Shown here one piece after another: positions 1 to 64,000 of a stretch of 64,000 nucleotides of DNA (positions are counted from its first letter, which is position 1; each line of letters begins with the position of its first letter). The stretch covers positions 3,804-67,803 of the forward strand of contig CAIYAG010000045.1 of NCBI GenBank assembly GCA_903924075.1, written 5' to 3'. Position numbers and translations under genes: made by a program. The notes below the pieces were generated by a model. The model was not told the origin of the DNA, searched no databases, and saw nothing but the letters and a program-made list of their open reading frames with translations. This DNA is from an uncultured Bacteroidota bacterium. Lineage in GTDB: Bacteria; Bacteroidota; Bacteroidia; Chitinophagales; Chitinophagaceae.

Positions 1-389
1 TGATGCGCTTTAATTGCTACTGAAATTATAACCGCTACATAAGCCAGAACAGGAAGATACACTTCAAAATGAACAAAGCTCATCCAGGCCCATACCTGTT
101 TTTTGGGTAGCCTGTTTAAACAGGTTAGAAAGCTCAAACCCGGTTCCATCATGCGTTTGGTGATATAATTAATACACTTGATGGTATATAATCCCCAAAT
201 ACAAATGATGATCAATAAAAATAGTGGGCCACTTAAAATGGCTTGTATCAAACCTAAATGAAACTCAATCAATTGCCCACCCCTTACTACACCAAACAAT
301 GCAAAGAATAAAAAAATGAAAAATCCTGCATTCAGTTTATAGAAATGGTTTACCAAAACCGACTGCAATATTTTAGCTATGATCTTCAT
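1..389 (-). CDS. Integral membrane protein, probable ABC permease partner; partial, runs off the window start
   Basis: Translated by hand (not in the track): ATG at 389 overlaps the ABC ATPase stop (ATGA). MKIIAKILQSVLVNHFYKLNAGFFIFLFFALFG... stays open to position 1 and is hydrophobic. Confidence 0.75.
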   Translation of the reverse strand, partial: MKIIAKILQSVLVNHFYKLNAGFFIFLFFALFGVVRGGQLIEFHLGLIQAILSGPLFLLIIICIWGLYTIKCINYITKRMMEPGLSFLTCLNRLPKKQVWAWMSFVHFEVYLPVLAYVAVIISVAIKAH

Positions 390-1018
390 AGGCTTTGTAT
401 GCTTGCGGTTTGATTCTGAACTTCAATGATCGAAGAAAAAGGTAGGCTTTCCTGAAAAGATTGATGTGATGAAATGATAAAGGAGATTCCCTTTTCTGTT
501 CGCATTTTATTGATCCACTCACATACCAATACAACCGCAGCTACATCAATCGTGATCAACGGTTCGTCTAACAAGATCCATTTAGGGTCTCCAATAAATG
601 CCAATACAATACTTAACTTTTTCAGCATCCCGCTTGAATAAGAACCGATCGCGTAATTATAGGCATCATAAATATGCAAATCCTTCAAGCGCTGAATACT
701 ATCTGCTATCGCTGCGTTTTTTGTGGTACAATACAATTCAACCAGGTCTTTTGCTGTGAGAAAAGAAGGATAGACCGGTTCTGCTTCTCCATAATTCACA
801 TAAAGGAGAAAATCATTGCGCTCTTTTTTAATCGAGCGCCCATCTAACAAAATATCTCCTTTAAATGGATGCAAACCTGCAACCATTTTCATCATCGTGG
901 TCTTGCCTGAACCATTTTCGCCTTTTAACCAATAAAGTCCATCACTGAGCTTCATTGTTGAGATCCGCAATGCCAGGTGGTTGCCATAATATTTTTCTGT
1001 TTGCTCAAATTGAAGCAT
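386..1018 (-). CDS. ABC transporter ATP-binding protein
   Basis: Walker A GENGSGKT, signature YSSGM, Walker B ILLDEP. Confidence 0.9.
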   Translation of the reverse strand: MLQFEQTEKYYGNHLALRISTMKLSDGLYWLKGENGSGKTTMMKMVAGLHPFKGDILLDGRSIKKERNDFLLYVNYGEAEPVYPSFLTAKDLVELYCTTKNAAIADSIQRLKDLHIYDAYNYAIGSYSSGMLKKLSIVLAFIGDPKWILLDEPLITIDVAAVVLVCEWINKMRTEKGISFIISSHQSFQESLPFSSIIEVQNQTASIQSL

Positions 1019-1036
1019 CTGCTAAGTAAGCTTAAA

Positions 1037-1044
1037 TATCTTTG
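1037..1044 (+). promoter_or_regulatory. Bacteroidota sigma-A -7 box (TATCTTTG) upstream of the 1149 gene
   Basis: Exact TAnnTTTG match in intergenic DNA. Confidence 0.5.
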
Positions 1045-1148
1045 CATCAAGCTAAATAGGTTTTTTTTATAATTTTATTAACCGCGAATAAAGTTGCAGT
1101 TGAAAAATTAAAGCAGCCTTTCTCTTTTAATTAGATATTTTAGACAAG

Positions 1149-2408
1149 ATGAATAGCATCCTGACCCGGAGAAAAATATTACTGTACGCCTTTCTGGTTG
1201 AAACCATTTGTGTTACCTATGCACTTAAACTTAAATTTCTTACGGGGGTTACCAGTGTGGTATTTACCCTTTCGGGGCTTTTTATTTGCTGGTTCGTATT
1301 GGTTTTGCCTTACCCAGAGCCCAAACCCAACCATCCGCTAGACCTTTCCAAAACTGTTAATAAATATCGCTGGTGGATCCTGGCGATGACACTGATCTGC
1401 ATCATGGGTTCTGCATTGCATTGGATGGAAGACGCTCCTTTAGATTATCATGATGCCGACATGTTACCCATTATCAAGATCATGAGCCAGCGTTTTATTC
1501 ATGGCGCTTGGAGTCATGTATACGATGTGATCCCAGAAATCTGGGGAGGCATGCACCCCATCTACCTTCCTGCCATGTGGTTACCATTTAGTATTCCCGT
1601 TTTTTTTGACGCTGACCCTAGATGGACCACCGTTGTGGCACTCATTATTCTCGCTGCTTTATTTATCTGGCGCATTCAACCCTTACACAGAAAATCTGGG
1701 CCGATCTTTTTTGCTGCCTTTTTATTGATCTGGTGGCTTTTAAATGCACACAATTCCGGTTTGCTGATTTATACAGAAGAAGGAGTGGTGATCTTATTTT
1801 ATAGTTTTCTGGCACTGGCATTGATGGGTAATAATGGATGGCTGATTGGAATGGCTACATCGCTTTGCGTACTTAGTAGGTATTCATTAGTAGGATGGAT
1901 CCCCGCGATGTTGATTTTTTATGTGTATACGAAAGATTTTAAAAATCTGTATCGTATCGCCATCATGGGAATCGTTTTTTTCTTAGCGCTTGTACTCATC
2001 CCATTTGGTTGGAGTACTTTTTTAACCCTCACTGCAATTCCTTCTGAATATATTAGTTTTAGCGAAAGGGTTTGGAGAGATGCGCCTGTGGTTTTTCGTG
2101 AAAGCTTAGGCTTTGCAAAATTCTTCGGACCAAAAAACATTGCCTTACAACACCACTTGCTCATTTATGCAGCGCTAATTTTACCCTCAGCATTTATGGT
2201 GATCTGTTTGGCATTGGTAAAAAAATGGCATATTCAAAAAGACCATCTTCCCATTGCTACCCTTAAGTTTACTTTGGTGATCTTTTATACCTTGGTAGAC
2301 GTGCCCTACCTATACCTTTTTTACACAGGATCTTTTTTGAGTTTGTTTTTAGTAACACATATTCTAGTAGCGGAGAAACCAATCTGGACGATCAAAAAAA
2401 CTAATTAG
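1149..2408 (+). CDS. Polytopic membrane protein, probable GT-C-fold glycosyltransferase (GT87/DUF2029-like)
   Basis: About 10 hydrophobic segments; acidic motif DADMLP in the first large loop, then YLPAMWLPF and a later EEG motif. Confidence 0.5.
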   Translation: MNSILTRRKILLYAFLVETICVTYALKLKFLTGVTSVVFTLSGLFICWFVLVLPYPEPKPNHPLDLSKTVNKYRWWILAMTLICIMGSALHWMEDAPLDYHDADMLPIIKIMSQRFIHGAWSHVYDVIPEIWGGMHPIYLPAMWLPFSIPVFFDADPRWTTVVALIILAALFIWRIQPLHRKSGPIFFAAFLLIWWLLNAHNSGLLIYTEEGVVILFYSFLALALMGNNGWLIGMATSLCVLSRYSLVGWIPAMLIFYVYTKDFKNLYRIAIMGIVFFLALVLIPFGWSTFLTLTAIPSEYISFSERVWRDAPVVFRESLGFAKFFGPKNIALQHHLLIYAALILPSAFMVICLALVKKWHIQKDHLPIATLKFTLVIFYTLVDVPYLYLFYTGSFLSLFLVTHILVAEKPIWTIKKTN

Positions 2409-3927
2409 TCTTTTTTAATTGGTTGATAATTTGAAGGATCTCTTCTACATATACCCGATCATTGCTCAACCTTGGCACTTTGTGTTGCCCACCCAGCTTG
2501 CCTTTGCTGCGGAGCCATTCATGAAATACATGCTTATCTAACGAATGTACCAGGGGCATTACTAGTGCAATGTCTTTATATCGTTTTGCTTCGTAATCGC
2601 TATTCAACGATTTAAGCGCGCAATCTAATTCGTAAGTAAATGCTTCAATATTTTCAGGTCCTTTTTCAAACTCGATCAACCATTCATGTGCACCCTTGGT
2701 ATCATCACCAAAATAAACTGGAGCAGCAGTATAGTCGTTCACCACCAAGCCCGTTTTTTCACAAGCAATCGCAATTGCTTTATCGGCATTGTCTGCAATC
2801 ACTTCCTCTCCAAATGCATTGATGTATTGTTTTAATCTACCACTTACTTTTATTTTAAATGGAAATAGAGAAACAAACTGAACCGTGTCGCCAACCAAAT
2901 AACGCCACAAACCACCATTGGTACTGATCACCAACGCATAGTTTTTCCCAATTTCTACTTCGTTCAATCCGATCGTTTTTGGATTTTCTTTTCCATATTC
3001 TTCCACAGGCATGAACTCATAGAAAATTCCATGATTCAAAAACAAGATCATGCCTTCTTCATCCGGATCATTCTGTGCTGCAAAAAATCCTTCGCTTGCA
3101 TTATAAATATCTAAGTAGGTAACGCCTGGTCCGATCAGTTTTTTAAATTGCTCGCGATAAGGCGTAAACGAAACACCACCGTGCCCATATAATTCCAGGT
3201 TGGGCCATACTTCTTTCAAGGTTGACTTACCAGTGATCTCTAAAATTCTTTTGATTAATACCATGGTCCAGGTAGGAACCCCAGCAATAGAAGTCACATT
3301 CTCTTCAATGGTAGACAAAGCCAACTGCTCGATTTTGCCTTCCCATTCGTCCATCAGTGCAATAGACAATTCCGGAGTGCGAATCCACTGGCCCCAGAAT
3401 GGTGTATTCTGTAATAATACGGCACTGAGATCGCCATATTGAATTTCATCATTGACTTTGCTGATCTGGTGACTTCCTCCAATTACCAAACTCTTTCCAA
3501 TAAGTAAATCACTATCGTTATTGATATTATAGTAAAGGGTTAGTACATCTTTAGCAGCTTGAAAATGGCAATCGTCTAAGCTCTCTTGTGTTATTGGAAT
3601 GAACTTACTTTTATCACTGGTTGTGCCGCTACTTTTTGCAAACCAGGTTACAGGTGTATTCCAAAGTAACTGATCTTCCCCATCCATCAGTCGATTGATA
3701 TAGGGTTTGAGGTCATCATATTCGTGAATAGGAACAGCTTGTTTAAAATTTCGGATGGTGAAAATTTCTTTGAGTCCGTATTTTCTACCAAATTCTGTGT
3801 ATTGTCCGTGTGTAATTAAATCTTGTAGCACTTCCCGCTGTACAGCAATGGGCTCGTTCATCCATTCCTCTATTCGGCCATGACGCATGCGTGCCAGTCT
3901 TGATATTGCGGGACTAAGAATTTTCAT
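2401..3927 (-). CDS. GH3 (auxin-responsive promoter family) acyl-acid amido synthetase-like protein, copy 1
   Basis: GH3 motifs KSSGTT, YNASEG, YLVGD and C-terminal GQHKVPR. Confidence 0.9.
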   Translation of the reverse strand: MKILSPAISRLARMRHGRIEEWMNEPIAVQREVLQDLITHGQYTEFGRKYGLKEIFTIRNFKQAVPIHEYDDLKPYINRLMDGEDQLLWNTPVTWFAKSSGTTSDKSKFIPITQESLDDCHFQAAKDVLTLYYNINNDSDLLIGKSLVIGGSHQISKVNDEIQYGDLSAVLLQNTPFWGQWIRTPELSIALMDEWEGKIEQLALSTIEENVTSIAGVPTWTMVLIKRILEITGKSTLKEVWPNLELYGHGGVSFTPYREQFKKLIGPGVTYLDIYNASEGFFAAQNDPDEEGMILFLNHGIFYEFMPVEEYGKENPKTIGLNEVEIGKNYALVISTNGGLWRYLVGDTVQFVSLFPFKIKVSGRLKQYINAFGEEVIADNADKAIAIACEKTGLVVNDYTAAPVYFGDDTKGAHEWLIEFEKGPENIEAFTYELDCALKSLNSDYEAKRYKDIALVMPLVHSLDKHVFHEWLRSKGKLGGQHKVPRLSNDRVYVEEILQIINQLKKTN

Positions 3928-3975
3928 ACAGTTAGTTCCTGAAAAATAAGCAATGGAATTGAAATAACCTGACTA

Positions 3976-4800
3976 TTATTCATCTGACTGTACACCGTTA
4001 TCGGTTTCAAGTGCCGCATCGGGGATATTTGCACCGTTGTCTTTACCCATATCAATGATCCAATCTTTTCTTTTCAGTTCGAAATTAGTTCCTAGATATA
4101 GTCGCCTTACTTTTTCATCATCCGCCAATTCTTCTGCAGTTCCATGTCGGAAGATCTTGCCCTCGATCAATAAATAGGCACGATCACAGATCGATAAGGT
4201 TTCGTTTACATTGTGATCTGTAATGAGGATCCCGATATTCTTATATTTTAATCTTGCTACCACACTTTGAATATCTTCCACAGCGATCGGATCCACACCA
4301 GCAAAGGGTTCGTCTAATAAAATAAATTTCGGATCAACCGCCAAAGCTCTTGCGATCTCTGTTCTTCTGCGCTCACCGCCACTCAAACTATCACCATTAT
4401 TATCTCGCACATGGTGCAAATGAAACTCATCTAAAAGCGATTCTAATTTGTACTGACGTTCTTGTTTACTCAGCTTCGTCATTTCCAAAACCGCCATTAT
4501 ATTATCCGCTACCGTAAGCTTTCTAAATACGGATGCTTCCTGAGGCAGGTAACCAATTCCCATCTGCGCGCGTTTGTACATGGGCAGTTTGGTAATATTC
4601 AAATCGTTCAAATAAACATCTCCTTCATCTGGTTTGATAAGTCCTACCACCATGTAGAAAGTAGTGGTTTTGCCGGCACCATTTGGCCCTAGTAAGCCCA
4701 CGATCTCACCCTGCTCTACATTCACACTCACGTGATTCACAACGGTTCTACCCTTGTAACTCTTGATCAGATCCTTGGTATGGATGGTTAAATTCGTCAT
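3976..4800 (-). CDS. lptB: LPS export ABC ATPase LptB
   Basis: [56 protein letters not shown]. Confidence 0.95.
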
Positions 4801-4896
4801 TGTACTTGTAAAAATAAGATAGTTGAAACGAAGATTAAACCTCAGCAGCTTTATATTTTGTTATTTTTGATTGTATGTTTGTAACCATTTATACGT

Positions 4897-5850
4897 ATGA
4901 AAGTAATTGACCATATCTCTAAAGCTACTGACACCTTACTGTCTTATGAAGTATTACCACCCTTAAAAGGTAAGACTATCGTAACATTATATGATCATTT
5001 GGATCCGTTGATGGAGTTTAAACCTTCATGGATCAATGTTACTTATCACCGCAGTGAAACCATGTTTAAGAAAAAGGTTGACGGAACTTTCGAAAAAGTG
5101 GAAGTTCGTAAACGTCCGGGCACCGTTGGGATCTGTGCGGCCATTATGAACCATTATAAAATTGATGCGGTTCCACATATTATCTGTGGCGGTTTTACCA
5201 AAAGAGAAACCGAAGATGCACTGATCGATCTTGACTTTTTAGGAATTGATAATGTATTAGTATTAAGAGGTGATGCTGCAAAGAACGAAGCTTCTTTTGA
5301 ATCAGAACCAGGCGGAAATAATTTTGCGATCGACTTGCTCAAACAGGTAAGCAGTATGAATAACGGTGTCTATATTGATGAAGACATCAAGAGCGGCGGA
5401 AAAACAAATTTCTGCATGGGTGTTGCTGGATATCCAGAAAAACATTTCGAAGCACCGAACTTAGAAATTGATCTGTTGAAGTTGAAAGAAAAAGTGGATG
5501 CCGGTGCTGATTATATTATGACACAAATGTTTTTCGACAATCAAAAATTTTTTGAATTCGTAAATGCTTGCAAAGCAATCGGCATCAATGTACCGATCAT
5601 ACCTGGATTGAAACCGATCACTAATAAAAAACAATTATCGGTCCTTCCGAGAATTTTTCACGTAGACATTCCTACCGATTTGTCGAACGCCATTAACAAA
5701 TGCAAGACCGACGCAGAATGCGAACAAGTTGGTGCAGAATGGTTGGTTCAACAAAGTAAAGAACTGAAACAATTTGGCGTTCCGGTATTACATTACTATA
5801 CCCTTGGAAAACCAAAAGTGATCAGAAGCGTTGTAGAAAAATTATTCTAA
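4897..5850 (+). CDS. metF: 5,10-methylenetetrahydrofolate reductase
   Basis: SYEVLPP, VPHIICGG, LVLRGD, VAGYPEKH, TQMFFDN, HYYTL. Confidence 0.95.
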   Translation: MKVIDHISKATDTLLSYEVLPPLKGKTIVTLYDHLDPLMEFKPSWINVTYHRSETMFKKKVDGTFEKVEVRKRPGTVGICAAIMNHYKIDAVPHIICGGFTKRETEDALIDLDFLGIDNVLVLRGDAAKNEASFESEPGGNNFAIDLLKQVSSMNNGVYIDEDIKSGGKTNFCMGVAGYPEKHFEAPNLEIDLLKLKEKVDAGADYIMTQMFFDNQKFFEFVNACKAIGINVPIIPGLKPITNKKQLSVLPRIFHVDIPTDLSNAINKCKTDAECEQVGAEWLVQQSKELKQFGVPVLHYYTLGKPKVIRSVVEKLF

Positions 5851-7310
5851 GATTTAGGCTTCAATTTTGTAGCAATCAGATCATCAAACTGCTGTATACT
5901 CAGTTGTTTGGCAATGATACGTTTGTCTTTATCTAATAAGTAAAGAGTAGGTGTTTTAAAAACATCGTACAACTGCTTATAACTAGGCTGCCCGGCTTTT
6001 TCCTCTGCGGCTCTTGCTGCCTTGGTTTGATAGACATGGTACCAGTTCTGCAGATTTTTTTCTGAGATAAATTTCTTCCAAGCAACCAATTCGTTTTCAT
6101 AAATATTCACAGCATAAACCGCAACACCCAGGGCTTTCCATTTTGCTCGATACATTGAATCTAAACGAGGAATTTCTTCTTTGCAATGCCCGCAATTCGG
6201 ATCCCAAAAAGCAACAACTGTAAAAGGTGCTTTGATGCCGTACAAGGAAATGTTTTTTCCTAATGTATCAGTAAGATCTAATGGTGCAGAAGGTAGGCCA
6301 AGTTGATTCGCCATCAAACTATATGCCCTTTCAGTAATTGTTTTTTTTGATGCTGCATTCAATAAAACGGTATCTCCTTTTGCATAAAAATTTTCGAAGA
6401 GATAGAGAAATACTTTGTCTTGTCCCATGAACTCTGGACTAATATATTTATTGGTAAACTTCGTGAGTAAATAAGGAAAGATTTCTTTTCCTGTTCTGGC
6501 AGACAATAAAATATATTTCACTTCATCAATCAAAGAATCTGGTTCGGGCGACACATAATATTTAAAATAATCATCGAGCTTGGCTTCAAAAAATGGGGTG
6601 CGCAATAAACGATCATCATTGAATACCACGTCATCCCAGAAATGATCTTTTACAAATCGATAGGGATATAAAGAATCTGGTTTCCCTTTTACAATTAGCA
6701 CTGCAGGAGCAGTTGGTCTTTTCATGGTATTGAACAACATCGCCAACAAAGAGTTCGGATGTTTTTTAACAAGGTCTTCCCGATAAGCTTGTAAATCTTT
6801 ATCCCCCTGCATAATCAGGTTCTTGTATTTTGTACTATCAGCATTGGTCTTTGATTGATGATAGGCAGCTTCTTGTTCCTGCATCACCTTGCCTCGCTCA
6901 GAAGAAAAAATCAAGTAGTTTTTAAATAAGTCATTGTCTTGCGAGCCCGTGATCAATACTTTTTCTTTTTGCAAAGTATCTCCCACAATGCTAAACTGTT
7001 GCTTGCTATCGATCAAAAACTCAAACTGGATGGTCATTTTAGGAGATACTATAAAGTATACACCACCTACCAGTTTATTGCCTTTGAATAGGCCTGTACT
7101 TTTATCATTCAAATAGGCAGAATCTACCAAGGCCTTTCCTTTTCCGTAATAACTACCGATATATACCCAACAGTTTTTGAGCGGTGTAAGTGTAATGGCA
7201 ATCTGCTTTCCAGAAACAGTTACAGACTTGCTGTTTGCACCAGATTTGCTTTGCGCCCTTGCGTTTTGGATCAATAGGATAAATACAAATAATGTGATGA
7301 TGCGCTTCAT
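5847..7310 (-). CDS. Exported redoxin/TlpA-like protein with N-terminal helical (DUF5106-like) region
   Basis: Signal peptide; C-terminal thioredoxin fold FWDPNCGHC and PTLYLLDK. Confidence 0.75.
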   Translation of the reverse strand: MKRIITLFVFILLIQNARAQSKSGANSKSVTVSGKQIAITLTPLKNCWVYIGSYYGKGKALVDSAYLNDKSTGLFKGNKLVGGVYFIVSPKMTIQFEFLIDSKQQFSIVGDTLQKEKVLITGSQDNDLFKNYLIFSSERGKVMQEQEAAYHQSKTNADSTKYKNLIMQGDKDLQAYREDLVKKHPNSLLAMLFNTMKRPTAPAVLIVKGKPDSLYPYRFVKDHFWDDVVFNDDRLLRTPFFEAKLDDYFKYYVSPEPDSLIDEVKYILLSARTGKEIFPYLLTKFTNKYISPEFMGQDKVFLYLFENFYAKGDTVLLNAASKKTITERAYSLMANQLGLPSAPLDLTDTLGKNISLYGIKAPFTVVAFWDPNCGHCKEEIPRLDSMYRAKWKALGVAVYAVNIYENELVAWKKFISEKNLQNWYHVYQTKAARAAEEKAGQPSYKQLYDVFKTPTLYLLDKDKRIIAKQLSIQQFDDLIATKLKPKS

Positions 7311-7377
7311 ACGATCTTGAATTGGCTATAAAAATAGGAAAATTGACCACAGTATAGGCATATACCGAACTGTAGTT

Positions 7378-7385
7378 TACATTTG
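7378..7385 (+). promoter_or_regulatory. -7 box TACATTTG, 5 nt before the rlmD GTG
   Basis: Exact TAnnTTTG match. Confidence 0.55.
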
Positions 7386-7390
7386 CACCC

Positions 7391-8818
7391 GTGAGAAAGC
7401 AAAAGCAACGCATCGTTTTAGAACAATTATTGGTGGAAGATTATGCCGCCGAAGGAAAATCGCTTGCCCGCATTGATGGGAAAGTGGTTTTTATTGAAGG
7501 CGCAGTACCCGGCGACGTGGTTGACGTGCAATTATCAAAAAGTAAAAAAGACTGGGCCGAGGGTCATGTGGTAAAGATCCATACCTATTCAGAGAAAAGG
7601 GTCACTCCCTTTTGCAGTCATTTCGGTGTTTGCGGTGGTTGCCAGTGGCAAATGCTTCCTTACGAGCATCAGCTGTTTTACAAACAAAAACAGGTTACCG
7701 ATAACCTAACTAGAATCGGCAAAGTGACGCTTCCCCCGATTCAAACCATTATCGGAGCCGATCAGACCGAAGGCTATCGTAATAAAATTGAATACACTTT
7801 TGGATCTAAAATATTTATCCCCTCCAACGTTTTTAGAAAAATGAAGGAAGAGGGAGTATCGATGGACGATGTACCTGGTGGAGCCGGTTTTCATGTGCGC
7901 GGATTCTTTGATAAAGTGGTTGAGATCGATACTTGCTACCTGCAAGAAGAACCCACCAACCTAATCAGAAAAGCAGTGGCTGCTTATGCACTGGAACGTA
8001 ATCTGCCTTTTTATGATGTACGCAAACACCAGGGTTGGTTGCGCAATATGTTCATTCGTAACAGTACTATCGGTGAACTGATGGTCAATGTGGTTTTTGG
8101 ATACGAAGACGAAAACAACCGCAAAGCCTTGTTAAATCAGCTCTTGCAGCAGTTCCCACAGATCACTACTTTATTATATACCATCAATACCAAGCACAAC
8201 GATAGTTTATACGATTTGTTCCCGCAAGTATATAGTGGTAATGGTTATATCATTGAAAAATTAGAGGATTTCTCTTTCAAGATCAGTCCGAAGTCTTTCT
8301 TCCAAACCAATACCCGTCAGGCCGAAAAATTGTATCAGGTAACGCGCAACTTTGCAGAACTAAATGGCTCCCAAGTTGTTTATGACTTGTATTGCGGAAC
8401 CGGAAGCATTGGAATTTTTGTGAGTAAGCTGGCAAAAAAACTGATCGGAGTGGAAGTAGTAGCCGAAGCAATCGAAGACGCAAAAGAAAATGCAGCGTTA
8501 AATAATTTGAAACAGAGCCATTTTTTTGCTGGCGATGTAATAGATATATGCGATGATGCGTTCTTTGAAGAACATGGTAAACCCGACGTGATCATTACCG
8601 ATCCACCGAGGGCGGGGATGCACGAAAAACTGATCAATAAATTATTGGAGATCGCAGCACCTACCATAGTTTATGTAAGTTGTAATCCTGCAACACAAGC
8701 GAGAGACCTTGGACTGCTGGATGCCAAATACACCGTGGAGAAAATACAACCTGTTGATATGTTTCCACATACCTTACATATTGAGAATGTGGTTCAATTA
8801 AAACTTAGAAATGACTGA
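7391..8818 (+). CDS. rlmD: 23S rRNA (uracil-5)-methyltransferase with TRAM domain
   Basis: TRAM N-terminus, Fe-S motif CSHFGVCGGC, SFFQTN, DLYCGTG, DPPRAG, YVSCNP, VDMFPHT. Confidence 0.92.
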   Translation: MRKQKQRIVLEQLLVEDYAAEGKSLARIDGKVVFIEGAVPGDVVDVQLSKSKKDWAEGHVVKIHTYSEKRVTPFCSHFGVCGGCQWQMLPYEHQLFYKQKQVTDNLTRIGKVTLPPIQTIIGADQTEGYRNKIEYTFGSKIFIPSNVFRKMKEEGVSMDDVPGGAGFHVRGFFDKVVEIDTCYLQEEPTNLIRKAVAAYALERNLPFYDVRKHQGWLRNMFIRNSTIGELMVNVVFGYEDENNRKALLNQLLQQFPQITTLLYTINTKHNDSLYDLFPQVYSGNGYIIEKLEDFSFKISPKSFFQTNTRQAEKLYQVTRNFAELNGSQVVYDLYCGTGSIGIFVSKLAKKLIGVEVVAEAIEDAKENAALNNLKQSHFFAGDVIDICDDAFFEEHGKPDVIITDPPRAGMHEKLINKLLEIAAPTIVYVSCNPATQARDLGLLDAKYTVEKIQPVDMFPHTLHIENVVQLKLRND

Positions 8819-9650
8819 ATTTAGACCCAGTAGATTTGAAATTTTACCAACCGTTGTAAAAAATTTGTTGATCATCAACGGACTTTTTTTTCTTGCCCAG
8901 AATACCATCGGCGGACACGGTTCTGAATTTTCATTTGAAAATGTATTCGCCCTGCATGCATGGCAAAGTCCGTTGTTCAAACCATGGCAACTAATTACCC
9001 ATATGTTTTTGCATGGCGATTTCGGGCATATTTTCGGAAATATGTTGGCGCTGTATATGTTTGGAGCGGTACTTGAAAACTTATGGGGACCGAAACGCTT
9101 TCTTACTTTTTTCATCATTTGCGGATTGGGGGCTGCGCTTATGCACCTGCTTTTTTTAAGCTACGAATTGGTGCCGATGATGAAAGACTATTCGGCGATC
9201 TTGGTAGAGCGTTCTTCTAATAGCGGTCAAACCTCAGCCCTTTTTAATTTCGGCATGAAGCATCCCCATGCTTTTGAAGGAAATGCAGACTTAGTAAGCA
9301 TCGTAGCAAATAATCCAAACAATGTGGAAGCAACCAATGCTTTATACCAATATATCAGTAGTTACTATGAGGCTAATTTAAACACCGCTACTTTGGGAGC
9401 GAGTGGTGCCGTTTTTGGGATCCTTGCTGCATTTGTATACCTATTTCCAAATACCTATATCTATTTATATTTCTTGGTGCCGATCAAAGCCAAATGGTTA
9501 GGGATTGGCTATTTTACCTGGGAATTGTTTTTTGCGATCCGTAATTCTGCTGGCGACAATATTGCAAGATGGGCGCATGTGGGTGGTGCCATTGTTGGAT
9601 TACTGATCGTAATGACCTGGAACAAAAAGAACAAGACAAATTTTTATTAA
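8811..9650 (+). CDS. Rhomboid intramembrane serine protease (catalytic residues intact)
   Basis: HIFGNM, GASGAVFG (Ser), WAHVGG (His). Confidence 0.9.
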   Translation: MTEFRPSRFEILPTVVKNLLIINGLFFLAQNTIGGHGSEFSFENVFALHAWQSPLFKPWQLITHMFLHGDFGHIFGNMLALYMFGAVLENLWGPKRFLTFFIICGLGAALMHLLFLSYELVPMMKDYSAILVERSSNSGQTSALFNFGMKHPHAFEGNADLVSIVANNPNNVEATNALYQYISSYYEANLNTATLGASGAVFGILAAFVYLFPNTYIYLYFLVPIKAKWLGIGYFTWELFFAIRNSAGDNIARWAHVGGAIVGLLIVMTWNKKNKTNFY

Positions 9651-9678
9651 TAGCATCGATTTCTGATACATCAACACT

Positions 9679-10605
9679 ATGTTTGAAAAGACCACAAAAT
9701 CAAGTCGCGTCATTTTACTAGGGCAGGATAATAATGCACTGGTATATCTTGTTGCCATTAATTTATTGATGTTTGTGATGCTTACCTTCATAAAGATCAT
9801 TTACTATCTATCTGAAATCCCGATCGAGTTTTTTTATAAACAGGTGTTTGATTGGTTCACGCTTCCTGCAAATGCTGAAACTTTCTTAACCAAGCCCTGG
9901 GTAATCTTTACTTATATGTTTACACATCCTACTATCTGGGGTGTGATCAGCAGTTTACTCTGGTTATGGGCGTTTGGATATATTTTACAGGACCTAACCG
10001 GAAACAATAAGTTGATCCCAATTTATTTATATGGCGGTTTTGTGGGTGGCCTTGTTTTTATGCTTACAGTAAATCTGTTTCCTGTTCTTGCAAATCATCT
10101 AAATACAATTGAACCCTTAACAGGAGCTGGAGCTGCTGTCATGGCGGTTGCTGTTGCAACTACTACATTGGCACCAGATTACAGAATATTTCCTCTGATC
10201 AATGGAGGAATTCCGCTTTGGGTATTGCTCGTCATCTTTGTTGCAATTGATTTTGCATCGATGGCTGGAGCTAGCGCCGGAATTGCCGCCTCTCATTTAT
10301 CTGGCGGTGCTATGGGCTTCTTTTATATTCGTCAAATTCGCAGAGGAAATGATTGGGGGGCTTGGATGAATCGATTTATTGATTGGCTGAACAACTTGTT
10401 TAGCCCCGACAAAAAACAAGCAGCTCGCGACACCAAAGACTCTTTATTTTCAGCATCTTTGGGTGATAAAAAAAAGAAGAATTCCGATATTACACAACAA
10501 AAAATTGATGCTATTCTGGATAAGATCAATCAACAAGGCTATCAGTTTTTAAGCGATGAAGAAAAATCTTTTTTAAAAAGAGCTAGTAAAGAAGATCTAT
10601 TATGA
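9679..10605 (+). CDS. Rhomboid-family protein with C-terminal DUF6576-like tail; catalytic Ser absent
   Basis: Rhomboid TM pattern, SHLSGG, tail IDAILDKINQQGYQFLSDEEK; GAGA where GxSx is expected. Confidence 0.8.
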   Translation: MFEKTTKSSRVILLGQDNNALVYLVAINLLMFVMLTFIKIIYYLSEIPIEFFYKQVFDWFTLPANAETFLTKPWVIFTYMFTHPTIWGVISSLLWLWAFGYILQDLTGNNKLIPIYLYGGFVGGLVFMLTVNLFPVLANHLNTIEPLTGAGAAVMAVAVATTTLAPDYRIFPLINGGIPLWVLLVIFVAIDFASMAGASAGIAASHLSGGAMGFFYIRQIRRGNDWGAWMNRFIDWLNNLFSPDKKQAARDTKDSLFSASLGDKKKKNSDITQQKIDAILDKINQQGYQFLSDEEKSFLKRASKEDLL

Positions 10606-11696
10606 CAGTTTTCAAAAAAATAGTTTTTGCACTTGGCATACTGGGAAGTGTACTCTATTTTTTTACTTGCCTAACACCATATGTGAATCCTTCACATGGT
10701 TACTTTTATACTTTTGCCGGTTTGTTTTTTCCTATAGGGTTGTTCATTATGTTTTGCTGGTGTTTGATCAGCTTCTTCTTCTATAGAAAATATTCCTGGA
10801 TCTTTTTTCTTTTACTATTCGCTGGATATAAAAATATTTTTTCGGTTTTGGCTTTTCATCCGGGTAGTCAATTCAATCAAACAAAATCTAAAAATGATGT
10901 CCGGATCCTTTCTTGGAATGTCAATAATTTTTTATCCGGAGACGATAACGTTGATTTTTCGAAAGTGAAGCAGATGCTCGACTTCATTCAAAACTCAAAT
11001 GCAGACATTCTTTGTTTTCAGGATTATTCTTCTTTCCCCAATAAACAAGTAGATGCAAGTACTGAAACCATAAAAAAAATCACAGGCTTACCTTATAGTT
11101 ATTTCAGTCAGGCAGATGAAAACTATGGAGTGATCATTTTTTCAAGGTGGCCATTTCTGAAACAAACTACTATACCATACAAGAATATTAATTCTGAAGA
11201 ATCTTTGCAGTGGGTAGAAATTCAAACACCATCAAAAGTATTGCGTGTATATAATACCCACTTATGTTCCATGAATGTGCACGTAGATGTGATGGATAAA
11301 GACAATATCAGTCACATGAAATTCATTAACTATGACACTGCTATTTTAATGCGTAGAGATAAATTAGGAAGAATGGCTTATTTCGATAAGATCCACTCCT
11401 GGCAAGCCGAATTGGTTAAACGATCATTAGATAGTTGCACATTACCACTTGTTTTTACTGCCGACATGAATGCAGTACCATCTAGTTTTGTATACCACGA
11501 CATTACTTCCAACTTAAAGGATGCATTCATAGAAAAAGGATGGGGATTTGGCAGAACATATGATAGTCTTTCTCCCACTTTAAGGATCGATGTATTGTTA
11601 ACAAGTCCTTCTATTCAAACAGTTCAATATAATTCTCCTCGCCTGCATTTATCAGACCATCTTCCAATTATCACAGATATTCGTTTTAAACCCTGA
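10602..11696 (+). CDS. Membrane-anchored endonuclease/exonuclease/phosphatase (EEP) family protein 1
   Basis: N-terminal TMs, ILSWNV, YNTHL, ADMN, RIDVL, SDHLP. Confidence 0.85.
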   Translation: MTVFKKIVFALGILGSVLYFFTCLTPYVNPSHGYFYTFAGLFFPIGLFIMFCWCLISFFFYRKYSWIFFLLLFAGYKNIFSVLAFHPGSQFNQTKSKNDVRILSWNVNNFLSGDDNVDFSKVKQMLDFIQNSNADILCFQDYSSFPNKQVDASTETIKKITGLPYSYFSQADENYGVIIFSRWPFLKQTTIPYKNINSEESLQWVEIQTPSKVLRVYNTHLCSMNVHVDVMDKDNISHMKFINYDTAILMRRDKLGRMAYFDKIHSWQAELVKRSLDSCTLPLVFTADMNAVPSSFVYHDITSNLKDAFIEKGWGFGRTYDSLSPTLRIDVLLTSPSIQTVQYNSPRLHLSDHLPIITDIRFKP

Positions 11697-11715
11697 TTTT
11701 AATTAAATTTAGCGC

Positions 11716-12828
11716 ATGGCAAAAAGTTTTTTGCGACGCGCATTCAAATCGTTCAGTTTAAGTATCACTATTTTTTTGTGCATACTGTTTCTGATTGCCT
11801 GCCTTTCTCCGTATATCAATCCAGCTAATTGGTGGCCATTTGCTTTTACAGGTTTAATTGTTCCTTATTTAATTGTGCTGCTATTTTTTGCTGCTATTTT
11901 CTGGTTAATAGCACGGCCAGTTTATGTTTGGATCCCTCTTATCAGTTTAGCATTTGGATGGCAGCAAATTGAAGTGGTATTTGCCTGGCATGCCGGATCT
12001 GGTTTTAATAAAAAGAAAAACGCACAAAATGTTCGGATCGTAGATTGGAATGTGAGAAGCTTTAACGGGATCAGCAATAATGTAGAATCAAAGAGATTGG
12101 TAAGGAACGAAATTGCAGAGATCATTTTGAAAATACAGGCAGATATTGTTTGTATGCAGGAGTTCAACAATAGTACTGAAAGAGAAAATGCGGATAATAT
12201 TTCGCTATTCTCAAAATCATTTCCTTATTACTATTTTTCAAAAGACTACCTCCGTAATAATGGGAGCTATCAATCTGGTAGTATCATATTTTCAAAATAT
12301 CCGATCATCGATTCTGGTAAAACCAAATTTCCAGTTGCCGAGAGTCTCATTTATGCAGACATTCTAAAAGGCGATGATACCATTCGAATATTTAATACCC
12401 ATCTACAATCTTTTAAATTTAAAAAAGAAGATTACGCTGACATTGAAAAGATCAAAGACCAAGATGATGCCACAGGAAATGCGTCGAAGAATATCTTTAA
12501 TAAAATGAAGATGGCGTTCACAAGAAGGGGCGTACAATCTGATATTGTAAGAAATCAACGCGATCTGAGTCCGCATCCAGGAATTATTGCAGGAGACTTT
12601 AATGATGTACCCAATTCATTTACCTATTTTAATATCAAAGGGAACTGGCAGGATTGCTTTTTGAAAAAAGACTTTGGCATTGGCCGTACTTATTTGTCAT
12701 TGGCTCCAACCTTACGCATCGATTATATCCTAGCAGAAAAGCTTTTCACAGTGAAGCAGTTTGATATGGTAGATGAAGACCTAAGTGATCATATGATGTT
12801 GGTTACAGATCTTCGACTCAATAAATAA
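11716..12828 (+). CDS. Membrane-anchored EEP family protein 2 (tandem paralog)
   Basis: DWNV, MQEF, NTHLQS, GDFND, RIDYI, SDH. Confidence 0.88.
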   Translation: MAKSFLRRAFKSFSLSITIFLCILFLIACLSPYINPANWWPFAFTGLIVPYLIVLLFFAAIFWLIARPVYVWIPLISLAFGWQQIEVVFAWHAGSGFNKKKNAQNVRIVDWNVRSFNGISNNVESKRLVRNEIAEIILKIQADIVCMQEFNNSTERENADNISLFSKSFPYYYFSKDYLRNNGSYQSGSIIFSKYPIIDSGKTKFPVAESLIYADILKGDDTIRIFNTHLQSFKFKKEDYADIEKIKDQDDATGNASKNIFNKMKMAFTRRGVQSDIVRNQRDLSPHPGIIAGDFNDVPNSFTYFNIKGNWQDCFLKKDFGIGRTYLSLAPTLRIDYILAEKLFTVKQFDMVDEDLSDHMMLVTDLRLNK

Positions 12829-12879
12829 TTCAAAACCCCGCCTTAGCCTAAACGGCTTTATTTTCTTATCTTGCAGGTC

Positions 12880-12927
12880 ATGTATTTGAGCAATAAACAT
12901 ACCTATTGTTGTTGTAGCTGCTGTTAA
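12880..12927 (+). promoter_or_regulatory. Poly-Cys leader peptide ORF (MYLSNKHTYCCCSCC*), candidate attenuator of cysS
   Basis: ATG TAT TTG AGC AAT AAA CAT ACC TAT TGT TGT TGT AGC TGC TGT TAA; stop is 62 nt upstream of the cysS ATG. Confidence 0.75.
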
Positions 12928-12989
12928 TTCGGCCAATTGGCCCTTTATGTGGCATCCAAATCAATTCACCATCTTACCAATCCGAAAAC

Positions 12990-14495
12990 ATGTCTTTGAA
13001 AGTTTATAATTCGCTAAGCAGACAAAAGGAAATATTTACGCCGATCAATGCGCCATATGTGGGGATGTATGTATGCGGACCAACAGTGAGCGGCGAAAGC
13101 CATCTTGGTCATGCCCGTCCATTCATTACATTCGATGTGATCTATCGCTATCTTATGTACCTGGGATATAAAGTACGCTATGTTCGGAATATTACAGATG
13201 CAGGTCACTTCGAAGAAGAAGGCAGAGAAGCAGAAGACAAGATCAGCACTAAAGCCATTTTAGAAAAACTCGAACCCATGGAGTTGGTACAGAAATATAC
13301 CAACCTCTATCATTGGGCAATGAGCAGGTTCAATAATTTACCACCCAGCATCGAACCAACAGCAACAGGTCATATTGTAGAACAAATTGAAATGATCAAA
13401 AAGATCATTGAAGATGGTTATGCTTATGAAGCAAATGGTTCGGTATATTTTGATGTGGAGAAATACAATACCGATTTTTCTAAAGTGGGTAAGCCTTATG
13501 GAATGCTCAGTGGAAGAAATTTAGAGGATCAACAAGATACCACACGCGAGTTAGATAATCAAGATGAGAAGAGAGACAAAAACGATTTTGCGCTTTGGAA
13601 GTCTGCACCTCCTGAACACATCATGCGCTGGCAAAGCCCATGGGGAGAGGGTTTCCCGGGATGGCATATCGAGTGTTCTGCAATGAGTTCTAAATATTTG
13701 GGGGATGAATTTGATATTCACGGGGGTGGGATGGATCTTCAGTTTCCGCACCACGAATGTGAAATTGCACAGAGCACTGTTTGTAATCATAAGACCCCAG
13801 CGCGTTATTGGTTGCACAATAATATGATCACCATTCAGGGTAAGAAAATGGGTAAGAGTTATAATAATGTGATCAAGCTAACTGAGCTATTCAGTGGAAA
13901 TAGTCCGATTCTTGAGCAGCCTTATTCACCTATGACCATTCGCTTCTTTATCCTGCAAAGTCATTATAGAGGCACCCTCGATTTCAGTAACGAAGCACTT
14001 CAAGCTTCTGAAAAAGCACTGAAACGTTTGTGGGAATCATACGAATGGTACAGTAAGCAAAGCATTGATGCAACAACTACTGCATCAGATAATGCGTTGG
14101 ACGAAAAAGTAAAAAAACTAGTAGCAGAATTTGATGAGTTCATGGATGATGATTTCAGTACTGCGAAGGTTTTGGCAAACATGTTTGAGCTATCATCTGT
14201 TATCAATTCTATCAAAGACAGACATATCGCCGCAGATGCTTTGAGCGGCCATACGGCATCGCTTTTACAAAAACAATTGAAAGCTTATTTAGAAGATGTT
14301 TTTGGATTGGTTGGCGAAAGGGCGGCCGATAATGGTCAGCTGGATGGTGTACTCCAATTACTCATCAACATCCGTAAAGATGCGAAGAGCAGGAAGGATT
14401 TTATGACCAGCGACAAGATCAGAAATGAACTCGCAGCTTTGGGCGTTCAATTGAAAGATGAAAAAGAGGGCGGAACCAGTTATTCGATCAATTAA
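12990..14495 (+). CDS. cysS: Cysteine--tRNA ligase
   Basis: MYVCGPTV, HLGH (HIGH), DFALWK, PGWHIECSAM, DIHGGGMDLQFPHHECE, KMGKS. Confidence 0.97.
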   Translation: MSLKVYNSLSRQKEIFTPINAPYVGMYVCGPTVSGESHLGHARPFITFDVIYRYLMYLGYKVRYVRNITDAGHFEEEGREAEDKISTKAILEKLEPMELVQKYTNLYHWAMSRFNNLPPSIEPTATGHIVEQIEMIKKIIEDGYAYEANGSVYFDVEKYNTDFSKVGKPYGMLSGRNLEDQQDTTRELDNQDEKRDKNDFALWKSAPPEHIMRWQSPWGEGFPGWHIECSAMSSKYLGDEFDIHGGGMDLQFPHHECEIAQSTVCNHKTPARYWLHNNMITIQGKKMGKSYNNVIKLTELFSGNSPILEQPYSPMTIRFFILQSHYRGTLDFSNEALQASEKALKRLWESYEWYSKQSIDATTTASDNALDEKVKKLVAEFDEFMDDDFSTAKVLANMFELSSVINSIKDRHIAADALSGHTASLLQKQLKAYLEDVFGLVGERAADNGQLDGVLQLLINIRKDAKSRKDFMTSDKIRNELAALGVQLKDEKEGGTSYSIN

Positions 14496-14882
14496 TTAAT
14501 GATCGCAATCATCGGCATGCGCATGATCGTGCACCCTGCAATAACTGAAATTGAGTAAATGGGCTGAAACGATACAAATAACTGCTGGCCAAAGTAACCA
14601 ATTCTGCCATTGATGCCAGATCACTTTGGCTAATAATAAAAGGATTCCAAAAGTAAACACCATCATGGGCACGAAGCTGTGGTGGTGTTTGTGTTTTCCA
14701 TGGCGTAAGGCTAAAGTACCCACCACAAAGGCGATCCCCACCATCCCGTACTCAAAGTAAAGATTGTCGATAATATTGATGCCGAAGATGGGTAAACTAC
14801 TCAGAAACAAGGGCAATAAAGCACAATGTATGGCACAGGCCAAGGATGTTGCAATACCTACAAAGTCTAAGTTTACCTTCAT
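14496..14882 (-). CDS. MerC-domain membrane protein, His-rich (probable metal uptake)
   Basis: SLACAIHCALLP motif, 4 TMs, HGKHKHHH loop, tail HDHAHADDCDH. Confidence 0.85.
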   Translation of the reverse strand: MKVNLDFVGIATSLACAIHCALLPLFLSSLPIFGINIIDNLYFEYGMVGIAFVVGTLALRHGKHKHHHSFVPMMVFTFGILLLLAKVIWHQWQNWLLWPAVICIVSAHLLNFSYCRVHDHAHADDCDH

Positions 14883-14900
14883 ATTCCACTAAAAGAGTGG

Positions 14901-14932
14901 CAAAAGTAGTTCAAATGCAACAATGTTGCAAA
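14901..14932 (-). promoter_or_regulatory. MerC-like gene promoter (-33 TTTG, -7 TACTTTTG) containing perfect palindrome TGCAACA-A-TGTTGCA (14916-14930)
   Basis: -7 box 14908-14901, -33 box 14932-14929, 20-nt spacer; the palindrome lies in the spacer and overlaps -33. Confidence 0.65.
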
Positions 14933-14966
14933 ATAATAAAGCGGCTCAAGAAAAGCCCCCGCACCC

Positions 14967-14974
14967 TAACTTTG
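14967..14974 (+). promoter_or_regulatory. -7 box TAACTTTG upstream of the SCO gene
   Basis: Exact TAnnTTTG, 16 nt before the ATG. Confidence 0.55.
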
Positions 14975-14990
14975 CAGCAATTCTTCAATT

Positions 14991-15647
14991 ATGGGAAAGA
15001 AATTTATCGGCTATATTTTGTTCTTCTTTGTGCTTTTGATTGGCTTCTACTTCTTTTTGTTTCGTGGAAACGATGAGTGGAGAACCAAATTATCAACGAT
15101 CAGCTATGTAAAACCCTTCCACTTTAAGACCCAGGATAACCAGATCTTCACCGATCGGGATATGCTAGGAAAAGTATGTGTGGTGGAATATTTCTTTACC
15201 AATTGCAAGGGTATTTGTCCGAAAATGAATAGCAATATGAAAATGATCGCTGAGACATTTAAGGATGAGCCCGATTTTCTGATCATTTCACATACCTGCG
15301 ACCCAGACCGTGATACGGTTGCCCGTATGAAAGTTTATTCCGATTCAATAAAAGCAGATACCAAAAAATGGATCTTCCTAACAGGTCGCAAAGACAGTCT
15401 GTATAGCCAGGCCCGTAGTTCCTATTTGTTGGACGATCCAAAAAATAATGTTGAAAAAATTGAGGACCAATTCATACACACACAATTTTTTGCGTTGGTT
15501 GATAAAGACGGAAAAGTGAGGGGGCAGGTGTACGACGGACTAAAAGCAGACGAATTAGAAAAGCTGAAAGTGGATATCCGTAAGCTTTTGAAAGAAAAAG
15601 CAGGCACCAGCAATTTTGTAAATAGTATTTTTGGTAATAATCCCTAA
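14991..15647 (+). CDS. SCO1/SenC-family copper chaperone
   Basis: N-terminal TM, FFTNCKGIC (CxxxC), DPDRD, conserved His in FIHTQ. Confidence 0.9.
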   Translation: MGKKFIGYILFFFVLLIGFYFFLFRGNDEWRTKLSTISYVKPFHFKTQDNQIFTDRDMLGKVCVVEYFFTNCKGICPKMNSNMKMIAETFKDEPDFLIISHTCDPDRDTVARMKVYSDSIKADTKKWIFLTGRKDSLYSQARSSYLLDDPKNNVEKIEDQFIHTQFFALVDKDGKVRGQVYDGLKADELEKLKVDIRKLLKEKAGTSNFVNSIFGNNP

Positions 15648-15658
15648 TCGCATAGCAG

Positions 15659-16075
15659 ATGCATCCAAGGATCGTAGATACACTTAAAAGAAATCAGTTA
15701 AGCATTACTGATAGCCGGAAAAAAATTCTGGAAATGTTTCTACAGCGTAAAGGCGCGTTGGCACATGCAGATATTGAACAACAAAGCGGAGAAGAGTTTG
15801 ATCGGGTAACCATTTACCGAACACTTCAAACCTTTGTGGAAAAAGGGATCATTCACACAATTCCTTCGGCCGATAATTCTGTACGTTATGCCCTATGCAA
15901 AGACGATTGTAGCGAAGGGCATCATCACGACAATCACGTTCATTTTATGTGCGATCATTGCGGAACCACTTATTGCCTAGATCATGTTACGGTTCCGGCT
16001 GTGGTTTTGCCCACTGGATTTAAAGTAACTCAGGTTGACGTAGTTGCCAGTGGAACATGCATGAAGTGTCAATAG
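15659..16075 (+). CDS. Fur-family transcriptional regulator, Zur-like
   Basis: ITDSRKKILE, RVTIYRTL, HHHDNHVHFMCDHC and C-terminal CMKC. Confidence 0.9.
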   Translation: MHPRIVDTLKRNQLSITDSRKKILEMFLQRKGALAHADIEQQSGEEFDRVTIYRTLQTFVEKGIIHTIPSADNSVRYALCKDDCSEGHHHDNHVHFMCDHCGTTYCLDHVTVPAVVLPTGFKVTQVDVVASGTCMKCQ

Positions 16076-16126
16076 TGTTTCTCATTATCTTAGCGGACTG
16101 AACATTCCATTTATAAATAACCCTTC

Positions 16127-17104
16127 ATGATTTTAGTAACCGGAGCAACTGGTTTAGTTGGATCACACCTTATCAAAGCACTGGTTGCGCAGGGTAAATC
16201 TGTGAGGGCATTGTATCGATCCGAAATTCCTGCAATTCCCGAAGTAGCTTCTATTGATTGGTTCAAGGCAGACATTTTAGATATTGTGTCTTTAGAAGAA
16301 GCAATGGTAGGCATACAACAAGTGTATCACTGCGCTGCTATCGTATCTTTTACAGCAAAAAATAAAAAAGCACTCCATCATACCAATATTGAAGGCACTG
16401 CAAATATTGTGAACGCTTGCTTAAATGCCGGTGTTGAAAAATTATTGTTTGTAAGCTCTGTTGCTGCACTGGGTAGAATTCGAGAAGACCAGGCCATTAA
16501 CGAAAGCATGAACTGGTCTGAAGAAACCAGCAATAGCGAATATGGAAAATCTAAGTACCTCGCTGAATTGGAAGTTTGGCGCGGAATGGGTGAGGGCTTG
16601 AATGTGGTGGTGGTGAATCCTGTAATTATATTAGGTGCGAGTGATTGGTTAAAAGGCAGCACCGCAATTTTCAAGTCGGCTTACGATGAATTTCCATGGT
16701 ACACCGAAGGAAGCAGTGGTTTTGTAGATGTCTTAGATGTTGTGGATGCCATGATCCTTTTAATGGAAAGCAATATCAGCGATCAACGATTTATTTTGAG
16801 TGGCGCCAACCTGCCTTATCGCGATATTTTTACGATGATCGCAAACGCCTTCCACAAAAAACCGCCGTACAAAAAAGTAACAGCATTGTTGGCTGAAATA
16901 GTTTGGAGATTGGAGGGAATCAAAGGAAGCATTACAGGGAAAAGTCCGCTCTTAACCAAAGAAACCTCACGTACAGCAAGGACTTCCGTAACATTCGATA
17001 ATAATAAACTACTAAACGCGGTTCCCGATTTTCATTATCGCCCTATGCAGGAATCCATTGAACGCATTTGTTCTGAGTTAAAAAAACAATATAACTTGTC
17101 ATAG
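16127..17104 (+). CDS. NAD-dependent epimerase/dehydratase (extended SDR)
   Basis: VTGATGLVG, HCAA, VSSVAA, YGKSK. Confidence 0.88.
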   Translation: MILVTGATGLVGSHLIKALVAQGKSVRALYRSEIPAIPEVASIDWFKADILDIVSLEEAMVGIQQVYHCAAIVSFTAKNKKALHHTNIEGTANIVNACLNAGVEKLLFVSSVAALGRIREDQAINESMNWSEETSNSEYGKSKYLAELEVWRGMGEGLNVVVVNPVIILGASDWLKGSTAIFKSAYDEFPWYTEGSSGFVDVLDVVDAMILLMESNISDQRFILSGANLPYRDIFTMIANAFHKKPPYKKVTALLAEIVWRLEGIKGSITGKSPLLTKETSRTARTSVTFDNNKLLNAVPDFHYRPMQESIERICSELKKQYNLS

Positions 17105-17121
17105 CATTCACGCCTTACAAG

Positions 17122-17697
17122 ATGAAATCTGTAATAATACTGATAACGCTCAGCATCCTTGTTTCATGCAGTAACTCACTGCATCAAACAGGTGCGCCTG
17201 CTTATTCAAACAGCATTGTGGTGAATGATAATCAACAAACTGTTTTGTTAGGAAATTGCGCTCCGCAAATGTTGCAGATCGAGCCATTCAGCAAATGGTA
17301 TATTCCCAACTATAACAATGCTCAAATAGATAGCAGCTACAGCGCTGCCATTGCAAAAGCATTTAAAAATAAAAGAATAGAAATTTTTGCTGGAACCTGG
17401 TGTGGTGAAAGTAAAGCTGACCTGCCGAAAATGTTGAAGATCTTAAAGGCTGCAAACGTTGATAGCACACAAATACAACTGATCTTTTTAAACAATACAG
17501 CAGCACAGTACAAACAAAGTCCGCAGCACGAGGAAGCAGGAAAAAATATTGTTCGTACCCCCACTTATATTATTTATAATGGTCAAAAAGAAATGGGTAG
17601 GATCATCGACTCACCAGTTGAAACTTTCGAAAAGGATCTTTTAAAGATTTTAAGAAAAGAACCCTATCAACCACATTTTTATGATTTGAAATTGTAA
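17122..17697 (+). CDS. Thioredoxin-like lipoprotein (CxxS)
   Basis: Lipobox LVSC; GTWCGES; cis-Pro region VRTPT. Confidence 0.7.
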   Translation: MKSVIILITLSILVSCSNSLHQTGAPAYSNSIVVNDNQQTVLLGNCAPQMLQIEPFSKWYIPNYNNAQIDSSYSAAIAKAFKNKRIEIFAGTWCGESKADLPKMLKILKAANVDSTQIQLIFLNNTAAQYKQSPQHEEAGKNIVRTPTYIIYNGQKEMGRIIDSPVETFEKDLLKILRKEPYQPHFYDLKL

Positions 17698-17700
17698 AAG

Positions 17701-18624
17701 ATGCAAGTAATTAGAATTGGAACCAGAGATAGTCAGCTGGCTGTATGGCAGGCAAACGAAGTTAAAAGACTGCTCGCAATAAACGGTTATGCATCAGAAC
17801 TGGTTTACATAAAAACTGAGGGGGATATTGATCTGCATACACCTTTGTATGAAATGGGAGTTGAGGGAATTTTTACAAGAAGTTTAGACAGCGCTTTATT
17901 AAATAACAGAATTGATCTAGCAGTTCATAGCATGAAGGATGTACCGATTGTTTTACCAGTTGGGCTGGTTCAGGCTGCGGTTTTAGAAAGGGCATCACAA
18001 AAAGATATTTTAGTGTTTAAAACCGATCTTGGCTTTTTAGAAGATCGCAACGCACATGCCATCATCGCCACGAGTAGTATTCGCAGAAAAGCCCAATGGT
18101 TGAATCGATATCCAAATCATACCATTGAAAATATTCGTGGCAATGTAAATACACGATTACAAAAATTGCAAGAGCAAAAATGGGATGCTGCCATCTTTGC
18201 TGCGGCGGGTTTAGAAAGAATTGGATTAAGACCTGAAAAATCGATCGATTTAGACTGGATGTTACCGGCGCCTGCACAAGGTGCCATCATAGTCATTGCT
18301 AGAATGAACGAACATAACGTAATAGAAGCGTGTACAACAATTAATAATAGCATTACAGCAATTTGCACAAAAATTGAAAGAGATTTTCTCAAAACCTTAT
18401 TGGGTGGTTGTTCTACACCCATCAGCGCTTTTGCAGAAATTAAAAATGAGCGTTTGTTTTTTCAGGGCAATATGCTTTCGATAGATGGAAAAGAAAAAGT
18501 GGAGATCGCTCTTGATGAATCAATCGATTTAATTTTACCAGACTTTGGTAACCAAGCAGCCAAACAATTATTAGCAAATGGAGGATATACAATCGCCGAA
18601 AAAATTAGGAGCACTGCAAAATAG
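17701..18624 (+). CDS. hemC: Hydroxymethylbilane synthase
   Basis: IGTRDSQLA, AVHSMKD, RGNVNTRL, LPAPAQGA, LGGCSTP. Confidence 0.95.
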   Translation: MQVIRIGTRDSQLAVWQANEVKRLLAINGYASELVYIKTEGDIDLHTPLYEMGVEGIFTRSLDSALLNNRIDLAVHSMKDVPIVLPVGLVQAAVLERASQKDILVFKTDLGFLEDRNAHAIIATSSIRRKAQWLNRYPNHTIENIRGNVNTRLQKLQEQKWDAAIFAAAGLERIGLRPEKSIDLDWMLPAPAQGAIIVIARMNEHNVIEACTTINNSITAICTKIERDFLKTLLGGCSTPISAFAEIKNERLFFQGNMLSIDGKEKVEIALDESIDLILPDFGNQAAKQLLANGGYTIAEKIRSTAK

Positions 18625-19327
18625 AATTCAAATATTATCAACAAGACCAATTGATCCTGATCAGATCAATGCCTCTAAAGAACTTGGCATTGATATAGAC
18701 TGCATCTCATTTATAGAAACTACAGCAATTGAAAATAACGAGTTAACAAAAAAAATCAAAGGGTTATTGGAAAGTAAAGCAACAGTTGTGTTCACGAGTA
18801 TGAATGCAATTGATGTAGTAGCAACCCATCTGTCAACAACAAAACCTGATTGGCGTATTTATTGCATGGGGGTTACAAGCAATCAATTGATCAAGCAATA
18901 TTTTGGAGAACATGCAGTTATAGGCACAGCTACCAATTCAGAAGACCTTGCAAAGTTGATCATAGCAGAAAAAAAATCAAATGAAATCAATTTTTTTTGT
19001 GGTGATCAACGTAGAGACGAATTGCCCAACATACTAAAAAGTAATGCTGTATTGGTAAATGAAATTGCAGTGTACCAGACCAAGGAAATAGAACAGAAAT
19101 TAAATAAAGCTTATGACGGAATTCTGTTTTTTAGTCCGAGTGCAGTAATAAGTTTTTTTCATTCAAACAGCTTACCCGAAAAAACAGTTGTTTTTTCAAT
19201 TGGCAAAACAACAGCAGCCACACTAGCTTCTAGAACAATTAACGAAATGGTGGTGGCAGATTTTCCAGGTAAAGTAAACCTTGTCAAGAAAATGTGGGGC
19301 CGTTTTTTGGGTCCAATTAAAAAGTAA
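18578..19327 (+). CDS. hemD: Uroporphyrinogen-III synthase (true start uncertain, possibly later)
   Basis: ILSTRP, VFTSMNA, VYQT, FFSPSAV, SIGKTTA; lies between hemC and hemB. Confidence 0.85.
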   Translation: MEDIQSPKKLGALQNRIQILSTRPIDPDQINASKELGIDIDCISFIETTAIENNELTKKIKGLLESKATVVFTSMNAIDVVATHLSTTKPDWRIYCMGVTSNQLIKQYFGEHAVIGTATNSEDLAKLIIAEKKSNEINFFCGDQRRDELPNILKSNAVLVNEIAVYQTKEIEQKLNKAYDGILFFSPSAVISFFHSNSLPEKTVVFSIGKTTAATLASRTINEMVVADFPGKVNLVKKMWGRFLGPIKK

Positions 19328-19359
19328 GAATCAGCTATCGTTCTAAAAAATATTATCAC

Positions 19360-20334
19360 ATGCACTTACAAAGAAGAAACAGAATTTTACGTCAATCTCC
19401 TGCAATCAGAGCAATGGTTCGTGAAACCTTACTTACCCCAAATGATTTTATAGTACCACTATTTATTGTGGAGGGAGAAAATCTGATTTCTGAGATTCCT
19501 TCTATGCCAGGGTATTTTAGACGCTCTCTAGATCAAACCATTAAAGAGGTAAAAGAGTTGTGGGCAATGGGTTTACAATCTGTATTGTTATTTGTAAAGT
19601 GTGATGATTCTTTGAAAGACAATCGAGGAACAGAAGCACTCAACCCGAATGGCTTGATGCAACGCAGCATCCGTGCCATTAAAGATGCAGTGCCAGAAAT
19701 GCTGATCATGACGGATGTTGCACTAGATCCTTTTTCAAGTTACGGTCACGATGGAATTGTAGAAAATCAGGAGATCCTGAACGACGCAACAGTGGAAGTT
19801 TTGGCTGCCATGAGTGTAAGTCATGCGCAGGCAGGAGCCGATTTTGTTGCACCAAGCGATATGATGGATGGAAGAATTGGCGCTATCCGTTTAGCATTGG
19901 AAGAAAATAACTTCACTAAAACTGGCATCATGAGCTATAGTGCAAAATATGCCTCTAGCTTTTATGGACCTTTCAGGGATGCCTTGGATAGTGCTCCTGG
20001 TTTTGGTGATAAGAAAACCTACCAGATGGATTATGCCAATCGTTCAGAAGCAATTAGGGAAACCCTGATGGATATAGAAGAAGGTGCTGATATAGTAATG
20101 ATCAAACCAGCCCTTTCTTATTTAGACATCATCCGCGAAATCAAAAACACGGTAGATGTTCCTGTTAGCGCTTATAATATCAGTGGTGAATACGCCATGA
20201 TCAAAGCTGCAGCCAAAATGGGTTGGATTGAAGAAGACAAAGCCATTTTAGAAACCCTGTTTTCCATTAAAAGAGCAGGGGCAGATCTAATAGCTAGCTA
20301 TTTTGCAAAAGACGCTGTTAGGTTGCTTGGATAA
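19360..20334 (+). CDS. hemB: Porphobilinogen synthase
   Basis: DVALDPFSSYGHDG, APSDMMDGRI, MSYSAKYAS, MIKP, AYNISGEY. Confidence 0.97.
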   Translation: MHLQRRNRILRQSPAIRAMVRETLLTPNDFIVPLFIVEGENLISEIPSMPGYFRRSLDQTIKEVKELWAMGLQSVLLFVKCDDSLKDNRGTEALNPNGLMQRSIRAIKDAVPEMLIMTDVALDPFSSYGHDGIVENQEILNDATVEVLAAMSVSHAQAGADFVAPSDMMDGRIGAIRLALEENNFTKTGIMSYSAKYASSFYGPFRDALDSAPGFGDKKTYQMDYANRSEAIRETLMDIEEGADIVMIKPALSYLDIIREIKNTVDVPVSAYNISGEYAMIKAAAKMGWIEEDKAILETLFSIKRAGADLIASYFAKDAVRLLG

Positions 20335-21279
20335 TTATTCCATCACTTTTTTCCAAAGTTCCGGTATGCGTTTGATCCATACCAACTCTCTTCTTTTGAG
20401 GGAGGCATCTTCAGCTGGATAGCCGAAATAGGTTTTTCCACCAGCTAATGAAGAAGGAACCCCGCTCTGTGCTAAAACCACTGCATTGGCTCCAATGGTG
20501 AGTGTTTTGCTTACGCCAACCTGCCCCCAGAGTGTAACCCCATCTTCAATAATGGTTCCTCCAGCGATTCCAACCTGTGCTGCAAACAAGCAATTTTTTC
20601 CTACTGTAGTATCGTGTCCGATATGCACCATATTATCCATCTTGGTTCCAAAACCAATTCTGGTTTCTGCTGTTACTCCACGATCGATGGTACATCCTGC
20701 ACCAATTTCTACATTGTCTTCGATCACTACATTGCCACAACTTTGCATGCGTTTAAACCAACTATCGCGATTCTTTTTTGTGTTATAATAAAATGCATCG
20801 CTACCTACTACAGTGCCTGCTTGAATTACTACATTGTCACCAATAATTGTCCCATCTAATAAACTAACATTCGGATAGATCACAGAATTTTTTCCGATCA
20901 CAACATCTTTACCAACAAAAACATTGGGCATGATAATGCTTCCTTCACCAATCATTAAATTATCACTGATCGATTTTTCTGCAGCAACAAATGGTTTGAA
21001 ATGGTTTACGATTTTCAAATAAGATTCAAATGGTTCTGCCACAACGAAAATTGTTTTTCCTTCTGGAACAACTACATCTTTCGTATTTATAATGATGAAA
21101 CTTGCTTCACTGTTCAAACAAGTATCGTAGTACTTTGGATGATCAACAAAAACAAGATCGCCCTTCATAACTTTGTGTATTTCGTTAATACCACTTATTT
21201 GCGCACTGCGATTACCCGATATTTCAGCACCAATCAAATCAGCCATCCATTCTACAGAAACAGGAGCAGGAAACTTCAT
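20335..21279 (-). CDS. lpxD: UDP-3-O-acylglucosamine N-acyltransferase, LpxD-like paralog
   Basis: Hexapeptide repeats, TIDRG, KMDNMVHIGH; likely ATG at 21279 (MKFPAP). Confidence 0.85.
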   Translation of the reverse strand: MKFPAPVSVEWMADLIGAEISGNRSAQISGINEIHKVMKGDLVFVDHPKYYDTCLNSEASFIIINTKDVVVPEGKTIFVVAEPFESYLKIVNHFKPFVAAEKSISDNLMIGEGSIIMPNVFVGKDVVIGKNSVIYPNVSLLDGTIIGDNVVIQAGTVVGSDAFYYNTKKNRDSWFKRMQSCGNVVIEDNVEIGAGCTIDRGVTAETRIGFGTKMDNMVHIGHDTTVGKNCLFAAQVGIAGGTIIEDGVTLWGQVGVSKTLTIGANAVVLAQSGVPSSLAGGKTYFGYPAEDASLKRRELVWIKRIPELWKKVME

Positions 21280-21587
21280 AACTGTGTTTTTTGTGAAAAT
21301 CAAAGGTAATGGCTAGTGCAAAGCAGAAATTTTTTTTCGTTAAAAATGACCGTTTCAAGCAAAGATTTTAAGGTTTCCTTGATGATTCAAATCTTGTTCA
21401 ATTCTTACCACTCGTTTTTTGCAAACTGCTGAAACCCTTTATTCATCATTGTTTCAGCGGTTTGTGTTTTTTATACTGCTGTTTTTACTTTATTAAACTG
21501 CTAATTTTAATGCGCATAAAAGCGTCTGAAAAGGGGCTGGAATTCACAACCTGCTTGAAAATGTTAATAAAATTGTTTAAAAAAATT

Positions 21588-21618
21588 TTTGCATTAGATA
21601 AAAGGTTTTTTAATATTG
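21588..21618 (+). promoter_or_regulatory. Candidate promoter: -33 TTTG (21588-91), 19-nt spacer, -7 TAATATTG (21611-18)
   Basis: Bacteroidota consensus with one mismatch and correct spacing. Confidence 0.5.
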
Positions 21619-21622
21619 TGTA

Positions 21623-21696
21623 AGGAAATTCAATTTCCTGGTACTTACTAACCCATCCATATACAAAGTCTCGCTTCTGCGGGACTTTTGTTTTTT
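21623..21696 (+). ncRNA. Candidate ~75-nt small RNA or attenuated leader
   Basis: 5' hairpin AGGAAAT-TCA-ATTTCCT, single-stranded middle, 3' terminator hairpin with U-tract; promoter just upstream. Confidence 0.4.
21665..21696 (+). terminator. Intrinsic terminator abutting the pseudouridine synthase ATG
   Basis: AAAGTCTCGC-TTCT-GCGGGACTTT then TGTTTTTT. Confidence 0.7.
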
Positions 21697-22287
21697 ATGA
21701 ATTACTACTTCCAACTATACAAACCTTATCAAGTACTTTCTCAATTTTCACCCGAAGAAGGCAAGCAAACTTTAGCCGATTTTTTTGATGTACCCAAAGA
21801 CGTTTATCCTGTTGGAAGATTAGATTATGATAGTGAAGGTTTGCTTTTACTCACGAACGATAAACAATTAAATCATCGATTACTGCATCCTACATTTTTA
21901 CACCAAAGAAGTTATTGGGTGCAAGTTGATGGAGCAATCAATGAAAATGCGATCAATGATTTATCAAATGGTGTTGACATCAACCTTGATGGAAAAATCT
22001 ATCGCACCAAAAAGGCAATTGCAAAAATTTTTGAAACTGATCCCATCGTTCCAGAAAGAAATCCACCCATCAGATTTAGAAAAGAAATTCCTGCACCTTG
22101 GATCGAACTCATCTTAACCGAAGGAAAAAATAGACAGGTCAGAAAGATGACTGCAAAAGTTGGATTCCCCACTTTGCGTTTAATTAGAAATAGTATCGAA
22201 GACATTCGTTTAAATAATATGCAACCCGGTGAAATGATTGCATTAACCGAACAGGAGATTTACCAAAAACTCTTTCATAGAAAATAG
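21697..22287 (+). CDS. rluE: rRNA pseudouridine synthase, RsuA/RluE family
   Basis: YKPYQVLSQF, VGRLDYDSEGLLLLTND, LTEGKNRQVRKM; no S4 domain; likely ATG at 21697. Confidence 0.8.
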   Translation: MNYYFQLYKPYQVLSQFSPEEGKQTLADFFDVPKDVYPVGRLDYDSEGLLLLTNDKQLNHRLLHPTFLHQRSYWVQVDGAINENAINDLSNGVDINLDGKIYRTKKAIAKIFETDPIVPERNPPIRFRKEIPAPWIELILTEGKNRQVRKMTAKVGFPTLRLIRNSIEDIRLNNMQPGEMIALTEQEIYQKLFHRK

Positions 22288-22338
22288 GTTGCATACTGCT
22301 TTATTTAGCCAACCCTTGTCAACCTGCCCAACATGCGT

Positions 22339-22346
22339 TAATTTTG
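22339..22346 (+). promoter_or_regulatory. -7 box TAATTTTG of lysS
   Basis: Exact consensus; TTG 20 nt upstream. Confidence 0.55.
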
Positions 22347-22368
22347 CCCGCTCTAAGCAATTAATATT

Positions 22369-23916
22369 ATGAGTTTATCCCACTTGTCTGAACAAGAAAT
22401 CATTCGTCGTGAAAAAATGGCGAAAATGCAAGAAGCTGGAATTGATCCGTTTCCTGCACCCTTGTACCCGGTTTCGCACTTTTCTACCGATATCAAAGAA
22501 AATTATACCGAAGAGACCAAAGAACAGTATGCCCATGTTTGTGTGGCTGGCCGTATCATGAGTATCAACGATAAGGGTAAGGTATTGTTCATTAAGATCC
22601 AGGATAGCAAGGGCATTATTCAACTCTATGTAAAGAGAGATGATATTTGCCCAGATGAAGACAAGACTTTTTGGGATGTAGTAATTAAAGGTGGTCTCGA
22701 TTTGGGAGATATCATCGGCGTTACCGGCTATGGCTTTATCACCAAAACCGGCGAAACCTCGATCCATACCCAAACCTTAACCCTACTTACCAAATCACTG
22801 AAACCACTTCCTGTGGTAAAACGCGATGAGGAAGGAAATGTGTTTGATGCTGTAACCGACCCCGAGTTTCGTTATCGCCAGCGTTATGCCGACCTGATCA
22901 TCAATCCGGATGTAAAAGAGACTTTCGTGAAGAGAACCAAGCTGGTGAACACCATCCGCGAGTTCTTGAATGCGCAAGGTGCTTTGGAAGTTGATACACC
23001 AGTGTTGCAAAGCATTCCTGGTGGCGCTGCTGCCCGTCCGTTTATTTCGCACCACAATGCCCTCGATATACCATTGTACCTCCGTATTGCCAACGAATTA
23101 TACTTAAAGCGTTTGATTGTAGGAGGATTTGACTGGGTATACGAGTTCAGCAGAAACTTCCGGAACGAAGGAATGGATCGCACACACAACCCAGAATTCA
23201 CCGTTTTGGAGTGGTACACTGCCTACAAAGATTATTTCTGGATGATGGAAACTACCGAGCAATTATTCGAAAAAATTGCTTTGAGTTTACACGGAACAAC
23301 AGATGTGGTATTGGGCGATAAGATCATCAATTTTAAAGCACCATACAGACGTATCAGCATATTAGATGCCATCAAAGAAAATACAGGTATCGACGTAAGT
23401 GGTATGGATGAAGCTGGTTTGAGAGATGTGTGTAAGCAATTGAATATCTCCGTTCCAAATAATATTGGTAAGGGTAAATTAATTGATGAATTGTTCGGCG
23501 AAACAAGTGAACACACTTATATACAGCCAACATTCATTATTGATTATCCTGTGGAGATGAGTCCGCTTACCAAAAAACACAGAAGTAAACCAGGCTTAGT
23601 GGAAAGATTTGAATTGATGGTGAATGGTAAAGAAATTGCCAACGCTTATTCTGAACTAAACGATCCAATTGATCAGCGCGAACGTTTCGAAGAACAAGCG
23701 AAACTGATGGAAAGAGGAGATGATGAAGCAATGTTTATAGATTATGATTTCTTAAGGGCTTTGGAATATGGTATGCCACCAACATCAGGTATCGGGATCG
23801 GAATTGATCGTTTGTGTATGATGATGACCAATCAGGTTTCCATTCAAGACGTTTTATTGTTCCCTCAAATGCGTCCTGAAAACAATGGCTCCGATGCACC
23901 ACAAGAAATAAAATAA
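22369..23916 (+). CDS. lysS: Lysine--tRNA ligase (class II)
   Basis: RYRQRY, GGAAARPF, FRNEGMDRTHNPEF, RFELM, EYGMPPTSGIGIGIDRL. Confidence 0.97.
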   Translation: MSLSHLSEQEIIRREKMAKMQEAGIDPFPAPLYPVSHFSTDIKENYTEETKEQYAHVCVAGRIMSINDKGKVLFIKIQDSKGIIQLYVKRDDICPDEDKTFWDVVIKGGLDLGDIIGVTGYGFITKTGETSIHTQTLTLLTKSLKPLPVVKRDEEGNVFDAVTDPEFRYRQRYADLIINPDVKETFVKRTKLVNTIREFLNAQGALEVDTPVLQSIPGGAAARPFISHHNALDIPLYLRIANELYLKRLIVGGFDWVYEFSRNFRNEGMDRTHNPEFTVLEWYTAYKDYFWMMETTEQLFEKIALSLHGTTDVVLGDKIINFKAPYRRISILDAIKENTGIDVSGMDEAGLRDVCKQLNISVPNNIGKGKLIDELFGETSEHTYIQPTFIIDYPVEMSPLTKKHRSKPGLVERFELMVNGKEIANAYSELNDPIDQRERFEEQAKLMERGDDEAMFIDYDFLRALEYGMPPTSGIGIGIDRLCMMMTNQVSIQDVLLFPQMRPENNGSDAPQEIK

Positions 23917-23975
23917 GATTAACAATTTCGAACGCTACACTATTGACATAGTAGTTTTTTTTGAATATATTTGAT

Positions 23976-24010
23976 AACCCCTGTTTCGAATAAAACAGGG
24001 GTTTCTTTTA
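23976..24010 (+). terminator. Intrinsic terminator downstream of lysS
   Basis: 11-bp stem AACCCCTGTTT/AAACAGGGGTT, 6-nt loop, then TCTTTTA. Confidence 0.7.
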
Positions 24011-24025
24011 TTTAAAACTAACTAT

Positions 24026-26758
24026 ATGATCAAAATCAAATTCCTCGCAATCTGCTTGTTTGCATTGATCTGCTCAGCGAACAGTCAGACTACCAAACCT
24101 ACTACCAGTGCCCCCCAATATGTTACGCAGGTGGAAGGCATCAAAGAATACAAACTGAACAATGGTTTGAAAATTCTTTTTTTACCGGATAATTCGCAGA
24201 ATAACGTGGTAGTGAATATTGTGTATCTGGTTGGCTCTCGCCACGAAGGATATGGCGAAAGTGGTATGGCACACTTGTTAGAGCACATGATGTTCAAGAC
24301 ATCAAAACGTTACAAAGAAATCAAAAAAGCCATTGCTGATAAGGGCGCAGAAGCAAATGGAACAACCTGGTACGACAGAACCAATTACTATGAAGTAATG
24401 CCTGCCAGCGACGATAATTTGAAATGGGCATTAGACATGGAATCTGATCGGATGGTGAATAGTCAGATCTTAAAGGAGGAATTAAAAACAGAATTCAGTG
24501 TAGTAAGAAACGAATTTGAATCTGGCGAAAATGATCCTAGCGGCGTTTTAGAAGAGCGTGTTATTGCAAGCGGGTACTTATGGCATAACTACGGTAAATC
24601 AACCATTGGAAGTAAAGAAGATATTGAAAGAGTACCGGTTGATAATCTTCGTGCATTCTATAAAAAATATTATCAGCCAGATAACGCTGTATTGATGGTA
24701 GCAGGCAAATTCGATGAAGCAAAAGCGCTTGCTTGGATCCAGCAATTTTATAGCAATATTCCAAAACCAACTAGGGTTTTACAACCTACCTATACAGTAG
24801 AACCCGTGCAAGATGGTGAGCGTTTTGTAGAATTGAAAAGAGTAGGAGATATTCAATATCTGGGAATGATGTATCACACGCCTGCATATTCTGATAAAGC
24901 ATATGCAGCCAACCAGGCACTTTTAAATATTTTAACCAATAACCCATCTGGAATTTTATACAAAGCGCTGGTTGAAAAAAAATTAGCAACCAGTGTTGAT
25001 CAGGAGTTATTAGCATTGCAAGATCCAGGCTTTACTTATTTTCAGGCAGAAGTTCCTAAAGAAAAAAGTATTGATTCTGCAAAGACCGTTTTTCTTTCCA
25101 CGCTCGACAATCTAGGCACAACAACTATTACAGCTGAAGAATTGGAAAGGGCAAAAAATGCGTTGATCAAAAGAAACGAGAATATTACCAATAACACCAT
25201 TGGTTTTTGTGTTAATCTTACAGAAGCTATAGGTGCAGGCGACTGGAGATTATTTTTCATCAATCGTGATTGGGTAGAAAAGTTAACGCTTGCAGACGTG
25301 CAAAATTTTGCGAAAACTTATTACAAGCCGTCTAATAGAACCTGGGGTATGTTTATTCCCGACAAAAATCCTGATCGTGTGAAAGTTGCTGGTACAGGTG
25401 ATATCACAGCAATGGTAACAGATTACAAAGGCAAGGAAGTAAAAAAACAAACAGAAACCTTTGAAACAAGTATTGCTAATATTAAAAAGAATACCCAATA
25501 TAAAAAGTTATCGAATGGATTTAAATATGCCTTACTGAAGAAACCAGCAAAGGGAGAAAAGATTATCGGAAACTTTAACCTACGTGTTGGTAATGAAAAA
25601 AGTCTCGAAAATAAAGACGTGATCATTAGCCTCACTGCTGCAATGTTGCGAAATGGCACCAAGACCTTGAACAAAAAACAATTAAACGATTCTCTTGATA
25701 AGATCAAATCTCAGATCAATATCGGAGGTAATGGGCAGGTAGTTACTATTAACATCAATACCGATAAGCCACATTTCAGTGCCTGTATGAATTTGCTCAA
25801 AGAGATCATTAGTAATCCTTCTTTTGATCAAAATGAGCTTGATAAATTGATTGCTCAAAACAAAGCATCGCTTGATGCAAATAGAAACGACCCGCAGTAT
25901 CGTGCATCTGTTTTAGCTTCTCAAAAAACCGAACGCTATCCTAAAGGAAGTATCTATCATACCATGGATGCAGATGAAGAAACTGCTGCTTTGAATCAGT
26001 TGAAAAAATCTGATTTAGAAAATTTCTATACAAGTCATTATGGCGCCAATAATGGTACTGGTGCATTAGTAGGTGAGTTTGTTACAGAAGAAGCAGATAA
26101 AGCAATTAGTTCTGTTTTTCAAACATGGGTTTCAAAAACAAATTTTACAAGAATTCCGCGCCAACATTTTGATGTTGCTGGTAGTGATGAAACCATACTT
26201 ACGCCAGATAAAGCAAATGCAATGGCATTGGGCTTTATGAATATTGCAATGACCGATACAGACGCAGATTATCCAGCCCTTACCATGGCCAATGAATTGT
26301 TAGGTGGCGGTGCTTTTCTTTCTTCACGTATTCCAAAACGTTTGAGAGAAAGCGAAGGAATGAGTTATGGTGCAGGATCTTTTTTCCAGGCATCTAGCGT
26401 AGATAAAACTGCAAAATGGGGTGTATATGCCATCTTTAATCCCATTTATAAAAACCGTTTAGACAGTGCCTTGAAACAAGAAATAGCCAAAGCAATTGAC
26501 AAAGGTTTTACAGAAGATGAATTAAAGAAATCAACCGATAGCTGGTTACAAGGCCGCAAGATCACACTAGGTGTTGATGGTCAGTTAGCTGGTTTATTAG
26601 AGTCCTATCTTTATATCAATCGCGACCTAACCTGGTACACCGATCAAGAGAAGAAAGTAACTGCGCTAAAGCTTGCAGAAGTTAATCAAGCCCTAGTAAA
26701 ATACATTGATCCTAAAAAATTGGTTCTAGTATACGGCGGAGACTTCAACAAAAAATAA
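24026..26758 (+). CDS. Exported M16 zinc protease (PqqL-like)
   Basis: Signal peptide, AHLLEH (HxxEH), NGTTWYDRTNY, second half RLRESEGMSYG. Confidence 0.9.
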   Translation: MIKIKFLAICLFALICSANSQTTKPTTSAPQYVTQVEGIKEYKLNNGLKILFLPDNSQNNVVVNIVYLVGSRHEGYGESGMAHLLEHMMFKTSKRYKEIKKAIADKGAEANGTTWYDRTNYYEVMPASDDNLKWALDMESDRMVNSQILKEELKTEFSVVRNEFESGENDPSGVLEERVIASGYLWHNYGKSTIGSKEDIERVPVDNLRAFYKKYYQPDNAVLMVAGKFDEAKALAWIQQFYSNIPKPTRVLQPTYTVEPVQDGERFVELKRVGDIQYLGMMYHTPAYSDKAYAANQALLNILTNNPSGILYKALVEKKLATSVDQELLALQDPGFTYFQAEVPKEKSIDSAKTVFLSTLDNLGTTTITAEELERAKNALIKRNENITNNTIGFCVNLTEAIGAGDWRLFFINRDWVEKLTLADVQNFAKTYYKPSNRTWGMFIPDKNPDRVKVAGTGDITAMVTDYKGKEVKKQTETFETSIANIKKNTQYKKLSNGFKYALLKKPAKGEKIIGNFNLRVGNEKSLENKDVIISLTAAMLRNGTKTLNKKQLNDSLDKIKSQINIGGNGQVVTININTDKPHFSACMNLLKEIISNPSFDQNELDKLIAQNKASLDANRNDPQYRASVLASQKTERYPKGSIYHTMDADEETAALNQLKKSDLENFYTSHYGANNGTGALVGEFVTEEADKAISSVFQTWVSKTNFTRIPRQHFDVAGSDETILTPDKANAMALGFMNIAMTDTDADYPALTMANELLGGGAFLSSRIPKRLRESEGMSYGAGSFFQASSVDKTAKWGVYAIFNPIYKNRLDSALKQEIAKAIDKGFTEDELKKSTDSWLQGRKITLGVDGQLAGLLESYLYINRDLTWYTDQEKKVTALKLAEVNQALVKYIDPKKLVLVYGGDFNKK

Positions 26759-26780
26759 ATTAAACAAAATACTATCCACA

Positions 26781-26814
26781 AAAAAGGCTGCAGAAAAATC
26801 TGCAGCCCTTTTTT
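26781..26814. terminator. Bidirectional terminator between convergent M16 and M20 genes
   Basis: AAAAA-GGCTGCAGA-AAAA-TCTGCAGCC-C-TTTTTT. Confidence 0.85.
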
Positions 26815-26867
26815 ATTTACCCTCTTTAAAACATTGATTGTCCATTTTTCACTTTTCACTTCTTCTT

Positions 26868-28346
26868 CTAGTCTCTATAATTCAGTGCCGGCTTCCGATC
26901 ACCAAGCAAGGCTTTATATTTATAATCACCCACACTAGTTTTGAATTCATCTTTTGCTTTCTGCACAAGTGATGGATTGGTATACAGATCGATCGCCATT
27001 AACGCCATTGTTTTCGCAGCAACCATCATACCCTTTGTTCCTATTTCAGTGCCATCACAAGCAACGGCCTGCCAGCTATGTGCCGGTGTTCCCGGAATCC
27101 ATGTAGCAGTTGAGATCCCAACTGTTGGTACAGCATAGCTAACATCTCCAACATCTGTAGAACCTTGTCCGGCTTGTTTATCCGTTGTTTTTTTCAGAGG
27201 TTCAATACTTGCTGCTTTTTCTATTGCTGGGGCTTTAAATGTTAAACTTGATTGTAACTTTTTTCCGAAAGCAATTTCATCAGGCGTATAATTTACACCT
27301 CCAACTTTTTCAAGATTCACTTGCATCGCTTCTCCTAGTGTTTGATTGATCAATAGATCATGTGTGCCTCCAATGATCTCATAGTCCATCGTAGTTTCAG
27401 TTCCTAGTGCAGCACCCTTCGCTGTTTTTACCAGGCGTTCAAAAATAGAAACCACTTGTTCTCTTTGCGGATGACGTACATAATAAAATACTTCTGCATA
27501 ATCCGGAACCACATTGGGTGCTTTTCCACCATTAGTTATTACATAATGAATTCTGGTTTCCTGAGGAATATGTTCGCGCATCATGTTGGCCATATAGTCC
27601 ATCGCTTCTACTGCATCTAAAGCAGAGCGACCTTTTTCGGGCGACATAGAAGCGTGTGCCGATAAACCATGAAAGCGAAATTTAGCAGAAGTATTTGCCA
27701 ATGCACTGATCATGGTTACTTCATTAACATCTCCTGGATGCCAGTGTACTGCAACATCAACATCATTAAATAAACCAGCACGTACCATATACACTTTACC
27801 GCTGCCGCCTTCTTCTGCTGGGCATCCGAATACTTTGATCGTTCCTGTAAACTTTTTAGATTCGATCAGTTGTTTGATCTCAATACCTGCAGCTACTGAT
27901 GCAGTTCCAAACAAATTATGTCCACATCCATGCCCCGCATCTTTTCCTGCTATACCTGATTTTTCTGGAACTGCATTTTGTGCAAGTCCTGGTAATGCAT
28001 CATACTCAGCCAGTATACCAATCACTGGTTTGCCAGTACCGTATGTTGCAACAAATGCAGTGGGTATTTCTGCCACACCTGCCTGAACAGTAAAGCCAGC
28101 ATCTTTTAAAGTCTGTTGCAATAACAAAGAGCTCTTTGTTTCCTTATATCCCACTTCTGCATAATTCCAGATCTGCAAAGCCACATCTTTATAGCCACTG
28201 TAACCTGCTTGAATCTCTTGTATGGCTTGCGTTTTTAAAACGTCCACTGGATTTACTGCTGCGGTTTTTGTTTTTGCTTTCTGTGCAAATAATAATCCTG
28301 TTGCAAGGCATAGGGCACTTGCAGTAACAATCTTTTGTACACTCAT
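26868..28346 (-). CDS. Exported M20 amidohydrolase, AbgB-like
   Basis: Likely ATG at 28346 with signal peptide; LAEYDALPG, GHGCGHN, PAEEGG, HWHP, GSTDVGDVS. Confidence 0.85.
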   Translation of the reverse strand: MSVQKIVTASALCLATGLLFAQKAKTKTAAVNPVDVLKTQAIQEIQAGYSGYKDVALQIWNYAEVGYKETKSSLLLQQTLKDAGFTVQAGVAEIPTAFVATYGTGKPVIGILAEYDALPGLAQNAVPEKSGIAGKDAGHGCGHNLFGTASVAAGIEIKQLIESKKFTGTIKVFGCPAEEGGSGKVYMVRAGLFNDVDVAVHWHPGDVNEVTMISALANTSAKFRFHGLSAHASMSPEKGRSALDAVEAMDYMANMMREHIPQETRIHYVITNGGKAPNVVPDYAEVFYYVRHPQREQVVSIFERLVKTAKGAALGTETTMDYEIIGGTHDLLINQTLGEAMQVNLEKVGGVNYTPDEIAFGKKLQSSLTFKAPAIEKAASIEPLKKTTDKQAGQGSTDVGDVSYAVPTVGISTATWIPGTPAHSWQAVACDGTEIGTKGMMVAAKTMALMAIDLYTNPSLVQKAKDEFKTSVGDYKYKALLGDRKPALNYRD

Positions 28347-28359
28347 AAATCGGTAATGT

Positions 28360-29178
28360 TTAAACGAATAAATCGGTATATAAATGGGCACCTGGAACTA
28401 CAGAATATTTTTCCAGATCGGTAATGCCCTCACCAGCCAACACTTCTTCATCAATAAAAGTATGGCCAGTACATTGCGAAGCGTTTTTCTTCAAAATAAA
28501 ATAGACAGCATCTGCAATGATCTCAGGTGTTCTGCTCATTTTAGCAAGGGTTTCTCCACCCAATAAATTTCTTACTGCTGCAGTATCAATGGTTGTTCTT
28601 GGCCATAATGCATTGGATGCAATACCTGCTCCTTTAAATTCTGCAGCCCATCCCAATGCCAACATACTCATATTGAATTTGGTGATCGTGTATGCAATAT
28701 GGCCACCCATCCATTTTGGATCTAAATTAACTGGGGGAGATAGTGTAATGATATGCGGATTTTTTCCTTTGCGTAAATAAGGGATACAATGTTTCACAAC
28801 AAGAAAGGTACCTCTCACATTGATGCTTTGCATGAGATCGAAACGCTTTGATTCTGTTTGCTCGGTTCCAGTTAATTGAATGGCAGATGCATTATTGATC
28901 ACCACGTCGATCCCACCAAATTTATCAACTGCCTGCTGCACCATATTCTGGATCTGCTCTTCATTTCTAATATCCACCTGAACGGCCAGGGCCTTTCCGC
29001 CAGCAGCTTCTACTTCTGCAGCTGCAGAATAAATAGTACCTCCAAGTCTAGGATCTTCATCCACACTTTTAGCAGCTATCACAATATTTGCACCTTCTTT
29101 GGCCAAACGAATGGCCATTGCTTTGCCAATTCCTCTGCTGGCACCTGTAATTAAAATGGTTCTGTTGTTAAATGGCAT
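28360..29178 (-). CDS. SDR oxidoreductase, HSDL2-like
   Basis: TGASRGIG, NNASAI, YTITK, ALWPRT. Confidence 0.88.
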   Translation of the reverse strand: MPFNNRTILITGASRGIGKAMAIRLAKEGANIVIAAKSVDEDPRLGGTIYSAAAEVEAAGGKALAVQVDIRNEEQIQNMVQQAVDKFGGIDVVINNASAIQLTGTEQTESKRFDLMQSINVRGTFLVVKHCIPYLRKGKNPHIITLSPPVNLDPKWMGGHIAYTITKFNMSMLALGWAAEFKGAGIASNALWPRTTIDTAAVRNLLGGETLAKMSRTPEIIADAVYFILKKNASQCTGHTFIDEEVLAGEGITDLEKYSVVPGAHLYTDLFV

Positions 29179-29216
29179 GGTAGAAATGTTAGACCTTAAA
29201 TTTCAGTAAAACAAAC

Positions 29217-29792
29217 TTACCAACCTAAGAAATCTTTAATAACCCTTTCTGTTTCTTCGCATGCCTTAGTCAAATCATCATTCACAATAGATTTTGTAAA
29301 ACGATGGCTAAAAGAAATTTCATAGCTGGCTTTGTTGATCCTGGTTGCCAGGCTTTCTGGGGTTTCGGTGCCCCGGCTTTCTAGTCTTTTTTTCAACTCG
29401 TCAACAGAGGGTGGTTCTATAAAAATGGACAAACAATTATCTCCAAACTGTTGCTGAACATGTATCGCACCTTTCACATCAATATCCAACATTGGTACTT
29501 TCCCGGCTAACCAAATCCGATCCAACTCAGAACGAAGCGTACCATAGTATTTTCCTTCATACACCATCTCCCATTCTAAAAATGCGTCTTCGTTGATCTT
29601 TTGTTTGAATGCCTCTTCGCTCAAAAAATAATAATCCACTCCATCTTGTTCCTGCCCCCTAGGTATTCTTGTGGCAGCAGAAATAGAAAAAGATAGTGCT
29701 GGATATTTATTGATCAAATAATGGGTGATCGTAGATTTTCCTGCTCCAGAAGGTGCTGTGATAATAATGATCTTGTTTTGGGTATTGATCAT
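29217..29792 (-). CDS. gmk: Guanylate kinase
   Basis: APSGAGKST, TRIPRGQEQDGVDYYF, YYGT, DIDVKGA; likely ATG at 29792. Confidence 0.95.
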   Translation of the reverse strand: MINTQNKIIIITAPSGAGKSTITHYLINKYPALSFSISAATRIPRGQEQDGVDYYFLSEEAFKQKINEDAFLEWEMVYEGKYYGTLRSELDRIWLAGKVPMLDIDVKGAIHVQQQFGDNCLSIFIEPPSVDELKKRLESRGTETPESLATRINKASYEISFSHRFTKSIVNDDLTKACEETERVIKDFLGW

Positions 29793-29844
29793 GGTTCTGG
29801 TTTCGTGCAAAGAAACAATTTATCTAATTATCCTGATCGTAAAA

Positions 29845-30915
29845 TTAATTGCTGTGTTCCATCGGTAATTGGATGGTTGCAGCAACCCGATCAGCTGTTA
29901 CCTGCTGCAGTGCTAAAGAAGGCTGTGTAGGATAAAACAGTTTGAGACGTTTATTCAAATTACTAATTCCAATGCCTTGTCTTCCCTTGTCTTCATTTAC
30001 TGTGATCTTGCCGCTATTGGTAACCATGATAAATACCTGATCATTCATCTTTTTTACTTCCACCACAATGGCACCACCCTTTACCAATTTACTGATACCA
30101 TGTTTAATGGCATTCTCTGCGAGCGTTAATAAAATACTTGGCGGCACTGTTATTTCATATAATTCTGGTTCAATATCTACACAATATTCCAGCCTTTCTT
30201 CAAACCTGATTTTTTCAAGTGCCAAATAATCCATGACGATCTCTGCTTCCTGTTGCAAGGAAATGAATCGCTGTTTCTCATAGTTCAAAGTATGACGCAA
30301 CAATTGTGAGAGTAGTGTTGTAGCGGTTCTTGCCTGCTCACCATCGGTAATGATCAAAGATCGAATACTGTTTAATGCATTAAATAGAAAATGTGGATTT
30401 AATTGCAGACGCAAAATTTCCAATTGGGCAGTTTGCAATTCTAGTGCAGTATGTAATTGCCTCAGATCTGCTTTCGATTTATAGTAAAGGAATTTAGAAA
30501 TATGGTACATCAATAACCAAACTGCCAAATAACGACTCCAGTTAATGACGTTCATGAAAAACTGGAGGTTAAATAAATTCAGTTTAACCCTATGATTATT
30601 AATATAGGATAAAAGTGTTCCTGTTAAAGTAATGATGAGAGACAAAGACACCCAACTCACAAGCAGCCAAAAAAACTGAACCAGATAAGTATGTGCACTA
30701 AAGTTGGATTTGTTAATGATATGTCTGTAAAGGTGCGTGTACAACATGGCGATGACCGTAAGCGCCATTAAGGAAAGAAAATCTGGGACCGTAAAAAATC
30801 CAAGGCCAATATAATTGATCAATTCATAGAATAACATAGCCGTCCATCCACAGGTCTGAAAGATCCAGTAGAGTTTTTTGCGGCTTACTTTGTCAATTCT
30901 AAAGTATTTGTTCAT
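29845..30915 (-). CDS. LytS/YehU-type membrane sensor histidine kinase
   Basis: 4-5 TMs, QLNPHFLFNALN, YLALEKIRF, LAENAIKHG, GIGISN. Confidence 0.9.
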   Translation of the reverse strand: MNKYFRIDKVSRKKLYWIFQTCGWTAMLFYELINYIGLGFFTVPDFLSLMALTVIAMLYTHLYRHIINKSNFSAHTYLVQFFWLLVSWVSLSLIITLTGTLLSYINNHRVKLNLFNLQFFMNVINWSRYLAVWLLMYHISKFLYYKSKADLRQLHTALELQTAQLEILRLQLNPHFLFNALNSIRSLIITDGEQARTATTLLSQLLRHTLNYEKQRFISLQQEAEIVMDYLALEKIRFEERLEYCVDIEPELYEITVPPSILLTLAENAIKHGISKLVKGGAIVVEVKKMNDQVFIMVTNSGKITVNEDKGRQGIGISNLNKRLKLFYPTQPSLALQQVTADRVAATIQLPMEHSN

Positions 30916-31035
30916 GAGATAGCAGAACCATTTTGGCTATTACAAATTTGCCAATAAATCTATATATCGAAACTTTCTTTATTTGGAAGCCCGTTAATAA
31001 GGATAAAAGCGCAGATTCAAGGATTGACTACTTGA

Positions 31036-31506
31036 TCAGATACGTTCTTCTTCCAATTTTTTACTGTTTCTCCCAACAGCGTAATAGGGTTTGAGGGATT
31101 CGTAAATTTTTTCAAACTGGGTATCCCCAGAATCTGCACCATTCTTGGCGTTCTGAAAATAAGACCTGGTCTGTTTGAGAATTTCATGCCCCACCAATAA
31201 TCTGGCATCTTCTAAGTGACGTTTCACTGCATCAACTTCATCCAATAACTCCGTGTATTGCTCATAGAGCTGCATATAATTATTACAGGATTGTATATCT
31301 ACAAAACTTGGAGCGGTATTTGGGCTCCTACGCATTAAATTGATGGCTTTGAATGCGAAATCCTTTCTTTTTAAGTGCAACTTGAACAAACTTCTGCGCT
31401 CTGAGGGTGTTAATTTTATTTTGTCGGGGATGATGCTCTTTACAGCAGCAAGGTGTTGCTTGATAGCAAGCAGCTCGGAGCCAATAAAGCTTCGGAAGGT
31501 AGCCAT
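31036..31506 (-). CDS. Uncharacterised helical protein
   Basis: 156 aa ORF; LTPSERRSL...LEDARLLVGHE pattern resembles an uncharacterised family seen in Bacteroidota. Confidence 0.65.
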   Translation of the reverse strand: MATFRSFIGSELLAIKQHLAAVKSIIPDKIKLTPSERRSLFKLHLKRKDFAFKAINLMRRSPNTAPSFVDIQSCNNYMQLYEQYTELLDEVDAVKRHLEDARLLVGHEILKQTRSYFQNAKNGADSGDTQFEKIYESLKPYYAVGRNSKKLEEERI

Positions 31507-31636
31507 GGATGGGGTTTTTACAAAAACGTCAAATTAAATAGAAAATTGCTCTTTCTGATTAATATTTTACTGTTTTTATATTATCAGATTATTACTAAAA
31601 TTCAAAAGCAAATCTTAACTTGTTGTACAAAGCTGC

Positions 31637-32203
31637 TTGCCCATGAGATTTCTCTGGAAACTCTATTTTCGCCTGATTGGGTGGAAAATCAGAGACCCCT
31701 TTCCTATCAACACGCCCAAAGCCGTGATCATCGTTGCACCCCATACCTGTGTAGACGATTTGTTCATTGGCCTTGCCGCAAAAAGCATACTGAGACTAAA
31801 TACCCTCCACTTCTTTGGAAAACAAGAACTCTTTAAAGGTGTTACCGGGTTTTTACTGCGCTCATTTGGAGGAATGCCGGTTGACCGATTCAGCAAAAAA
31901 AATATGGTTGATCAGGCTGTTGATCAGATCAATGCGCATTCCGAATTCTTATTGGCATTATCACCAGAGGGAACTCGAAAGAAAGTGGAGCGCCTCAGAA
32001 CCGGCTTTTATTATATCGCACAGAAAGCGCAAGTGCCAATTGTAATGGTGGCTTTTGATTTTGGAAACAAACAGATCCGAATTGAGCAGCCTTTTTATAC
32101 TACCAGCGATGAAGCCGCAGATTTTAAAAAGATCATCGACTACTACGCACCCATACAGGGTAAGTACACCGAACTAGGACTATCACATTTACAACTCATC
32201 TGA
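31637..32203 (+). CDS. 1-acyl-sn-glycerol-3-phosphate acyltransferase (PlsC-like)
   Basis: HX4D (HTCVDD), GGMPVDR, SPEGTR. Confidence 0.85.
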   Translation: MPMRFLWKLYFRLIGWKIRDPFPINTPKAVIIVAPHTCVDDLFIGLAAKSILRLNTLHFFGKQELFKGVTGFLLRSFGGMPVDRFSKKNMVDQAVDQINAHSEFLLALSPEGTRKKVERLRTGFYYIAQKAQVPIVMVAFDFGNKQIRIEQPFYTTSDEAADFKKIIDYYAPIQGKYTELGLSHLQLI

Positions 32204-32215
32204 ACAGCCACTGAT

Positions 32216-33883
32216 ATGACAGCATCGCAGAACCCCCCTTCCATCATCGATAGCTTTTGCCGTTTCGAACTAAGCAAGCCTAACCAGCTTTTTTTATCAG
32301 AACCTGTGAATCAGGTATATCAGAATTTTACCTGGCAGTCTGCAGGCGAGGAGATTCGGAAAATGGTAACCGCAATCCATTCCTTGGGGATCCAAAAAGG
32401 TGATAAGATCGCAATCTTAAGTAAAAATTGCGCTTATTGGGTCATGGCAGATATGGCCATCATGATGGCGGGATGTGTTTCAATTCCGCTCTATCCAAAT
32501 ATCAGCCCGAACCAATTAAATGAATTACTCCTGCATAGCGATTCAAAAATGATCTTTATTGGAAAATTGGATAACCCTGAAAAAATGCTGACCGGCGTGC
32601 CCAAACAGTTGGTTCAAATTTGCTTTCCTTTTTATCCAATCAAAAACTGTCCTACTTGGTCAGACATCATAAGAGCACAAAAACCTTTGATTGGCAAACC
32701 TGATATTGACATGGATGCACTTGCCTGTATCATTTATACTTCGGGCACTACAGGAAAACCTAAGGGTGTCATGCATACCCATCGGGCTATGAATTTTGCA
32801 GTAGCTTCTTTTCTAAAAGCCAATCCTACCATACAAACCGAGGTCTTTTTTTCCTATCTACCTCTTTGCCACGTTGCTGAAAAAATGTTGGTTGAATGCG
32901 GAACCCTCTATACTGGTAGCACGATGTACTTTGTAGAATCGATGGACCGATTTTCAAAGAATTTACAAGATACCGAGCCCACCATGTTTTTAGCCGTTCC
33001 GCGGATCTGGGAAAAAATGCAGGAAGAGATTCTGAAAAAAATGCCGCAAAAAAAACTGAATCGTATTTTATCCATTCCCATTGTTGCTGGAATTTTTAAA
33101 AAGATCATTCGTAAAAAAATGGGATTAGCGAAGGCGCATTTTATTTTCACAGGTGCCTCACCGATCAATAAAGCTTTATTAGAATGGTACTCCAAACTCG
33201 GGATCACCATCATGGAAGCATATGGCATGACAGAGAATCTGGCCCTTTCCCATGCCAATCGAAAAAACGCCACTAAATTCGGAACAGTGGGTACGGCATA
33301 TGAAGAAGTTATTGTTCGTTTAGCTTCAGACCAGGAAGTACAAATTAAAAGCGCCGCTTCGATGCTCGGTTATTACAAAGAACCAGGACTTACTGCCGAG
33401 TGTTTCGAAGATGGCTATTTGAAAACGGGCGATCAGGGATCGATTGATGCTGAAGGATTCCTAAGCATTACTGGAAGAATTAAAGATCAATTCAAAACGA
33501 GTAAGGGGAAATATATTAATCCGGCTCCCATCGAAAGTCAACTGCTTACCAATGCTCTAATCACACAAGCTTGCGTGGTTGGCCATGCACTACCACATGC
33601 CCTCGCGCTTTGCATCTTGTCTGAAAGTGCAAAAAATCTCGACCCATCATTCATCAGCAAAGACTTATCTGACTTCTTAAAAACCGTTAACGCTGATCTT
33701 GAACACCACGAAAGAATTGCCAAATTGGTATTAATTGCAGAAGACTGGACCACTGAAAATGGCGTTCTTACCCCTACCTTAAAAATAAAGCGAAAGACAG
33801 TAGATGATCGGTATCAAACCCAATATCAAAGTTGGAGTTCTGCCGAAGAATTGGTGATTTTTTCAGATGGAACTATTTCATAG
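32216..33883 (+). CDS. Long-chain acyl-CoA synthetase (AMP-binding)
   Basis: YTSGTTGKPKG, EAYGMTE, LKTGD, LTPTLKIKR. Confidence 0.9.
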   Translation: MTASQNPPSIIDSFCRFELSKPNQLFLSEPVNQVYQNFTWQSAGEEIRKMVTAIHSLGIQKGDKIAILSKNCAYWVMADMAIMMAGCVSIPLYPNISPNQLNELLLHSDSKMIFIGKLDNPEKMLTGVPKQLVQICFPFYPIKNCPTWSDIIRAQKPLIGKPDIDMDALACIIYTSGTTGKPKGVMHTHRAMNFAVASFLKANPTIQTEVFFSYLPLCHVAEKMLVECGTLYTGSTMYFVESMDRFSKNLQDTEPTMFLAVPRIWEKMQEEILKKMPQKKLNRILSIPIVAGIFKKIIRKKMGLAKAHFIFTGASPINKALLEWYSKLGITIMEAYGMTENLALSHANRKNATKFGTVGTAYEEVIVRLASDQEVQIKSAASMLGYYKEPGLTAECFEDGYLKTGDQGSIDAEGFLSITGRIKDQFKTSKGKYINPAPIESQLLTNALITQACVVGHALPHALALCILSESAKNLDPSFISKDLSDFLKTVNADLEHHERIAKLVLIAEDWTTENGVLTPTLKIKRKTVDDRYQTQYQSWSSAEELVIFSDGTIS

Positions 33884-33972
33884 TGAATGAATTGTGAAAA
33901 CTACAACCGATCCACAATTTTTGGGTTACAAATTCGTTTAGATAGATATCAACTGATATAAACCAAATAGAT

Positions 33973-34860
33973 ATGAAATTTAGAAACTATGTTGGGCTTA
34001 GTTTGAGTGCAGTGATGCTGTTCTCTTGCGTTAGCCAGAAGCAAATGAGGCAGCAGCAGGCCAAATACGGTGAGTTGAACGGTGCTTATCTTGAATTACA
34101 AGGAAAATATCGCACACTGCAAGACGAACAAAGCAAATGTAATAGTCAGGTTGCTGACCTGAATACCAAAAAATCTGCATTAGAATCATCGAATACCGAC
34201 CTTAAAAATCAAATCGACTATTTAAAACAAAACAACAATACTGTTTTGAATCAGTTGAAAGATCTTTCTGTTGTTACAGGTGCTCAGGCAGAAAGCATTA
34301 AAAAGTCGCTCGACAATATTGGTGCAAAAGACATCTATATCAAAGACCTTCAAGGATCAATTGCTCGTAAAGATTCTTTGAATATGGCATTAGTGATGAA
34401 CTTAAAAGGTGCGATTGGAAACTTAGACGATAAAGACATCAATATCAAAGTTGATAAAGGTGTGGTGTATGTAGACATTTCTGATAAACTGTTATTCAAA
34501 AGCGGAAGCTATGATGTAACTGATAGAGCTAAAGAAGTATTAGGAAAAGTTGCGAAAGTATTGAACGCACAACCTGATATCGAATTCTTAGTAGAAGGTC
34601 ATACCGATTCATTGGCTATTAAGAGCACTGGTATCATCGATAACTGGGACCTGAGCGTTAAGCGTGCAACTACCGTAGTACGTATTTTGCAAAACACGTA
34701 CGGATTGGATCCAAAACGCATGACAGCTGCTGGCCGTGGTCAATACTTACCACTAGCCGATAACAGTACAGCTGAAGGCCGTGCTGCCAACCGCAGAACA
34801 AGAATTGTGATCTTACCTCAATTAGACCAGTTCTTCAAATTGTTAGAAACTAAGAAGTAA
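33973..34860 (+). CDS. OmpA/MotB-family lipoprotein (coiled coil + peptidoglycan-binding domain)
   Basis: Lipobox LFSC, coiled coil, VEGHTD, NWDLSVKRA, NRR. Confidence 0.88.
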   Translation: MKFRNYVGLSLSAVMLFSCVSQKQMRQQQAKYGELNGAYLELQGKYRTLQDEQSKCNSQVADLNTKKSALESSNTDLKNQIDYLKQNNNTVLNQLKDLSVVTGAQAESIKKSLDNIGAKDIYIKDLQGSIARKDSLNMALVMNLKGAIGNLDDKDINIKVDKGVVYVDISDKLLFKSGSYDVTDRAKEVLGKVAKVLNAQPDIEFLVEGHTDSLAIKSTGIIDNWDLSVKRATTVVRILQNTYGLDPKRMTAAGRGQYLPLADNSTAEGRAANRRTRIVILPQLDQFFKLLETKK

Positions 34861-34885
34861 TAGACGAACTAACCCAAATTCTACT

Positions 34886-34914
34886 GCCATCCTCTTTTTG
34901 AGGATGGCTTTTTT
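34886..34914 (+). terminator. Intrinsic terminator after the OmpA/MotB lipoprotein gene
   Basis: GCCATCCTC-TTTTT-GAGGATGGC-TTTTTT. Confidence 0.85.
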
Positions 34915-35017
34915 GTTTGGTTTTTAAACGATATCGTTTCCAATATGATACACATTCTGCAAAAGTTTGTTATTTTTAATTAACCCGCCTCTGGTTTATC
35001 CGACTGATTTCATAACC

Positions 35018-37432
35018 ATGATAAATATGTTGTCTCTAAACCATTTTTATAAACCTAAATTAATAGCCTTTACCCTGCTATTTTTCTTGGTTGCTTCTTT
35101 CGGTTCAATCCAGATCTGTGCACAGAATATACCCGTTGCAAAAAATGCTGTTATTGATTTACGGGAGGTGGATTTTTCAAAATCGATCATTAAACTAGAA
35201 GGAACATGGGCTTTTTACTGGCACCAATTAATTATTCCAGATAGCCTTAGTCAGAATTCTCAGTTTATTGATTTTCCAAAACTCTGGAATAATATCAAAC
35301 TAAACGGTGTGCAACTTCCCTCCATTGGATATGCCACTTATTATTTGAAAGTGCTTCTTCCTAAAAACAAAAATGGAATTGCTATAACAGTACCGGATAC
35401 CTATTCTAGTTATCGCTTATACATGAACGGAAAATTGTTTTCGTCAAATGGAAATCCAGACACTACAAAATCTAGGTCAGAAGCCAATTGGTTAACTAAA
35501 ACGTTTCCACTAGAAACCCAAAAAGATAGCCTCGTTTTGGTTTTACAAATTGCAAATTACTGGCACGCAAAAGGCGGACCTTATCGAAGTATTGAAATTG
35601 GAAATAAATACAAAATGATGGGGCAGGCTGAAAAAGAAAAAGCCTATGACCTTATTTTAACTGGGTGTTTATTTATGGGCGGACTATTCTTTATCGGTCT
35701 CTACCTTTTTGGAAAGCACGATAAAGTAATTTTATTGTTCTCACTATTTTGCATTTCTTATAGCTATCGGGTTGTGGGTTCGGGTGGATATGAATTACAT
35801 AATATACTTCCTTCTTTACCTTTCTGGTTAACACTTCATCTTGAATATTTAAGTCTCTACGCAGTTGCAGGCTTCTTTACTTTATATACCTGGTATTTAT
35901 ATCCAGAGGATTTTAATAAGTCGGTGATGAAGTTGATGATGGTGATCTGTTTGGGCTTTACCATTGTTACATTATTACTTCCTTCTGTTTATTTTACCGC
36001 ACTGATCAATTACTTTCTGCTTGCGATGTTTGTGTTTTTGCTCTATGTTTTTTATGTCTATATCCAAGCAGCAAGAAGTAATAGGGTAGGCGCAAACTAT
36101 GCTATATGGAGTACTACAGTAGGGTTGATCATTAATATTTTAATTAATCTAGAATATTTTGGGTTGGTTAGTCCGCAGAAAGGCATCATATTTATTGGGT
36201 TTGTTGCTTTCTTTTTCCTGCAATCTTTGATATTATCTTTTCGATTTGCATTTGTTTTAAATCAAGCAAAAAAGCAAGCAGAACAGGGGTTGCTTGCAAA
36301 GAGTGAATTCTTATCAACCATGTCGCACGAAATTAGAACACCACTAAATTCAGTGATCGGCCTCTCCAATTTATTATTACGTGATAACCCCAGAAAAGAC
36401 CAGGAAGAGTATTTGAACGTTATGGTCTTTTCTGCAAATAATCTATTGTCTATCGTTAATAATATTCTGGACTATAATAAAATTGAAGCAGGGAAAATTC
36501 ATTTCGAATTAATAGAAATGAACCTCAATGAAATGGCAAAAAATATTGTCACCGGTTTCAAAACCTATGCAAATGAAAACAAAGATGAGCTGATCTTTAA
36601 TTATGATCCCTCGATCAACTTGGCAGTACAGGGAGACCCTACCAGAACAACACAAGTGATCAGTAATCTTTTAAATAATGCAATCAAGTTCACTAAAAAA
36701 GGTAAGGTGATCTTTTCAATGATACCTACTGAATTAAACACTGAATCCGTAACAGTTCAATTTACAATTCAGGATACAGGCATTGGAATTGATAAAGAAA
36801 AACAATTACACATTTTTGAACGGTTTACTCAGGCCGACTCTTCTACATCAAGAAGTTTTGGTGGTACTGGACTAGGTTTAGCCATTTGCAAAAAATTATT
36901 GGACTTGCAAAATGTGCCATTGATGCTGGAAAGTGAACCAGGGAAGGGTTCTACCTTTATTTTCACTCAAACATTTCCATTAAGCAAAATTCATTTAAAC
37001 CCCAACAAATTATACAATCAACTACCATCAGAAGAAGACCAGCCGCTTAAAGATATTGAGATCTTATTAGTTGAGGATAATGATGTAAATATTCTTGTAG
37101 CTGTTAGCTTTTTAGAAAGATGGGGCGCCAAAGTAACGATCGCCAAAAATGGTCAGGAAGCATTGGATCTGCTAGATCTAACACGTCACAAATTGATCCT
37201 GATGGATATGCATATGCCAGTGATGGATGGCTACACTGCAACTAAAATTTTGAGAAAGAGAAACATTCAAATACCGATCATTGCACTTACCGCAAGTTTA
37301 CCCAAAGAAGTAGAACTCCGAATAGATACCGTGGGTATGAATGATATCGTTGTAAAACCATTCCTTCCTGAAGAATTATTTAAAAAGGTGCTACACTATA
37401 CCAATATCTATCGATCACCAGATCTGGAATAG
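35018..37432 (+). CDS. Hybrid sensor kinase (extracellular domain + ~7 TM + HisKA + HATPase + REC)
   Basis: LEGTWAFYW sensor region (7TM-DISM-like), [22 protein letters not shown]; likely ATG at 35018. Confidence 0.88.
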
Positions 37433-37437
37433 TAGTA

Positions 37438-37929
37438 TTACTTATTGATTTCTTCAAATCCGCCGGTCTGTTTATTCTTACGAACATTGTCCCAGGTAAA
37501 ATAACGACCATTCATCGCTACATAAACACCCTTTGGTAAAGCTTGTACAAAAGCCAACGCGCTGCCCAGATTAAATAAACCATCTGAACTGCCAAACTTG
37601 TAAGGGATCATGGCACCAGTTAATACGATGGTCTTATCTTTTGTTTCCTTAGCCAGTACAGCAGCTGTTTCGGCCATGGTATCGGTTCCATGTGTGATGA
37701 TAATCTGATCTTCTTCTGAATTCTGGCATTGGCGGGCTATGAGCTGCCTGTCATCGGTGGTCATTTCAAGACTATCTACCATCATCAGCGTTCTGATATC
37801 TACATCTACTCTACACCTTCCTAGTTTTAACAATTCAAGGATATGTGTGTCTTTGAAATACAATTGCCCATTTAGTTCATTGTATTCCTTATCAAATGTT
37901 CCGCCGGTGATGAAAATACGTATCGACAT
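37438..37929 (-). CDS. Short-chain L-asparaginase domain protein
   Basis: TGGTFDK and HGTDT catalytic Thr motifs; only 163 aa. Confidence 0.85.
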   Translation of the reverse strand: MSIRIFITGGTFDKEYNELNGQLYFKDTHILELLKLGRCRVDVDIRTLMMVDSLEMTTDDRQLIARQCQNSEEDQIIITHGTDTMAETAAVLAKETKDKTIVLTGAMIPYKFGSSDGLFNLGSALAFVQALPKGVYVAMNGRYFTWDNVRKNKQTGGFEEINK

Positions 37930-37995
37930 AAAATGGTTTCCTCCAAAATTAAGAAAATAAAATAGTTATATTTATTTCTCATTTTTTGCAAAGCT

Positions 37996-39183
37996 ATGCG
38001 CCCACTACTCATTCTATTTGTTGTTTTCATTAGTTCCTGTGCAGTTAAAACAAGGCAGGTATTAATGGTGCCCAGAAAAGAAGAGCCTGGCGTAGTAAAA
38101 TTATATTTTGATCGTGAGGGTAAATTATATCCACCCGATGTGCGCATCAATCCTTATTATTTTTACTTAGAACACTTGAATAAAAAAAAGCTGGCAAGGT
38201 ATAGTAACCCTGAGTATGCAACTTTAGAAACGGCGCTCACAAAATATGATAGCATTTCTCGTGAAGCAATACGCCAACAGTTTAACCTAACGGGCGTAGA
38301 CAGCGTGCGCTTGTTTTTGCGTTTACAAGAAGCCATTCGTAAAAACATCATTGCAGAGATCAATCAAAAAATAAGTGCCAACAATACGAACGACCTGATC
38401 GTATTGATCCATGGATTCAACGATCCCATTCCCGATGCTGCTTATTATTCACTGAGAAAAAACATTGAAAAATATTTGCGATCCAAACCCGTATTCATAG
38501 AAGTGTATTGGGATGGATTAACAGCTTTGGGAGACAATCCATTGTTTAGTAATATCTGGGGCTATGCTCAAAGTAATTCTGCAAAGGTTGGATTGGGGTT
38601 AAGAAGCCTGCTGAATAAAATAAACCCCAATATCCGTTTAACCTTACTTACACACAGTCTTGGTGCTAGCGTTGCAACGCACGCATTGTTTAATCCGGGT
38701 AAATGGCCCAAGAAATTTCAGGAAGAATTGGAACAGGAATATCATTCAGAAAACATTCCCACTCCTAAACAAAAAGATATTCGAATTGCCATGTTAGCCC
38801 CAGCCATTCCTGGAATTAAAGTATTCGATCATATCGATTATACCGTACCAGAAAACACCATTCCAACTATTACTAGAGTTGTAATTGGTTATAATCACTT
38901 TGATTATGCGGTAACAAAAGGTGGTTTATTTGCTAGCTCCTTTGGATCAACGGCTTTAGGTGCCGACGATAAAAATGAAGTAAATAAAACCATCATTGCA
39001 ATCAACGATATTAATCCGAAAATAAAAATTGTTCCAGTAGATTTTTCCTTATATATCAAAAACGATAGCCTGAGCAATAAAAAACTGCAACGCAAATCCC
39101 CTTTTAAACAAAGGGAACATGGGGTGCAGTTTTATCAACAGAATCAACACTTCTCTGATTTTCTCAAAGCCATGTTTGATTAA
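37996..39183 (+). CDS. Lipoprotein alpha/beta hydrolase (DUF900-like)
   Basis: Lipobox ISSC; LIHGFN; nucleophile elbow THSLG; LAPAI. Confidence 0.65.
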   Translation: MRPLLILFVVFISSCAVKTRQVLMVPRKEEPGVVKLYFDREGKLYPPDVRINPYYFYLEHLNKKKLARYSNPEYATLETALTKYDSISREAIRQQFNLTGVDSVRLFLRLQEAIRKNIIAEINQKISANNTNDLIVLIHGFNDPIPDAAYYSLRKNIEKYLRSKPVFIEVYWDGLTALGDNPLFSNIWGYAQSNSAKVGLGLRSLLNKINPNIRLTLLTHSLGASVATHALFNPGKWPKKFQEELEQEYHSENIPTPKQKDIRIAMLAPAIPGIKVFDHIDYTVPENTIPTITRVVIGYNHFDYAVTKGGLFASSFGSTALGADDKNEVNKTIIAINDINPKIKIVPVDFSLYIKNDSLSNKKLQRKSPFKQREHGVQFYQQNQHFSDFLKAMFD

Positions 39184-39186
39184 TCA

Positions 39187-40263
39187 TTATAATTTTTCGT
39201 AGAGCGCGCGTAATTTTTCGCGGGTCATGATCTTTTCCCAATCCTTACCCAACGCATTCTCCCACAATGGTTTCATACCGATGGATACATTGATCATTTT
39301 TTCGAATTGTTCATCTGTCAGGTTTTTACAAATCCCAACAGGAATCTCAATATTATTTTTCTCTACCATCCATTTAAACTCCTTTACTCCAGCAGGATAA
39401 TATTCTTCCAGGTGATTCATCACAATACAATTACCAATACCATGCTTGGTTCCTAATAAATAACTCAAACCATAACTCACGGCGTGTGCCACACCTACTT
39501 GAGAATAAGCAATACTCATTCCACCTGCATATGAAGCCATCATCAATTGATCATCACTTTCATCATCCCAATGATCTTTATCTACATAAATTTTCTGACA
39601 TAATTGAAGCGCTTTCTCACCATAGCTCTTACTAAACTCATTCAAATAGGTTCCTTCCAAACTTTCGATACAATGGATATAACAATCCATACCAGTGTAG
39701 AAACGTTGATTGATCGGAGCGTCTTTGGTTAATTCAGGATCCAAAACGATCTGATCAAATGGAGTGAAGTCAGAATTCATACCCAATTTTCTAACCGGGC
39801 CCGTCAACACAGTTGTTCTACTCACTTCTGCTCCAGTACCACTCAAAGTTGGGATCCCAACTTTATAAACACCAGCTTGTTTTACCAGATCCCAGCCTTG
39901 ATAATCTGCAGAAGATCCTGGATTTGTCATCATCAACGAAACTGCTTTTGCCAGATCCATTGCAGAACCTCCACCAATACCAATTACTCCGCTAATGGTT
40001 CCAAATTCGTTCTTTAGATCTTGTGCTAATTTGTCGACCTGTGTGGTTTTGGGTTCATAGGTAACATCTACAAAAACGATCTTGTCTTTACCTCTCAACG
40101 GTACACGACTTGCCAAAGGTTTACCATCAAAAAAATGGTCTACCAAAAATATCATAGGTGCATCACCAACTCGATGTGGTGCCAATATTTCATCTAACTG
40201 ATTGAAGCTACCTCGGCCATATACCACATAGCTAACCATTTTAAAATTTCGGAAATTTGACAT
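39187..40263 (-). CDS. kdnB: Metal-dependent alcohol dehydrogenase-family Kdo 8-oxidase, KdnB-like
   Basis: GGGSAMDLAKAVSLM, NPGSSADYQGWDL, GPVRKLGMNSD, YTGMDCYIHC, SIAYSQVG; closely follows Shewanella KdnB as I recall it; near kdsB. Confidence 0.75.
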   Translation of the reverse strand: MSNFRNFKMVSYVVYGRGSFNQLDEILAPHRVGDAPMIFLVDHFFDGKPLASRVPLRGKDKIVFVDVTYEPKTTQVDKLAQDLKNEFGTISGVIGIGGGSAMDLAKAVSLMMTNPGSSADYQGWDLVKQAGVYKVGIPTLSGTGAEVSRTTVLTGPVRKLGMNSDFTPFDQIVLDPELTKDAPINQRFYTGMDCYIHCIESLEGTYLNEFSKSYGEKALQLCQKIYVDKDHWDDESDDQLMMASYAGGMSIAYSQVGVAHAVSYGLSYLLGTKHGIGNCIVMNHLEEYYPAGVKEFKWMVEKNNIEIPVGICKNLTDEQFEKMINVSIGMKPLWENALGKDWEKIMTREKLRALYEKL

Positions 40264-40291
40264 GGTCTTTTGATTTTCTTAATTGAAAAGG

Positions 40292-40299
40292 CAAAGATA
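40292..40299 (-). promoter_or_regulatory. -7 box TATCTTTG of the kdnB-like gene
   Basis: Exact consensus 28 nt upstream of the ATG. Confidence 0.55.
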
Positions 40300-40336
40300 C
40301 AACTTCCTCAAAACCATTATGTCAATCTCAAATTCT

Positions 40337-41821
40337 TTAACGGATTGCTTTCATTTGCCAAAAACGTATGTTCTTGAATTGAGTAATGCCAGCATCACTG
40401 AATAATTGTATGCCTTTGTCTGTTTTTTCAGGGAAAACCTGAGATGTAAAAACTACGGTACCATCACCGTTGTACACTTCTACGATACTAGCATCAAAAA
40501 AAACATGTAGATCAATTTTGCCTTCTTTAAGTTTTAATGGTGTTCCCGATTTTGCTATCGAAGCATACTTGGCATTAAAATCGTTTACAGTATGTGATCG
40601 ATCAATATATATTTGTTCGGTTTTGCTATTGTAACCAATTTCAAAATAATGGTTTCCCCCAACTGCAACTCTAATACCAGCAACTGCATTTTCTGAAGGC
40701 TGTATGCTTAACGACAATTCATAACTAGTCCCCGAAAATGAGAGGTTCTTATTTTGCTGAACACTTAGATCATTCGCATGCTGTTCTGCTCCTCTCAATA
40801 TTTGTAATCCCAAAATGGGTTGCTGCACCAATACCCAATCGTCACCAATTTTTTTCACAGATAATTTTCGAGGTAAAGACATGGCACTTTTCCATGGCTT
40901 GGTTGGGATCGTATTGGCATATTCCCAATTATTCACCCATCCAATACTGATCGGTTGTTTATCATTTGTATTGTGATATGCCACTGCTGCATAATAGTCG
41001 GTTCCATGATCCTGTTTGTGAATGATTGAACTTGGCTTGTCTTCTAAAAACTGCGTGCCATCAAACTCACCTACAAAATATTGCATCGTACTATTTTGTG
41101 ATGTAAATAAAACCCACTTGTATTTTCCAGGTTCTCCAACTATCGGTGCTTGCATTAAATCGGGGCATTCCCATACCGCACTGGTATCGCCCTTCGGACC
41201 AAAATCACTCAAATGTTTCCATTCTTTGAGATTACTGGATGCATAAAAAGAAATTTGATGTTCGTTTGGTTGAGACACAGCCATGATCCATTCTTTCTTT
41301 GGTTCATACCAAAAAACATTTGGGTCTCTGAAATCTTTTTTGTGCAAATTCAACACAGGATTGCCCGCATATTTTTTCCATGTCAATCCATCATCATTAC
41401 TAAACGCAAGTTGTTGTGATTGCAGGGTATCGGTATGACCTGTATATATAGCCACCAACGTTTGAGTATTCTTGCCATTTCCAAAACCTGCAGTATTATT
41501 TTTATCCAAAACCGCAGATCCTGAAAAAATCATCGTTCCTTTTTCTTCTGCCAGCGCAACGGGTAATTCTTTCCAATGAATCAGGTCTTTACTTGTTGCA
41601 TGCCCCCAACTCATATGTCCCCATTCATTTCCAAATGGATTGTGCTGAAAAAACAAATGATACTGGCCATTTTGATATACCAAACCATTGGGATCGTTCA
41701 TCCAATTTTTGATGGGTGTAAAATGAAACTGCGGCCGGTACTGTTCTTTGTAAATGGTTTGTTCTTGCGCTTCTGTTTTTCCAAAGAAAAATAAGCTCAA
41801 TAATAAAAAATATTTGCGCAT
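40337..41821 (-). CDS. Exported GH32 beta-fructosidase/levanase
   Basis: Signal peptide; WMNDPNG, FRDP, WECPD; C-terminal beta-sandwich DASIVEV. Confidence 0.92.
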   Translation of the reverse strand: MRKYFLLLSLFFFGKTEAQEQTIYKEQYRPQFHFTPIKNWMNDPNGLVYQNGQYHLFFQHNPFGNEWGHMSWGHATSKDLIHWKELPVALAEEKGTMIFSGSAVLDKNNTAGFGNGKNTQTLVAIYTGHTDTLQSQQLAFSNDDGLTWKKYAGNPVLNLHKKDFRDPNVFWYEPKKEWIMAVSQPNEHQISFYASSNLKEWKHLSDFGPKGDTSAVWECPDLMQAPIVGEPGKYKWVLFTSQNSTMQYFVGEFDGTQFLEDKPSSIIHKQDHGTDYYAAVAYHNTNDKQPISIGWVNNWEYANTIPTKPWKSAMSLPRKLSVKKIGDDWVLVQQPILGLQILRGAEQHANDLSVQQNKNLSFSGTSYELSLSIQPSENAVAGIRVAVGGNHYFEIGYNSKTEQIYIDRSHTVNDFNAKYASIAKSGTPLKLKEGKIDLHVFFDASIVEVYNGDGTVVFTSQVFPEKTDKGIQLFSDAGITQFKNIRFWQMKAIR

Positions 41822-41830
41822 CGTAATTAA

Positions 41831-43180
41831 TTATTTGATCAATTTCTTTTCTAAATCTTCCAATGAAATGTTTTTTGTTTCAGGCATACTTGTAACAACC
41901 CAGATCAATTGCAATACCATCATACCTGCAAAAAATGCAAAAATGGGCCATGGATTGTCTTTGAAAATGCCGTTATCCTTGTCCAGGAAATAAGGTGTTA
42001 CCAAAGTGATCAATGCTGCAAATACCCAGTGGATACTTGCGCCGAACGACTGGCCCGCTGAGCGGATCTTATTCGGAAATATTTCAGAAATGAATACCCA
42101 GATCACCGCTCCTTGCCCTACAGCGTGTGAAGCAATAAACAACAAAAGAAAAGACATCAAAAACAACGGACTCATATGCGCAAAGAATGCATACGAAACC
42201 ATTGATAGACTTAGGATATAACCAAATGAGCCGATCAACAACAATGTTTTTCTTCCAAGCTTATCTATCAAATACAATCCCACAAAAGTGAAGATCAAAT
42301 TGGTGCCACCAATGGCAATGGAATTGAATAAAGATTCTTTAGCTGCCAGCCCTGCTTTTTCAAGAATTTCTGGCGCATAATATAAAATGAAATTGATCCC
42401 AGAAACCTGATTAAAAAATGCGATCAGAAATGCCAGGAAAATAATCTTCTTGTGCTTCGCATTAAAAAATTCAGAAGCGTTTCCTTTCGTTGCATCGTGT
42501 TGATTGCTTTGAATAATAGTTGCCACTTCTGCATCCACATCTTCAACACCTATTTGTAGCATGATCTTTTTTGCGCCTTCCTGATCATTCTTTTTTGAGA
42601 TCAGCCACCTCGGACTTTCAGAAATTCCAAATACCAATACGGTATATAAAATAGAAGGAATGGCTAATACACCCAGCATCCAACGCCAGTCGTTCGCGCC
42701 ACCAAATCCTTGTAAAAAGTAATTCGATAAAAAGGCGATCAAGATCCCAAATACAATATTGAATTGATACAATGCGCCAAGTGTTCCTCTTGTTTTAGGT
42801 GTTGAGATCTCAGAAATATAAATCGGTGCTACCACAGATGAAACGCCAATTCCTAATCCGCCAATAAATCGGAAGAAAGAAAAAACATAAGGATCATTTG
42901 CAAGTGCAGAACCGAATGCAGAAATTGCAAATAAGATGCCCACGGTAAGCAAAACTTTTTTTCTCCCATATTTTTCTGTGGGTATTCCTCCAAACAATGC
43001 ACCGATCACGGTTCCCCATAATGCCATCGACATAATAAAGAATCCATGAAATAAAGGAGAGGTATGCCAGAGTTCTTTAATGGGTTGGTTTGCGCCGGAA
43101 ATGACTACCGTATCAAATCCAAAAATAAAACCGGCTAGTGCTACCACAATCGACCAGCGAATGAGCTTGTTCTGATTCAT
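41831..43180 (-). CDS. MFS sugar porter (probably fructose)
   Basis: GFIFGFDTVVISGA, YISEIS, ESPRWL, SEIFPN; likely ATG at 43180. Confidence 0.92.
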   Translation of the reverse strand: MNQNKLIRWSIVVALAGFIFGFDTVVISGANQPIKELWHTSPLFHGFFIMSMALWGTVIGALFGGIPTEKYGRKKVLLTVGILFAISAFGSALANDPYVFSFFRFIGGLGIGVSSVVAPIYISEISTPKTRGTLGALYQFNIVFGILIAFLSNYFLQGFGGANDWRWMLGVLAIPSILYTVLVFGISESPRWLISKKNDQEGAKKIMLQIGVEDVDAEVATIIQSNQHDATKGNASEFFNAKHKKIIFLAFLIAFFNQVSGINFILYYAPEILEKAGLAAKESLFNSIAIGGTNLIFTFVGLYLIDKLGRKTLLLIGSFGYILSLSMVSYAFFAHMSPLFLMSFLLLFIASHAVGQGAVIWVFISEIFPNKIRSAGQSFGASIHWVFAALITLVTPYFLDKDNGIFKDNPWPIFAFFAGMMVLQLIWVVTSMPETKNISLEDLEKKLIK

Positions 43181-43277
43181 ATGCAATCGTTATTTAGATA
43201 CAGAAAGATAGTAAAAGCCTTGCAAAAAATTACTATCTAAAAATATCAAACGATTGTTGTGATTAAATGCTAGAAAG

Positions 43278-44006
43278 CTATTGCAAAAGTTTTGCGGCTT
43301 TAATTAGATCCTCTGGTGTATCAATCTCCACACCCATATAAGTGGTAACAACCATGCGCAACGGAATGCCATATTCGAGGTAACGCAAGCATTCAATTTT
43401 TTCAGCCGCTTCTAAAAGCGTCATTGGCCAGTTGGTGAATTGCATCAGGGACTCTTTTCTGAACGCGTAGACACCAATATGTTCGTAATAGATCGTTGCT
43501 AATTCTTTATTTCTTGGATAAGGGATCACGCTTCTTGAAAAGAATAAAGAATTCATATTTCGATCTACTGCAACTTTTACATAGTTGGGATCTTCGATTA
43601 AACTAAGTTCTTTCAATTCTTGCATTAAGGAAGCCACTTTCACAGTAGCACCATCAACACCAGTAAATGTTGCCAACAATTTTTCGAGCGGTTCTCTTTG
43701 TACAAAAGGCTCATCACCCTGTACGTTCACGATAATATCAATATCCATATCGGCAGCAGCTTCTGCAATTCTATCGCTACCACTTTCGTGAGTTTTGATA
43801 CTCATGATTGCCTTACCACCATTTGAACTGATCTCATTAAAAATGATCTCGCTATCAGTTACCACATATACATCATCAAATAAACCAGTTGCAACTGTAT
43901 TATCATATGTGTGTCTGATAACAGTTTTATCTCCCAATACCTGCATGAGTTTTGCCGGAAATCGGGTTGCTGCATAACGTGCTGGAATAAATGCGGCGAT
44001 CTTCAT
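43278..44006 (-). CDS. kdsB: CMP-Kdo synthetase
   Basis: IPARYAATRFPAK, SGSDR, NVQGDEP, EHIGVYAF, EIDTPED. Confidence 0.95.
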   Translation of the reverse strand: MKIAAFIPARYAATRFPAKLMQVLGDKTVIRHTYDNTVATGLFDDVYVVTDSEIIFNEISSNGGKAIMSIKTHESGSDRIAEAAADMDIDIIVNVQGDEPFVQREPLEKLLATFTGVDGATVKVASLMQELKELSLIEDPNYVKVAVDRNMNSLFFSRSVIPYPRNKELATIYYEHIGVYAFRKESLMQFTNWPMTLLEAAEKIECLRYLEYGIPLRMVVTTYMGVEIDTPEDLIKAAKLLQ

Positions 44007-44039
44007 AAAAACGATTTATGCAAAGATGCAGTGAATGGA

Positions 44040-44861
44040 TCAATAATCCGTTTTCACCTTACTATCGAATGGGATTTTTAACTGAAATGCAAGATTCTCG
44101 TCCTGACTATTATCTAAAACGTCTAGTCCGTATACAATGCTATCAATCGGCGTATAATTATAAGTACCAAAGATCCGATCCCAGATAGAAAAGATATTTC
44201 CATAGTTACTATCTGTTTGAGGGCGTGCCAGATGATGGTGCACTTTATGCATATCCGGAGAAACAATCACCCATCCAATTGCACTGTCTAACCACAATGG
44301 TAAGCGCATATTTGCATGATTGAATTGCGATAGAACAGCACTCAAACTTTGGTACATCATCAGTAACCACATGGGTGCGCCGCAGATCAACACTGCGATC
44401 ATTGCAAATACCGCACGGAACACACTTTCGCCAGGATGGTGTCTATTTGCGGTTGTTGTATCCACGTGTGTATCTGCGTGGTGTACCATATGAAATTTCC
44501 ACATCCATTTTACTTTGTGTTCGATCAGGTGGATCAGGTAAGCTCCGATGAGATCCATTAACAATAATCCTACAATCATAAATACCCAAAGGGGCATCGA
44601 CACTAATTGCATTAAACCAAAATGATGGCTGATGGCCCAATCACTTGCTTTTACAATGAGCAAAGCAAACGCGAAATTGATGATGATGGTAGTAATGGTA
44701 AAAAAGATATTGAGGGATGCGTGTTTCCATTTATTATAGCGAAAACTAAAAAGAGGAATGAAACTTTCGATGATCCAGAAAAAACTAATGCCTCCAGCTA
44801 AGATCAACGCACGGTGCAAGCTGGGAATATGCTCGAAATAATTTACAATACTTTCTATCAT
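44040..44861 (-). CDS. Sterol desaturase / fatty-acid hydroxylase superfamily protein
   Basis: His boxes HLIEH, HMVHH, HHP, HKVHH; NYGNIFSIWDR; likely ATG at 44861. Confidence 0.88.
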   Translation of the reverse strand: MIESIVNYFEHIPSLHRALILAGGISFFWIIESFIPLFSFRYNKWKHASLNIFFTITTIIINFAFALLIVKASDWAISHHFGLMQLVSMPLWVFMIVGLLLMDLIGAYLIHLIEHKVKWMWKFHMVHHADTHVDTTTANRHHPGESVFRAVFAMIAVLICGAPMWLLMMYQSLSAVLSQFNHANMRLPLWLDSAIGWVIVSPDMHKVHHHLARPQTDSNYGNIFSIWDRIFGTYNYTPIDSIVYGLDVLDNSQDENLAFQLKIPFDSKVKTDY

Positions 44862-44921
44862 GTGGGCAATCGATTTGCTTTCAATATACAAACAAATAGA
44901 ATCCACAAGTGTATTAGGAGC

Positions 44922-44957
44922 AAAAAATAAGCCGTCCCGATTGTTCGGGACGGCTTA
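44922..44957 (-). terminator. Intrinsic terminator of dnaN
   Basis: 13-bp stem TAAGCCGTCCCGA/TCGGGACGGCTTA, 4-nt loop; A-tract at 44922-27 reads as U-tract on minus. Confidence 0.85.
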
Positions 44958-44976
44958 GATATCATAAAGATTTGTA

Positions 44977-46092
44977 CTAGTTATTCAACATCAACGGCAT
45001 CACCAACATCAACAGGTCTTCACCTTCGCCTTGCTCTGTTGGTTTGATCAAACCGGCTTTAGTAGGAGTTGACAATTCCATCTTCACATCATCGGTATCA
45101 GCTGCATTCAGCATTTCGATCAGGAATTTTGCATTGAATGCGATCTGAAGGTCTTCTCCATCGTACTGGCAATTCATGCGCTCATTACCTTCAAAACTGA
45201 AGTCGATATCCTGTGCAGCCAATTGTAATTCACTTCCACTAATATTCAAAGCCACTTGGTTCGTGCTCTTGTTCGAGAACACATTTACGCGGCGTAGTGC
45301 ACCCTGAAAATCTGCTTTACTAACAATCAATTTATATGGATTGTCGGCAGGGATCACCACTTTATAATCAGGGAAACGTGCATCGATCAGGCGACAGATC
45401 ATTTGCGTAGAACCATGTTGTACAAACAAATGATTGCTATTATAACTGATGGTTAGTTCGTCTTCATTATCTGGCAAAGCGTTCTTCAATAAGTTCAACG
45501 GCTTTTTAGGCACAATGAAAGAATCAACTTTAGTTGCTTTTGTGTCTGTGCGCTTATAACGAACTAAACGGTGTGCATCTGTAGCTACAAATTGCACGTA
45601 GTCTTTGGTAAGCTCAAAATAAACACCAGTCATTGCCGGGCGCAGATCATCTCCACTCACAGCAAAAAGGGTTTTATTGATGGCGGTTAATAATGCACCG
45701 CTTGTCATATTAAATCCAGTAGTATCATCAGCCGATGGCTCTTTCGGGAAGTTATCAGGATTTTCGCCCATGACTTTGTACTTACCGTTATCGCTGGTGA
45801 TCTCAACAGAGAAGCTTTTGTCGATATTGAAAGTAAGTGGCTGCTCCGCAATATTCTTCAAAGTATCCAATAGGATTTTTGCCGGAATACATACTTTACC
45901 ATTCACTTTGCTTTCCACATCCATCTGAACACGCATCACCGTTTCGAGGTCGGTAGCAACTACACTTAATTTTTTGTCTTCAATTTCAAAAAGGAAGTCC
46001 TCCAGTATCGGAAGTACCGTATTGGCATTGATCACACCGCTGATCTGTTGCAGGTGTTTTAACAAAGAGGAGGAAGAAACAATGAATTTCAT
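44977..46092 (-). CDS. dnaN: DNA polymerase III beta clamp
   Basis: ATDLE, LRPAMTGV, ATDAHRL, RLIDARFPDY, IAFNAKFL, LVMPLM. Confidence 0.97.
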   Translation of the reverse strand: MKFIVSSSSLLKHLQQISGVINANTVLPILEDFLFEIEDKKLSVVATDLETVMRVQMDVESKVNGKVCIPAKILLDTLKNIAEQPLTFNIDKSFSVEITSDNGKYKVMGENPDNFPKEPSADDTTGFNMTSGALLTAINKTLFAVSGDDLRPAMTGVYFELTKDYVQFVATDAHRLVRYKRTDTKATKVDSFIVPKKPLNLLKNALPDNEDELTISYNSNHLFVQHGSTQMICRLIDARFPDYKVVIPADNPYKLIVSKADFQGALRRVNVFSNKSTNQVALNISGSELQLAAQDIDFSFEGNERMNCQYDGEDLQIAFNAKFLIEMLNAADTDDVKMELSTPTKAGLIKPTEQGEGEDLLMLVMPLMLNN

Positions 46093-46096
46093 TCTG

Positions 46097-46104
46097 CAAA
46101 TTTA
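46097..46104 (-). promoter_or_regulatory. -7 box TAAATTTG, 4 nt before the dnaN ATG
   Basis: Exact consensus. Confidence 0.55.
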
Positions 46105-46206
46105 TGTTCCAACAAACCTAGTGTAAAATGTTAATATTCCCCGCACCGAAATGCCTGTTTCAGGTAAGAATTTAATTAATGTTAATGAGTTGTGGATTGA
46201 AAACCA

Positions 46207-46620
46207 TCAATCTTGTGGTAACACAGAAAGCAGTTGCCTGTATTTTTCGCGGTTGATGGGTTTGATGACGTAGTCTGTAACGGCGGGATAGCTTCTCGAC
46301 TTCTGGATATCGCTCTCATCAACTGAAGAGCTCACTACATAGATCACTATATTTTTGGCTAAATCTTGCTTGATCGTATCATAAGTTTCCAGGAAAATCC
46401 AGCCATTCATCACCGGCATATTGATATCTAAAAAGATGACATCTGGCAAACAGTCTGCATGTTGATTTTCGGGATTTGTAAGAAAATCGATTGCTTCCTT
46501 GCCATTAAAAAAGGTCTTGATACTACTCGTAAGACCAGTTGCTTCTAAAATCATTTTTGCAGTAAACTGATAAACTTTATCGTCATCAATTAAACAAACA
46601 TTGTGCTTTCCAGTACTCAT
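46207..46620 (-). CDS. Single-domain response regulator
   Basis: LIDDD, FLDINMPVMNG, VSSS, IKP; likely ATG at 46620. Confidence 0.88.
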   Translation of the reverse strand: MSTGKHNVCLIDDDKVYQFTAKMILEATGLTSSIKTFFNGKEAIDFLTNPENQHADCLPDVIFLDINMPVMNGWIFLETYDTIKQDLAKNIVIYVVSSSVDESDIQKSRSYPAVTDYVIKPINREKYRQLLSVLPQD

Positions 46621-46711
46621 AGTAAAAGTGGTTATAATTACCTTTGTACAGTAAATCGGGGGGCTGTCTACAAATATAATGTTCTTATTTTCCTTTTTCA
46701 AAGAATTTGTT

Positions 46712-47191
46712 TTGAATAAATCCTATACAAAAGAGCAAGCACTACAAAAAATTAAGCAGTATTGTGCGTATCAAGAAAGGAGTCATTCTGAAACAAAAGA
46801 AAAGCTCTATTCCTTTGGATTACACAAAACAGATGTAGAACAATTACTCTCGAACCTGATCGAAGAAGACTATCTCAATGAAGAAAGATATGCCACCCTT
46901 TTCGCAGGAGGGCATTTCCGTTCCAAAAAATGGGGACGAATCAAGATCAACGCAGCGCTTCAACAAAAAAAGGTAAGCGCCTATAATATCCGCAAGGGTT
47001 TACAAGTGATTGAAGAACCGGCCTACCGTAAATGCCTGCTACAACTCGCTACAGCAAAATGGAAATCGGTTAAATCAGAACAATGGATGAATCGAATGGC
47101 CAAAACAACCAATTATCTTTTGCAAAAGGGCTATGAATCAAATTTGATCCAAGAAGCAATCGCACAAATTCGATCAAAAGAAAAAGAGTAA
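46712..47191 (+). CDS. recX: RecX-family regulatory protein
   Basis: YCAYQERS, YLNEERYA, KKWGRIKI, YLLQKGYE; start uncertain (ATG 46679 or TTG 46712). Confidence 0.85.
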   Translation: MNKSYTKEQALQKIKQYCAYQERSHSETKEKLYSFGLHKTDVEQLLSNLIEEDYLNEERYATLFAGGHFRSKKWGRIKINAALQQKKVSAYNIRKGLQVIEEPAYRKCLLQLATAKWKSVKSEQWMNRMAKTTNYLLQKGYESNLIQEAIAQIRSKEKE

Positions 47192-47216
47192 TATTATAGT
47201 CAGATTTGAAACAAAA

Positions 47217-48020
47217 ATGAACACACTTTCTGTTAGCATCATTCAAACAAAGCTTTTTTGGGAAGACAAGCTGCGTAACCTTGCCATGCTGGAAGAGAAA
47301 ATTATGGGCATTACCGAAAAAACAAATTTGGTGATTCTTCCTGAAATGTTCTCAACCGGTTTTAGTATGAAGCCCGAATTACTGGCCGAATCAATGGAGG
47401 GCGAAACCATCGCATGGATGAAGCGATTGGCTGTTTCTAAAAAAATTATTCTGACTGGTAGCCTCATCATTGAAGAGCATGGCAATTATTATAATCGGCT
47501 GATCTGGATGTTACCGAATGGGAACCTCGGCTTTTATGATAAGCGACACTTATTTGCGTTTGCTGGAGAAGACCAATTTTATACTGCAGGAAATAAAAGG
47601 TTGATCACAAGCGTGAATGGTTGGAAGATCAATTTACAGATCTGTTATGATCTACGCTTCCCCGTTTGGGCGCGTCAACAATCTGAAGAACAACCAGAAT
47701 ATGACCTCCTCATTTATGTTGCCAATTGGCCAGAACGTAGAAACCATGCCTGGAAAACCTTGCTCACTGCACGCGCCATCGAAAATCAGTGCTATGTAAT
47801 TGGTGTGAATCGGGTAGGTGAAGATGGAAACCAGATCAACTATAGTGGCGACAGTATGTTAATCGACCCTCTGGGAACTGTGTTATTCAGCAACGCCCAT
47901 GAAGATCTGATCCATCAGGTAGAACTGAAAAAAGATTCTATCACCGAGGTTCGTGGTAGATTCCCTTTCTGGAAAGACGCTGACGATTTTCATATTTTAC
48001 AAGACGAGCACCATGATTAA
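47217..48020 (+). CDS. Nitrilase-family omega-amidase (YafV-like)
   Basis: LPEMF, YDKRHLF, ICYDLRFP, RAIENQ. Confidence 0.9.
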   Translation: MNTLSVSIIQTKLFWEDKLRNLAMLEEKIMGITEKTNLVILPEMFSTGFSMKPELLAESMEGETIAWMKRLAVSKKIILTGSLIIEEHGNYYNRLIWMLPNGNLGFYDKRHLFAFAGEDQFYTAGNKRLITSVNGWKINLQICYDLRFPVWARQQSEEQPEYDLLIYVANWPERRNHAWKTLLTARAIENQCYVIGVNRVGEDGNQINYSGDSMLIDPLGTVLFSNAHEDLIHQVELKKDSITEVRGRFPFWKDADDFHILQDEHHD

Positions 48021-49110
48021 GAAAACTTATCTCGCCAAAAAATTGTTTACCGGAAACAAATGCCTCAGCAATCAAGCGGTAGTTGTTGAGGATAATAAAA
48101 TCGTTGATATACTGTCTATTGATCAAATCCCTCCTCACGCTGGACCTATTTATGACATCATTGCGCCTGCATTTATTGATATTCAGATCTATGGTGCACA
48201 TGATAAATTATTAGCCGTTTACCCAAGTGCTGATTCGATCTTTCGTTTATATGACTATTGCAGTAAGGGCGGCGCTTCTCATTTTCTGGTTACAGTTGCT
48301 ACCAATAGCAATACAGTATTTCATGCCTGCATTAATGCGGTGAAAGCATATTGGGAGCTGGGCGGAAGGGGTTGTTTGGGATTACATGTGGAAGGACCAT
48401 GGATCAATGCCTCTAAGAAAGGAGCACACTTGGAAGAATTTATTCATTCCCCTTCACTCGAAGAAGTAAAAGAATTATTAGCCTACGGTAAAGACGTGAT
48501 CAAGATTATCACACTTGCACCAGAAGTATGTAGTGAAGAAATTATTGCTTTGATTCAATCTGAAGGAATCATTGTTTCTGCCGGACATAGTAATGCCTCA
48601 TTCGAAGAAGCCACCAATGCATTCAATAATGGCATTGGTACTGCTACACATCTATTCAATGCGATGAGCCCCTTGCAACATCGTGCCCCAGGTTTTGTTG
48701 GCGCCGTATTTAATCATCCAACGGTAATGAGTAGTGTTGTACCGGATGGTTACCATGTAGATTTCGAAGCCATCAAGATCGCAAAAAAACAAATGGGCGA
48801 GAGATTGTTTGTGATCACAGACGCGGTGGCAGAAACCAAGACAGGACCATATCCGCATCACTTAGTAGGCGACAAATACGAATCCAATGGCATCCTCAGC
48901 GGCTCAGCATTAACCATGGTCAGCGCCCTAAAAAATCTGGTCAATAAAATAGACATACCACTTGAAGAAGCGTTGCGCATGGTAAGCACATATCCCGCAA
49001 AAGCCATAGAAAGAAACAATAGCATGGGAAAAATTCAAGTAGGATATCCGGCAAATCTGGTTTGCTTAAATGAAGCGCTAGTGGTTGAGCATTTGGTTAC
49101 TGCGGATTAG
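48013..49110 (+). CDS. nagA: N-acetylglucosamine-6-phosphate deacetylase
   Basis: HVEGPW, TLAPE, GHS, THLFNAM, PDGYHV, ITDA; likely ATG at 48013. Confidence 0.92.
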   Translation: MIKKTYLAKKLFTGNKCLSNQAVVVEDNKIVDILSIDQIPPHAGPIYDIIAPAFIDIQIYGAHDKLLAVYPSADSIFRLYDYCSKGGASHFLVTVATNSNTVFHACINAVKAYWELGGRGCLGLHVEGPWINASKKGAHLEEFIHSPSLEEVKELLAYGKDVIKIITLAPEVCSEEIIALIQSEGIIVSAGHSNASFEEATNAFNNGIGTATHLFNAMSPLQHRAPGFVGAVFNHPTVMSSVVPDGYHVDFEAIKIAKKQMGERLFVITDAVAETKTGPYPHHLVGDKYESNGILSGSALTMVSALKNLVNKIDIPLEEALRMVSTYPAKAIERNNSMGKIQVGYPANLVCLNEALVVEHLVTAD

Positions 49111-49116
49111 TTTTTA

Positions 49117-49143
49117 CCCACCCCTCCCCCTCCCAGGAGGGGA
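49117..49143. repeat. REP-like C/G-rich palindromic element
   Basis: CCCACCCCTCCCCCTCCCAGGAGGGGA; CCCCTC pairs with GAGGGG; stands out from the AT-rich background. Confidence 0.4.
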
Positions 49144-49176
49144 TAACCTTCCCCGTCCGTTCTTCACTCTTCACTC

Positions 49177-50664
49177 TTATTTCTTCACTAATGCTTTTAC
49201 TTTCTCCATCTTCGGATCAACCCCTTTCCTGATCGCAAAAGAATTCGGCATAACTAAAATGTCTGGCATCACACCCCTGCCCATTGGTCTATTTTTATCT
49301 AACACCACTCTAAACAAAGGAAGTGTTGCTTGAATTTTGCTATTGGGTAATGTAATGGTCAGCAAATGAATGGCTGAGTTTCCATAATAACCACCACCCG
49401 ATTCTTCACCAACGATTTGCACGTTGTCTTGTCCTTTTAAACTCCCTGTAAAAACCGTGGCTGCACTAAAGGTTGATGGTCCCTGTAACAAATAAATTTT
49501 TCCATCAAAATGATGTGTAGAAAAGGGTTTATTCATTTTGGTTTCAAATCGGTGGTAATGATACCGCCCGTCTTCCATTTTAGTGGTGTTGAAATTTAAT
49601 GGAAACCAATACCAGATTGATTGATGAATATATTTTCCATAAGTGAAATTTCTGTTGATAGCCGCAATCGTATCTGCCACTTTAAAAGGATGCTTCGCTA
49701 AATATTTGGTGAGCAATATACTATTATTCAAATGGCCACCTCCATTATCTCTCAGATCGATGACCAGATTTTTTGATTGATGATCTTCGATCTGTTTGAA
49801 AGATCTGCGAACGAATTTTTGTAAACCATTCACCGAGAATCCAGCTAAATGCAGATAGGCTGTGCCCGTTGTATCATCGAATTTTAATGAGAGCTCGGCA
49901 TTTCTTCGCTGTTTTCTGAGCTCCTTTTTCGTTGGAACTTTATAGGCCGCCAATATTTTTTGGATAGAATCCATTTTCGATTTGTCAAAGACTGGCATTT
50001 TAAAAATGCGAACACGCTCTTTCCGCTCAGCACCAGTTGAATCGATATATCCAACAAGATAACTCGTATCTAAACCAAAAACATTTTTATACCATGCACC
50101 AAAATTATTGCTCACCCGCTGACTCTTATAGGTTGCCACATTACCATCGATGCTGATGTATTTATAAAAACTATCCAGCATTTCTCTATTGGTTCTGCCA
50201 TTGATAGAAGTAATAATAGCTCCTCTTCTAATTCCGGTAGATCTTGTATTAATACTGCCAGTTACTACGATGCTATCATCCCAAACCTTAACTGCTAATG
50301 GAAATTGTGGGGGCCTGATCTTTGCATTAGCTTTTGCAAAAGCTTTTGAGTTTAGCACAACCGTATGTCCACAATGGATCTGACTCACCAACGCCGCGAT
50401 CTTATTTCTAAATTGTACTTCATTCAGAGAATCATGAATACTACTAATGGTTTCAGCAAAATAGCCGTCCATTTTTTCTTTGGGTGTATACCAATAAAGG
50501 CTGGGGTGATTCGACTCTAGAATTTTTTCTAAAATTTGCGCATCTTCTCTGAGTGCAGCTGCATCAAATTTTTGATTGCTGTTATACTGGCTACTATGAG
50601 AACTACTGCAAGCCCAAAAAAAGAGCATGCAGATCAGCCCCATTAAATATTGAACTCTCTGCAT
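49177..50664 (-). CDS. S41-family peptidase lipoprotein
   Basis: Lipobox FWAC; IDLRDNGGG, TFSAA, VGEESGG, GVMPD. Confidence 0.85.
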   Translation of the reverse strand: MQRVQYLMGLICMLFFWACSSSHSSQYNSNQKFDAAALREDAQILEKILESNHPSLYWYTPKEKMDGYFAETISSIHDSLNEVQFRNKIAALVSQIHCGHTVVLNSKAFAKANAKIRPPQFPLAVKVWDDSIVVTGSINTRSTGIRRGAIITSINGRTNREMLDSFYKYISIDGNVATYKSQRVSNNFGAWYKNVFGLDTSYLVGYIDSTGAERKERVRIFKMPVFDKSKMDSIQKILAAYKVPTKKELRKQRRNAELSLKFDDTTGTAYLHLAGFSVNGLQKFVRRSFKQIEDHQSKNLVIDLRDNGGGHLNNSILLTKYLAKHPFKVADTIAAINRNFTYGKYIHQSIWYWFPLNFNTTKMEDGRYHYHRFETKMNKPFSTHHFDGKIYLLQGPSTFSAATVFTGSLKGQDNVQIVGEESGGGYYGNSAIHLLTITLPNSKIQATLPLFRVVLDKNRPMGRGVMPDILVMPNSFAIRKGVDPKMEKVKALVKK

Positions 50665-50673
50665 GCGTGATAA

Positions 50674-51705
50674 TTATTTTGTAAATGCATTCCAACCTTG
50701 CGCAGTGATTGGAAATTCGTTTCCACCTTTAGTTAAAATTTTGCAGCCGGCTTCAATTTCTGTCATGTATCCAATTACACTGATCTCTTCATTGAAAGTG
50801 ATCTTATCATAATCTTCCTGCTTCAACGTAAAGATCAACTCATAATCTTCGCCGCCATTTAGCGCACATACTGTTGGATCTAACCCAAATTTATAGGCAG
50901 CCCTTCTGCTTTCATCAGAGATCGGTAATTTCTCTTCGTAAATTCTACATCCTAAATTACTTTGTTTACACAAGTGCAACACTTCACTACTTACACCATC
51001 GCTCACATCCATCATAGCAGTTGGAACGATCTCATTCTTTTCAAAAAATTCGATGATCTCTTTTCTTGCTTCTGGTTTTAATAATCTACCTACGATATAA
51101 CTTTCGCCTTCAAGATCTGGTTGAATTTTTGGGTTCTCTAAATAGATCTGCTTTTCTCTTTCCATTAAGGTCAACCCTAAAAAAGCTGCTCCCAAATCTC
51201 CGCTAACGCAGATCAGGTCACCATTTTGAGCGGTACTGCGTTTCACAAATTTATCTGGTGTTACTTCACCTATTGCTGTCACAGAAATAATAAATCCTTT
51301 TTGAGAAGTAGAAGTATCGCCACCGATAAGATCAACGCCATGCTTTTCGCATGCCGCATAAATACCTTCATAAAATTCATTCAGAGCTTCCACGCTGATC
51401 CTATTACTGATCCCAATACTCACAGTAATCTGTGTAGGTGTGGCATTCATCGCATAGATATCACTCAAATTCACCATCACCGATTTATATCCCAAGTGTT
51501 TCAGTGGTGTATACATCAGATCAAAGTGAACACCCTCTAATAAAAGATCGGTAGTGATCACCGTTTGTTTTCCAAAATGATCGATCACTGCTGCATCATC
51601 ACCAACACCTAAAACAGTGCTGACATTTTGAATTTCAAAATTTTTTGTGAGATGATCTATCAACCCAAATTCGCCTAAGTCGGCTATCTCTGTTCTTTCT
51701 TCCAT
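50674..51705 (-). CDS. thiL: Thiamine-monophosphate kinase
   Basis: GEFGLI, GVGDDAAV, NLSDIYAM, GGDT, DVSDG, GGEDYEL. Confidence 0.95.
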   Translation of the reverse strand: MEERTEIADLGEFGLIDHLTKNFEIQNVSTVLGVGDDAAVIDHFGKQTVITTDLLLEGVHFDLMYTPLKHLGYKSVMVNLSDIYAMNATPTQITVSIGISNRISVEALNEFYEGIYAACEKHGVDLIGGDTSTSQKGFIISVTAIGEVTPDKFVKRSTAQNGDLICVSGDLGAAFLGLTLMEREKQIYLENPKIQPDLEGESYIVGRLLKPEARKEIIEFFEKNEIVPTAMMDVSDGVSSEVLHLCKQSNLGCRIYEEKLPISDESRRAAYKFGLDPTVCALNGGEDYELIFTLKQEDYDKITFNEEISVIGYMTEIEAGCKILTKGGNEFPITAQGWNAFTK

Positions 51706-51739
51706 AATTTAATTTAATGATTCTTAAAAATGCAAAGTG

Positions 51740-52528
51740 CTACTTCATATGCACTTCTCCGCCGTTCACGATCGCTAATAATTCATCGTGAATTAATCCA
51801 TTGGTTGCAATAATATGTGGTTGATACGGAGAATAATAATTTCCCTTAAAGTCGGTTACTTTACCTCCCGCTTCTTCCACCATTAAAAATCCTGCAGCAC
51901 TATCCCAAGCCTGTAACTGATGCTCATAAAATCCATCAAACCTTCCTGCTGCCACCCAACAAAGATCGATCGCTGCACTTCCTAATCTTCTTACTGGAAC
52001 GCCTTTACGAATTAATTTTTCGAATACTTGTAATGGACCATTGGGTGCATCCAAATACGTGTATGGAAATCCTGTTACCATCGAGCTTTTTACAACTTCT
52101 GTTTTGGTACTCACCTGAATTTTTTTACTATTCAAAGTGGCACCAAATCCTCTTTGCGCAAAAAAGAATTCTTTCATAAAAGGATTATACACTGCACCCA
52201 AAATCATTTTCCCAGCCTGCTCCACACCAATGCTTACACAACAAATAGGAATTCCATTTGCGAAATTGACCGTACCATCAATTGGATCAATGATCCATTT
52301 ATAAGTGCTGTCTTGAATGATCTCGCCTGCTTCTTCACTCAAAATATAATGATCAGGAAAATCATTTTTAATGACTTCAAAGATGGCTTTCTCTGAAGCA
52401 TGATCTGCTTCAGTTACCAAATTATTGATCCCCTCTTTATTGCTGATCTCAAATTTTCCATTGAAATAGCTTTGCATCACAGCAGCGCCTGTTTCGGCTG
52501 CTTTGATCAGTGTTTGCTTTAACATCAT
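51740..52528 (-). CDS. suhB: Inositol monophosphatase family (SuhB)
   Basis: LSEE, WIIDPIDGTVNF, RRLGSAA, WDSAAG; start ATG 52528 or 52525. Confidence 0.9.
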   Translation of the reverse strand: MMLKQTLIKAAETGAAVMQSYFNGKFEISNKEGINNLVTEADHASEKAIFEVIKNDFPDHYILSEEAGEIIQDSTYKWIIDPIDGTVNFANGIPICCVSIGVEQAGKMILGAVYNPFMKEFFFAQRGFGATLNSKKIQVSTKTEVVKSSMVTGFPYTYLDAPNGPLQVFEKLIRKGVPVRRLGSAAIDLCWVAAGRFDGFYEHQLQAWDSAAGFLMVEEAGGKVTDFKGNYYSPYQPHIIATNGLIHDELLAIVNGGEVHMK

Positions 52529-52634
52529 ATGCAAAAGTACCCCCGATTATCAGGATTATGAAAGATTTCGTGTGCAAATAAGCATCTTTGTGATAGCCGA
52601 ATTGTTATATCTTAATTCGTACAAGCAGATTTTC

Positions 52635-53780
52635 TTGGAACTATCGATCATTATAATCAACTACAACGTAAAATTCTTTCTAGAACAGTGTTTGCATACT
52701 GTTCTGAAAGCGGCTTCCCCAATCGAGGCCGAAATTTGGGTGGTTGATAATTGTTCATCAGATGGTTCCCTGACTTACTTAAAGCCCCGATTTCCCGAGG
52801 TTCATTTTATAGAAAATCAAAAAAATTCCGGATTTGGAGCCGCCAACAACCAAGCCCTGATGGCGTGTACGGGAGAATTTATCCTTTACTTAAACCCAGA
52901 CACCCTCTTGCCGGAAGACTGTTTATCAAAATGCCTGGCTTTTATCAAGACCATTCCCAGCTCCGGCGCCCTAGGCATTCGAATGCTTGATGGTTCGGGC
53001 AAATTTCTTCCTGAAAGCAAAAGGGCTTTCCCATCTCCCGTAACCGCTTTTTGCAAATTGGTGGGTCTTTCTGCTCTTTTTCCCAAATCAGCTTTCTTCA
53101 ACAGATATTCTTTGGGGCATTTGAGTGAGTATGAAAACCATCCGGTTGACGTACTTGCTGGTGCATTTATGCTGGTCAAAAAATCGGTACTGGATACCAC
53201 TGGGGCCTTTGATGAGCGGTTTTTTATGTACGGCGAAGACATCGATCTCAGTTATCGCATCCAAAAAGCAGGTTTTTACAACTACTATTTTTCGGGTTCT
53301 TCCATCATCCATTTCAAGGGCGAAAGCACCAGAAAAGGCAGTTTGAACTATGTATTGCTCTTCTATAATGCCATGCTTTTATTTGTTCGAAAAAACTATC
53401 GGGGTACCAAGGCCGGACTATTTGGCTTTTTTATTCAGCTGGCAATTGTATTTCGCGGTCTAATTTCTGTCATCTCCAAAATATTGGGTTTATTCCTAAA
53501 AAAAGGGCAAAAATCATCAAAAACAGACCAAAAACGAGCAGAATCGATGATTTTAGTGCCAAATATGGCAAAAGCACAAACCCTTAAATTGAACAAAAAT
53601 AGTATCCTTCTGTTTCTTGAATCCGAATCCTTTAACTGGAAGCAGATCATAGCGCAGGTGGAAGTTTTTAGTTGTACAAATGCTCAATTTCGCTTTCATG
53701 CCAGCAAAAGCAATAGTATTGTAGGAAGCGATTCCAAAGAAACGGAGGGCGAAACCCTAGCCGCTAATATCATTTCATAA
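52635..53780 (+). CDS. GT2 glycosyltransferase
   Basis: LSIIIINYN, VVDNCSSDGS, LNPDT, MYGEDIDL; likely TTG at 52635 (track ORF begins 52503). Confidence 0.88.
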   Translation: MELSIIIINYNVKFFLEQCLHTVLKAASPIEAEIWVVDNCSSDGSLTYLKPRFPEVHFIENQKNSGFGAANNQALMACTGEFILYLNPDTLLPEDCLSKCLAFIKTIPSSGALGIRMLDGSGKFLPESKRAFPSPVTAFCKLVGLSALFPKSAFFNRYSLGHLSEYENHPVDVLAGAFMLVKKSVLDTTGAFDERFFMYGEDIDLSYRIQKAGFYNYYFSGSSIIHFKGESTRKGSLNYVLLFYNAMLLFVRKNYRGTKAGLFGFFIQLAIVFRGLISVISKILGLFLKKGQKSSKTDQKRAESMILVPNMAKAQTLKLNKNSILLFLESESFNWKQIIAQVEVFSCTNAQFRFHASKSNSIVGSDSKETEGETLAANIIS

Positions 53781-53834
53781 GCGATTTTAAAGCATTTCCT
53801 TTAGCTTCGCGTAACTAATAACGTTGTTCTAGCG

Positions 53835-55361
53835 ATGGCAATACTTGATATCAAGCTCCCTAATTCCATTCTTAAAGCGCTACGCCTACCTCAAAATAAT
53901 CCGAGGAGGCAACAGTTACGCGTCTTAAAAAAAATGCTTAGGAAGGCCCGGTTTACCGAATTCGGACAAACCTATCGCTTCGACGACATTCTACTCAGCA
54001 AACACCTTGGTAAAAAATTTCAGGAACTCGTTCCTACCTATAATTATAATAAGATCTATAAAGAGTGGTGGCATAAGACCTTGGAAGGCAAGTCAGATAT
54101 CTGCTGGCCCGGCAAGATCAAATACTATGCGTTGAGTAGCGGAACAAGCGAATCGGCCAGTAAATTCCTACCCATCACCAACGACCTTTTAAGGGGCAAT
54201 AAAATTGCCATGATCAAACACCTGCTCACCCTTCGCAATTACGAAGACATCCCTTTGGGTGCTTTGGGCAGGGGTTGGCTTACCCTAGGTGGAAGTACGG
54301 ATCTTGAAAAAGGACCGGGTTATTACTCTGGCGACCTGAGCGGAATCACCCAGAAAAAATCGCCCTTCTGGTTTCAGCCCTTCTATAAACCGGGGAAAAA
54401 GATCGCCAAAGAAAAAGATTGGAATAAGAAACTCGAAGAGATCGTTGAAAAAGCGCCTGAATGGGATATCAGCTTTCTGGTTGGCGTACCCGCTTGGATC
54501 CAGATGTGTATGGAAATGGTGATCGAGCGCTACAAACTCAATAATATCCACGACATGTGGCCCAACCTCGCATTCTTTGTGCACGGAGGCGTAAGCTTCG
54601 AACCCTATAAAAAAGGATTCGAAAAATTATTGGGCAAGCCCATCACTTATATCGAAACCTATCTGGCTAGTGAAGGCTTTATTGCTTATCAAGACCGCCA
54701 ATATGCGCAGGGGATGAAACTCGTTACCAACGAACATATCTTCTTTGAATTCGTTCCTTTTGATGATATTAATTTCGACGCCAATGGCGATATGATCGAT
54801 AAACCTGAAGCACTCATGATCCATGAAGTGGAAGAAGGAAAAGATTATGCTTTATTAATTAGCACCACAGCAGGAACATGGCGTTACCTGATCGGCGATA
54901 CTGTTCGTTTCGTTGATAAAGAAAGATGTGAGATCATTATCACGGGAAGAACCAAACACTTTTTAAGCCTGGTTGGTGAACACCTGAGCGTAGACAATAT
55001 GAATAAAGCCATTCAATTGGCTAGTGAAGAAATGAATATCAGCATTCCTGAATTCACCGTTGCAGGTGTGCCTCATGGAAACTTCTTCGCACACCATTGG
55101 TATGTTGCATGTAATGATAAAGTAGATAATCTGTTGCTTGCAAAAAAAATCGACAAACACCTTTGTGAACTGAACGACGACTATGCAGTTGAACGCAGAA
55201 GCGCGCTGAAAGAAGTAAAACTAGATGTATTAAGCGAACAGGATTTTATGAATTTTATGACAGCGAAGGGAAAGGTAGGCGGACAGCATAAATTTCCTCG
55301 TGTATTAAAAGGCGGCATGTTGGCCGATTGGCAAAAGTTCTTAAAGGGCGAATCCATTTAA
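53835..55361 (+). CDS. GH3-family amido synthetase-like protein, copy 2
   Basis: LSSGTS, YLASEG, YLIGD, GQHKFPR. Confidence 0.9.
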   Translation: MAILDIKLPNSILKALRLPQNNPRRQQLRVLKKMLRKARFTEFGQTYRFDDILLSKHLGKKFQELVPTYNYNKIYKEWWHKTLEGKSDICWPGKIKYYALSSGTSESASKFLPITNDLLRGNKIAMIKHLLTLRNYEDIPLGALGRGWLTLGGSTDLEKGPGYYSGDLSGITQKKSPFWFQPFYKPGKKIAKEKDWNKKLEEIVEKAPEWDISFLVGVPAWIQMCMEMVIERYKLNNIHDMWPNLAFFVHGGVSFEPYKKGFEKLLGKPITYIETYLASEGFIAYQDRQYAQGMKLVTNEHIFFEFVPFDDINFDANGDMIDKPEALMIHEVEEGKDYALLISTTAGTWRYLIGDTVRFVDKERCEIIITGRTKHFLSLVGEHLSVDNMNKAIQLASEEMNISIPEFTVAGVPHGNFFAHHWYVACNDKVDNLLLAKKIDKHLCELNDDYAVERRSALKEVKLDVLSEQDFMNFMTAKGKVGGQHKFPRVLKGGMLADWQKFLKGESI

Positions 55362-55396
55362 GAAACGCATCATTAATATCGTTTTATTTATCAGCA

Positions 55397-56053
55397 ATGG
55401 TAGCAGCCCTCATTAAAGGTTTGGCATTAGGGATCCTTCTCGCAATTTCTGTGGGCCCTGTCATTTTTGCAATTATCAAACAAAGTATTAATCACGGTCA
55501 TAAAGCCGGATACGTTTTTGTTGCTGGTGTTTCTAGTAGCGACATAACCCTATTGCTCGTCTGCAATTTTTTTACCTCTCTTTTTGATACCGCTTTAAAA
55601 CATCAAACATTGATCGCTGTAACAGGCAGTTTATTTCTGATCGGAGTGGGCATCTATACCTTCTTTTTTAAGAAAGTAGTGGTGGATGAAGAGAATAATT
55701 TAAAGGAAAAGATTTTTCGAAAAAGAGATTGGGTGGCAACTTTCTTGTCGGGCTACTTTATGAATATGCTTAACCCTGGCGTATTTATTTTCTGGTTTGC
55801 ATGGTCGGCTGCGATATTAGCCGATTCAGTTAGTTATTCAAATCCTTTGCAATACCGCGCGGTTGTTTTTGGAACCTGTTTGATCTTTGTACTTGCCACC
55901 GATCTGCTGAAAGTGGCGCTGGCAGGCAAACTCAGACCAAAGCTCACAGTTAAAAATCTACACAATATCAATCGGCTCTCTGGATTGATTTTAATAGGAT
56001 TTGGGGTAGCACTCTGTTGGGGCGTGCTCAGTTTTGGGGCTAGACTAAAATAG
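55397..56053 (+). CDS. LysE/RhtB-family exporter
   Basis: AISVGP, six TMs, LNP motif; likely ATG at 55397. Confidence 0.85.
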   Translation: MVAALIKGLALGILLAISVGPVIFAIIKQSINHGHKAGYVFVAGVSSSDITLLLVCNFFTSLFDTALKHQTLIAVTGSLFLIGVGIYTFFFKKVVVDEENNLKEKIFRKRDWVATFLSGYFMNMLNPGVFIFWFAWSAAILADSVSYSNPLQYRAVVFGTCLIFVLATDLLKVALAGKLRPKLTVKNLHNINRLSGLILIGFGVALCWGVLSFGARLK

Positions 56054-56188
56054 CTTTAACGATATTTTGTTTTGTGAAGTTTACACATCAAACTATCTTT
56101 CAGTTCATGAAATGAGCCAAAACAAATTTTGATAGTATACAAAATGACTAAAGGCGAATTACATGTAACCAAAATCAATCATAGACAC

Positions 56189-56734
56189 ATGAAACTAACT
56201 GGCCTACTCATTTGCTGCATTTTTTCACTGTCTGTGATGGCGCAAAGAGATGTGCTTTTGTTGAAGCAAAATAGTCAGACACTACAATCATGGACGTCAG
56301 GTTCTTATATCCTTTTTCAATTCAGTAGCAAACAATGGATCGAAGGAATTATTAAATCCATTAAAAACGATTCTATTTTAATAGATCAAATTCAAGTGCG
56401 ACAGGTTGGAAATCAATTCGGACTTCCCACCATCGATACCGCACATTTCGGATTATTGAAACTACATATCAGCGAGATCTATGGCATGCCAAAAAAAGGT
56501 TCTGCCGGTAATCTGATCACCAACGGAAGTCTCTTTCAATTGGGAAGTGGTGCTTATATTTTTCTGAACGTGATCAATAGCCTCATAAAATCAGATCCTG
56601 TTTTTGGTTCAGACAATCTTCCCAAATTAGGGGTCGCTGCTGGTGTATTTGTGATAGGAAAAATTTTAGAAAAAACGCATAAATCCTATTTGCAGATGGG
56701 TAAAAAATATAGAATGACCACCATTCAAATGTAA
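56189..56734 (+). CDS. Exported/membrane hypothetical protein
   Basis: Signal peptide from ATG 56189 (MKLTGLLICC...); two C-terminal hydrophobic segments. Confidence 0.6.
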   Translation: MKLTGLLICCIFSLSVMAQRDVLLLKQNSQTLQSWTSGSYILFQFSSKQWIEGIIKSIKNDSILIDQIQVRQVGNQFGLPTIDTAHFGLLKLHISEIYGMPKKGSAGNLITNGSLFQLGSGAYIFLNVINSLIKSDPVFGSDNLPKLGVAAGVFVIGKILEKTHKSYLQMGKKYRMTTIQM

Positions 56735-56746
56735 AGTACAAACAAG

Positions 56747-57448
56747 ATGATTCGAAAGATATGGCGCACTACAAAAAAGATCTTGCTATGGATGTTTATA
56801 TCCTCGCTACTGTATGTGATCATTTGTAAATGGGTGATGCCACCAATCACAATTACTCAAATCACCAACAGCTTTGAATACGGATTAAAAAGAGATTATG
56901 TAAGTGGTTCAGCCATTCCTTCTAATGCGAAGCTAGCTGCTATTGCCAGTGAAGACCAGGCTTTCCCAGATCATATTGGTTTTGATTGGGATGCGATCGA
57001 AAAAAGTTTGAAGCCCAAGAAAAAAGGAAAAAAACAAAAGCTACCAATTGGTGCTGGCGCAAGTACTATTACACAACAGGTAGCTAAAAATGTTTTTCTT
57101 TGGCAGGGTGGTGGCATCACTAAATACATCCGTAAAATTCCGGAAGCTTATTTTACTATTTTGATAGAACTTATCTGGGGCAAACATCGCATCCTGGAAG
57201 TGTATTTGAATACCATTGAAATGGGACCAGGCATTTTTGGGATCGAAGCTGCGTCGCAACAATATTTTGGAAAACCAGCGAAGCAATTAAGCAGGGCCGA
57301 AGCTGCCATGATCATTGCATGCTTACCAAATCCAAAACGCTTTTCAGTAAAACCGATGAGCGGACGTGTAGGCTGGCGCTATCCTCAAATTCTGCAGCAG
57401 ATGCATAATATTGAAGACGATGAAGACATTCAATTATTGATAAAGTAA
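56747..57448 (+). CDS. mtgA: Monofunctional peptidoglycan transglycosylase
   Basis: ASEDQ, GASTITQQVAKN, EVYLN, LPNP. Confidence 0.92.
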   Translation: MIRKIWRTTKKILLWMFISSLLYVIICKWVMPPITITQITNSFEYGLKRDYVSGSAIPSNAKLAAIASEDQAFPDHIGFDWDAIEKSLKPKKKGKKQKLPIGAGASTITQQVAKNVFLWQGGGITKYIRKIPEAYFTILIELIWGKHRILEVYLNTIEMGPGIFGIEAASQQYFGKPAKQLSRAEAAMIIACLPNPKRFSVKPMSGRVGWRYPQILQQMHNIEDDEDIQLLIK

Positions 57449-57976
57449 TCTACTAACCGCATCAATCGCGGTTTGCTCTCTTTCCTCAAAATTCCCTTTG
57501 ATCTCAACCCAGGGAACCGATTGATTCACTAAGAGGTCTTTATAAATTTGATACAATTCTTTGCGTGGTCCGTCTTCCGGATATTCTCTTAAATCGTCTT
57601 GTACCCAGGGCAAGTCCACATCACACAAAAGATAGAGATCGTATTTTCTCTCGCAGATCTGTTCCAGAATAAAATGATGGCATTGATGAAATACGTATTC
57701 GCACCAGACCTTCATCACATACATGTCGGTATCAACAAATAAGACCGGATTTTTTTTACTCTCGATCAATTCATTGGTGTAACGATCTTCTAATATCAAT
57801 TGCGATTTTGCGATCTTCAACAGATCGGCATACTGATAGGCTTTACCATGGGTGGTAAGGTATTCACGTGCATATTCCGGACACCAGCTACTGCTAAAAT
57901 GTGTTGCAAGCATGGCACATAAGCTGCTCTTGCCGGTAGATTCTGGTCCTATTACAACTACTTTTTTTACTGTCAT
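57434..57976 (-). CDS. NadR-like nicotinamide-riboside kinase/ATPase domain
   Basis: GPESTGKS, EYAREY, DTD, DLPWVQDDLRE; coupled to pnuC. Confidence 0.85.
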   Translation of the reverse strand: MTVKKVVVIGPESTGKSSLCAMLATHFSSSWCPEYAREYLTTHGKAYQYADLLKIAKSQLILEDRYTNELIESKKNPVLFVDTDMYVMKVWCEYVFHQCHHFILEQICERKYDLYLLCDVDLPWVQDDLREYPEDGPRKELYQIYKDLLVNQSVPWVEIKGNFEEREQTAIDAVSRLLYQ

Positions 57977-58599
57977 ACCTTAACTGCTTTTTTTTGCCAG
58001 CTAATCAATCCCATTACCGCCAGGATCAATAACACTACAAACTGTACGCTGGTAAAAACATATCCCTTTATAAAGTACAACGGAATAGAAGCCATATTTG
58101 TTGCAATCCACCAGATCCAACTCTCCACTTTTTTTCTTGCCATCAACCACATGCCAGTATACGCGGTGGCACTGGCAAACGCATCAGCCCATGGAATTGC
58201 TTCAGGCGCAAATGCCTGCTTGGCCCATGTGAGCGAGAAAAAGATGGCGAAATAAAATGCGGCAAAAAACAACAGATGAGAGATCCATTCTTTTGCATTG
58301 CTATTGGTAATATGTAAAACGGCTTCGTGTTTTATCTGATCTTTTTTACTCCATAATACCCAACCATAAACACTCATCACAGTATAATAAAGATTAACAC
58401 TGGCCTCTCCTAAAAGGTGACCTTTCACACTGATGTAGATATAAATAATGGTATTTACCAAGCCAACCGGATACACCAAAATATTTTCCTTTCTGCTAAA
58501 CCATACACTACCTATTCCAGCAAACACACCTACAAATTCCAGAAATCCGGTTTGTTGAATGCCGCTAATAAGTTGTTCCCAAACTTGGTGTATCGTCAT
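57973..58599 (-). CDS. pnuC: Nicotinamide riboside transporter
   Basis: YPVGLVN, YGWVLW, WADAF, ARKKVESWIWW. Confidence 0.9.
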   Translation of the reverse strand: MTIHQVWEQLISGIQQTGFLEFVGVFAGIGSVWFSRKENILVYPVGLVNTIIYIYISVKGHLLGEASVNLYYTVMSVYGWVLWSKKDQIKHEAVLHITNSNAKEWISHLLFFAAFYFAIFFSLTWAKQAFAPEAIPWADAFASATAYTGMWLMARKKVESWIWWIATNMASIPLYFIKGYVFTSVQFVVLLILAVMGLISWQKKAVKV

Positions 58600-58616
58600 A
58601 ATCTTATTTTAGTAAA

Positions 58617-60137
58617 TTATTTTGCAATGGTTGAATCGGCATAAAAATAAATGGCACCGTCTTCAAAAGTTCTTGTGAGTAGTAACTTTTTCCTGGCCCG
58701 AATAAAATCAAGATCAATCAGATCGGTATTCACTCCATCGTTAAACCAAACAACGATCAACGCAGGATGATTTAAAAATGCAGCTTTTTCTTTTTCAATT
58801 TCTTTGTGCGGTAAGGGTAAAGATTTCACGCCCGTTAAAAAATATAAACCATCATATGCATCAGAATAAATAGCCCCATTCAAACTGTCTTTATGCGCAT
58901 TGATATATTGAATAGTGGGCGATTGTCTCCATTGTTTTTCTGAATAACCCGGTATACCTGCATAAGCAATGCCTTCCCAGTTCCCAGCATTCTGTTGATA
59001 TTGATTTTTAAAAAACGCCAGAAAGAAAACTGACGTAACCAAGAACAAAACAACTCGCATTGTTTTTGCCTTTTGATTTATAAATTTTGGAATCCACATT
59101 GTACCCACCCAGATCATTGGTATATACATGGGCGATAATAACCTGCTACTCAATTCTTCAAATCGAGAAATACTAGACACGGCTACAATAAAAACACTGT
59201 ACACCAAAAAGAAACCATACACCGCCGTTTCATTGCGCAAATAAAATTGTTGTTGAATGATGCGATAAATGATTTGTATCAAAGCAGCTGCAACTAATAA
59301 ACAAAAAACAATCGCGCCCGCTAATTGGTGCTCACCAATAAACGGAAACCACCCACCTAATACCGCACCAATATCTAATAAATTATCAGCCACCGTTCTC
59401 AATGCTTTTTCCCGCACACCAGAAAGTGTGCCACTTGAACAATGATTTCTAATTACATTAATTACTACCAATGAAACGCCAGTCAACAAAAACAACAAAA
59501 GGTTTTTGATCTTTTTCCAAACAGGAACCGTTCCGTCAAAAAACAATAAAGCTGCACCAGTTGCTATTAAAGTAATTCCCGCAAAGCGCGTAACAAATGC
59601 AACTGCGGCCACTAATGCAAAAAGAAAAATTGTTGCACTTGTTTTATGCTCACAATAATTTTTCCAGGCCAAAAGAAACAGCAACACCAAAAATAAAAAT
59701 AGTGTTTCTGACCAGATCATACCATAGACCTCCCATAAACAAGGACTCGACGCAAGCATAATCAATATGGCAATGCTATACCATCTGGTAATTCCGTTGA
59801 ATGATCGCATGATCATACTACTCATGATGATCACTCCAGCATATAAACCCGCATTGATAAACGGAGCAAGTGGAACAGGTGGTACGCCAATAATAAAATA
59901 ATTGATCCCTAAAAAAATGGGATAACCAGCAGGAAAATCTACAAGTGGCAATCCATTAAAATCGATCAGCGCAGCATGCTCTTTGAGATTCATTGCCGCA
60001 ACACTATAACCAACCGAATCAGGAGAAATTCCAATGCCCCCAAATCTGGTGAGATAATAAATAGCAATACATCCAACTACAGATGCGATGATGGCATCCC
60101 AGTGAAACTGTACAAAAGTTAGAATCGATTTTTTCAT
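58617..60137 (-). CDS. Polytopic membrane protein, GT-C/PMT_2-like
   Basis: SPDSVGY...FPAGYP first-loop motif, WSETLF, TRFAG; about 11 TMs plus C-terminal soluble domain. Confidence 0.6.
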   Translation of the reverse strand: MKKSILTFVQFHWDAIIASVVGCIAIYYLTRFGGIGISPDSVGYSVAAMNLKEHAALIDFNGLPLVDFPAGYPIFLGINYFIIGVPPVPLAPFINAGLYAGVIIMSSMIMRSFNGITRWYSIAILIMLASSPCLWEVYGMIWSETLFLFLVLLFLLAWKNYCEHKTSATIFLFALVAAVAFVTRFAGITLIATGAALLFFDGTVPVWKKIKNLLLFLLTGVSLVVINVIRNHCSSGTLSGVREKALRTVADNLLDIGAVLGGWFPFIGEHQLAGAIVFCLLVAAALIQIIYRIIQQQFYLRNETAVYGFFLVYSVFIVAVSSISRFEELSSRLLSPMYIPMIWVGTMWIPKFINQKAKTMRVVLFLVTSVFFLAFFKNQYQQNAGNWEGIAYAGIPGYSEKQWRQSPTIQYINAHKDSLNGAIYSDAYDGLYFLTGVKSLPLPHKEIEKEKAAFLNHPALIVVWFNDGVNTDLIDLDFIRARKKLLLTRTFEDGAIYFYADSTIAK

Positions 60138-60167
60138 TCCTACTCAATGAGTCAACTAAAATACAAC

Positions 60168-60195
60168 AAAAACGCCCCCAAGATTATCGGGGGCG
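60168..60195 (-). terminator. Intrinsic terminator of nfuA
   Basis: CGCCCCC/GGGGGCG stem with an A-tract on its left (U-tract on minus). Confidence 0.7.
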
Positions 60196-60222
60196 CTAAT
60201 TACACTCAAACAAACTATTTTA

Positions 60223-60822
60223 TTATTCCGCTTCTGCTACCACTTCTCTCACTTCCGGAATCATTCTCTTCATCAGTCCTTCAATCCCTGCTTTCAAAGT
60301 GATCATCGAAGAAGGGCATCCGCTGCAAGATCCTTGCAACATCAGGTTCACGATGCCATCATTATAACTTTTGAACTGGATAGCACCACCATCCATTTCA
60401 ACGGCTGGCTTCACATAGTTCTCTAATAATTCTTTTACGCGCTTCACAATATCATCATCGTCTTCGCTAACTGTATTGGTTGACTCCTGTTTTACTTTAG
60501 CAACCTCATCATCATTCACCACTACTCCACCATTCTCAAGATACTCTTTCATGAATGCCTTGATCGTTGGGATCACATCCTGCCAATCATCTGTATCAGT
60601 GGTTTTTGTGAGCGTAATAAAATTGCTGGCAATAAATACGCTCTTAATAAACGGAAAACCGAACAGTTCTTTTGCCAAAGGCGAAGGTCCTGCTAAAGAT
60701 TCTTCTGCAAAATCAATGCTCTTTCCTGGATACAAAAGTTTGTTTGCCACAAACTTCATGGTCTCTGGATTGGGTGTCATTTCGGTATAAATGCTGATTA
60801 CCGGATTGCCTGTTTGGATCAT
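60223..60822 (-). CDS. nfuA: NifU/NfuA Fe-S carrier (Nfu_N + NifU)
   Basis: TPNPETMKF, VEMDGG, LQGSCSGCPSS; likely ATG at 60822. Confidence 0.9.
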   Translation of the reverse strand: MIQTGNPVISIYTEMTPNPETMKFVANKLLYPGKSIDFAEESLAGPSPLAKELFGFPFIKSVFIASNFITLTKTTDTDDWQDVIPTIKAFMKEYLENGGVVVNDDEVAKVKQESTNTVSEDDDDIVKRVKELLENYVKPAVEMDGGAIQFKSYNDGIVNLMLQGSCSGCPSSMITLKAGIEGLMKRMIPEVREVVAEAE

Positions 60823-61027
60823 AGTTAATAATTTTCTATTCTGGCTTACCAAAATAAATACTGCTGCAAATTTAATCAAAAGCAAACAGGGATTCGCCAA
60901 TTCAAAGCCAAGGATCTTGCTGCACACCCATATTTTTCGGATATCGAAAACTGAATAACCAGCAGGTCCAGCCAATTTTTAAAGAATCAGTCAATATTTA
61001 ACCCGAATTTTACGTTCATAGCAATAA

Positions 61028-62191
61028 GTGATGCATATGCGTTTATTTCTACTGTTTGTACTTATTGCCTTATCCGGTTCTACCATCAAGGCGCAACTAA
61101 AGGGAATTCCCTTTGGGATCAATATCTGTGGTGCTGAGTTTGAAGAAAAAACCATTCCGGGTGTTTTGAATAAAGACTATGCCTATCCCTCCAACGATGA
61201 TATTGAATATTTCTATCAACAGGGCTTTCAATTAATGACCGTTCCTTTTAAGTGGGAGCGCGTGCAACAAGTGCAGGGTGGTGAGCTGGACCGGGCCAAT
61301 ATTGATGAGATCAGAAGGGTCATACTATACTGCGCTCCTCGAAATATTAAAGTACTGTTGAGCATGCACAATTTTGGTCGTTATCGAATTGCTGATACTG
61401 ATTATGTAGTTGGTTCAACTACAGTAACCAGACAACATCTTGCAGACTTCTGGGTGAAAATGGCCATCGAACTCGATGATTTTAAAAATGTATTTGGTTT
61501 TGAGATCATGTGCGAGCCACACGATATGGGTGAATTTGATTGGTTCACTACTGCTCAAGAAACCATCAAAGCCATTCGAACGGTTGATAAAAAAACCAGC
61601 ATCATTATTTCTGGTGATAATTATGCCAATGCAGAACTTTGGAGACAACATAGCGATGTGTTAAAAAATCTGGTTGATCCTGATAACAACCTGATCTATG
61701 ATGCACATAGTTATTTCGATAAAAATTATTCGGGCCGCTATAACGAATCTTATGATAGCAGTGGCGCCACAGAATATACGGGCGTCTTACGCATCATGCC
61801 ATTTGTTCGTTGGTTAAAAGAGAATAACAAACGTGGTACTGTTGGTGAATATGGAATTCCTGATAATGATCTGCGCTGGTTGAAAGTGCTTGATAATTTT
61901 CTGAAATATTTGAGCGAGAATAATATCAATGGTTGTTATTGGGCAGCAGGTTCGCGCTGGAATAAATATCCTCTTTCTGTACAACCCTTTGTGCAAGAAG
62001 AACGTCCGCAAATGGAAGTATTAATTCAATACAAACGAACTTCCCCAAGCTCAAAAAATTCTTTCTCTTTTCTGTTACCAGAGACACTTTTATTCTTACC
62101 TAATTCAACATTAATGCCTACTCCTTCTGGAGGTGTCTACGCGCCTGCATCAGTAGAAAAAAAGTTGAAACCTAAGAACGAAAAAAATTAG
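61028..62191 (+). CDS. Exported GH5 endoglucanase-like protein
   Basis: Signal peptide; GINICGAEF, PFKWERVQ, MHNFGRY, acid/base CEPH, HSYFD, nucleophile GEYG. Confidence 0.85.
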   Translation: MMHMRLFLLFVLIALSGSTIKAQLKGIPFGINICGAEFEEKTIPGVLNKDYAYPSNDDIEYFYQQGFQLMTVPFKWERVQQVQGGELDRANIDEIRRVILYCAPRNIKVLLSMHNFGRYRIADTDYVVGSTTVTRQHLADFWVKMAIELDDFKNVFGFEIMCEPHDMGEFDWFTTAQETIKAIRTVDKKTSIIISGDNYANAELWRQHSDVLKNLVDPDNNLIYDAHSYFDKNYSGRYNESYDSSGATEYTGVLRIMPFVRWLKENNKRGTVGEYGIPDNDLRWLKVLDNFLKYLSENNINGCYWAAGSRWNKYPLSVQPFVQEERPQMEVLIQYKRTSPSSKNSFSFLLPETLLFLPNSTLMPTPSGGVYAPASVEKKLKPKNEKN

Positions 62192-62193
62192 TG

Positions 62194-64000
62194 TTAACTC
62201 ACAATACGCAGCTTCGCATAATTCAGCATGATCTTTTTTTCTCCATTCAATTCAAACTGAATCGTTGCAATGGGATTATGTGCCGAGCCTTCAATTTTTC
62301 CAACAATACCGAATCCGAATTTTTGGTGTTCTACTTTTTGTCCGGCCGCTAAACTACTCGTATCGCTCGCTTCAAAATTTCCGCTTGGCTGATGCTCCAC
62401 AACTTTTGAAGATGGCGGAACTATTGGTAAGTATTCTGGTTTTGATTTTCCTGTATCTGGTTTCTTTGCTGGAGGTGGGCCATATCTTTTTTCTGCAGAT
62501 GCGGCAGATCCATATCCACCACCTCTTTGCATCCGCTCAAATGCGCTGCCAAACTGCGTTCCAGCGTTATTGCGCGCTCCACCGCCCGCATAACTTTTAT
62601 CTACATAGGCTTCCGGCATTTCTTCAATGAACCTGCTCGGCTCGTTCTGCACTAGCTGCCCAAATCGATATCTTGAATTGGCATATGTCAACCAAAGATG
62701 TTGCTTAGCCCTGGTGATGGCTACATAAAATAATCTACGCTCTTCCTCTAATTCTTCGCGTGTATTAATGGCCATCGCATTCGGAAACAAAGTTTCTTCA
62801 ATGCCGCCCACAAATACACAACTAAATTCCAATCCCTTTGCCGCGTGAATGGTCATTAATTTCACTACATCGGTTTCCTGTTTATTATCATCCGCATCGG
62901 TTACCAAACTAATTTGTTGCAGATAAGAACCCAGACTTTTATCGCCAAGTTCTCCATCATCATTACTCGGACTCTCCGTCCACTCTTTTACAGAGTTCAG
63001 GATCTCTTGTACGTTCTCATAACGAGCAAGTCCCTCGGTAGTTTTATCGCTAAATAATTCTTTTACAATATTGGTATGCTTACCAACTTGAATCGCTAAA
63101 TCGTAAGCATTTTTTTCTACCATGATACTTTGGAAATAACGGATCATCGTTACAAAGTTTTGCATGGCTTCCAATGTGCCGCCCTTGAATCCAAACTCAC
63201 CTGCTCTTGCCAACACGTCAAACATCGAAATATTCAGATCATTCGCAGCGATCACCAATTTTTCAATACTCGTTTTTCCAATGCCTCGTGCCGGATAATT
63301 AATGATGCGTTTCAACCCTTCCTCATCCTGTGTATTTACGATCACACGCAGATAAGCCAGGAAATCTTTGATCTCTTTTCTTTGATAGAAACTCACGCCA
63401 CCATAAATTCTGTAAGCAATGCCCATTCTTCTCAAACTCTCTTCATACGCACGGCTCTGCGCATTGGTGCGATATAAAATGGCAAAGTCTTGATTATAAA
63501 AATGGTTGCGTAGTTTTTGTTCCTGTATCGTATCCGCCACAAATTTTCCTTCATCATTATCAGTCATCGTTCTTACCAAACGGATCTTCTCACCTTCGTT
63601 ATTATCGGTCCATAAGTTTTTCGGGATCTGGCCCTGATTCACTTTGATCACTTCGTTGGCCACGTGAATAATATTCTTACTACTGCGATAATTCTGCTCG
63701 AGCTTCACAATTTTTACATCGTCATAATCCTTCTGAAACTGTAAAATGTTTTCAATGGTGGCACCGCGGAAACTATAAATACTCTGTGCATCATCACCCA
63801 CCACACAAATGTTTTCATGCACCGCTGCTAACAACTTCGTGATCTCGTACTGCACCGGATTGGTATCCTGATACTCATCAATTAAAATGTACTTGAACTT
63901 ATGCTGGTACTTATGCAGTGCTTCTGGAAAATTTTTCAAAAGCTCGTGCATTTTCAACAAGAGATCATCAAAATCCATCGCTCCATTTTTGAAACAACGG
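62194..64000 (-). CDS. uvrD: UvrD/PcrA helicase; partial, 5' end beyond the window
   Basis: DEYQDTN, VGDDAQSIYSFRGA, QNYRS, TIHAAKGLE, EERRLFYVAITRA, Tudor-like HQKFG; frame open to the window end (RCFKNGAMDFDDLL). Confidence 0.93.
   Translation of the reverse strand, partial: RCFKNGAMDFDDLLLKMHELLKNFPEALHKYQHKFKYILIDEYQDTNPVQYEITKLLAAVHENICVVGDDAQSIYSFRGATIENILQFQKDYDDVKIVKLEQNYRSSKNIIHVANEVIKVNQGQIPKNLWTDNNEGEKIRLVRTMTDNDEGKFVADTIQEQKLRNHFYNQDFAILYRTNAQSRAYEESLRRMGIAYRIYGGVSFYQRKEIKDFLAYLRVIVNTQDEEGLKRIINYPARGIGKTSIEKLVIAANDLNISMFDVLARAGEFGFKGGTLEAMQNFVTMIRYFQSIMVEKNAYDLAIQVGKHTNIVKELFSDKTTEGLARYENVQEILNSVKEWTESPSNDDGELGDKSLGSYLQQISLVTDADDNKQETDVVKLMTIHAAKGLEFSCVFVGGIEETLFPNAMAINTREELEEERRLFYVAITRAKQHLWLTYANSRYRFGQLVQNEPSRFIEEMPEAYVDKSYAGGGARNNAGTQFGSAFERMQRGGGYGSAASAEKRYGPPPAKKPDTGKSKPEYLPIVPPSSKVVEHQPSGNFEASDTSSLAAGQKVEHQKFGFGIVGKIEGSAHNPIATIQFELNGEKKIMLNYAKLRIVS

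Follow-up and report, generated by a model that had tools for sequence, protein, structure and literature searches.

Does the compact unit that precedes an rluE-like pseudouridine synthase gene encode a small RNA acting in trans, or is it a leader through which the expression of this gene is controlled? This question arises from a sequence-only reading of the window, that is, the whole stretch of 64,000 nucleotides from an uncultured Chitinophagaceae bacterium that was analysed here. Chitinophagaceae are an abundant soil and freshwater family; to our knowledge, the regulatory RNAs described from Bacteroidota are very few, and our literature search found none for this family.

Anatomy of the unit

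The -33/-7 boxes, the 5' hairpin, the unpaired middle and the terminator described in that reading were all recovered (Table 1). The predicted promoter is of the Bacteroidota type, TTTG-N19-TAATATTG, and its -7 box matches TAnnTTTG, the sigma-A consensus of Bacteroidota, at all but one position, the location of the consensus motifs being taken from PMC9723704. A generic sigma-70 scan, which seeks TTGACA/TATAAT, does not pick up the promoter; we call it from the Bacteroidota consensus and from its conservation, as it is kept in all aligned copies of the unit. The hairpin, AGGAAAT-TCA-ATTTCCT, has 7 bp in the window and is followed by the 25 unpaired nucleotides GGTACTTACTAACCCATCCATATAC, then by a terminator stem (21665-21688) of 10 pairs, 5 of them G-C, with a loop of 4 nt, and by a T-run that ends at the base before the rluE ATG. 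Neither an ATG nor an ORF of at least 40 aa lies within the unit, in agreement with the non-coding character first attributed to it. An 80-nt stretch folds with -22.5 kcal/mol (z = -4.65 relative to shuffles). When the whole window was searched against Rfam 15, no match was obtained at gathering thresholds, and the best scores below threshold, istR (22 bits, 45 needed) and Leu_leader (21 bits, 50 needed), are both driven by the terminator.

Upstream of the promoter lies an operator-like inverted repeat, conserved in position and sequence in about 60 genomes of many genera, with the family consensus (T)TATYCACA-N~9-14-TGTGMATAA(AA). Its half-sites resemble DnaA boxes (TTATNCACA) and the TGTGA/TCACA half-sites of CRP/Rex type. 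Neither a DnaA nor a CRP/Rex operator identity was retained, as the arrangement and spacing of the half-sites fit none of these, and the repeat does not match the LexA-like boxes of Bacteroidetes, CTAA-N5-TTAG and GGA-N5-TCC (PMC8565304).

Table 1. Features of the sRNA1 locus (positions in the window)
Feature	Position	Strand	Description
lpxD	20335-21279	-	Divergent neighbour; Pfam LpxD and Hexapep domains
Operator-like inverted repeat	21541-21570	+	Upstream of promoter; AATTCACA, 13 nt, TGTTAATAA
Promoter (predicted)	21588-21618	+	-33 TTTG at 21588-21591, 19-nt spacer, -7 box TAATATTG at 21611-21618; read from sequence
sRNA1 (predicted, ~73-74 nt)	21623-21696	+	Predicted start A21623, 5 nt past -7 box; predicted 3' end in T-run 21691-21696
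5' hairpin	21623-21639	+	6-7 bp, loop 3-5 nt; compensatory changes in 5/6 modelled pairs; 93% of cells paired
Invariant single-stranded segment	21640-21664	+	GGUACUUACUAACCCAUCCAUAUAC; module-pairing core 21642-21657 (UACUUACUAACCCAUC)
Intrinsic terminator	21665-21696	+	Terminator scan; compensatory changes in 8/9 pairs; 97% of cells paired
rluE-like pseudouridine synthase gene	21697-22287	+	PF00849, TIGR00093; best equivalog RluE, below its cut-off; starts right after T-run

The recurrence of the 9-mer ACTAACCCA (21647-55) before another terminator had also been pointed out. The second copy is present at 34868-34876, ahead of a terminator in the 3'UTR of an OmpA-like gene, but it is weak evidence, to which the first reading gave too much weight: at least two copies occur in 7 of 100 shuffles and, among 18 other species of the same genus, the motif is kept in a single one (G015), which has the longer look-alike ACTAACCCAATCCTATAT. 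This recurrence, which is not conserved, was set aside.

Conservation and structure of sRNA1

A lack of sequence or structure conservation had been named beforehand as part of the outcome that would speak against the proposal; homologue searches and covariation analysis gave the opposite, namely homologues throughout the family and covarying stems. The BLAST conservation peak falls exactly on 21558-21695, in 32 of 37 genomes of the same genus. A covariance model of the unit (R1) scores 92.7 bits at the only copy that the window's genome contains, the next best match there reaching 22 bits. Of 201 Chitinophagaceae genomes, 169, representing 130 of 151 genera, each have one copy according to this model, a conservation well beyond chance. 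The exact core is found in Sediminibacterium, Niabella, Ferruginibacter, Puia and Flavitalea, among others. Beyond the family, R1 gave 3 weak matches when about 139 further genomes from the order were searched, and a single one, also weak, in about 331 other Bacteroidota; homologues outside Chitinophagaceae were not accepted, as the matches there of R1, and of the model R2 described below, are weak and terminator-driven. No sequence matching sRNA1 was present among the Rfp sRNAs of Flavobacterium psychrophilum (supplements of PMC9723704).

Both stems covary, with compensatory changes in 13 of 15 pairs. Paired combinations fill 95.6% of the stem cells, against 81.7% in shuffles (none of 500 reaches the observed value) and at most 69.5% in a control with slid partners. 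The most constrained part is unpaired: the segment UACUUACUAACCCAUCYAUAUA is invariant over 22-25 nt in 30 copies from the same genus and about 60 from other genera, while the sequence of the terminator stem varies freely. On these grounds, the flagged unit is a real and previously undescribed gene for a predicted small RNA, both the ~73-nt transcript and its ends being predicted from the DNA.

A second predicted small RNA upstream of radA and modules at the 3' end of recA and thiol-redox genes

The complement of the invariant segment, (R)AUGGGUUAGUAAGUA, is found in nearly every genome and recurs directly 5' of terminator hairpins in four places. One of them is a second tiny RNA gene, sRNA2 (about 55 nt, predicted), located just upstream of radA and detected by covariance model R2 in 188 of the 201 genomes, with a conserved promoter of its own and a covarying terminator. 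Among the loci listed for the check, 39 of 42 lie upstream of radA, and the distance from the start of the module to the radA ATG has a median of 177 nt and a minimum of 64 nt. No Rfam match was obtained for the sRNA2 loci. An assembly gap covers the sRNA2 locus in the window's own genome, so that sRNA2 is not seen there. A mini-ORF within the module, AUG-GGU-UAG, was considered and rejected, since its AUG is not kept in many of the 3'UTR copies.

In most genera sRNA1 and sRNA2 are perfectly complementary over 15-16 nt, and sRNA2 would pair 8 nt away from the terminator stem of sRNA1. Both genes occur in 165 of the 201 genomes, sRNA1 only in 4, sRNA2 only in 23 and neither in 9 (Fisher p = 1e-5, a value not corrected for phylogeny). 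Two RNAs that are predicted to be transcribed separately, display extended complementarity and co-occur are what is expected of an RNA and its sponge or decoy.

The other places are 3'UTRs. Of 30 genera, 16 have the module after recA, where chance alone would give about 0.04, and 12 have it after a BrxA/B bacilliredoxin gene (brx) according to the pattern applied, to which a degenerate copy in G087 is added; the 3'UTR of a thioredoxin-like gene carries it in one case, G256. About half of the 30 genera surveyed have no module in the 3'UTRs of recA or brx. Wherever found, the modules lie 0-5 nt from a terminator hairpin, within predicted short non-coding transcribed stretches. The segment of sRNA1 is complementary over 12-27 nt to the sRNA2, brx and recA modules. 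The longest complementarities are those of brx in G062, G094 and G104, where 23-27 of 32 nt match and the complementarity runs on into the terminator of sRNA1 at its 5' arm, ACAAAG; in G104, the module and sRNA1 share a matching length change of 1 nt. The window's genome has a brx site (contig C118:3821-3837, 16-17 nt perfect) and a recA site (contig C103:12908-12922, 12 nt perfect), both before terminators, for which hetero-duplexes are predicted to be more stable by 16-21 kcal/mol than the RNAs folded separately. In a vectorised scan of genome complementarity, most of the top matches fell inside ORFs. rRNA and tRNA were discarded as partners, as no multi-copy complementary matches were found in complete genomes.

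Each genome carries the double-stranded 16-mer at 3-5 places, in either orientation, which might suggest a site recognized at the DNA level, for protein binding or recombination, with the promoter and terminator context being incidental. We give this idea very little credence: the 16-mer is not palindromic and has no match to the LexA-like boxes mentioned above, it is always found within a short non-coding stretch that is predicted to be transcribed, with a terminator hairpin at a fixed distance of 0-5 nt, and the flanking RNA stems covary.

Compensatory changes between sRNA1 and its partners

Sequence changes between sRNA1 and its partners give mixed evidence of compensation. Two events between sRNA1 and sRNA2 are compensatory (in genus g29, C to A in sRNA1 with G to U in sRNA2; in G120, U to C with A to G) and two are wobble-compatible (G244, G173). 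About 5-6 events create mismatches: both partners changed at the same pair in genera g58 and g85, giving A.A, an A.G is found in genus g61 and in G108, and sRNA2 of G078 has two mismatches to sRNA1. Furthermore, some brx modules have GUG facing the CCC of sRNA1.

The mismatches with sRNA2 tolerated in several lineages fit another explanation, in which the invariant segment would be bound by a protein (an RNA chaperone, an RNase or a regulator, for example), protein recognition would explain its conservation and the modules would be competitors or unrelated. Invariance of 22-25 nt over about 130 genera exceeds that of most sRNA seeds, and the 3' part, CCAUAUAC, is invariant though left unpaired by sRNA2. 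However, this 3' part is covered by the extended brx complementarity, and if partners use different sub-windows the invariance of the full segment can be explained without a protein. Were the segment a protein site, its perfect complements would not be expected at 3-5 other loci in each genome, every one of them before a terminator; moreover, the locus has no linked gene for a candidate protein. We consequently hold it to be improbable.

Relation to rluE

The order lpxD <- sRNA1 -> rluE is conserved, and lpxD adjoins sRNA1 in all 59 loci checked; the neighbours of the locus are hemB, lpxD, rluE and lysS. The distance from the T-run to the rluE ATG is about 0-12 nt in most genera (in the window the ATG follows directly), which leaves no space for a separate promoter and makes read-through plausible. 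A role in cis is thus possible for sRNA1, rluE probably being transcribed by read-through of its terminator, and the switch initially envisaged, limiting RluE to read-through, stays plausible as a second and non-exclusive function. Nevertheless, sRNA1 is kept in 9 species of the same genus and 3 other genera in which rluE is absent from the locus. In the 9 species lysS starts about 20-35 nt past the T-run, and at loci L046, L053 and L060 neither gene lies downstream.

A classical, self-contained attenuator, as had also been suggested, is unsupported. The unit does occupy a leader position, on the same strand and directly before the gene, but it contains no leader ORF, and the sRNA1 alignments show no conserved alternative pairing. 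Since the terminator stem varies freely and the unpaired segment is invariant, no conserved antiterminator helix is possible; nor is the unit confined to loci with the gene that it would regulate.

A less conventional leader was also considered. The unit may act primarily in cis as a conditional terminator for rluE, or for lysS where rluE is lost, the short RNA being a by-product; the module RNAs (sRNA2 and 3' fragments of recA and brx) would then pair in trans up to the ascending arm of the terminator and favour read-through. The lack of room for another promoter before either gene, the brx complementarity that enters the 5' arm and the similar layout of sRNA2 before radA all fit this scheme. 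Yet we judge it unlikely, as it fits poorly with the maintenance of sRNA1 where rluE, or both genes, are missing, with the missing leader ORF and intrinsic antiterminator, and with the pairing of the commonest partner, sRNA2, 8 nt off the terminator stem. Nor is it evident why recA, radA and brx should be tied to a pseudouridine synthase acting on 23S rRNA.

Proposed function

The proposal of a trans-acting sRNA with an exposed seed emerges strongly reinforced from this analysis: sRNA1 is a single-copy gene with a conserved promoter and inverted repeat, covarying stems and an invariant segment, it is kept without rluE, and its exposed segment has conserved complementary partners elsewhere, as a trans-acting base-pairing RNA predicts. 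The predicted promoter and terminator of its own, the non-coding character and a conserved seed with conserved sites in other putative transcripts are those of a trans-encoded sRNA in general. On balance, we favour an RNA that works by base pairing and serves as a hub connected to DNA-repair and thiol-redox genes, read-through being the probable route of rluE expression. sRNA1 would be transcribed from its sigma-A-type promoter and ended by its intrinsic terminator, and its 25-nt single-stranded segment would pair in antisense with the (R)AUGGGUUAGUAAGUA modules carried just 5' of terminators by sRNA2 and by the 3'UTRs of recA, brx and occasionally a thioredoxin-like gene, making sRNA1 the single 'sense' member at the centre of a small network. 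Pairing may alter the 3' ends of the partners, by duplex-dependent cleavage or protection or by a change in termination; sRNA2 may act as a decoy or be a co-regulated target; and rluE, or lysS where rluE is lost, may be expressed by partial read-through of the sRNA1 terminator.

From these arrangements we infer that the RNAs are made, that they pair in vivo and that pairing changes the fate of partner 3' ends. The direction and consequence proposed for pairing are conjectural, the latter being guesswork because it is not well established what regulation follows when RNAs pair in 3'UTRs immediately ahead of terminators. A bolder extension seems doubtful to us, in which a stress regulon based on RNA, in a family without canonical LexA, would have sRNA1 as its hub, pairing 5' of the recA, bacilliredoxin, thioredoxin and radA-leader terminators would set termination or read-through, or else 3'-end decay, and the system would feed back on the sRNA1 terminator and hence on rluE. 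It would entail a trans-acting 'terminator-adjacent' control not yet described as a conserved regulon.

The network thus offered for testing would comprise a hub RNA with an invariant seed of 22-25 nt, a partner RNA encoded ahead of radA, and modules repeated where recA and thiol-redox transcripts end. Should the pairing prove real, it would show how DNA-repair and redox genes are coupled post-transcriptionally in a lineage that has neither Hfq-type chaperones nor a canonical LexA, and it would provide a clean natural example of an sRNA acting on 3'UTRs close to their terminators. Models R1 and R2 could seed new RNA family entries.

Comparison with known systems

Several known RNAs share part of these features. 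The guide RNAs of dCas12f-sigmaE systems are 85-105 nt long with a 3' guide, adjoin dcas12f/rpoE and have targets upstream of operons (PMC13472631). Like them, sRNA1 is a Bacteroidota non-coding RNA with a 14-16-nt stretch matching several genomic loci; an identity with such guides was rejected, as sRNA1 has about 73 nt, an internal match followed by a terminator, hemB, lpxD, rluE and lysS as neighbours, and matches at gene 3' ends.

Leader-derived RNAs that act in trans include rnTrpL of Sinorhizobium and the riboswitch RNAs SreA and SreB of Listeria. The likeness resides in a short terminated transcript before a read-through-dependent gene, in addition to targets in trans, whereas sRNA1 has no leader peptide, ligand-binding fold or conserved antiterminator and is kept without the downstream gene.

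Pairing at an mRNA 3'UTR is known from GadY and gadX, and SroC and CpxQ of Enterobacteria are sRNAs or sponges derived from 3'UTRs. The modules recall both, through the predicted pairing in mRNA 3'UTRs and through a seed-plus-terminator arrangement that looks like a 3'UTR-derived sRNA. While GadY is encoded in cis, opposite its target, sRNA1 is encoded in trans, and its module is repeated in unrelated 3'UTRs and in a stand-alone gene. We know of no Hfq or ProQ context in Bacteroidota.

RoxS/RsaE of Bacillales, with its sponge RosA, is a widely conserved sRNA with a C-containing unpaired seed and redox-related targets. sRNA1 resembles it as a conserved sRNA with a C-containing seed, putative redox targets and a second RNA of extended complementarity that may titrate it. 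The two have no similarity in sequence or by model, as sRNA1 has no Rfam match. They also differ in that sRNA1 leaves a single long segment unpaired where RoxS/RsaE has several CCCC motifs, has its sites in 3'UTRs before terminators instead of at ribosome-binding sites, and is restricted to Chitinophagaceae.

GibS and MasB of Bacteroides, sRNAs of the same phylum, reportedly act independently of Hfq. They are said to have a promoter of the -33/-7 kind, a seed that is left unpaired and an intrinsic terminator, and to target translation-initiation regions. They belong to another order and family, have no sequence relation to sRNA1 and are much more narrowly conserved; the -33/-7 promoter, the unpaired seed and the intrinsic terminator are the architecture that sRNA1 shares with them.

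Identification and conservation of a predicted small RNA gene, sRNA1

The sequence-only reading had proposed a promoter-hairpin-terminator unit without an ORF whose U-tract abuts the ATG of a pseudouridine-synthase gene, and sequence reading together with a terminator scan recovered every one of these elements. The unit, a predicted small RNA gene that we call sRNA1, contains neither an ATG nor an ORF, and its terminator is the sole one that the scan places in 20500-22800. The sRNA1 boxes show one mismatch to the Bacteroidota sigma-A consensus, which has TTTG at -33 and TAnnTTTG at -12 to -5 (PMC9723704), and they predict a start at A21623 and an RNA of about 73 nt, its ends being predicted. 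The 80-nt stretch has a folding energy of -22.5 kcal/mol (z = -4.65).

Features of the sRNA1 locus and a distant seed look-alike, in window coordinates
Feature	Position	Strand	Description	Basis
lpxD	20335-21279		divergent from sRNA1	
lpxD -7 box	21301-21308		TACCTTTG, reverse complement of this interval	
Stem-loop	21428-21458	+	GCTGAAAC-(CCTTTATTCATCATT)-GTTTCAGC	
Inverted repeat	21541-21570		(T)TATYCACA-N~9-14-TGTGMATAA	
sRNA1 -33 box	21588-21591	+	TTTG, then a 19-nt spacer	sequence reading
sRNA1 -7 box	21611-21618	+	TAATATTG	sequence reading
sRNA1 5' hairpin	21623-21639	+	AGGAAAT-TCA-ATTTCCT	sequence reading
sRNA1 unpaired segment	21640-21664	+	GGTACTTACTAACCCATCCATATAC	sequence reading
sRNA1 terminator stem	21665-21688	+	10 pairs	terminator scan
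sRNA1 T-run	end at 21696	+		
rluE-like pseudouridine-synthase gene	21697-22287	same as sRNA1	ATG at 21697	
lysS	22369-23916			
Seed look-alike (9-mer)	34868-34876		3'UTR of an OmpA-like gene, before a terminator	

Among the checks named in the same reading, comparison with Rfam 15 at gathering thresholds gave no family matching sRNA1, the sub-threshold matches being terminator-driven, and the search for homologs and covariation revealed a widespread family. BLAST of 21280-21760 against relatives gave an identity peak at 21558-21695 (75-91% in 32 of 37 same-genus genomes) with far less conserved flanks. Aligned copies keep the promoter boxes, leave GTACTTACTAACCCATCYATATAC invariant and carry paired substitutions in the hairpin and terminator stems. 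The sRNA1 covariance model, R1, matches the window's own genome once at 92.7 bits, the next match scoring 22 bits, and across Chitinophagaceae it finds the gene, nearly always in single copy, in 169 of 201 genomes and 130 of 151 genera. Three weak matches came from about 139 genomes of other families of the order and one from about 331 genomes of other Bacteroidota. By exact-pattern scan of named genomes, the carriers are Chitinophagaceae such as Sediminibacterium, Niabella, Ferruginibacter, Agriterribacter, Puia, Flavitalea, Hanamia and Segetibacter. In a diverse 36-sequence alignment, which was fitted to the model and is thus biased toward structure, compensatory changes are seen at 13 of 15 pairs and 95.6% of cells are paired versus 81.7% in shuffles, none of 500 shuffles reaching the observed value; sliding the 3' partners gives at most 69.5%. 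A raw MAFFT alignment contains the same paired substitutions.

Genomic neighbourhood and promoter region

At 59 of 59 loci sRNA1 is flanked by a divergent lpxD and, usually, by a same-strand rluE starting typically about 0-12 nt from the T-run, and there is scant space for a separate promoter ahead of the gene 3' of sRNA1. Of the switch or attenuator suggested by the sequence-only reading, one part stands: expression of rluE, or of lysS, via read-through of the sRNA1 terminator is a live second role, and partner pairing into the arm of the terminator may modulate that read-through. The classical self-contained attenuator is excluded: a leader ORF is lacking, and an alternative helix cannot be conserved. 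Furthermore, sRNA1 is kept in nine same-genus species with no rluE at the locus (L009-L015, L018 and L019), where lysS lies about 20-35 nt past the terminator, and in three other genera with neither gene within 1.5 kb. It is therefore not an rluE appendage.

The inverted repeat upstream of the sRNA1 -33 box is conserved and looks like a candidate operator for a dimeric regulator. Between this repeat and the lpxD promoter lies a conserved stem-loop whose stem and 15-nt loop sequence are kept within the genus and in other genera (loci L034 and L039); it is upstream of the predicted lpxD start and thus outside the lpxD mRNA.

Complementary modules before the terminators of candidate partner transcripts

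Across all 201 genomes of the family, a search for the complement of the core, GATGGGTTAGTAAGTA, with at most two mismatches gave one or two sites per genome beyond the sRNA1 gene, mostly AATGGGTTAGTAAGTA. Reading of the partner loci revealed a recurrent module, (GAAUUU)AAUGGGUUAGUAAGUA, with a G+C-rich hairpin and then a T-run directly 3' of it.

The first partner is a second small RNA, sRNA2, encoded by a stand-alone gene. A GTTATTCACAG box at about -60 accompanies its conserved promoter (TTTG-N18-TAAYTTAG), and the RNA would be about 55 nt long, its ends being predicted. Its covariance model, R2, matches 188 of 201 genomes and 141 of 151 genera of Chitinophagaceae, with no convincing match beyond the family; nothing in Rfam matches it, and its terminator covaries at 7 of 9 pairs. 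Of the 42 loci listed for a check of its neighbour, 39 have radA immediately downstream in the same orientation; over 29 measured loci, the module start and the radA ATG are a median of 177 nt apart (minimum 64 nt). Both RNAs are present in 165 genomes, sRNA1 only in 4, sRNA2 only in 23 and neither in 9 (Fisher p = 1e-5, ignoring phylogeny).

Several features accompany this pair. In many genera the two genes occupy the same contig 4-60 kb apart, in a shared conserved chromosomal neighbourhood (304 kb/332 kb on C1 of genome G195, 115 kb/140 kb on C1 of G132, 82.1 kb/77.9 kb on C37 of G086). A TTATYCACA-type box is common to both promoters, as an inverted pair at sRNA1 and singly at about -60 at sRNA2 (e.g. 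L064, L117, L124), which suggests a common regulator; we could link the half-sites to no known regulator, and in some species they are perfect DnaA-box look-alikes (TTATCCACA/TGTGGATAA). In a variant sRNA2 (L347, L348 and L407, from G237, G259 and G139) another upstream region (…TACATTTGTATCAAGTTGTGAATTTAATGGGTTAGTAAGT…) replaces the usual promoter, with seed and terminator retained. Finally, a conserved tail 3' of the sRNA2 terminator, CCCUUUUACUUU (e.g. L103, L117, L120), can pair with the 3' part of the seed (AAGUAAA) and may partly mask it in free sRNA2.

The other modules lie in 3'UTRs. Just 5' of the recA terminator the module occurs in 16 of 30 genera with up to 3 mismatches in 15, about 0.04 in 30 being expected by chance. 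A pattern search found it 3' of the BrxA/B bacilliredoxin gene (brx; TIGR04191, PF06491) in 12 of 30 genera, with a degenerate copy in G087. In G062, G094 and G104 the brx 3'UTR is complementary to sRNA1 over 23-27 of 32 nt, extending into the 3' portion of the unpaired segment and on into the ascending terminator arm of sRNA1, and in G104 a 1-nt length change is matched on both sides. A thioredoxin-like gene, identified from its translated C-terminus, carries the module in a single genus (G256). The window's own genome has a brx site (C118:3821-3837, 16-17 nt perfect) and a recA site (C103:12908-12922, 12 nt perfect), each before a terminator. Its sRNA2/radA locus falls in an assembly gap between the end of C43 (886-1695) and the start of C152 (14-118); the flanking sequences of L134, a same-genus locus, map to these two contig ends. 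The same-genus genome G190 carries sRNA2. Predicted hetero-duplexes lie 16-21 kcal/mol below the separate folds.

The trans-acting RNA with an exposed seed envisaged by the sequence-only reading is thus well in line with complementary modules recurring in sRNA2, recA, brx and thioredoxin-like transcripts. Set beside them, the unpaired segment as a protein-binding site, or the core as a DNA-level site, is less likely. The 9-mer recurrence that the same reading reported is indeed a sense-type seed look-alike preceding a terminator, but it is kept in one other same-genus species only, where it is longer (L414, G015; ACTAACCCAATCCTATAT); the look-alike may have arisen by chance or represent a sporadic 'sense' module. 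In L270 (G311, another family of the order), the 3'UTR of an AhpC-like peroxiredoxin gene, identified from its translated C-terminus, contains AACTAACCCATCCTTATAAAAAG (about 1501-1584) and then a terminator; this sense-type seed copy beyond Chitinophagaceae is a hint that the connection with redox genes is older.

Evidence that the pairing evolves as pairing is mixed. In most genera sRNA1 and its partner are both invariant and hence uninformative. Compensatory changes occur in genus g29 (C to A in sRNA1, G to U in sRNA2) and, at a second pair, in G120 (U to C with A to G), and changes in G244 and G173 yield wobble-compatible G.U. However, the same pair changed in both partners leaves an A.A mismatch in g58 and g85, an sRNA1 change an A.G mismatch in g61 and G108, and two sRNA2 changes two mismatches in G078; some brx modules present GUG opposite the sRNA1 CCC. 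Clean covariation, which would be preferable, is not what the variants show. Tolerance of one mismatch in a 15-16-bp duplex, with seed sub-windows differing by partner, would explain why the whole 25-nt segment is frozen.

A candidate antisense hub and its known relatives

The simplest account is that sRNA1 is a trans-encoded antisense RNA hub, in which one 'sense' RNA would face several 'antisense' modules at terminator-proximal positions, carried by sRNA2 before radA and by the recA and thiol-redox 3'UTRs. Pairing could lead to duplex-dependent cleavage, 3'-end protection or altered termination, or to titration by sRNA2 or 3'UTR fragments. The genes concerned, recA, radA, bacilliredoxin and thioredoxin-like, suggest a connection with DNA damage and with oxidative or thiol stress.

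Our literature search turned up no paper dealing with small RNAs of Chitinophagaceae, and sRNA1 is absent from the F. psychrophilum sRNA catalogue. It differs from dCas12f guide RNAs in length, architecture and neighbourhood. Its closest functional analogues are sRNA-sponge pairs (RoxS-RosA), pairing at 3'UTRs (GadY), sRNAs derived from 3'UTRs and trans-acting RNAs derived from leaders. As a kind of element, the base-pairing small RNA is already known; what is new is the sRNA1 family itself with its extreme conservation, and a terminator-adjacent partner module repeated across repair and redox genes.
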